Shown here: piece after piece, positions 1 through 14,843 of the stretch
How positions within the stretch are numbered: position 1 is the stretch's first letter
How the letters are laid out: every line of letters starts with the position of its first letter
NCBI GenBank assembly: GCA_963787255.1
Contig: CAWBCJ010000017.1
Location: 1 to 14,843, forward strand
DNA: 14,843 nucleotides
Direction: 5' to 3'
From: Methanobacteriota archaeon
Lineage (GTDB): Archaea > Methanobacteriota > Methanobacteria > Methanobacteriales > Methanobacteriaceae
Translations under genes and position numbers: made by a program
The notes under the pieces: model-generated
Database searches by the model: none
What the model saw: only the letters and a program-made list of their open reading frames with translations
What the model was told of the DNA's origin: nothing

Positions 1-847
1 GTGTGCGCCGGTGAGCACCAACCCCGTGCCCTCCGAGATAGGAAAGGCGTAGTCGAAGGCCGGCGTCATGACCCATTCGCCCTTCTTGTCGATGTATCCC
101 CAGAGATTCTGGTCGTTGCAGGCGGGCGCCAACCCGTTGACCATGGCTCCCACGAAGGCATACATGGGCTCGATGGCCCATTTGCCCTTCTTGTCGACGA
201 AGCCCCACACGCCGTGCGCGGTCATGGCCGGGGCGATGCCGTCGTGGAAGGAGTCCACCGTGGCGAAGGTGGCATCGATCACCAGTTTGCCTTTATCGTT
301 GACGTAGCCCCAGTAGCCACCCGAGTCGTCTGACACGGGCGCCATGCCCTCGGAGAACCGCTGCGCCATGGCGTACACCGGCTGGATGACCCATTCGCCC
401 TTGGCGTCGATAAAGCCGTAACGCACTGTCTGGGTGTTCTCGTTGATGGCCGCCGCAGGCGCCTTGCCCTCGGAGAACAGTCCGGCCGCCTGAAAGACCG
501 GCTGTATGGCCATGGCCCCCGTCGCGTCGACATAGCCCCAGAGGCTGTCGGCGGTCTGGCACGGCGGCGAAGCCCTCCGAAAAGGGCTGTGCGTACTTGA
601 ACTGAGGTTCGATGACGAAGGCTCCGGTGAAGTCAACGTAGCCGTAGAGGCCGTCGTCGTTGGCCATGCGGTAGAGTGCGGGGCTTCCACCGGCGGCAGC
701 GGTGCCGCCTGACGAACCGTCTGGGCCGCCTGGAGTGTCGTTGGCGCATCCGGCCGCGAGCGCAGCCAGCAGAGCCACAACGCCAACTGTGAAAAACAAC
801 CAGCGGGCACGCGCCCGCGAAAAAGCACCTGTGTGCAGCGTCATCAC
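1..847 (-). CDS. WG-repeat (KWG/WG beta-repeat) lipoprotein; one frameshift near 559; runs off the left window edge
   Basis: Signal peptide with lipobox LAAG-C and a G/S/A linker, then repeats: YGYVDFTGAFVIEPQFKYAQPFSEG, and after removing one extra C near 559, WGYVDATGAMAIQPVF..FSEG, YGFIDAKGEWVIQPVY..FSEG, WGYVNDKGKLVI, WGFVDKKGKWAIEP, WGYIDKKGEWVMTP. The second frame stays open to position 1. Confidence 0.88.
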
Positions 848-912
848 GAACCAGATCCTTTCGACCAGGCCACCGCACCATCGCGTGGCTGCCTACCTCA
901 TGCCGTGTACAT

Positions 913-1413
913 GACAATAAACCAATTTTAAGCCTTGATGATTATTTGTTTGTAACTGTAAATAATGAAAAAATTAGGGATAATAATTATACTCATACTT
1001 TCTCCCGTTTAAACAATAAATGTGGGTTTGGGAAAAGAAGTCAGGGAAATCATTTTTTTACATCGCACAGGTTAAGAGTTGCTTTTGGGACAGCTGCAAA
1101 AAATAGAGGTATTGATCCTGTAGATATTAGGCGGATGTTAGGTCAAAGGGGAGATGAATTAGACGATGCGTATCTTAAAACAACTGCAGAACGTCTAAAA
1201 AGGGAGTATATGCGATTTGTGCAGGACTTGAGTGTTGAGAAGTTAGAAGTCATTGAGTACGGTGACAAAGAAGTTAGGGAAATGGCGCGTAAGATTGAGA
1301 TTCTGGAGAAGGCCCATTATAATTATAATGAGATTTTTGAGCTTTATGATGATCCTGAAGTTACCCAGGCAATTATCAGGGCTAAGGCACGTAAGATTCA
1401 AGAAAATAAGTAA
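913..1413 (+). pseudogene. Tyrosine recombinase/integrase, C-terminal half only (5' end cut by the GC junction)
   Basis: Catalytic motifs H-R-L-R (FTSHRLRVAF), MLGQ and Y (DDAYL). The frame is open upstream of 946 (DNKPILSLDDYLFV) and runs into the GC-rich block without a start or the first catalytic Arg. Confidence 0.85.
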
Positions 1414-1535
1414 AAGAAATATTTCCTATAAACTTGTGAATTCATAATTCATAAGATTATTACTTTTCTGATGCTCTTTAACTAGATCCTATTTATACTC
1501 TTGAAAAATAATCTCTAATTGGAATTATTTTCACG

Positions 1536-1555
1536 TTCACAAAACTAATTGTGAA
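1536..1555. promoter_or_regulatory. Inverted repeat TTCACAA-N6-TTGTGAA, candidate operator of the early operon
   Basis: Perfect 7-bp arms in the intergenic region after the integrase, downstream of a TATA-like TTTATAC at 1492-1498. Confidence 0.4.
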
Positions 1556-1592
1556 ATTCGATGGACCATTCGAAATATGGGAATAATTTAAA

Positions 1593-1604
1593 GGAGCGAC
1601 CAAA
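1593..1604 (+). promoter_or_regulatory. GGAGCGACC motif copy 1 (RBS of ORF 1607)
   Basis: GGAGCGACCAAACC followed by ATG at 1607. Confidence 0.75.
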
Positions 1605-1606
1605 CC

Positions 1607-1825
1607 ATGAATACATTACCGCAGGATCTAAGGATCCTGCATATCCCAAATAAGAGTATAATAGAATTAAAAAGTTTATTTTGTAATTTAAGTAAGAAAA
1701 ATAGTTATTCTTTTTTAGTTTGTTTTTCTTCGCATTCTTTAGCGAGTAAAAGGCGTCTTGTAACTTCTAAAGCAATTTTAGCAGGATCATATTTCCATTC
1801 TTCAGGGATATTTGGAGGCGTTTGA
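1607..1825 (+). CDS. Possible leader ORF (72 aa) translationally coupled to the ParB-histone gene
   Basis: ATG follows the motif RBS and its stop overlaps the next ATG (TGATG 1823-1827). The protein sequence is not recognisable. Confidence 0.4.
   Translation: MNTLPQDLRILHIPNKSIIELKSLFCNLSKKNSYSFLVCFSSHSLASKRRLVTSKAILAGSYFHSSGIFGGV
1621..1640. repeat. Perfect hairpin GCAGGATC-TAAG-GATCCTGC
   Basis: 8-bp GC-rich inverted repeat about 20 nt downstream of motif copy 1. Confidence 0.7.
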
Positions 1826-2799
1826 TGGAAAACAGAAAATACATGGTTACAATGAAGGATCCGATGTGTTTTGAGGCACATCCACTAAATAAGGAAATAT
1901 ACGGAACTGAAGAATTAGATACTGATTTTAAAGAAGATATACGCGATAACGGTATAAGAGAGCCTATTGTGGTAAATAGGGAAGGCTTCATTATTTCAGG
2001 TCACCGCAGGTGGAGAGCTGCAATAACAATAGGTTTACCTGAAGTACCTATCAGAATTGAAGAATTTGAAAGCCCAGAAAAAGAGGAAGAGGCTTTAATT
2101 GCTTATAACAAGCAACGTGTTAAGACTAAAGCCCAAATAGTCAGGGAGATTGAGAAATTAAATTTAATATATGAAACCCTTGGACTATCAAGACGTTTGA
2201 GCAATTTAAAGCAGTTTGAAGAAAATAACACCGAAGTTGCACTAGTGCAACATCGGGAGGAAGACACTAAAATACCAGAAAACATTCCCAACTTTGAAAG
2301 TGGCCTTGAATATTTAAACACACTTAAAAAAGGAGCCATCCCTGGAAAAGGAAGGAGTAATGAGCAGATAGCTGAACAGGTTGGAGTTTCTCCAAGGACA
2401 GTTTCAAGTGTAAAAAAAGTCTTGAAAGCATCCAATGATGAGGATCCTAAAATCAGTGAACCTGCAAAAGAAATCAAAAAAGATATGGAATCTGGAAAGA
2501 TTGGCTTTAAAACAGGCGCTGAAAAGGTGAATAAACTTATTAAGAAATCTAAAGGCCACAAAGGAAGACCTAAAGGTTCTACCAGCGGACCTATAAGTGC
2601 AACAGGTGTTAAAACTTTGGTTCAAAGTAGGTTAGCTGATTTTACTGCAGAAAATACTGGAGTTGAAATACTCAGGGAATGGCTTATGGAACAGGCCCAG
2701 GAGAAATCCTTGGAAGCAAAGAAATTAGCTCTTAAACGTGGGGATAAAAAGGTAAGGGAATCTGATTTCAGGCGTGTACTTGATAAGCCTGCTTATTAA
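1825..2799 (+). CDS. ParB/Srx-domain protein with HTH, AT-hook and C-terminal histone fold
   Basis: ParB-N: HPLNKEIYG...DIRDNGIREPIVV...IISGHRRWRAA..IGLPEVPI. HTH: SNEQIAEQVGVSPRTVSS. AT-hook-like KGRPKG. Tail EAKKLALKRGDKKVRESDF resembles the archaeal histone a2-L2-a3 region. RBS GGAGG at 1814-1818. Confidence 0.85.
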   Translation: MENRKYMVTMKDPMCFEAHPLNKEIYGTEELDTDFKEDIRDNGIREPIVVNREGFIISGHRRWRAAITIGLPEVPIRIEEFESPEKEEEALIAYNKQRVKTKAQIVREIEKLNLIYETLGLSRRLSNLKQFEENNTEVALVQHREEDTKIPENIPNFESGLEYLNTLKKGAIPGKGRSNEQIAEQVGVSPRTVSSVKKVLKASNDEDPKISEPAKEIKKDMESGKIGFKTGAEKVNKLIKKSKGHKGRPKGSTSGPISATGVKTLVQSRLADFTAENTGVEILREWLMEQAQEKSLEAKKLALKRGDKKVRESDFRRVLDKPAY

Positions 2800-3062
2800 T
2801 GCTCATGGAATTTTATGAGAAAATACCGAGAGGTGAACTGGAATTGACAGCAAAAAAAGAGGAATTTATTGGAGCGACCGAAGAACAAATAAATCCGATG
2901 AGTAGGATTAACATGCAAGATTACCTGGACACAATCCAGTACAAAGGCGCTGGAAAAAGGAATAAGCGAATAAAGGAATTTTGCATTAAATATAATCTCA
3001 CCAAAGAGGATTATGACATTTTAAGGATGAAAATAGTTAAAAATCAGTGGGTATTGGCATGA
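2799..3062 (+). CDS. Hypothetical viral protein (alternative start at ATG 2898 after motif copy 2)
   Basis: ORF coupled to the upstream stop (TAATG) and containing the motif at 2871. Confidence 0.6.
   Translation: MLMEFYEKIPRGELELTAKKEEFIGATEEQINPMSRINMQDYLDTIQYKGAGKRNKRIKEFCIKYNLTKEDYDILRMKIVKNQWVLA
2871..2882 (+). promoter_or_regulatory. GGAGCGACC motif copy 2, inside a hairpin spanning 2861-2896
   Basis: GGAATTTATT-GGAGCGACCGAAGAACA-AATAAATCC; in-frame ATG at 2898. Confidence 0.7.
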
Positions 3063-3202
3063 GAACGCTCAAGCCTAACAAATCCCATTCATCCTTTTTT
3101 TATAATGCGTGGCCTTTAATTGGATGGATAACTGCAATTATTGCCTATGTTATTATCATGATGATGCTTAATGACATCCGAATTTACAATTTTGGAGGTT
3201 AA
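3059..3202 (+). CDS. Small single-TM membrane protein (47 aa), not in the ORF track
   Basis: MRTLKPNKSHSSFFYNAWPLIGWITAIIAYVIIMMMLNDIRIYNFGG; ATGA overlap with the upstream stop; ends just before the next ATG. Confidence 0.7.
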   Translation: MRTLKPNKSHSSFFYNAWPLIGWITAIIAYVIIMMMLNDIRIYNFGG

Positions 3203-3204
3203 CC

Positions 3205-3468
3205 ATGAAAAGAAAGTCAAGAAATTTTAAAACACCTAAAAATACTGACAACTGGCAGAAAGAGCTTTTAAAACATATAGGCATGAGGGTAGACATAACA
3301 ATGAAATTAGGCAACGACAAAGCAATCTATAAAAATGTAAAGATTGTTAACGTGGACATTAAAGCAGGAAACAGGTTCATGATATTAACTGAGGAAGGTA
3401 AGGAATTAACATTAATCGGTGGAAATTATCTAATTGAAAAATTACCTGAAGAACGGCAAATATCCTGA
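3205..3468 (+). CDS. Putative Sm/Lsm-like (Hfq-type fold) protein
   Basis: Helix (WQKELLKHIG), then beta pattern MRVDITMKLG..IYKNVKIVNVD..N.FMIL...LTLIGGNY, resembling the Sm1 and Sm2 motifs. RBS GGAGG. Confidence 0.5.
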   Translation: MKRKSRNFKTPKNTDNWQKELLKHIGMRVDITMKLGNDKAIYKNVKIVNVDIKAGNRFMILTEEGKELTLIGGNYLIEKLPEERQIS

Positions 3469-3523
3469 AAATTTAAAGAAGGATTATGCAGAAAAAGTGA
3501 AAGCATCTAAATAAAATTTAAAT

Positions 3524-3535
3524 GGAGCGACCAAA
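3524..3535 (+). promoter_or_regulatory. GGAGCGACC motif copy 3 (RBS of ORF 3538)
   Basis: GGAGCGACCAAACT followed by ATG at 3538. Confidence 0.75.
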
Positions 3536-3537
3536 CT

Positions 3538-3654
3538 ATGATGAAAAATAATGATATAGATCCAATTGCAATTAAAGAATCAGAGCACTGGTTTGAAGGT
3601 ATAAAGCAGGCCATAAAAGAAGTTGACGAACTTATAGGAGACAGGGCAAGATAA
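3538..3654 (+). CDS. Small hypothetical protein (38 aa), not in the ORF track
   Basis: MMKNNDIDPIAIKESEHWFEGIKQAIKEVDELIGDRAR; motif RBS; ends in an AGGGC..GCCCT hairpin followed by a T-tract. Confidence 0.65.
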   Translation: MMKNNDIDPIAIKESEHWFEGIKQAIKEVDELIGDRAR

Positions 3655-3684
3655 GCCCTATTTTATTATTTTTAAGGTGATCCT

Positions 3685-4035
3685 ATGAGTAATAGAGTAG
3701 ATCGAGGATGGAAATTATACCTGCAAGATGCTGTTACAGTTGATTTTATAGCAAATGACAGCATGGCCTTTGATGTAAAAAGCAGCAGTGGAAAAGAAAT
3801 CTACAAAGTTGACATGGTAGATGATACCTGGAACTGCAGCTGCCATGATTTCCATAACAGAAATAAAAGGGAAAGCACTAAACAGTTAATTTGTATGCAT
3901 ATTCATGCTTCAATGTTCAAATTAGCTGAACTTTACAGGTTTGAGGAATTAAAAAAGGTTATTGCACAAGTAAAAAAAGGAAACAATAACAATGTGGTTT
4001 TAAAAGCATTTGAAGAAATTGAGGGAGGATTATGA
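3685..4035 (+). CDS. SWIM zinc-finger protein
   Basis: FDVKSSSG..YKVD....WNCSCHDF...ICMHIHA (CxC-n-CxH); RBS AGGTGA. Confidence 0.85.
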   Translation: MSNRVDRGWKLYLQDAVTVDFIANDSMAFDVKSSSGKEIYKVDMVDDTWNCSCHDFHNRNKRESTKQLICMHIHASMFKLAELYRFEELKKVIAQVKKGNNNNVVLKAFEEIEGGL

Positions 4036-4124
4036 ATTCTAATAAAATATTGAAAACAGACAGCCGAGGACATTCATTCTACGTGCAGGTAATAGAGGAG
4101 CTGGAGGAAGAGAAAGATGGTTAA
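4032..4124 (+). CDS. Very small hypothetical protein (30 aa)
   Basis: MNSNKILKTDSRGHSFYVQVIEELEEEKDG; RBS GGAGGA, ATGA overlap, and it bridges the two neighbouring ORFs. Confidence 0.5.
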   Translation: MNSNKILKTDSRGHSFYVQVIEELEEEKDG

Positions 4125-4332
4125 ATGTATTTTTACTGATGGTGCAGAATGCTGCAAATGCGTAATATGTAATCATGATATAAATAAGCCAAAGATCCAT
4201 GAATATACCTGTGCTAATTGTGGATACAAAGGAAAAACCAAAAAAGAAGCATACTGGTTTGAAGAATGCCCTAAATGTGGAGGAATTGTTGGATTTAAAC
4301 CTTGTCCAGCTAAAGATATGGTGGTTAACTAA
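4117..4332 (+). CDS. Cys-rich zinc-ribbon protein (10 Cys in 71 aa)
   Basis: CCKCVIC cluster plus YTCANCG...ECPKCGG; RBS GGAGG. Confidence 0.75.
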   Translation: MVKCIFTDGAECCKCVICNHDINKPKIHEYTCANCGYKGKTKKEAYWFEECPKCGGIVGFKPCPAKDMVVN

Positions 4333-4341
4333 TTTTATATT

Positions 4342-4353
4342 GGAGCGACCGAA
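4342..4353 (+). promoter_or_regulatory. GGAGCGACC motif copy 4 (RBS of ORF 4355)
   Basis: TTGGAGCGACCGAAT followed by ATG at 4355. Confidence 0.75.
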
Positions 4354-4354
4354 T

Positions 4355-4831
4355 ATGAAAGAAAATCAAGAGTATCAATTAGTAACTATGAAGATCCCTA
4401 TTGAACTTTATACAAAATCTAAAGCTTTGATTCCAGATAGAACTAAGGATTATATAGATCATTTGAATCGTAGAATAGCAACTAGTGATAGAGCTAGCAT
4501 GATTCAAAGAGAATTAGACGAAATTAAAACACGTCAAGAATTTTTAGAGCATGAATTAGAACTAGAATTAGGATTAAAAGAAGAGGAAGAGAAAGTATCT
4601 GGACAGTATAATGATATATTTAAACAGGCAATACAAACGATTAGAAACATTATAAATGCTGAAGGATGTATTGGCATGGATAAAATGGAATCTATTGCAG
4701 CTTTAAAGGATATCAGCTTTGCTGAATTAAAAATTAATTTACCTGAAGATATCCTGGAAAAGGTTGTTAATTACCATCCTCAGTATGTAGAGAAGGTTGA
4801 TTCACAGTTTGCAAGAGGAATAAGTAAATAA
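4355..4831 (+). CDS. Putative DNA-binding protein: RHH-like N-terminus plus coiled coil (start moved from 4199)
   Basis: YQLVTMKIPIELYTK beta-alpha pattern; acidic coiled coil IQRELDEIKTRQEFLEHELELEL; motif RBS before ATG 4355. Confidence 0.65.
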   Translation: MKENQEYQLVTMKIPIELYTKSKALIPDRTKDYIDHLNRRIATSDRASMIQRELDEIKTRQEFLEHELELELGLKEEEEKVSGQYNDIFKQAIQTIRNIINAEGCIGMDKMESIAALKDISFAELKINLPEDILEKVVNYHPQYVEKVDSQFARGISK

Positions 4832-4852
4832 AAAAAATAAGGAGGAGTTATT

Positions 4853-5098
4853 ATGGGAAAATTTGAAGAAGATAAAAAAAGAAGGGAAGAATTAATTAAA
4901 AAGGATATTGAGACTGCAGGAAAAATTTTAAAAAAATATCTTAAACCAGTATATGAAGGGGCTGGAGAAAAATGGACTGAAGAAAACGATGAAGATATGA
5001 ATACATTAGTAAAAGCAATATCCAATGCAGCAATACTTAAATCTCTTAATATTACATCAGAAATGTTAATAAAAGTTTTAACGCATCCAAAAGAGTAA
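4853..5098 (+). CDS. Hypothetical protein (81 aa)
   Basis: Strong RBS AAGGAGGAG; helical, charged sequence. Confidence 0.75.
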   Translation: MGKFEEDKKRREELIKKDIETAGKILKKYLKPVYEGAGEKWTEENDEDMNTLVKAISNAAILKSLNITSEMLIKVLTHPKE

Positions 5099-5109
5099 AT
5101 AATGAAAAT

Positions 5110-5168
5110 TTTGTAAAAATGAATGATACCAGGCCGAAACCTGGCATCAGGGAGCGTGCAACTCCCAT
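5110..5168 (-). ncRNA. Candidate sRNA-1 (double hairpin; first hairpin carries UUGCACGCUCC)
   Basis: On the minus strand: TATA TTTATATT (5196-5189), then AUGGGAG-UUGCACG-CUCCC, then UGAUGCCAGG-uUUCGg-CCUGGUAUCA, then a U-tract. The A/C mismatches on + become G-U pairs on -. Confidence 0.6.
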
Positions 5169-5235
5169 CTTAATTATTATCATAATCAAATATAAAGATA
5201 TGTAAAAATAATTTATTTTTTAAAATTAGTAAACT

Positions 5236-5308
5236 TGAAAGTACCAGGACCTAGATCCCGGTACCCAAGGGAATATTATTGGAGCGACCAAACTCTAATA
5301 AATCCCAT
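5236..5308 (-). ncRNA. Candidate antisense sRNA-2 (loop region UUUGGUCGCUCC, complementary to the motif sites)
   Basis: On the minus strand: TATA-like TTAAATATTTATAC (5340-5327), then AUGGGAUUUAUUAGAG-UUUGGUCG-CUCCAAUAAUAUUCCC, then GGUACCGGGA-uCUAGg-UCCUGGUACU, then UUUC. Confidence 0.65.
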
Positions 5309-5406
5309 TCCATATCTGTTTAGATAGTATAAATATTTAATGTAGAAATGCAAAGTAATAATTAACCCCACAAAAAAGACCGAAATCCAGATCGGAGGCA
5401 TAATAA

Positions 5407-6237
5407 TTGCATTCTGCGAAAGCTAAAATTTGTAAATATTGTGGTGAAATAATCGAAAACCCTACGCATTGGAAACAGAAATATCATCATGATCCAATGA
5501 ATGGAAATACTGAAAGCTGTACTGAACTGGCAAATAAAGAAAGAATCCGAATTGCAGTACGTAGATACCGTAAAAAGTTGATTAATAATGGATTAACAAC
5601 AAAAGGGAAAAAACGAAAATTAAATGTCTGCCAAATATGTGGAAGGATTCATAATGGAACTAATGGAATTAGATGTAGCAGCTGTTCTGATATAATTGTT
5701 TATGAACAGGCACTTGCAAGACGTAGAGATGCAGAACTAATTTTATGGAAACGACGCGTCAAAAGAAGAGATAATAATCTATGCCAGAAATGTGGAACGA
5801 ATAAAGATTTACAAGTACATCACATTAAAAATTACGCCCAATATCCTGAAATGAGATATAAGATTAATAACGGGATAGTATTATGTAAATCATGCCACAT
5901 CAGCCTTGATGGATTTCATTCAAAATATGGACGTAAAAACAATAATTTAAAGCAATTAGATAAATTTTTAGACAAAAATATTGTTTGTGAAGAATGTGGT
6001 GAAAATTTAAAAGAATCATTCCATGGAAACACGAAATATTGCAAAGAATGCAGGATAGATTTAAGACGCGAACAAACAAGAATCGCAATGCAAGACTATA
6101 GGCACAGATGGCCCTGGAGCAATCGAAATTTTAAAGGTTCAAGGAATGCACATTTAGGTGAAAGTGCTTTACCTAATTTCGATAAAGAATTCAAAAAAGT
6201 GCACAGGGAGAAAGTTAGATTGTGTGGCAATGATTAA
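5407..6237 (+). CDS. HNH endonuclease with flanking zinc-finger modules
   Basis: VKRRDNNLCQKCG..LQVHHI...NNGIVLCKSCH..FH; additional CxxC pairs on both sides; RBS GGAGG with TTG start. Confidence 0.9.
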   Translation: MHSAKAKICKYCGEIIENPTHWKQKYHHDPMNGNTESCTELANKERIRIAVRRYRKKLINNGLTTKGKKRKLNVCQICGRIHNGTNGIRCSSCSDIIVYEQALARRRDAELILWKRRVKRRDNNLCQKCGTNKDLQVHHIKNYAQYPEMRYKINNGIVLCKSCHISLDGFHSKYGRKNNNLKQLDKFLDKNIVCEECGENLKESFHGNTKYCKECRIDLRREQTRIAMQDYRHRWPWSNRNFKGSRNAHLGESALPNFDKEFKKVHREKVRLCGND

Positions 6238-6287
6238 CGTTTACACAAAATTATTGCTCACACCTTATTTTAAGGAAAATTAGTTTA

Positions 6288-6524
6288 TTGGAGCGACCAA
6301 CTATTAAATTCAGAAGAAGAGGTATCAAACCTGAAACTTCAGAGATTTATTCTATTTTAAATGAATGTCCTAATCCTAACTGCGATGCAGAAAATGATAA
6401 GTTAAGGCTAGATGAATCCCGTGCTGAAATCAGCTGTACGGTATGTGGTTATGTAATTGCAGATAGTGTTGATTATATTCATTCTGATAAAGAATTTTTA
6501 ATGATTATTGAAAAAGAACCTTAA
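6288..6524 (+). CDS. Stand-alone TFIIB/TFB-type zinc-ribbon protein
   Basis: CPNPNC....LRLDESRAEISCTVCGYVIADSVD fits the TFB N-terminal ribbon pattern; no cyclin folds. Start uncertain. Confidence 0.8.
   Translation: MERPTIKFRRRGIKPETSEIYSILNECPNPNCDAENDKLRLDESRAEISCTVCGYVIADSVDYIHSDKEFLMIIEKEP
6290..6300 (+). promoter_or_regulatory. GGAGCGACC motif copy 5 (start region of the TFB-ribbon gene)
   Basis: TTTATTGGAGCGACCAACT overlapping the predicted start. Confidence 0.72.
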
Positions 6525-6730
6525 TTTTTTATCCAATTCCAGGATAATTTTTGCCGGTATAACTAAGAGATTATAATCGCTCATATCTCTTGCAGGCAGG
6601 AGGGAGTTTACTCTTGTCCTCCTTCCATTATATTCTCATATATAGATGCATTTATGAGGGCCTTAACCAGTTCAAGGCTTAAAATCGCAACATAACAACA
6701 CGATTTTGTAGTTTCTATAATAATATTCTA

Positions 6731-6768
6731 AGGGATTTTTTTGGACAATCCCTATTTTTTTATTTTAT
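6731..6768 (+). terminator. Hairpin plus oligo-T tract
   Basis: AGGGATT-N9-AATCCCT followed by ATTTTTTTATTTT. Confidence 0.5.
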
Positions 6769-6787
6769 TGATTTTAATGGAGATGAA

Positions 6788-7102
6788 ATGATGGATAAGG
6801 ATTTAGCAAATAAATTAACAGCATTCCTTGCATTCCTGATAGGTATGTTTGCTTTTTTAAGTCAAATATTTCCACAGCTGCAAGAAGGAATAGACAAAAT
6901 AGGCAGCGTATTAATAGTAGTTGTACCTGCTGAATACCAAGCACCCGTTCAAATGTTTCTTATAGCAATTGCAGTAGTAGTAGCAATAATAGTCTATGCC
7001 TACAATTACACTACAAGTACAGCTCTTGCAGAAGAGAAATTTAATCAAGGATTGAAACTACCATCACCTGCTGAAGAACAGGTAATAGCAGACGAACCAT
7101 AA
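6788..7102 (+). CDS. Membrane protein, 2-3 TM (holin-like)
   Basis: Hydrophobic stretches LTAFLAFLIGMFAFL and MFLIAIAVVVAIIVYAY; acidic tail; RBS GGAG. Confidence 0.65.
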   Translation: MMDKDLANKLTAFLAFLIGMFAFLSQIFPQLQEGIDKIGSVLIVVVPAEYQAPVQMFLIAIAVVVAIIVYAYNYTTSTALAEEKFNQGLKLPSPAEEQVIADEP

Positions 7103-7117
7103 ACCTTATTTTTTAAA

Positions 7118-7402
7118 GTGGTGGGATGGATGGACACACTTGAAATAATTTTAACAGTAATTGGCGTTATAATAGGTCCCTCAATTGTTATAGGGATATT
7201 CCTTGTTAATACACTTCAAAGACTTGCAAAAGTAGAAGAATGTGTAGATCCTGAAGATGCTAAAAGTATCGCAAGATTAGAGACAAAAATGGATTTTGTA
7301 CTTAAGTGGATAGCAGCTTTAAATGGAGAAATAAGTGATAAAAAAGAATTTAAAGAGTTCCTTGAGCAATTAAAAGAAATAGCAAAAAGTAAAGGATTAT
7401 AA
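7118..7402 (+). CDS. Single-TM protein with coiled coil (holin/lysis-accessory-like); start may be 7127 or 7130
   Basis: IILTVIGVIIGPSIVIGIFLV followed by RLAKVEE...IARLETKMDF. Confidence 0.65.
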   Translation: MVGWMDTLEIILTVIGVIIGPSIVIGIFLVNTLQRLAKVEECVDPEDAKSIARLETKMDFVLKWIAALNGEISDKKEFKEFLEQLKEIAKSKGL

Positions 7403-7415
7403 TATTTTTCAATAT

Positions 7416-7700
7416 TCATTCACCTAAATATTTTACCTCTGCTGTTCCAAGCTCTATTGACTCCTTTGTTGATTCTTTTAACACAGCACTACATGATTTT
7501 ATTTGATGGAAAGGAATCACATCTACAGTTACATAATTCATTTTATTAGTCCATTGACGATGGATGAATACTGCAGAAGTAATTTGAATCTTAATTGTTT
7601 TCTGCGCATTTTTTTCTTCATCAATAAGTTCTGTAATAGATGTTTTGCCCCCATATGGCATGTTTAATTGTAAATCAACCTTTACAATGGTTTCTTCTAT
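7416..7700 (-). CDS. Hypothetical protein, opposite to the viral operon; possible ATA start at 7700, ATG at 7661
   Basis: The ORF extends in frame 13 codons upstream of ATG 7661 to an ATA preceded by AGGTGAT. Confidence 0.6.
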   Translation of the reverse strand: MEETIVKVDLQLNMPYGGKTSITELIDEEKNAQKTIKIQITSAVFIHRQWTNKMNYVTVDVIPFHQIKSCSAVLKESTKESIELGTAEVKYLGE

Positions 7701-7837
7701 GATATTATCACCTTCCTTTAGATTGATATTAATAACTAGTATTTTCTATTTTATTAAATTTTATTCATTTCGATCACTATTAAAATACTATTTTGATTAT
7801 TTGCAACTCAAAAATATGAAATTAGCGTGGAGAGCAC

Positions 7838-9133
7838 GTGATAAGTATGGACGAATACATTAAAATAAAAGATATAAAACCACATCCAGAAAATCCAAGA
7901 AACCACTCCGAAGAACAAGTGCAAAAGATAGCAAAAAGCATCAAGGAATTAGATTGGGGAAGACCCATAATTATCAGCCATGATAATTACATTCTCGCAG
8001 GTGAAGGAGCATACCTCGCAGCGAAGAATGTACTAAAATTAAGCGAAGTGCCATTTAGGCGTATGAAGCATCTGCATAACACTCCAGAGGCAGTTGCATA
8101 TATGCTAGCAGATAACAAACTGAATGAAGAATCAGATTGGAACTATGGAAAACTACAAACCATAAATACCGACCTGCGGCTTAAAGGATTCGATGTTAAA
8201 TTAACCGGATTTAGCGAATACCGAATTACAGGAAATTGAAGAAAAAAATAGGATCCAATTAAAAAAGAAGATATACGGGAAGATGAACATGACCCTGATG
8301 CAGAAGTTGAGATGCAATATGTAAAGAAGGCGATTTATGGCAGCTTAGGAGCACATCGGTTACTGTGTGGCGATTCAACCGATAATAATGATATTAACAA
8401 GCTTATAGATAATGATGATATTGATTTAGTTTTTACGGATCCTCCATATGGACAAATTGCCCAAGATTGGGATGTTAAATTAAATTGGAAAGCAATATCC
8501 CAATTATTTAATCAAATATTAACCCCCGAAGGACAGATCCATATCTTCTGCAAATTACCCTTCGGAAATGATATAATAAACAGTTTCACGGAAAAAGACT
8601 TTGATTTTTGGCAGGAATGCATCTGGGAAAAACCCCAATTTGCAAACTTCGTAGAGGGCAGGTTCCAGCAGAACCATGAAAACATCTACTTTTTCAAAAG
8701 AAAAAAAAGCAAAGTAATGGACATGGTTACTAATTTAGATTTAATTATGGACGAAGGAGAACCATATAAACTTAAAGGTGTGGGCGTATCACCCATAAAT
8801 GGCATGAAAAGAACCGACAAAGTAAATGAAACTGGGGAACGATACCCTAAAACAGTAATGCGATATGCAGCAATGCAATCAAGCTCAGAACGAGTCGGTC
8901 ACCCTACACAAAAACCGTTAAAATTATGCAGTAAATTCATTTTATACGGGGCAAACATGGGCGGTAAAGTATTCGACCCATTCGGTGGCAGCGGCAGCAC
9001 ATTAATCGCATGCGAACAAACAAACCGTAAATGTTACATGATGGAATTGGATCTGAAATATTGCGACATAATAATTAAACGGTGGGAAGACTTTACAGGG
9101 GATAAAGCAACTCTCATAAAACCCACCAATTAA
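7838..9133 (+). CDS. ParB-N fused beta-class amino-DNA methyltransferase (likely m6A), frameshifted around 8215-8310
   Basis: 5' part: IKPHPENPRNH..PIII...ILAGEG...MLADNKLNEESDW. 3' part: LGAHRLLCGDS, VFTDPPY (motif IV), HPTQKP, DPFGGSGSTLIA (motif I), MELD..YCDIIIKRW. Confidence 0.9.
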
Positions 9134-9167
9134 TAAAAAAGTATAACCAATATGGAGGGCCAAAACC

Positions 9168-9708
9168 ATGGAAGAAACACAAAAACACAAAGAAGCATTC
9201 GAACACTTCTACCTAAAACTCCACGAACAACTTTCAGTAAAAGACAGTATAATTTCAGTTGCTGAAACTTTCAAAGTAACTGAAAGAACTGTTTGGAGCT
9301 GGAAAAAGAAGCTTAAATGGGAAGATAAAATCGCTGTAAGAGATGCAGAAATACAGGAAGGCTTAGAAGATAAGACAAACACCACAATTATTGATAATAA
9401 AGCCAAGTATCTGGGCATGCTGCATTCTAGTTTAAATAAATATGTTGAAGAGATTAATAGCAAGGAAAGAGAGCCTCTTCCTATTGAAAGCACCACGGAT
9501 TTGGTGCGCTTAATTCGTGAAAGTTTACTGATCCAAAACCAACCTACTGAAATCCAAAAACAGGACGGATCTATGAAGCATGAGATCAGTGGAAATGTTA
9601 AAACTGAAAATGTTTTCACGTCGTGTGGATAAGCTTGTAAGTTTTATTGATGCAGGTAATGAATCAGAAGAATCAGATAAGAGCAAGATCCAACATGATG
9701 ATCAATAA
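9168..9708 (+). CDS. terS: Terminase small subunit (putative); probable frameshift near 9620
   Basis: N-terminal HTH VAETFKVTERTVWSWKKKLKWE; lies directly before TerL. An alternate frame continues RVDKLVSFIDAGNESEESDK to TAA 9706-9708, overlapping the TerL start. Confidence 0.7.
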
Positions 9709-11098
9709 CTACAATGGGAGTAGTCTTACTAAACGTGATTTACTTCTTTTTGATGAAAGTATCTGTAAAAATGATTACATCCTATATAAACCGTATCAAC
9801 GACAAGCATGGCCTATCTTTGAGGCAAATAAGCCTTTAAGAAACAATGAAGCCGAACCAGCTTCTCGTTGGTGCGGGTGGTTACGGGGGTAAAACTTACT
9901 TGGCTCTATGCTTGCAGCACAATACTTAGATATCCATGATTACAGCTGCTTAGTCACAAGGCTTAATTATGCTGAATTAACAGGTGAAGACAGTATATGG
10001 GAGAACCTTAAAGCATGGGCCTGTGATGAAGAACGATTAGGGGATTTGGCATGCATCGCTAATGAAAGTAAACTCCGAATTACCTCTCCTTATGGGGCTA
10101 AGGTATGGTTTAAAGCTTTTGATCATGTTAAAAAGAAAGGTAAAGTTAAAAGTGAAAGCTATGACCGTATCGTTAATGATGAGGCCAGCGAATTAGATCC
10201 TAATGTATTAACCTTTTTATTTAGATCCCTAAGAAATGATTTAGATGCAAGAATTAATATTGCAATGATAAATCTCTCCAACCCTGGAGGCCCAAGTACA
10301 GAATATTTAAGAGAAACTTATGTGGATGGCGTTAAACCTTATTTTCCCCTTGATTGGAGGCATAATCCGTTTATTAACAAGATAGTGTATAGTAAAACGC
10401 TTGATAATCTTACTTTTATGGATCGGAAATACCAGAAAGATGGTGATTGGCATTACACCCCACAATCTGGGGATATATTTGATGCCGAAATGATTAGTAA
10501 AGCCACAATCAGTATGAAAAGGTACAATGAGATATTAGAAGAAAATGAGTTACTAATGATGGTCCGCGGATGGGATATTGCTGCTACTGATAAAAAGCAA
10601 AATGATTTCACCGCATCAACCCTGTTAATGGTGTTTAAAAATGATTTAGAAGTTGTGGTTAAGCAGGAATCATTTAAGAAATTACCGGGTCACCTGGAAA
10701 AGCGGATGAAAGTAACCATGGCCGTAGATGATGTTGAGGTTGAACAGTGGATTGAGCATCAGCCCGCCGCCGCGGGGGATATTGTTGATTATCACTGGCT
10801 TAATGAATTTGATGATTATAATGTGACCATGGTGCCTGTGTTTAAGAATAAGGTTATACGTGCAGGTCGGTTAGTGCCAAGAATTAACGAAGGAAAGTTA
10901 CTTTTTTTAGATGATCCTAAAAATCCTTATCTGGATATTTTCACTAAGCAGGCGATTAACTTCCCCAATTTTGATAAAATTAAAGAAGATGATGAGGAAA
11001 CAAAGCACGATGACCGTATTGACAGCTTATCATTAATAATTAATAAGCTTCATCCGATTAAGGATAAGAAGGATCAGGTTAAATTTAATCCAAATTAA
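9695..11098 (+). CDS. terL: Terminase large subunit; frameshifts near 9850 and 9900
   Basis: PYQRQ adenine-binding motif; Walker A LLVGAGGYGGKT in an intermediate frame; Walker B IVNDEASE; SNPGG coupling motif; RNase H-like GWDIAA..NDFTA; HDDRIDSLS. Confidence 0.92.
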
Positions 11099-11108
11099 GG
11101 AGTAAAGC

Positions 11109-12433
11109 ATGATGTCAACAATAAAAATAGTTTACCTATCATGAGTCATGATCCTAATGATAGGATTATGCAGGCCATGAGAAGATATGATCCACATTTC
11201 ATTAATTATTCAATACGCCAAATAACAGATTTCCCTGTTGCATCTGATAATGAATTACTCCTGCACTATCTACGTGGAGCTGCAGGTCCATTTATTGATG
11301 TTAAAAGTGTATGCAGAACTTGGTGTGGGCTGGAAGTTAAACCTGTAGGATTTGAAGATGAAGAATCAGGCCTGGAAGCAAAGAAATTAACCGAGAAATT
11401 CTTTAAAAAGATTGATTTTTACACTACAATGATACAACACGCAGTATTTTACCGTGTGCTTGGAAGATCTAGCATAGTTAAAACCTATGATAAAAGTGGT
11501 GGATTCTATTACAGCCCCAAAGAGAAAGTAATGGGAATAGACTCCATTAACCCCATGACACTTACCGATAAGAGTATCAGGGAAGTTATGGCAGATACTA
11601 CAGGCACCAAGGCATACGAGCAATATGCAACTACCGTGGACCGTAAATCAGATACATGTTACACTTAGAGGCGGATAGGGTTATTTATTCTACTAATAAT
11701 CCTATGACAAGGTATAGTCCGTATGGTAATTCTGATTTAATGAACAGTATAACTGATTTAAGGGCTATTGCAAGATTCCCACATTACCGTGATCGACTTG
11801 GGCATAAGTATGCTAATCTTTTCCGTGTTATTGAAATTGACACCGAAAAGATTGCTGAAAGTGAATATGGCCAGAAGATTAAAGATGATGCACTGGAAGC
11901 GCAGAAGTATCTTGATGACACCGCCCAATTTTACCGTAAACAGGAACAGGACTGGAGGAACCGTGGCGGTTTATGACTGGCAAAAAGTAGTTGAGGCCAG
12001 CTTCGGAGGAAAAGAAGTTAAACTAGGCGAAATTGAAAGGACCAGCCTTGAAAGTCTTAGCTTTAAACAGACGAGTACCCATGCCACTGCTCATGTTTTC
12101 ACAATATGTTAACCGTGATACACTTGCGTACTCTTGCAGAAACTTTTATCAGCATGCTAGAGAAAGGGACCCAGGAATTTTGTTCATACTCCAATTATTG
12201 AAGGCACTGCTAATGAGTACTTGGAGATGAATGAAATAAACGAGGGCCGATTAGAAGTTGAATATAACCCATTTCTTGCTAAGAATTTACTTGAAGCAGC
12301 CCAGATTATCAGTTCGGTCTGGCCTACAGGTGCATTTAGCCGGCCGGATATCCGTGAATGGCTGGACAAACCATTATTACCTAATCTTGGTGGTGATGAC
12401 TGGAAAAAATTAGGCTTAAAACCCTATGCCTAA
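11109..12433 (+). CDS. Portal protein (putative), split by several frameshifts
   Basis: Directly after TerL with RBS AAGGAG. Fragments 11141-11668, 11656-11976, ~11950-12230 and 12221-12433 tile about 430 codons. Portal-like patterns: YRVLGRS, INPMT, SPYGNSDL, SRPDIREWLD. Confidence 0.75.
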
Positions 12434-12517
12434 ATTTTTCATTTTTTTAAGTTCTTCTACATCCTCCAAGAAGTGCAGTTTACCATTTACAATCATACTA
12501 AATAGTTAAAAAAATAT

Positions 12518-12865
12518 TTAGAATAAGCTTTTAAATATTCCCTTAAAACCAGAATTATCCTCTTTACGTGTCTCAACCTTTTCAATTTTATCCATAAACT
12601 TCTTCTGCACTTCCAGAAGGGTTTCAAGATTTCTTACTTGCTCCTTAAATCCATTCCTTTCATTTTTGAGTGATTTAATCATTTCACCAAGTTTTTCAAA
12701 GTCAGTTTTGCTCATAATTTTAACTTGTTCATCCTTTCCAAAGGGATTATTTTCATCTAGCATTATAATGTATTTGTCATGTTCTATTCTGCGTTCTCGC
12801 ATCTTTTTATCTATTAATATGCTCACGTTTTTGCATTTTCTTACTCTTGCATCTATAACTTCCAA
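12518..12865 (-). CDS. Hypothetical coiled-coil protein
   Basis: 115-aa ORF with RBS AGGTGAT before TTG; heptad-rich C-terminal half. Confidence 0.7.
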   Translation of the reverse strand: MEVIDARVRKCKNVSILIDKKMRERRIEHDKYIIMLDENNPFGKDEQVKIMSKTDFEKLGEMIKSLKNERNGFKEQVRNLETLLEVQKKFMDKIEKVETRKEDNSGFKGIFKSLF

Positions 12866-12992
12866 TTATATCACCTGTAATCTACTAGGTGCTGTTGTAT
12901 TTAATGGGTTTAGTGCAAGAGCGTCTGAAAAGTAAAAATAAATTATGGAAATTGAGTTTAGTCAATTAATATTATTTTTATAGTTAATCATT

Positions 12993-13388
12993 TTATTCTC
13001 TATAATGTTCAATATGGTCAAATAAGCTGAATATAATTACAATAAACATCCCTATTATGGACCAGTGGTAATCATGGAGTTCTTTAGCATCAGATTTTTC
13101 CAACTCTCTCCCTATATCCTTAAGAGCATTTATATAATGGTCCAATCTCATTTCCATTCCACCTACTTCAGATTCATAAGGCAAAAGTTCCAGATTCCTG
13201 GCCTTAATCATTAAAAAATCAGATACATCCTGCAGCGATTTCCCAATTTCCTTTAAATCCCCTTTTTTGATAATATTGGGATCTACCATGCCTTTTATAA
13301 ATGAAGTACTTGAAGACGCTTCAAAATGGCCTATCATATCTAAAAATGATTTCTCAATTTTACTTAGATCTGGTTTATCTGAATTCAT
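12993..13388 (-). CDS. Hypothetical protein with a hydrophobic C-terminal helix
   Basis: 131-aa ORF with ATG start; WSIIGMFIVIIFSLF. Confidence 0.7.
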   Translation of the reverse strand: MNSDKPDLSKIEKSFLDMIGHFEASSSTSFIKGMVDPNIIKKGDLKEIGKSLQDVSDFLMIKARNLELLPYESEVGGMEMRLDHYINALKDIGRELEKSDAKELHDYHWSIIGMFIVIIFSLFDHIEHYRE

Positions 13389-13615
13389 GAATAATGTTAT
13401 TGTAAAAAATACTATTTCAATATTAGTAATTATTCCTGAGTTACTGGATTTAAAAGATTGACAAAAATGTTTAATTAAATGATATATGAATTTTTTGCGA
13501 TTATATAACCTTAATTAACATCTATTTTTTTAAAATAACATTTTTAAGTATTTAAAATTAGAAATTTATCATTGGTATACATTTAATTCTTTCATCTTTC
13601 AACCATTTCATTACT

Positions 13616-13945
13616 TTATTTATCTTTATGTTCCTCTTCCATTTCAAGTTCTTTATTTATTCTATCTAATTCTTCTTGAATTTCTTTAATATGTGTTTTT
13701 CCCCTTTCAATATTTTTTTTAAGCTCATTATATCGATCTTTATCTTTTTCAGGATCAATATTATCTATTTGACTTTTCCAGTATTCCATCTGTTTTTTTA
13801 CCGCATCTAAATATTCCATTTCAACTCTTTTCCTGTCTTTAACTGTTTTAATTATATTAATGCGAGTTTTATTGAATTGATCTTCGTTTTTTTTCTGCTT
13901 GTTGCGTTCTTCCCTTATTTTTTTATCATAATCTTCTGAAGACAT
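13616..13945 (-). CDS. Hypothetical highly charged coiled-coil protein
   Basis: 109-aa K/E-rich ORF with an AT-rich, TATA-like upstream region. Confidence 0.7.
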   Translation of the reverse strand: MSSEDYDKKIREERNKQKKNEDQFNKTRINIIKTVKDRKRVEMEYLDAVKKQMEYWKSQIDNIDPEKDKDRYNELKKNIERGKTHIKEIQEELDRINKELEMEEEHKDK

Positions 13946-14237
13946 GAATATATTTATATTTTAATAATTATAATAAAATTATTAATATTATTTGTAATTA
14001 AATTTGTATATCTAAAGACATTACCCCTGTAAATTCTAAACACCCATTTTCAACTAATTCTATTAAATAGCATTTATATTCGTTTAAAATAGCTTAAAAT
14101 TTATTTATAACCTTATTTTTTACTTAGAAACTATTATTAATCAGTGAAGTATAACATAATAAACAATTAAATTTTAAAAAACATTCAATTTGCTAAAAAT
14201 GTTTAATAAGACTGATTATGCTTAAAAAGGGGAATTC

Positions 14238-14843
14238 ATGTGGAAAATCAGAGGTAAAGCTCTAAATAAATCAAAAGTCAATCCCAAAGAAAAAGGAAAA
14301 TTTCATATAGTAGGTATTGGTTCATCTGCAGGCGGACTGGAAGCTTTAAAGGATTTATTCAGTAATATGCCCTCTGACACGGGTATGGGATTTGTTTTAA
14401 TTCAACATCTGGATCCCACACATAAAAGCAGTATGGCAGAATTAATTGCAAGATATACTGATATGGAAGTTCTTGAAATTCAAGATAATATGCCAGTTAA
14501 ACCAAATAAAGTGTATGTCATTCCCCCAAATAAGGACATAGGAATTATAGATGGTGTATTAAGCCTTATTAAGCCTTTAGAACCTCATGGTTTTAGAAGA
14601 CCAATTGATTTATTCTTTCAATCTTTAGCAGATGATCAAGAAGAGAATTCAATTGGAATAATTCTTTCAGGATTCGGATCAGATGGAACAAAAGGGTTAG
14701 CAGCCATTAAAAGCAGTGGGGGAATGGTTATGGTTCAAGATCCAACTTCTGCATCCTCAGATGGCATGCCCCGTAGTGCCATAGCCACTGATCTTGTAGA
14801 TTATATAGCCTCACCAGAAAAAATACCTGAATATTTAATCTCA
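14238..14843 (+). CDS. cheB: CheB methylesterase-domain protein (probable N-terminus of a CheB/CheR-PAS fusion); runs off the right edge
   Basis: IVGIGSSAGGLEAL, FVLIQHLDPTHKS, VYVIPPNK, RPIDLFFQSLA, ILSGFGSDGTKGL, GMPRSAI (S/H/D triad); no REC domain; open to the end of the window. Confidence 0.9.
   Translation, partial: MWKIRGKALNKSKVNPKEKGKFHIVGIGSSAGGLEALKDLFSNMPSDTGMGFVLIQHLDPTHKSSMAELIARYTDMEVLEIQDNMPVKPNKVYVIPPNKDIGIIDGVLSLIKPLEPHGFRRPIDLFFQSLADDQEENSIGIILSGFGSDGTKGLAAIKSSGGMVMVQDPTSASSDGMPRSAIATDLVDYIASPEKIPEYLIS

Follow-up and report, generated by a model that had tools for sequence, protein, structure and literature searches.

The window, that is, the whole stretch of 14,843 nucleotides that was analysed (Methanobacteriota archaeon, GCA_963787255.1, CAWBCJ010000017.1), carries a provirus whose early region contains six copies of the 9-mer GGAGCGACC, at positions 1593, 2871, 3524, 4342, 5281 and 6290, all on the + strand. 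The sequence-only reading that preceded this work had judged this number to be far above chance, and the counts bear it out: 0.02 copies are expected, and six were attained in none of 200 shuffles. The 11-mer that includes the 9-mer ends in ...CCAA at four of the sites and in ...CCGA at the other two. When both strands of the 2,469,968-base assembly were scanned, no copy was found outside these six; the motif is thus not common at host ribosome-binding sites, and the view that it is not a host-wide ribosome-binding site is supported at the level of sequence. All the copies, which we call tags, lie in the early region, to the left of the terminase genes, and none was found beyond 6300 in the window, nor in the late part of two related proviruses, G018 and G017. 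From left to right, the features are the following.

1593..1601, + strand: tag copy 1, the first of the early region, with ATG 1607 at +14 from the motif start; its counterpart by position in G018 is at 3526.
1621..1640, + strand: hairpin L, GCAGGATC-TAAG-GATCCTGC, immediately 3' of copy 1.
1708..1881, - strand: a 58-aa leftward ORF, convergent with copy 1 and overlapping the start of the ParB gene.
2871..2879, + strand: tag copy 2, within ORF 2799-3062, where it is read in frame as Gly-Ala-Thr.
3524..3532, + strand: tag copy 3, with ATG 3538 at +14 from the motif start, opening a 38-aa ORF.
4342..4350, + strand: tag copy 4, with ATG 4355 at +13 from the motif start, opening a 158-aa protein.
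5125..5166, no strand assigned: a second, diverged two-hairpin module, made of hairpin A' (5125-5148) and GGGAG-CGTGCAA-CTCCC (5150-5166).
5241..5264, no strand assigned: hairpin A, adjoining the hub; where the + strand has an A.C mismatch, the minus strand has a G.U pair.
5269..5306, no strand assigned: the hub hairpin, which holds tag copy 5 (5281-5289); it is intergenic, with no start codon after it.
5328..5335, - strand: a TATA-like box that reads TATTTATA on its own strand, the foot of the hub being 19-21 nt away.
6290..6298, + strand: tag copy 6, ahead of a TFIIB-type Zn-ribbon gene.

The early region contains several small Zn-ribbon proteins, and the one of TFIIB type follows the hub in each of three elements, namely the window, G018 and G017. 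The 158-aa early protein has its sole match, among the genome contigs, in Methanobacterium sp. The 58-aa leftward ORF showed no match in Pfam or PHROG and no BLAST match to the leftward ORF of G018; it is probably a degraded counterpart of the small leftward ORFs that adjoin the first tag copy in G018, G017 and G022. The presence of these ORFs right after the first copy makes the earlier statement that no protein repressor is evident doubtful.

Three copies had been placed at ribosome-binding distance from an ATG, and this holds for copies 1, 3 and 4, whose GGAG stands 9-10 nt ahead of the ATG; at the G018 counterpart of copy 4 (8662) a TTG is found at +13. Copy 6 does lie ahead of the Zn-ribbon gene, but there is no need for it to overlap the start, as had been supposed, since the initiating ATG of the G018 homologue aligns with the window's ATT 6303, 13 nt from the motif start. 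Similarly, copy 2 precedes the in-frame ATG 2898, by 27 nt, but sits inside ORF 2799-3062; in the G018 homologue of this ORF the tag begins 6 nt past an ATG that has its own AGGTGA Shine-Dalgarno sequence. Some G018 copies are indeed found 6 and 18 nt past start codons provided with their own AGGTGA or GAGGTGA. Taking six elements together, an ORF start falls 1-11 nt past the motif end in 14 of 32 copies, against 4.1 expected (P 1.5e-5), while the remaining 18 fall outside Shine-Dalgarno distance; at least 4 copies are placed well within ORFs. These numbers count against the proposed silencing of ribosome-binding sites by an RNA.

The positions occupied by the tag are maintained in related proviruses, which lie in genomes assigned to the window's own genus. 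Specifically, nine copies of the identical 9-mer are found in G018, on a single strand and at the same gene positions as in the window, and at the six positional counterparts 54 of 54 motif bases are identical, whereas the 30-nt flanks are 42% and 37% identical (random pairs, 29%) and the proteins 33-52%. Four more related elements possess tag variants of their own: G017, C1 (a contig of the window's own assembly), G022 and the metagenome contig L198. Copies are on the sense strand in 6/6 cases in the window, 9/9 in G018 and 5/5 in G017. Of 201 family genomes scanned, G000 and G018 alone had clusters of the 9-mer, and of 314 genomes only G017 had clusters of the variant GGAGGCGACCA. In G017 and C1 the tag has changed jointly at its orthologous sites and at the hub, so that hub and dispersed copies change together, which is the co-variation of loop and targets that the sequence-only reading had suggested looking for. 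In addition, contigs C17 and C1 of one assembly hold two different variants, a finding that speaks against a reader supplied by the host, although the two contigs need not reside in one cell, as the shared assembly has 4.6% contamination. These comparisons show that the tag set is under strong selection and element-specific, and that from one related provirus to another it varies jointly with the hub.

The second property of the tag is its display in hairpins. The core is unpaired within a stem of at least 3 bp in 12 of 29 copies from five elements, against about 3.5 expected (background rates 0.07-0.15). In G022 the loop CGGCGAA is constant while the stems vary (AAGA/UCUU, AUGA/UCAU, UGUUGA/UCAACA, AUAG/CUAU). 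Hairpin L has counterparts with other stems in G018, G017, G022 and C1, and its sense strand folds better in all four relatives measured. At least one hub, the intergenic hairpin copy, is kept in 5 of 6 elements; it was not identified in L198, the other five having enough sequence to judge. Counterparts of the hub are found in G018, G017 (two) and C1, with stems that differ between elements and yet preserve their pairing. The 5281 copy had been described as the loop of an intergenic hairpin; the conserved intergenic hairpin is there, but only CGACCAAA forms its loop, the GGAG being in the stem, paired with CUCU.

The signals as to the transcribed strand of the hub are mixed. The minus-strand TATA-like box that had been noticed is present, and may be the promoter of a leftward RNA; of the five hubs tested, four have such a box 17-25 nt from the foot, the background rate being about 0.15. 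In the window, the antisense strand of hairpin A gives the better fold (-16.5 kcal/mol versus -9.9 for the sense strand), and the same strand is favoured in 3/3 cases, compared with 31% of 64 control hairpins; hairpin A' also folds at -12.4 antisense versus -7.6 kcal/mol sense. When the copies are ranked by the mean length of their uninterrupted match to the rest, the hub comes first in the window (14.2 nt, the others at most 13.4) and in G018 (14.25 versus at most 12.5); its antisense, G.U pairs included, would pair over 13-17 contiguous bases at each of the other window copies. These signals for a leftward hub RNA are weak, and the statistics are post hoc, of small n and partly non-independent, because the hub flanks of the window and C1 are homologous. 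They support the claim of an antisense small RNA in part, but the window hub itself folds better on the + strand (-14.2 kcal/mol, z -5.2, versus -11.2, z -2.3), the sense strand being favoured by 3.0 kcal/mol there and by 2.8 in C1. Overall, the seven hub-type hairpins have a mixed strand preference (4 antisense, 2 sense, 1 neutral), and the centrality of the hub fails in G017, whose hub is only second by contiguous match.

All together, we propose that the 9-mer may form the central part of an RNA tag that is specific to the provirus and some 11-14 nt long, comprising GGAG (the Shine-Dalgarno core), CGACC and a short A/C-rich tail. The tag would stand in sense orientation within or near the regions where translation of some of the early genes is initiated, would often be exposed as the loop of a small hairpin, and would have an extra copy in the hub. 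We infer, with good though not full confidence, that recognition of the tag takes place on the mRNA, through a single trans-acting reader encoded by the element, and that the tagged early genes are thereby co-regulated in their translation or stability. As to the reader, the single most likely mechanism, although as a whole statement it is a tentative choice, is the one put forward by the sequence-only reading: a small RNA that would start near 5307 and run leftward across the hub and hairpin A. The loop and 3' arm of this RNA (UUUGGUCGCUCCAAUAA) could pair with the five other copies and so occlude ribosome binding. Such an RNA would mimic the anti-Shine-Dalgarno end of 16S rRNA, matching only its own element's tags.

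A protein could also be the reader: an element-encoded RNA-binding protein or sequence-specific endoribonuclease would recognise the RNA tag as a translational operator, with the hub as its highest-affinity or autoregulatory site, much as the MS2 coat protein recognises its operator hairpin, Mu Com acts on mom mRNA and T4 RegB cuts GGAG in early ribosome-binding sites. This is possible, if somewhat unlikely. Loop display of the tag in 12 of 29 copies speaks for such a reader, as do the several small Zn-ribbon proteins of the early region, among them the TFIIB-type one downstream of the hub in three elements, and the 9-mer, exactly identical in the diverged G000 and G018, could equally well have a slowly evolving protein as its partner. 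However, no recognised RNA-binding fold was found among the proteins, no early protein is clearly common to every tag-bearing element, and hub-copy identities of 16-27 nt exceed the site of a small protein, though recent copying could also explain them. The host ribosome as sole reader, with the tag a purely cis-acting extended ribosome-binding site or translational enhancer kept uniform within each element by copying, is a very unlikely reading. It accounts for the GGAG 9-10 nt ahead of three ATGs, and the predicted duplex of the tag with the 16S 3' tail (-8.6 to -10.0 kcal/mol) is similar to that of most canonical sites of the same provirus (-9.3 to -16.2); but the CGACCA part adds no significant pairing to that tail (30th percentile of GGAG plus 6-mers, 6th for the G017 form), G018 has copies past start codons with Shine-Dalgarno sequences of their own, hub copies lack a start codon and one assembly carries different variants.

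Other readings place the action on DNA. If a provirus repressor bound the copies as asymmetric double-stranded sites and blocked RNA polymerase, the tag would be like the stoperators of cluster A mycobacteriophages, which the consulted portions of PMC6550527 describe as 20-30 dispersed, asymmetric sites found genome-wide, oriented with transcription, element-specific and co-varying with immunity specificity, bound as dsDNA by a known, L5-type repressor that blocks RNA polymerase. The tag shares several such hallmarks, being asymmetric, dispersed, co-oriented with transcription in short intergenic gaps or gene ends and variable between elements; moreover, the first copy is placed where an early promoter is expected, and small leftward ORFs adjoin it in G018, G017 and G022. 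We nevertheless regard this as unlikely, since the copies are restricted to the early region, binding to dsDNA leaves unexplained the enrichment in RNA hairpin loops, the varying but paired stems and the constant spacing of the Shine-Dalgarno core in 14 of the 32 copies, and the leftward ORFs are at most candidate repressors, a Pfam match at E 0.07 and an Atlas lead being the whole basis for their DNA-binding folds. That the tag is merely a linker or boundary for recombination between gene cassettes, with no regulatory role, is highly improbable: the early regions are mosaic between elements and the tag begins 2 of 5 DNA similarity blocks shared with G018, but blocks beginning at gene starts are expected in any case, and the hub hairpin, the loop display and the Shine-Dalgarno spacing would have no explanation. 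Finally, it is barely credible that the copies are promoters, or operators close to promoters, repeated for each of several early transcription units. Some copies do have an AT-rich, TATA-like stretch directly beside them (such as TTTATATT ahead of 4342), and the intergenic repeats of the archaeal halovirus HF2, 29 or 58 bp long and AT-rich, are proven promoters according to the part of PMC8707807 consulted; like these, the tag lies between genes and keeps its position among relatives. Unlike them, its core is GC-rich, and a sense-strand TATA-like 8-mer near the 32 copies was not enriched in any of three distance bins (6/32 versus 3.1 expected, 7/32 versus 4.2, 2/32 versus 3.9). Given the usual TATA-to-start spacing, a TATA box abutting the tag would set the start about 21 nt downstream, beyond ATGs whose encoded N-termini are conserved between homologues.

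With regard to immunity RNAs, in phages P1/P7 and P4 the short C4 and CI RNAs enforce immunity by pairing with repeated sites at the ribosome-binding regions of lytic genes; they are cut from the same transcript as their targets, RNA and targets being inverted repeats on one strand. This architecture, which had been invoked for the window, does not apply: the tag copies are all direct repeats, and no + strand complement of the 9-mer, G.U allowed, was found in the window or G018. Nor did an Rfam family emerge, since Rfam 15 at E up to 1 gave for the window only a sub-threshold SNORD45 match, located elsewhere, and no matches for L013 and L014. Halobacterium virus phiH makes an antisense RNA that is encoded in cis, as the counter-transcript to a single early transcript, whereas the leftward RNA proposed here would act in trans on several dispersed short targets. 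The phiH RNA offers a case in a temperate archaeal virus of antisense RNA acting on early lytic transcripts, as mentioned in the consulted part of PMC6210493 (citing Stolt and Zillig 1993).

By its features the tag comes closest to the start-associated sequences (SAS) of cluster K mycobacteriophages, the hub being an addition to that scheme. The portions consulted of two reports (PMC3203893; PMC12699233) describe SAS as a short asymmetric GGAG-containing motif with many co-oriented copies in the non-structural part of the genome, directly before start codons (virtually all 3-7 bp upstream), absent from the host genome and with conserved positions unable to pair with 16S rRNA; in the same portions the reader, RNA or protein, is given as unknown and the function as still without a test in 2025, and the ESAS inverted repeats upstream of SAS form no RNA hairpins according to Pope et al. 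The tag is likewise short, asymmetric and built on GGAG, in one orientation in the window, G018 and G017, restricted to the non-structural region and absent elsewhere in the 2.47-Mb assembly. It differs in its archaeal, rather than actinobacteriophage, context, in its 9-14-nt motif, which diverges from the SAS GGGATAGGAGCCC beyond GGAG, in having only 3-9 copies, just 14 of 32 of them at start-codon distance and some just inside ORFs, in a variant proper to every element and in the one or two copies held in a conserved intergenic hairpin. The resemblance is one of kind rather than of descent.

In conclusion, our data support the view that the six copies constitute one conserved, provirus-specific set tied to early-gene starts. 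Judged by their sequences, these elements are a small family of Methanobacterium proviruses, each with its own version of the tag, and the tag probably lets the virus switch the tagged early genes together.

The window contains six copies of the 9-mer GGAGCGACC, hereafter the tag, at positions 1593, 2871, 3524, 4342, 5281 and 6290 (copies 1 to 6), always on the + strand. The mean number of copies expected there by chance is 0.02, and none of 200 dinucleotide-preserving shuffles reached six. A motif common at host ribosome-binding sites genome-wide would have refuted the sequence-only reading. This was checked across the 29 contigs of the 2.47 Mb assembly: no further copy was found on either strand, that is, zero outside C17, the contig that the window spans entirely. 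Thus the motif does not mark host ribosome-binding sites in general. At least one copy of the 9-mer is found in 116 of 201 genomes from the same family; one-strand clusters were found only in this assembly (six copies) and in genome G018 (nine copies), with zero to five scattered copies elsewhere.

The first 900 bases or so of the window carry a minus-strand gene for a WG-repeat protein, and the remainder is a provirus remnant of 30-38% GC. The GC-rich segment (1-945, 57-63%) adjoins a provirus of 33% GC with an integrase truncated at the N-terminus; bin contamination or a chimeric join is the probable cause. The following genes were recognised:

946-1413, tyrosine integrase, C-terminal part
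1825-2799, + strand, early region, ParB-N/HTH protein
5407-6237, + strand, early region, Zn-binding protein with an HNH nuclease domain
6303-6524, + strand, early region, stand-alone TFIIB-type Zn-ribbon protein of 73 aa

The early region consists of small + strand genes, with Zn-ribbon proteins among their products, one of them encoded at 4117-4332. The homologue of the 5407-6237 protein in G018 has 93 aa and no HNH domain. As for the 73-aa protein, we speculate that it might interfere with host TFB at the RNA polymerase. To the right of the early region are a split ParB-methylase gene, the genes for both terminase subunits (small and large) and a portal-like region in fragments. Specifically, the ParB-N and N6/N4 DNA methylase gene (7838-9133) is divided into two ORFs both in the window and in C1, a contig of the same assembly with another provirus, and is a single ORF in G017 and G022, two genomes with related proviruses. 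At least four ORF pieces make up the portal-like region (11141-12433), and they are found again on C1 (reverse complement of bases 1-30000, around 23008-24315) at 83-97% amino acid identity. This defective late module is thus present twice in the assembly. The minus-strand ORF 12993-13388 has copies, 89-95% identical, on contig C22 of this assembly. The same contig bears three copies (418, 5814 and 18893) of a repeat of about 21 nt, TATAGCGACC(A/T)TGTGGCTAAA, which has GCGACC in common with the tag. No tRNA or tRNA-like element and no match to known RNA families were found.

A DNA search of 61 related genomes revealed a colinear provirus in G018, the early region of which carries the identical 9-mer nine times, without exception on the sense strand. 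For each of the six window copies there is a positional counterpart in it, as listed below.

Places of the G018 counterparts of the six window copies
Copy 1: after the lysogeny module
Copy 2: within the homologue of ORF 2799-3062
Copy 3: after the homologue of 3205-3468
Copy 4: before the 158-aa gene
Copy 5: intergenic hairpin
Copy 6: before the Zn-ribbon gene

Across these six pairs the motif is identical at 54 of 54 bases, whereas the 30-nt flanks show an ungapped identity of 42% upstream and 37% downstream (29% in random pairs), and the proteins common to the two elements are 33-52% identical. This comparison indicates that the motif itself is under strong purifying selection.

The G017 provirus carries a different repeat, GGAGGCGACCACCAC, present five times and clustered only in G017 among 314 family genomes. 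By using as a marker the conserved small protein encoded at 7118-7399, present in 7 of these 314 genomes, three more elements were identified, each with its own repeat: C1 has G(A/G)GGGCGGCAACCAC four times, with one further copy on contig C2; in G022, a stretch of 10.5 kb contains four to five copies of GACGGCGAA(TC), as compared with 22 in the whole 3.4 Mb; the metagenome contig L198 has GAG(A/G)CGACCAG three times. G017 and C1 share early genes of 62-75% identity, and their orthologous tag sites and intergenic hairpins bear different tags, which implies that each set changed in concert. The sole match of the 158-aa early protein among genome contigs is titled Methanobacterium sp.; twelve proviruses of other genera also encode it, and their repeated 9-mers are coding repeats rather than tags. 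In a 14-mer scan of IMG/VR, the matches listed, in at least 119 stretches, included only chance single matches, and among them no stored locus had more than two copies per strand. Protein scans of IMG/VR with A1 and A2, and of metagenomes with A1, returned no match. All together, our comparisons indicate that six Methanobacterium proviruses constitute a small family, each member with a private sense-strand tag at its early-gene initiation regions. The repeat first noticed in the window is therefore confirmed, and extends further than was noted, to six elements and five tag forms.

The relation of the tags to translation starts was assessed on ORFs of at least 30 codons. In the six elements, 14 of 32 copies are followed by an ORF start 1-11 nt past the motif end, with 4.1 expected (binomial P 1.5e-5; window 3/6, G018 4/9, G017 1/5, C1 3/4, G022 3/5, L198 0/3). 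Moreover, ATT 6303 in the window aligns with the ATG of the G018 homologue and, if used as a start, would add the window's sixth copy to the count. In G018, further copies are found 6 and 18 nt downstream of ATGs with an AGGTGA or GAGGTGA of their own; one G017 copy overlaps an ATG, and a few copies lie deep within ORFs. Since copies are found before, over and after start codons or in ORFs, these positions indicate that the motif is tied to initiation regions, yet is not simply a Shine-Dalgarno sequence. The 16S rRNA of the assembly ends in ...GGAUCACCUCCU, and the tag is predicted to pair with this tail as strongly as ordinary sites do (-8.6 to -10.0 kcal/mol). An extended pairing to 16S rRNA was rejected, the contribution of CGACCA being not significant (30th percentile of GGAG+6-mers), as were sense-strand promoters at the tags, given that promoter signals showed no enrichment.

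Copy 5 lies in an intergenic hairpin of 38 nt (5269-5306), the hub, with GGAG in the stem and CGACCAAA in the loop. Its predicted fold is -14.2 kcal/mol (z -5.2) on the sense strand and -11.2 kcal/mol (z -2.3) on the antisense strand. Equivalent intergenic hairpins with different stem sequences are present in G018, G017 (two) and C1, and G022 has two hairpin copies, so that five of the six elements, those with enough sequence to judge, have one or two each. Stems compared by hand, from single folds, differ across elements by paired changes (GGGA/UCCC versus GGGU/ACCC; UUAUU/AAUAA versus CUAUU/AAUAG); RNAalifold predicted 0 pairs on a MAFFT, hence not structural, alignment of four hubs. The neighbours of the hub are variable, the downstream gene being a different one in G017; a TFIIB-type Zn-ribbon protein is encoded somewhere downstream in the window, G018 and G017 (230 aa in the latter). 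A diverged second two-hairpin module is found at 5125-5166, with loop CGTGCAA, to which no dispersed site in the window corresponds.

Loop display is not confined to the hub. The core is unpaired inside a stem of at least 3 bp in 12 of 29 copies from five elements, against about 3.5 expected (summed from per-element background rates of 0.07-0.15), and a CUC(U) that follows GGAG can pair with it in roughly half of the copies of the window and G018. The G022 copies have a constant loop, CGGCGAA, on variable stems, which fits an RNA hairpin and not a protein half-site. In the same element (locus L197), the copies at 2660-2690, 3230-3290, 6455-6490 and 12925-12955 have (TA)CCAGG(C/G) 8-10 nt upstream; a GGTACCAGG-type box, as found ahead of these tags, forms hairpin A (5241-5264) beside the window hub.

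Another hairpin, L (1621-1640), directly follows copy 1. Its position is kept in G018, G017, G022 and C1 with different stems, and the sense-strand fold is the stronger in all four relatives measured, which indicates rightward reading of the early region there, as expected. To one side of the hairpin is the rightward early start, to the other a small leftward ORF, a placement that suggests a convergent-transcription switch.

Conserved hairpin copies and loop display point to recognition on RNA, and we consider it probable that each tag is read there by an element-specific reader; repression at the DNA level through the tags appears improbable. A reader supplied by the host is argued against by the two tag variants in one assembly, with the caveat that 4.6% of this assembly is contamination. 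Within RNA-level recognition, a candidate leftward RNA from the hub, as the sequence-only reading had proposed, is tentatively preferred, at less than even odds. Among the indirect signals, mean contiguous identity to the other copies is highest for the hub in the window (14.2 nt versus 11.0-13.4) and in G018 (14.25 nt versus 11.25-12.5), and second highest in G017; with G.U allowed, the antisense of the window hub can pair over 13-17 contiguous bases with every one of the five other copies. A candidate promoter, a TATA-like 8-mer with at most two mismatches to the consensus TTTATATA, is located on the minus strand, 17-25 nt away from the foot of the hub, in the window, G018, C1 and the G017 hub B1, though not at G017-B2, the background being about 0.15 per position; the window and C1 flanks are homologous, so that the four are not independent cases. 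Hairpin A folds more strongly as antisense in three of three cases (by 6.6, 4.8 and 1.6 kcal/mol), against only 31% of 64 strong control hairpins that do so by more than 1.5. Counter to a leftward RNA, the sense-strand fold is the stronger in the window and C1 hubs; overall, hub-type hairpins are divided into four antisense, two sense and one neutral. The architecture of P1 C4 and P4 CI, to which this RNA had been likened, is excluded, as a search for same-strand antisense of the C4/CI type found no such site.

A protein that reads the tag on RNA is in our estimation only slightly less likely than the hub RNA. The absence of an evident protein repressor, noted in the sequence-only reading, stands as far as Pfam matches in the window are concerned; as a premise it is not secure, since in relatives a small ORF runs leftward towards the first copy and hairpin L. 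In G018 this ORF has 59 aa and a PrlF/AbrB-type match (E 0.07); those of G017 (79 aa) and G022 (78 aa) share 38% identity across 58 residues, and an RHH fold (Atlas score 0.91) is a lead only. In the window the counterpart (1708-1881) can hardly be aligned and overlaps with the start of the ParB gene, which fits a defective element. No early protein clearly common to all tag-bearing elements was found, in contrast to the hub, which all five elements with sufficient sequence possess; the ParB-HTH protein was discarded as reader, as it was not found in G017, C1 or G022. Returning to the hub RNA, it could underlie an RNA-only immunity, a scheme that we regard as doubtful. Each element would mark the initiation regions of its early genes with an orthogonal, private tag that resembles a Shine-Dalgarno sequence, and the putative leftward RNA, mimicking the 16S anti-Shine-Dalgarno end but matching only its own element's tags, would silence the tagged genes; RNA pairing alone would then make elements heteroimmune if their tags differ, as do those of the two elements in this assembly.

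In full-text word searches of the literature, no such motif was found described for archaeal viruses. Among known phenomena, the start-associated sequences (SAS) of cluster K mycobacteriophages come closest; their function is as yet unexplained (PMC3203893, PMC12699233), and they lack two features of the proviruses described here, namely the conserved hairpin copy and the loop display. The closest mechanistic rival is the stoperators of cluster A mycobacteriophages (PMC6550527).

In conclusion, these data extend the start-associated sequences of mycobacteriophages to archaea. The hairpin copy and the loop display make the reader, RNA or protein, experimentally accessible, and the system is small, with one hairpin and five to nine short sites open to mutation. 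In addition, private initiation-region tags could serve as orthogonal expression signals in methanogens. To our knowledge, almost nothing is known of gene timing or the upkeep of lysogeny in temperate viruses of methanogens, and this compact, conserved and element-specific set of sites provides a direct handle on both.

Follow-up and report, generated by a model that had tools for sequence, protein, structure and literature searches.

The closest described relative of the protein considered here is the ParB of pNOB8, a plasmid of Sulfolobus NOB8H2, which according to the accessible text of a review (PMC5120986) ends in a C-terminal domain with a CenpA-like fold that binds DNA non-specifically. 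A broader frame is given by the orphan ParB-CTPase-fold proteins of mobile elements, which lack a ParA motif and combine the ParB fold with lineage-specific C-terminal domains, above all in ParB-HTH-methyltransferases, for which a role in anti-defense has been suggested in the accessible part of their description (bioRxiv 10.1101/2025.10.10.680097 = PMC12704722). On the chromatin side, the nucleosomal histones of archaea, such as HMfA, HMfB, and HPhA, have counterparts in Methanobacteriales in which changes of residue 49, to acidic or hydrophobic residues in the variants described, are proposed to create capstones (bioRxiv 10.1101/2020.04.13.037952, accessible portion). Histone folds are also known from tailed viruses and, with ZZ or Rab GTPase partners, from domain-fused prokaryotic histones; the phage forms have an N-terminal, alpha3-truncated fold and a tetramerization helix, and in Marseilleviridae viral nucleosomes package the DNA (PMC11390915, accessible text).

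Here, we describe another such combination in a stretch of 14,843 nucleotides (hereafter the window), a fragment of a tailed provirus of Methanobacteriaceae, whose early region carries a gene for a ParB-HTH-histone-fold fusion. Our analysis confirms a real, rare, and selected fusion of temperate tailed Methanobacteriaceae viruses; by the features tested, the family is ParB-like with a histone-fold C-terminal domain, but it can be classed neither with the ParB proteins of ParABS systems nor with the nucleosomal histones. Its nearest precedent is pNOB8 ParB, likewise a ParB of an archaeal mobile element, with a homologous N-terminal domain (hhalign 94%) and, in the accessible text of PMC5120986, likewise a histone-like DNA-binding C-terminal domain. 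However, the C-terminal domain of pNOB8 ParB is CenpA-like by structure only, with no histone Pfam match and an hhalign value of 0.1% against the viral tail, whereas the viral tail is a sequence-detectable HMfB-type fold; the pNOB8 fold was not among the matches listed in either of two weak fold searches with the tail. Further, pNOB8 ParB is a plasmid protein of 470 aa from an aspA-parB-parA operon, in contrast to a fusion of 324 aa with a ParB-type HTH and no parA. The fusion has the features of the orphan ParB-CTPase-fold class (PF02195, no parAB operon, a fused domain, and a mobile element as its carrier), from whose known members it differs by its histone-fold cargo.

The first-pass annotation did not know this architecture as that of a described viral protein. 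Full-text searches listed no description of this ParB-histone fusion, with pNOB8 ParB as the nearest precedent, though subscription papers, supplements, and domain-fusion tables could list one. The word 'histone' is absent from the main text, as far as accessible, of the orphan-ParB study (bioRxiv 10.1101/2025.10.10.680097), and neither it nor PF00808 occurs in six supplementary files of PMC12704722. Conversely, 'ParB' is absent from the accessible text and readable supplementary files of PMC11390915 and is not mentioned in the prokaryotic histone surveys PMC13260811 (accessible text and readable supplements), PMC10627809, and bioRxiv 10.1101/2021.11.30.470311. The main texts of three archaeal virus or provirus papers (PMC11705971, PMC13573593, PMC9796341) contain neither word, and a review of viral histones (PMC9145170) does not mention phages and archaeal viruses.

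The fusion gene lies on the forward strand (1825..2799), running from an ATG at 1825 to a TAA at 2799 as a frame of 324 codons with no internal stop, and its product, P0001, has full-length homologues. A TTG lies in frame at 1822, just ahead of this ATG. The ParB-CTPase-fold domain (residues 28-98; 1906..2118), delimited by Pfam, by alignment to Myxococcus ParB, and by the family alignment, bears out the ParB/Srx N-terminal domain noted in the initial reading: PF02195 (ParB_N) matches residues 28-92 and, at 37.2 bits, clears its cut-off of 26.3, PHROG 4715 (ParB-like) spans residues 23-230 (E 1.6e-18), and the PDB sequences matching the N-terminal domain are canonical ParB-type proteins (E 5e-10 to 3e-5). 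Box II reads GHRR (residues 59-62), in keeping with the GxxR pattern of ParB_N. The order of NTP fold, HTH, and C-terminal domain is, by computation, that of ParB, and is common to ParB/Spo0J, Noc, and KorB; against these, the fusion has His in place of the Box II Glu, no ParA motif, and a histone fold as its C-terminal domain. Box III (AYN, residues 93-95) also departs from them, since the usual Glu is missing when P0001 is aligned to Myxococcus ParB. The acidic residue before the Asn is Glu in clades B and C of the family, but in the window's clade A it is Ala (P0001) or Gln or Gly (P0004 and P0005). In Bacillus ParB this Glu is required for hydrolysis. Because it is absent, the nucleotide cycle of the clade A proteins may be altered or dead. 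As to which nucleotide is bound, sequence and AlphaFold models give no prediction of specificity for ParB folds, according to the accessible text of bioRxiv 10.1101/2025.10.10.680097.

The second domain, a fast-evolving HTH of four helices (residues 176-242; 2350..2550), is marked by Pfam, AlphaFold2, and Foldseek. Residues 175-198 resemble 10 HTH-type Pfam families, all below their cut-offs (best E 7e-4), and helices are modeled at 179-186 and 190-203 with pLDDT 77-90, in line with the HTH of the initial reading; the identity of this domain among relatives is 21-58%. The full-length model of P0001 comes from a single sequence and is poor overall (pLDDT 50), and the Foldseek list that it yields is weak, headed by KorB, Noc, and ParB. 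Between HTH and tail lies a basic linker with a GRP core, a putative minor-groove arm (2551..2589). The AT-hook-like motif claimed here is present as KGRPKG (residues 246-251; RGRP instead in P0003 and P0005), although an AT-hook in the Pfam sense is not, AT_hook being absent from the 15 families that reach E<=1 for P0001. The arm is found in 8 of 10 fusion rows and in none of 97 other relatives longer than 300 aa, and so travels together with the histone tail.

That tail (residues 257-319; 2593..2781), a degenerate archaeal fold of the HMfB type, is recognizable through its family. Taken as a single sequence, the last 69 residues of P0001 match no Pfam family, CBFD_NFYB_HMF included, and no histone among PDB sequences or PHROGs; the sole NCBIfam match is archaea_histone (E 0.071). 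A profile of three clade A tails found no histone in the PDB, where the top matches of the tail, such as protein 4.1, were set aside as chance. When the host assembly of the window (G000; 10,647 ORFs) is ranked by this profile, four host histone ORFs come directly below the self-match. Only 1 of 2000 shuffled P0001 tails scored as high as the real one against a host-histone profile, and in pairwise comparisons with the four host histones 0, 0, 0, and 5 of 1000 shuffles did so. With relatives included, the tail profile matches HPhA (E 1e-6), HMfA (2e-4), and HMfB (7e-4) and aligns with a host histone at 95.8% by hhalign. Three relatives, P0034, P0049, and P0050, pass CBFD_NFYB_HMF themselves (24.1, 26.1, and 30.2 bits; cut-off 21.4).

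Structure prediction points the same way. From an alignment that contained no cellular histone, AlphaFold2 folds the tail into helices of 13, 28, and 7 residues (8-20, 27-54, and 61-67; pLDDT 74), the three-helix arrangement on which the HMf-type reading depends. All 46 Foldseek rows shown for this model are histones or nucleosome chains, none at E<=0.001 and with rmsd 5-11 A, and a second fold search likewise places histone folds on top, where the best match has Z 5.5 and rmsd 7.4 A across 60 aligned residues. Such weak scores are what we would expect of the monomer of an obligate dimer. In the ESM Atlas, leads stand at 0.86-0.87 for P0034 (ParB) and at 0.77-0.79 for the P0001 tail (mostly histone families). 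The comparison with HMfA/B by profile and Foldseek that the first-pass annotation had proposed thus confirms its view that the tail belongs to the histone fold, with short-long-short helices and two loops. The tail shares with HMfA, HMfB, HPhA, and the Methanobacteriales capstones the fold, the helix lengths, L28/L32/A43/D59, a modeled handshake, and, in 7 of 10 tails of the family, the GRKT loop. It is set apart from archaeal nucleosomal histones by its viral encoding and its fusion to 250 residues of ParB-HTH, and from the phage alpha3 histones by its C-terminal position, an alpha2 of 28 residues (the nucleosomal length), and an alpha3 of 7.

The residues of ten aligned tails, in HMfB numbering and with the roles in dimer core, DNA anchoring, and tetramer interface given in the accessible text of PMC6136690, indicate which functions of the fold persist. 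D59 is retained in all ten, and L28, L32, and A43 in 8 or 9 of them; the R-K-T loop is present in seven (GRKT, once as NRKT). Two tetramer residues are replaced throughout, H49 by K, R, or S and L62 by R, K, or N, K13 has become Gln in every tail, and R19 and the small G16 are gone from the aligned rows. As these replacements imply, the tetramer interface (L46, H49, D59, L62, and small G16) is, by alignment, not kept, and the tails lack the features of hypernucleosome-forming histones; the fold should still pair, whereas its stacking into chromatin of the host type should be lost. P0001 is the degenerate form; clades B and C, whose loop 1 is lengthened, are nearer to the canonical fold. Having lost R10, I39, R52, and T54, P0001 shows the clade A deviations T10, K39, D52, and K54; its dimer core (A24/L28/L32/I39/A43) reads G/L/L/K/A, with three of five positions identical, and D52 breaks the R52-D59 salt bridge (R52 is present in 7 of 10 tails). 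Of the two DNA anchors, R10 is replaced by T10 in P0001 and R19 has no aligned counterpart there; in clades B and C the two positions read R10 and Q19. The tails carry a net charge of +3 to +5. Given this erosion of DNA-anchoring residues, the best reading of the fold in the window's clade is that it would serve mainly as a dimerization module.

If the tail can pair, its partner might be a second copy of itself or a histone of the host, which has five histone loci. The latter had been suggested at the outset, with AlphaFold modeling as a check, and in a model of the pair the P0001 tail and the host histone L079:164-364 passed at 0.63 against 0.00 for the best of three controls; 116 of 157 solved complexes attain this mark, as do 2 of 215 mismatched pairs, a rough calibration because our own alignment was used. 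At least 97% of contacts are common to the runs; they are those of the canonical L1-L2 and alpha2-alpha2 handshake, and the partner has pLDDT of at least 75. Modeling thus indicates that a degenerate tail can still form the handshake, though it says nothing on host-histone binding in the cell: histone pairs may pass by their likeness to solved dimers, and a 1+1 model forces pairing with no homodimer competing. To this extent, the heterodimer suggested at the outset has the support of a model.

On this basis the tail could act as a viral capstone, pairing with an abundant host histone, entering hypernucleosomes and, being devoid of H49 and L62, ending their extension. The ParB-HTH part would thereby be lodged in the chromatin of the provirus (as anti-silencing) or of host genes, and would open it. 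The handshake model, the absence of the tetramer residues from all ten tails, a changed residue 49 as proposed for the Methanobacteriales capstones (bioRxiv 10.1101/2020.04.13.037952, accessible portion), and the multiplicity of host histones all suit such a role. Yet residue 49 in the viral tails is K, R, or S and not acidic or hydrophobic as in the variants described there; the tails are separated from host histones by more than 2 changes per column; the pass may show likeness in a forced pair; and pairing of the N-terminal ParB domains would probably favor self-pairing. We consider this role rather unlikely while giving it appreciable weight, and hold with similar tentativeness its fuller form, a nucleotide-switched viral histone variant in which the tail caps hypernucleosomes with host histones and the ParB-HTH clamp picks the sites. 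Such an archaeal virus would possess a site-directed chromatin remodeler, with which to release its own DNA from silencing by histones or to moor it in the chromatin of the host, and, if the tail does pair with host histones, a chromatin capstone of its own making.

The fusion is not peculiar to the window. It occurs in eight protein clusters (90% identity clustering of the protein database), down to about 30% identity: clade A comprises P0001/P0003, P0004 (68%), and P0005 (59%); clade B is P0034, a cluster of 14 members, all 14 with the GRKT loop, located on IMG/VR contig L004 and the 2.36-Mb contig L014; and clade C and deeper forms comprise P0049, P0050 (two G183 proviruses), P0051, P0053, and P0054. 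This disposes of the concern that the fusion might be an indel artefact absent from homologues, for P0004, P0005, and clades B and C all remain open through the tail; P0003, from another assembly, is the exception, with a frameshift at residue 278. In run X6, a contig of 151 bases spans 2590-2740 gap-free, the HTH-tail junction lying outside it. The fusion is nonetheless rare, occurring at full length in 2 of 328 genomes of the order (G000 and G183). No further case came from a search of 329 genomes of the phylum (nearly the same set) or from 262 loci with 21,625 reading frames between them. Neither P0001 nor alignment A2 had a match in IMG/VR, where later scans yielded one viral contig with the fusion. 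A genome-contig search with P0034 found no match; among 50,697 phage and 72,556 plasmid records none covered 80% of P0034, and the phage records had no match to a host histone. P0033, a candidate homologue, was discarded as a repetitive false match.

Within the family the tail is under purifying selection, as seen in clade B/C relatives. In three pairs of clade B/C genes, to which the window's clade is external, dN/dS of the tail is 0.022, 0.120, and 0.139, and that of ParB_N is 0.106, 0.075, and 0.099; a fourth pair was saturated. In clade A the tail is the best-kept domain, with 57/65 and 48/65 identical residues (88% and 74%) against 37/67 and 26/67 for the HTH in the same comparisons. It is also, by sequence comparison, a swappable module on a ParB-HTH core. 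P0006/P0007 have the clade A core (64-66% in ParB_N) with another C-terminus, which they share, at 46-55% identity, with a protein of the G018 provirus; the core tree rejects a single clade of histone-tailed proteins (AU p about 1e-138), and a quicker, wider tree implies three tail changes. The tails themselves form one group apart from the host histones (support 100/100, and 99 in a second tree) on a branch of more than 2 changes per column, and this grouping is consistent with a single capture of the histone fold from an archaeal host.

The same slot has other occupants elsewhere: a methyltransferase domain takes the place of the tail in 80 of the best 120 homologues listed (41 MT-A70, 29 N6_N4, and 10 Dam). 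These occupants, the early position of the gene, and the anti-defense role suggested for the methyltransferase fusions (bioRxiv 10.1101/2025.10.10.680097, accessible text) could mean that the histone fold is a protective cargo, which the ParB-HTH core spreads over incoming or replicating viral DNA against host nucleases. We find this improbable, as the provirus has a separate ParB-methyltransferase of its own (7838-9133) and the DNA-anchoring residues are eroded in clade A.

The genomic context bears on two further proposals. From left to right, the provirus fragment in the window holds half an integrase, then the fusion gene, several small early genes, genes of the HNH and zinc-ribbon types, the ParB-methyltransferase, and the terminases. 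The C-terminal half of a tyrosine integrase (946..1413, forward strand; Pfam and PHROG) marks its left arm; it is truncated at a GC jump near 910 and is 27-33% identical to the integrases of related proviruses. A block at 7838..12433 on the forward strand (Pfam and PHROG), with a second copy on G000 C1, encodes the ParB-methyltransferase, small and large terminase, and a probable portal, so labeled from its position, and identifies the virus as tailed. Each of these genes is in pieces, and the copy may therefore be defective or mis-assembled. The early location of the fusion gene recurs in all five loci with context. On L014 and in both G183 proviruses it lies a few genes from the integrase and heads the same early block, including a SWIM-finger gene homologous to 4199-4831 of the window, and L004 begins just before the fusion-bearing early block.

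An early gene some 6.4 kb from the terminases is an unlikely source of material for packing virions. The histone fold, the net positive charge of the tail, and the Marseilleviridae precedent of DNA packaged in viral nucleosomes (PMC11390915, accessible text) would suit a core protein of the virion, compacting the DNA inside in the manner of giant-virus histones. Against such a role stand the gene position, the lost tetramer interface, and the large ParB-HTH appendage. Tailed viruses, moreover, package naked DNA by terminase. We rate a virion core protein as very improbable, and the nucleosome-like compaction of the viral genome envisaged in the first-pass annotation is not supported, in view of the replacement of H49 and L62 in every tail and of the place of the gene beside the integrase and away from the virion genes.

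A role in partitioning or tethering the viral genome after its excision, also envisaged there, would follow the domain logic of pNOB8 ParB (PMC5120986, accessible text), to which the N-terminal domain is homologous. The ParA-binding motif is missing, however, in all six fusions tested; no AAA_31/ParA match exists on G000 C17, on G183 C15/C32, or within 100 kb of the G018 provirus; no aspA-parB-parA operon is found at the fusion loci; the elements carry integrases; and the C-terminal domain of pNOB8 ParB has no detectable likeness in sequence to the viral tail. With no parA on the contig or near three related proviruses, partition is unlikely, and we regard it and tethering as quite doubtful.

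We give about an even chance to a different account, namely that the fusion is an orphan ParB-type DNA clamp or regulator in which the histone fold serves as the C-terminal dimerization and DNA-gripping domain. The histone handshake would join two subunits, much as the C-terminal domain does in ParB; the HTH would load the dimer onto virus-specific sites; nucleotide binding would shut the N-terminal gate; and the clamp would then spread along the early part of the viral DNA. Its paired histone folds and basic GRP arm might grip or bend about 30 bp, with no hypernucleosome built. The likely output would be to regulate early transcription or else the chromatin state of viral DNA, along the lines of KorB, VirB, or Noc. 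We infer homodimerization, nucleotide binding, loading, and regulatory output alike; what computation shows is which domains are present, that the tetramer surface is lost, that the tail is modular and under selection, and that parA is lacking. Some observations pull against this clamp: the modeled complex is a heterodimer with the host histone, Lys 39 falls in the hydrophobic dimer core of the P0001 tail, clade A lacks the Box III Glu, the one candidate site is confined as described below, and the fragmented late genes may mark a defective or mis-assembled copy.

How archaeal viruses cope with the histone-based chromatin of their hosts is an open question, to which the fusion offers a possible viral means of managing or interfering with that chromatin. 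It is a second, apparently independent, joining of ParB to a histone-like domain beside pNOB8 ParB, and shows a histone fold taken up as an interchangeable C-terminal part of a ParB clamp, at the place where related elements have a methyltransferase. The protein is small and purifiable, with mutable parts (the Box II arginines, the HTH, the GRP arm, and positions 39, 49, 52, and 62), and its natural variants span the range from a near-canonical fold in clades B and C to the degenerate one of P0001.

The candidate site is an oriented 9-mer, GGAGCGACC, present in six forward-strand copies in the early region of the window (1593, 2871, 3524, 4342, 5281, and 6290; 1593..6298) and nowhere else in 2.47 Mb, a pattern matched by 0 of 200 shuffles. 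As a parS of the fusion it is not supported. Clades B and C have neither it nor any comparable word, and hence it is not a general fusion site; moreover, the G018 provirus has GGAGCGACC although its recognition helix differs and a histone tail is absent. Upstream of the fusion genes there are only short palindromes, not common to the loci. A 14-base form of GGAGCGACC had no locus with three or more copies among the matches listed for viral contigs, and a literature search for GGAGCGACC returned nothing related. In G018 all nine copies lie inside its provirus, and more than one copy of a 12-base form occurs in 2 of 328 genomes, G000 and G018. GGAGCGACC often sits ahead of start codons.

The early region of the provirus carries six plus-strand copies of the word GGAGCGACC (window 1593, 2871, 3524, 4342, 5281 and 6290), and nine copies lie in the early region of the related provirus of genome G018 (L080; C6 27439-34367), two of them within its ParB gene. 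The word is asymmetric, occurs in one orientation and is frequently positioned 2-8 bases upstream of a start codon. It is restricted to the early regions of these two related proviruses, with no copy outside them in either genome, and was not found in clade B (P0034, L004 and L014) or clade C (the G183 proviruses). The word bears a resemblance to the stoperators of mycobacteriophages.

GC-rich palindromes lie on either side of the integrase in L014 (7317-7346 and 8609-8644), and in the G183 proviruses similar ones separate the integrase from the early genes (L077:17189-17216; L075:16336-16419); these are possible operators or attachment-related sites. Immediately upstream of the ParB-HTH-histone-fold fusion gene, clades B and C possess a small gene (L004:950-1234; L075:15091-15621; L077:15850-16383) coding for a Cys/His cluster that may be similar to an Ada-type metal-binding domain. 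No Cys/His-cluster gene lies upstream of the fusion gene in the window. The window encodes a TFIIB-type zinc ribbon (6288-6524) and a SWIM finger (3685-4035). Both genes turn up again in related proviruses, within the early or middle region.

In P0006, P0007 and L002:502-2121, the ParB-HTH core of the fusion is coupled to a different C-terminal module, which has no annotation and contains a CxxC motif. This module is 46-55% identical between viruses whose cores are distant. Concerning the histone-fold tail itself, several small histone-fold clusters close to it in the ESM Atlas include members recorded as tailed viruses (Uroviricota); their scores are below 0.8, and they are a lead only.

At the left end, the first 828 bases of the window, which hold a minus-strand gene for a WG-repeat protein, truncate the integrase and have no other match in the host assembly; the GC content drops from ~62% to ~30% close to position 910. 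Window 1-910 probably stems from a chimeric assembly or from foreign DNA. Further along, the ParB-methyltransferase, large terminase and probable portal genes are all fragmented (window 7838-12433). A second late-gene block, 82% identical, without an early region and likewise fragmented, is found on host contig C1 (~200-10900); either decay or long-read indel errors may account for the fragmentation.

More than 15 partial copies of a 115-aa gene (window 12500-12940), together with ~200-400 bases around its start, are scattered across the host assembly, frequently close to sensor-kinase genes, and this region may represent a small element that is mobile or regulatory. Two host histone genes on separate contigs (C1:62578-62781 and C4:13834-14037) are identical, reflecting either duplication or assembly redundancy.

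Follow-up and report, generated by a model that had tools for sequence, protein, structure and literature searches.

In a decayed provirus of a methanogen, we found a minus-strand double hairpin, called unit 2 here, that on balance probably encodes a trans-acting antisense small RNA (sRNA) masking the translation-initiation regions of the provirus early genes, a reading in which we place moderate confidence. Its first hairpin has an apical loop and a 3′ arm (…GAGUUUGGUCGCUCCAAUAAUA…) that match exactly, as complement, a tag specific to the virus. This tag, (U)AUUGGAGCGACCRA, holds a Shine–Dalgarno-like GGAG and is located at the initiation regions of early genes. The complementarity extends over 13–17 nt at five sites in the window, as would be expected of a trans-acting sRNA that masks ribosome-binding sites (RBSs), and the recognition segment is predicted to be exposed in the loop (UUGGUC) of a stable structure.

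The provirus and its two double-hairpin units

The window, as the whole stretch of DNA analyzed is called below, is one complete 14.8-kb contig of a 2.47-Mb genome in 29 contigs. It holds a decayed integrated tailed virus of a methanogen, flanked by two host genes, one for a WG-repeat protein and one for CheB. In addition to the ORFs in Table 1, the provirus carries genes for two ParB-N proteins, a DNA methylase, and the small and large terminase subunits, as well as small ORFs, and the plus strand carries nearly all of the provirus genes. Signs of decay are the fragmentary integrase and the length of the large terminase subunit (TerL), which is 396 aa versus 542 aa in a related provirus (G117, described below). 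ARAGORN detected no tRNA genes in the window. Both units are located in the 308-nt gap between the ORF at 4853–5098 and the HNH ORF. Relatives of the HNH ORF were not found in IMG/VR, and a further protein search gave five distant homologues.

Table 1. Positions of the features discussed in the text. Coordinates are those of the window; arrows give the direction of reading on the minus strand, and complementarity refers to unit 2.
Feature	Position	Strand	Basis or remark
Integrase fragment	946–1413		Provirus
Motif copy	1593–1603	plus	GGAG 14 nt upstream of ATG 1607 (counted from first G to A), which opens a 72-aa ORF; complementarity 13 nt
Motif copy	2871–2881	plus	Inside ORF 2799–3062, or 27 nt before in-frame ATG 2898; complementarity 17 nt with one G·U pair
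Motif copy	3524–3534	plus	14 nt before ATG 3538 of a 38-aa ORF; complementarity 15 nt
Motif copy	4342–4352	plus	13 nt before ATG 4355 of the 158-aa protein; complementarity 17 nt with two G·U pairs
U5 run after unit 1	5119–5115	minus	
Unit 1, shortened paralogue	5121–5168 (5168→5121)	minus	Fold; alignment to unit 2
Unit 1 hairpin 1	5166–5150	minus	Predicted fold; GGGAGU/GCUCCC, loop UGCAC
Unit 1 hairpin 2	5149–5124	minus	Predicted fold; UUCG loop
TATA-like octamer TTTATATT	5189–5196	minus	30 nt upstream of the first G of unit 1 hairpin 1; weak
T6 run	5216–5221	plus	Possible end of an upstream plus-strand transcript, 16 nt before unit 2; weak
Unit 2, candidate antisense sRNA	5237–5308 (5308→5237)	minus	Fold; identity with the G117 unit
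Unit 2 hairpin 1	5306–5269 (loop about 5291–5286)	minus	Predicted fold
Unit 2 hairpin 2	5266–5239	minus	Predicted fold; 12 bp including four G·U pairs, CUAG loop
Motif copy inside unit 2	5281–5291	plus	Complement is the proposed recognition segment
TATA-like octamer TTTATACT	5326–5333	minus	Places the predicted start at the base of unit 2 hairpin 1, about 30 nt downstream; weak
HNH ORF	5407–6237		Provirus
TFIIB-type zinc-ribbon ORF	6288–6524		Provirus
Motif copy	6290–6300	plus	Start of the TFIIB-type zinc-ribbon gene; complementarity 16 nt

The first-pass annotation of this DNA had proposed two tandem paralogous double hairpins on the minus strand, and their layout, fold z-scores, and alignment all bear this out. 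Each unit starts with AUGGGA, followed by hairpin 1 ending with CGCUCC and by a GC-rich hairpin 2, the 3′ arm of which contains CCUGGUA. The tetraloop of hairpin 2 (UUCG in unit 1 and CUAG in unit 2) is closed by a U-G pair in both. In the alignment of the two units, 39 of the 48 positions of unit 1 match unit 2, and hairpin 1 of unit 1 is shorter, the AU-rich middle part being missing from both arms. On the minus strand, the 246-nt region folds with −66.3 kcal/mol (z = −5.64), a stability that none of 200 shuffled sequences attained, and the plus strand folds with −52.9 kcal/mol (z = −3.32). Folding of both strands, which had been called for, shows that both are structured and that the minus strand is the more stable. 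A cmscan search of the window against Rfam (E ≤ 10) gave seven weak matches, none of which is within 5100–5340 and none of which is C4. The loop segments of the two units are UUGCACGCUCC and UUGGUCGCUCC, in agreement with the earlier description of a recognition segment that differs between the units; in unit 2, this segment is complementary to a provirus motif at gene starts.

A tag complementary to unit 2 at gene starts

The loop and the 3′ arm of unit 2 hairpin 1 are complementary over 13–17 nt to a plus-strand motif with the core GGAGCGACC. With one mismatch allowed at most, six copies of GGAGCGACCAA are present in the window, all on the plus strand. The expected number is 0.09, and none of 200 shuffled sequences reached six. 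All six copies of the 9-mer GGAGCGACC in the genome are in this contig, the other 2.455 Mb containing none. The seven GGAGCG hexamers in the window all belong to copies of the motif or of the units, and none is found on the minus strand.

Four of the five window copies outside the cassette lie 13–14 nt before a start codon or overlap one (Table 1). The zinc-ribbon gene starts at TTG 6288 or at ATT 6303; on visual comparison of the nucleotide contexts, the latter corresponds to the ATG of the homologue in G117. The protein of 158 aa whose gene follows the copy at 4342 is conserved among Methanobacteriaceae proviruses. When the copies of both elements are taken together, three to four of 13 are inside ORFs, away from annotated starts. 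For several genes, the GGAG of the tag is the sole Shine–Dalgarno-like element, located 9–10 nt before the ATG, which is a normal spacing; the tag must therefore be within the mRNA.

The sequence preceding the motif should be noted, since each copy in the window follows 8–10 A/T. The AT-rich block together with GGAGCGACC could be taken as a repeated viral promoter of the kind found in the halovirus HF2, the copy in the cassette being the promoter of the zinc-ribbon gene. The intergenic repeats of classes I and II in HF2 are described in PMC8707807 as conserved, oriented, located in the early region, and promoter-active, with a conserved block at the start site. They share with the motif that they are short and conserved, that all copies point the same way, that they belong to the early region of a tailed virus of archaea, and that related viruses have kept them. 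However, the repeats described there are promoters of 29–58 bp with the start site inside the repeat (PMC8707807), and the geometry of the motif is unfit for a promoter. Because the A/T block abuts the motif, the start site would fall about 19–23 nt into or past the motif, that is, downstream of the start codons at +13/+14. Furthermore, four of the 13 copies come after an ATG or lie inside ORFs, the GGAG that is the only Shine–Dalgarno-like element of several genes has to be transcribed, and one copy is embedded in a double hairpin for which the antisense strand is favored. A promoter function of the motif is very improbable in our judgment. The arrangement of HF2 itself, in which the repeat contains a start site that lies upstream of the gene and is preceded by a TATA box at a distance of about 26 nt, was not found.

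The surroundings of the copy at 2871 are of particular interest for the origin of the unit. The 39 nt around it (2861–2899) resemble the entire hairpin 1 of unit 2 (83%). The similarity spans the whole hairpin, which suggests that the unit arose by duplication of a gene-start region. When duplex energies are calculated for the whole sRNA, only 2861 stands out from the background; the duplexes of the other four targets, at −33 to −36 kcal/mol, are within the range of unrelated windows in the top 15 of 5,922.

The tag was also compared with other RNAs. Of the 33 host tRNAs, none has GCGACC at its start or GGTCGC at its end, and mimicry of tRNA 3′ ends by the tag was rejected. No 8-mer complement of the tag was found near the rRNA operon. 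The 3′ end of the host 16S rRNA is the archaeal …GGATCACCTCC, and the match to this anti-Shine–Dalgarno sequence is not extended by the tag. A search of IMG/VR with the 15-mer tag gave 114 single matches, all of them coding sequences or tRNA ends, and no cassette.

A second provirus with the unit and the tag

Relatives of the 158-aa protein were found in 12 of 313 other genomes of the family (13 loci), at three metagenome loci, and at two IMG/VR loci. G117, a genome of the same genus, is the only one of those with the tag, and its relative of the 158-aa protein is 51% identical. The G117 provirus looks intact; it encodes a 396-aa integrase, ParB-N, ERF, a TFIIB zinc ribbon, a 542-aa TerL, and a MuF-like protein. 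No relatives of this TerL were found in IMG/VR. Nine tag copies are present in 16.4 kb, all on the gene strand. Eight of them are in the early module, where six are no more than 18 nt away from a candidate start codon and two are inside a 539-aa ORF; two copies follow a Shine–Dalgarno sequence and an ATG. The ninth copy is inside a two-hairpin unit homologous to unit 2; this unit occupies the corresponding place in the element, just upstream of a 93-aa zinc-ribbon gene. The two halves of this gene match the two ends of the HNH ORF in the window, and in both elements the cassette copy is located about 120 nt upstream of the zinc-ribbon/HNH gene. Unit 1 is absent from G117.

The G117 unit and unit 2 are identical at 52 of 70 positions, whereas the neighboring protein is only 51% identical, and the unit is conserved well above its surroundings. 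This degree of conservation bears on a reading in which the units have no function in trans and are a duplicated gene start (cf. 2861–2899) beside a hairpin serving as a transcription terminator or insulator between two operons. The resemblance of the 39 nt at target 2871 to unit 2 hairpin 1 would be accounted for in this way, and both the decay of the provirus in the window and the lack of a target for unit 1 are in line with leftovers of this sort. However, the unit has been kept in a provirus that looks intact while the neighboring protein diverged, the changes within it preserve the structure, and the plus-strand T-runs described below come before the hairpins, not after them. We consider it distinctly improbable that the units are such remnants.

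Contiguous complementarity between unit and target is 12–22 nt at the eight sites in G117 and 13–17 nt at the five sites in the window. For eight of the 13 targets, the match to the unit of their own element is longer than that to the unit of the other element (two equal, three shorter); when G·U pairs are allowed, the number rises to ten of 13 (one equal, two shorter). The extra A in GACCAAAC, which occurs in two window targets, matches the extra U of the unit 2 loop. These observations hint at co-evolution of unit and targets. The effect is modest, however, the targets do not count as independent cases, and the pattern might likewise have come about by gene conversion within an element. True covariation of guide and target is not seen, because only two elements carry the system and both have the same motif.

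The system has a narrow distribution in the sequences searched. Among 314 family genomes, clusters of TGGAGCGACC occur only in the genome of the window (G000, 5/0) and in G117 (0/7), the others having at most three dispersed copies. At the other 17 related loci (12 in the family, three metagenomic, and two in IMG/VR), neither GGAGCGACC nor any 9-mer repeated more than four times was found; the repeated 9- and 10-mers inspected at these loci are coding repeats. Only three sequences of the cassette are known, and in a MAFFT alignment of them unit 1 was misplaced, as was hairpin 2 in its 3′ arm; the cassette was therefore searched by pattern descriptors. Descriptor scans of 23 genomes of the genus and of 314 genomes of the family gave the three known units only, the extra hits (three in the genus scan and 15 in the family scan) having no second hairpin. 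In a blastn search of the 314 family genomes with the cassette, only the AT-rich spacer (query 113–179) was matched, in 102 genomes, and no hairpin homologue was found. The pattern GAGTT..CGCTCC..CCTGGT gave at least 120 matches each in genome contigs and in IMG/VR; among the matches listed, 12 loci have a GC content below 0.45, and none of these 12 is a cassette.

The strand of the putative RNA

In all three known units, the minus strand gives the more stable fold. The energies for the minus and plus strands are −28.0 and −24.1 kcal/mol in unit 2, −26.5 and −18.9 kcal/mol in unit 1, and −30.0 and −25.2 kcal/mol in the G117 unit, an advantage of 3.9–7.6 kcal/mol. G·U pairs account for 11 of the 67 predicted pairs in the three units. 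The substitutions in hairpin 2 are related to the question of the strand. When its three copies are aligned on the invariant 3′ arm CCUGGU, two pairs swap between G·U and A-U, and one pair changes from U-A to C-G on both sides. The G·U/A-U swaps are harmless on the minus strand only and therefore favor a minus-strand RNA. Hairpin 1 shows one clean compensatory change, from U8-A33 to C8-G32, and keeps its GGG/CCC base with a register shift of one base. Judging from the folds and the substitutions in hairpin 2, the functional strand of the units looks like the minus strand.

Two further observations concern the strands. Hairpin 1 alone does not discriminate between them, each strand gaining one G·U pair, and the plus-strand folds of the units remain stable, at −19 to −25 kcal/mol.

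The motif could also be a plus-strand RNA (or DNA) site for a protein of the virus or the host, the cassette being a leader or operator of the zinc-ribbon gene with an extra copy of the site, and no antisense RNA would then be involved. T4 RegA and RegB exemplify proteins of this kind, namely translational repressors and sequence-specific endoribonucleases. The location of all copies on one strand near starts also fits a protein operator, in each of the two elements the zinc-ribbon/HNH gene follows the orphan copy at a distance of about 120 nt, and the folds of the plus strand are stable too. Contrarily, a protein site leaves three observations unexplained: the swaps in hairpin 2 that are tolerated on the minus strand only, the gain in stability on the minus strand in all three units, and the own-unit matches of the flanks beyond the core. 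In addition, no candidate RNA-binding protein was identified. We regard a protein site as unlikely, if quite conceivable, and prefer the antisense RNA.

The signals around the units were inspected for each strand. A TATA box for each unit was part of the first-pass annotation, and TATA-like octamers are indeed found at the right distance: in all three known units, the distance from the 5′ edge of the octamer to the base of hairpin 1 downstream is 30 nt, give or take 3 nt. Since such octamers are frequent in AT-rich DNA, they are weak evidence for a promoter; at random AT-rich positions in host DNA, the chance of a well-placed octamer is 0.29 with up to two mismatches and 0.05 with up to one. 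The plus-strand side has a TATA-like stretch too. In the 60 nt upstream of the two units, the similarity is no greater than that of shuffled sequences.

As for the 3′ ends, the U-tract that had been described after each unit is present after unit 1 as U5, while unit 2 is followed only by U3, U3, and U4 runs; neither after unit 2 nor after the G117 unit is there a convincing U-tract. On the plus strand, the T6 run before unit 2 has a counterpart in G117, where a T8 run is located at the equivalent place on the gene strand, before the unit. Runs of six or more T are common on the gene strand (11 and 15 per element), so the T6 and T8 runs are weak evidence for an end of transcription. Because the oligo-T run precedes the unit on the gene strand and no T-run comes after it, the hairpins cannot be regarded as terminators of the plus-strand operon, and this candidate function was rejected.

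Unit 1

The loop of unit 1 differs from that of unit 2 at two central positions. Through these two changes the match to the tag is lost, only 6 nt being left. The first-pass annotation had reported that the unit 1 target is absent elsewhere in the window, and we confirmed this: GGAGCGTGCAA occurs only at 5151, even when one mismatch is allowed. Elsewhere in the genome, GGAGCGTGC occurs twice, both times deep inside host genes, and about two occurrences are expected by chance according to a rough composition-based estimate. Exact 11-mers of unit 1 in the genus are five singletons, four of which are AT-rich intergenic hairpins that are absent at the corresponding spots here. The targets that had been proposed for unit 1, in the missing part of the provirus, in host genes, or in a rival virus, were not found: the matches in the genome are at the chance level, and the 22 other genomes of the genus contain no cluster.

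The two units had further been interpreted as a mini-array of swappable guides. This interpretation is unsupported because no further cassettes were found; by the descriptor used, the 314 family genomes contain only three units with two loop versions, one of which has targets. As far as can be judged from the sequences compared, unit 1 is a tandem, shortened, orphan duplicate for which no target can be detected. Either it is a relic, perhaps, or its sole role may be to provide a read-through transcript of unit 2 with a hairpin and a U5 end. Its target may possibly lie outside the genomes compared here.

The AUG at the predicted start of unit 1 opens a frame of 38 codons rich in hydrophobic residues. 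Unit 1 (but not unit 2) might then be no regulatory RNA and instead form the 5′ end of an mRNA that is leaderless and encodes a hydrophobic peptide of 38 aa (5168→5055). However, the equivalent frame in unit 2 is, by eye, only 10 codons long before its stop, an AUG is missing from the G117 unit, and the 38-codon frame runs antisense through the end of gene 4853–5098, and we find a coding role of unit 1 hardly credible.

Proposed action of the unit 2 RNA

In the reading that we prefer, unit 2 would be a gene for a small non-coding RNA, with a direction of transcription opposite to that of the early genes. The tag would be located at the initiation regions of early genes on a polycistronic plus-strand mRNA. 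Pairing would be seeded at the exposed loop (UUGGUC with GACCAA) and would then spread into the arm. As the RBS is covered, the translation of all tagged genes, including those for the 158-aa protein and the TFIIB-like zinc-ribbon protein, would be turned off together; alternatively, the pairing might mark the mRNA for cleavage. The GC-rich hairpin 2 would act as a stabilizing 3′ stem-loop. The early module would in this manner be kept silent, or its expression would be timed.

A wider proposal is that of an immunity based on RNA only. One sRNA would silence the tagged early module, keep lysogeny, and block incoming relatives that share its tag. As a second guide, unit 1 would be directed against a heteroimmune relative that is missing from present databases, the guides evolving by duplication and loop change in the manner of P1/P7 c4. 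To this wider proposal we give little credence.

Comparison with known systems

Three known antisense RNAs are comparable with the putative unit 2 RNA. The first is sRNA41 of Methanosarcina mazei, which is reported in PMC5867862 (Buddeweg et al. 2018) to act in trans and is proposed to mask several RBSs in a polycistronic mRNA and so to repress translation. The unit 2 RNA, predicted here from sequence, would likewise be an archaeal trans-acting sRNA by which several RBSs are masked. It would differ from sRNA41, which is chromosomal and related to nitrogen/ACDS metabolism, in being encoded by a virus. The targets of unit 2 also differ in sharing a dedicated tag of 11–18 nt that is found nowhere else in the genome.

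The second is the c4 antisense RNA of P1, which blocks ant expression (Citron & Schuster 1990, cited in PMC8198154). The RNA of unit 2 would resemble c4 of the P1/P7 immI system as a structured antisense RNA of a temperate virus that pairs at a ribosome-binding region, with the loops setting the specificity; the immunity group named in the first-pass annotation goes back to this idea. Heteroimmunity between P1 and P7 rests on differences in the c4 loops. On the other hand, c4 is cut from the transcript of its own target, in one operon, whereas the unit 2 RNA would come from the opposite strand and would act on 5–8 dispersed starts; moreover, the unit region has no C4 match in Rfam, and the host here is an archaeon. 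A c4 family member would share the strand and the operon with its target. Here, a single DNA strand carries both the motif copies and the cassette copy, so that only the other strand can supply the complement, and membership in the c4 family was rejected.

The third is the Tant antisense RNA of the Halobacterium virus PhiH, which leads to removal of the RBS from an early transcript (Stolt & Zillig 1993, as given in PMC4284463). The RNA of unit 2 would be similar to Tant in being an antisense RNA, in belonging to a temperate tailed virus of archaea, and in hitting the RBS of an early lytic transcript. Tant is cis-encoded and overlaps a single target, whereas unit 2 is complementary to short tag copies located elsewhere, and its action would therefore be in trans.

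In a search of the literature on small RNAs of methanogen proviruses and on antisense RNA and lysogeny in archaeal viruses, at the level of abstracts, the system was not found. Compared with the known antisense regulation, a virus-encoded RNA in a methanogen provirus that acts in trans on multiple targets through a private RBS tag would be new. To our knowledge, almost nothing is known about gene control by methanogen viruses, and the regulatory small RNAs of archaeal viruses comprise only a few cis-antisense cases.

Expression of unit 2, if it takes place, would provide a virus-encoded trans-acting archaeal sRNA whose targets are a defined set of several genes, all recognizable by a tag that only the virus has. 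The simple rule of one tag and one guide makes the proposal directly testable with reporters and compensatory mutations. If the proposal is true, the pair of tag and guide might be reused as an orthogonal translational switch in methanogens. RNA-based immunity is known from P1- and P4-type phages, and the system described here would then be an archaeal counterpart to it.

Structural features of the window's provirus

The window carries a decayed provirus. The integrase is a 155-aa fragment, whereas its counterpart in G117, a same-genus genome with an intact-looking tailed provirus, has 396 aa, and the large terminase has 396 aa compared with 542 aa in G117. Between the large terminase and the point where host genes resume, the window has no genes for head or tail proteins.

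Residues 7–56 and 193–274 of the HNH ORF both align with the same zinc-ribbon protein of the G117 provirus (56% and 39% identity, respectively). The ORF looks like this short protein after insertion of an HNH nuclease domain, with the zinc-ribbon protein either duplicated or split on its two sides. Immediately ahead of the GGAGG of the HNH gene stand a short hairpin and UCUUUUUUG, which could be terminator-like for minus-strand transcription or form a 5′-leader hairpin of the gene.

Features discussed in this section
Feature	Location	Strand	Remarks
HNH ORF	window 5407–6237	+	276 aa
Zinc-ribbon protein, G117 provirus	L166:6723–7004	−	93 aa
Integrase	window 946–1413	+	
Large terminase	window 9908–11098	+	
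Hairpin CCGA…UCGG, then UCUUUUUUG	window 5372–5400	−	
38-codon frame	window 5055–5168	−	hydrophobic-rich; opens at AUG, 5′ end of unit 1
SNORD45 match	window 4658–4719	+	C/D-box snoRNA-like, Rfam; 27.1 bits, E 0.12

The start of the TFIIB-type zinc-ribbon gene should also be noted. The gene, whose start region is at window positions 6288–6305 (+), lacks an ATG, and its frame opens at TTG 6288, within the provirus-specific tag motif, or at ATT 6303. When nucleotide contexts are compared by eye, the ATG of the G117 homologue corresponds to ATT 6303. A non-canonical start is possible.

The weak Rfam match to SNORD45 lies within ORF 4355–4831, scores under the gathering score of 42, and is probably due to chance.

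Unit 1 and hairpins complementary to its loop

The frame that opens at unit 1, the shortened double-hairpin paralogue, runs antisense to the 3′ end of ORF 4853–5098; it could encode a leaderless small membrane peptide or have arisen by chance.

The complement of the unit 1 loop, GGAGCGTGCAAAAA, begins an AT-rich intergenic hairpin found once each in four other same-genus genomes, G100, G105, G110, and G112 (loci L424, L425, L426, and L428). The hairpin adjoins a gene that we take from its sequence to be Hjc-like in two of the four and one presumed, likewise, to be GatB/GatE-like in another, while unrelated genes flank it in one. It is absent from the corresponding intergenic spots of the window's genome. 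Possibly it represents a small repeat element of sporadic occurrence.
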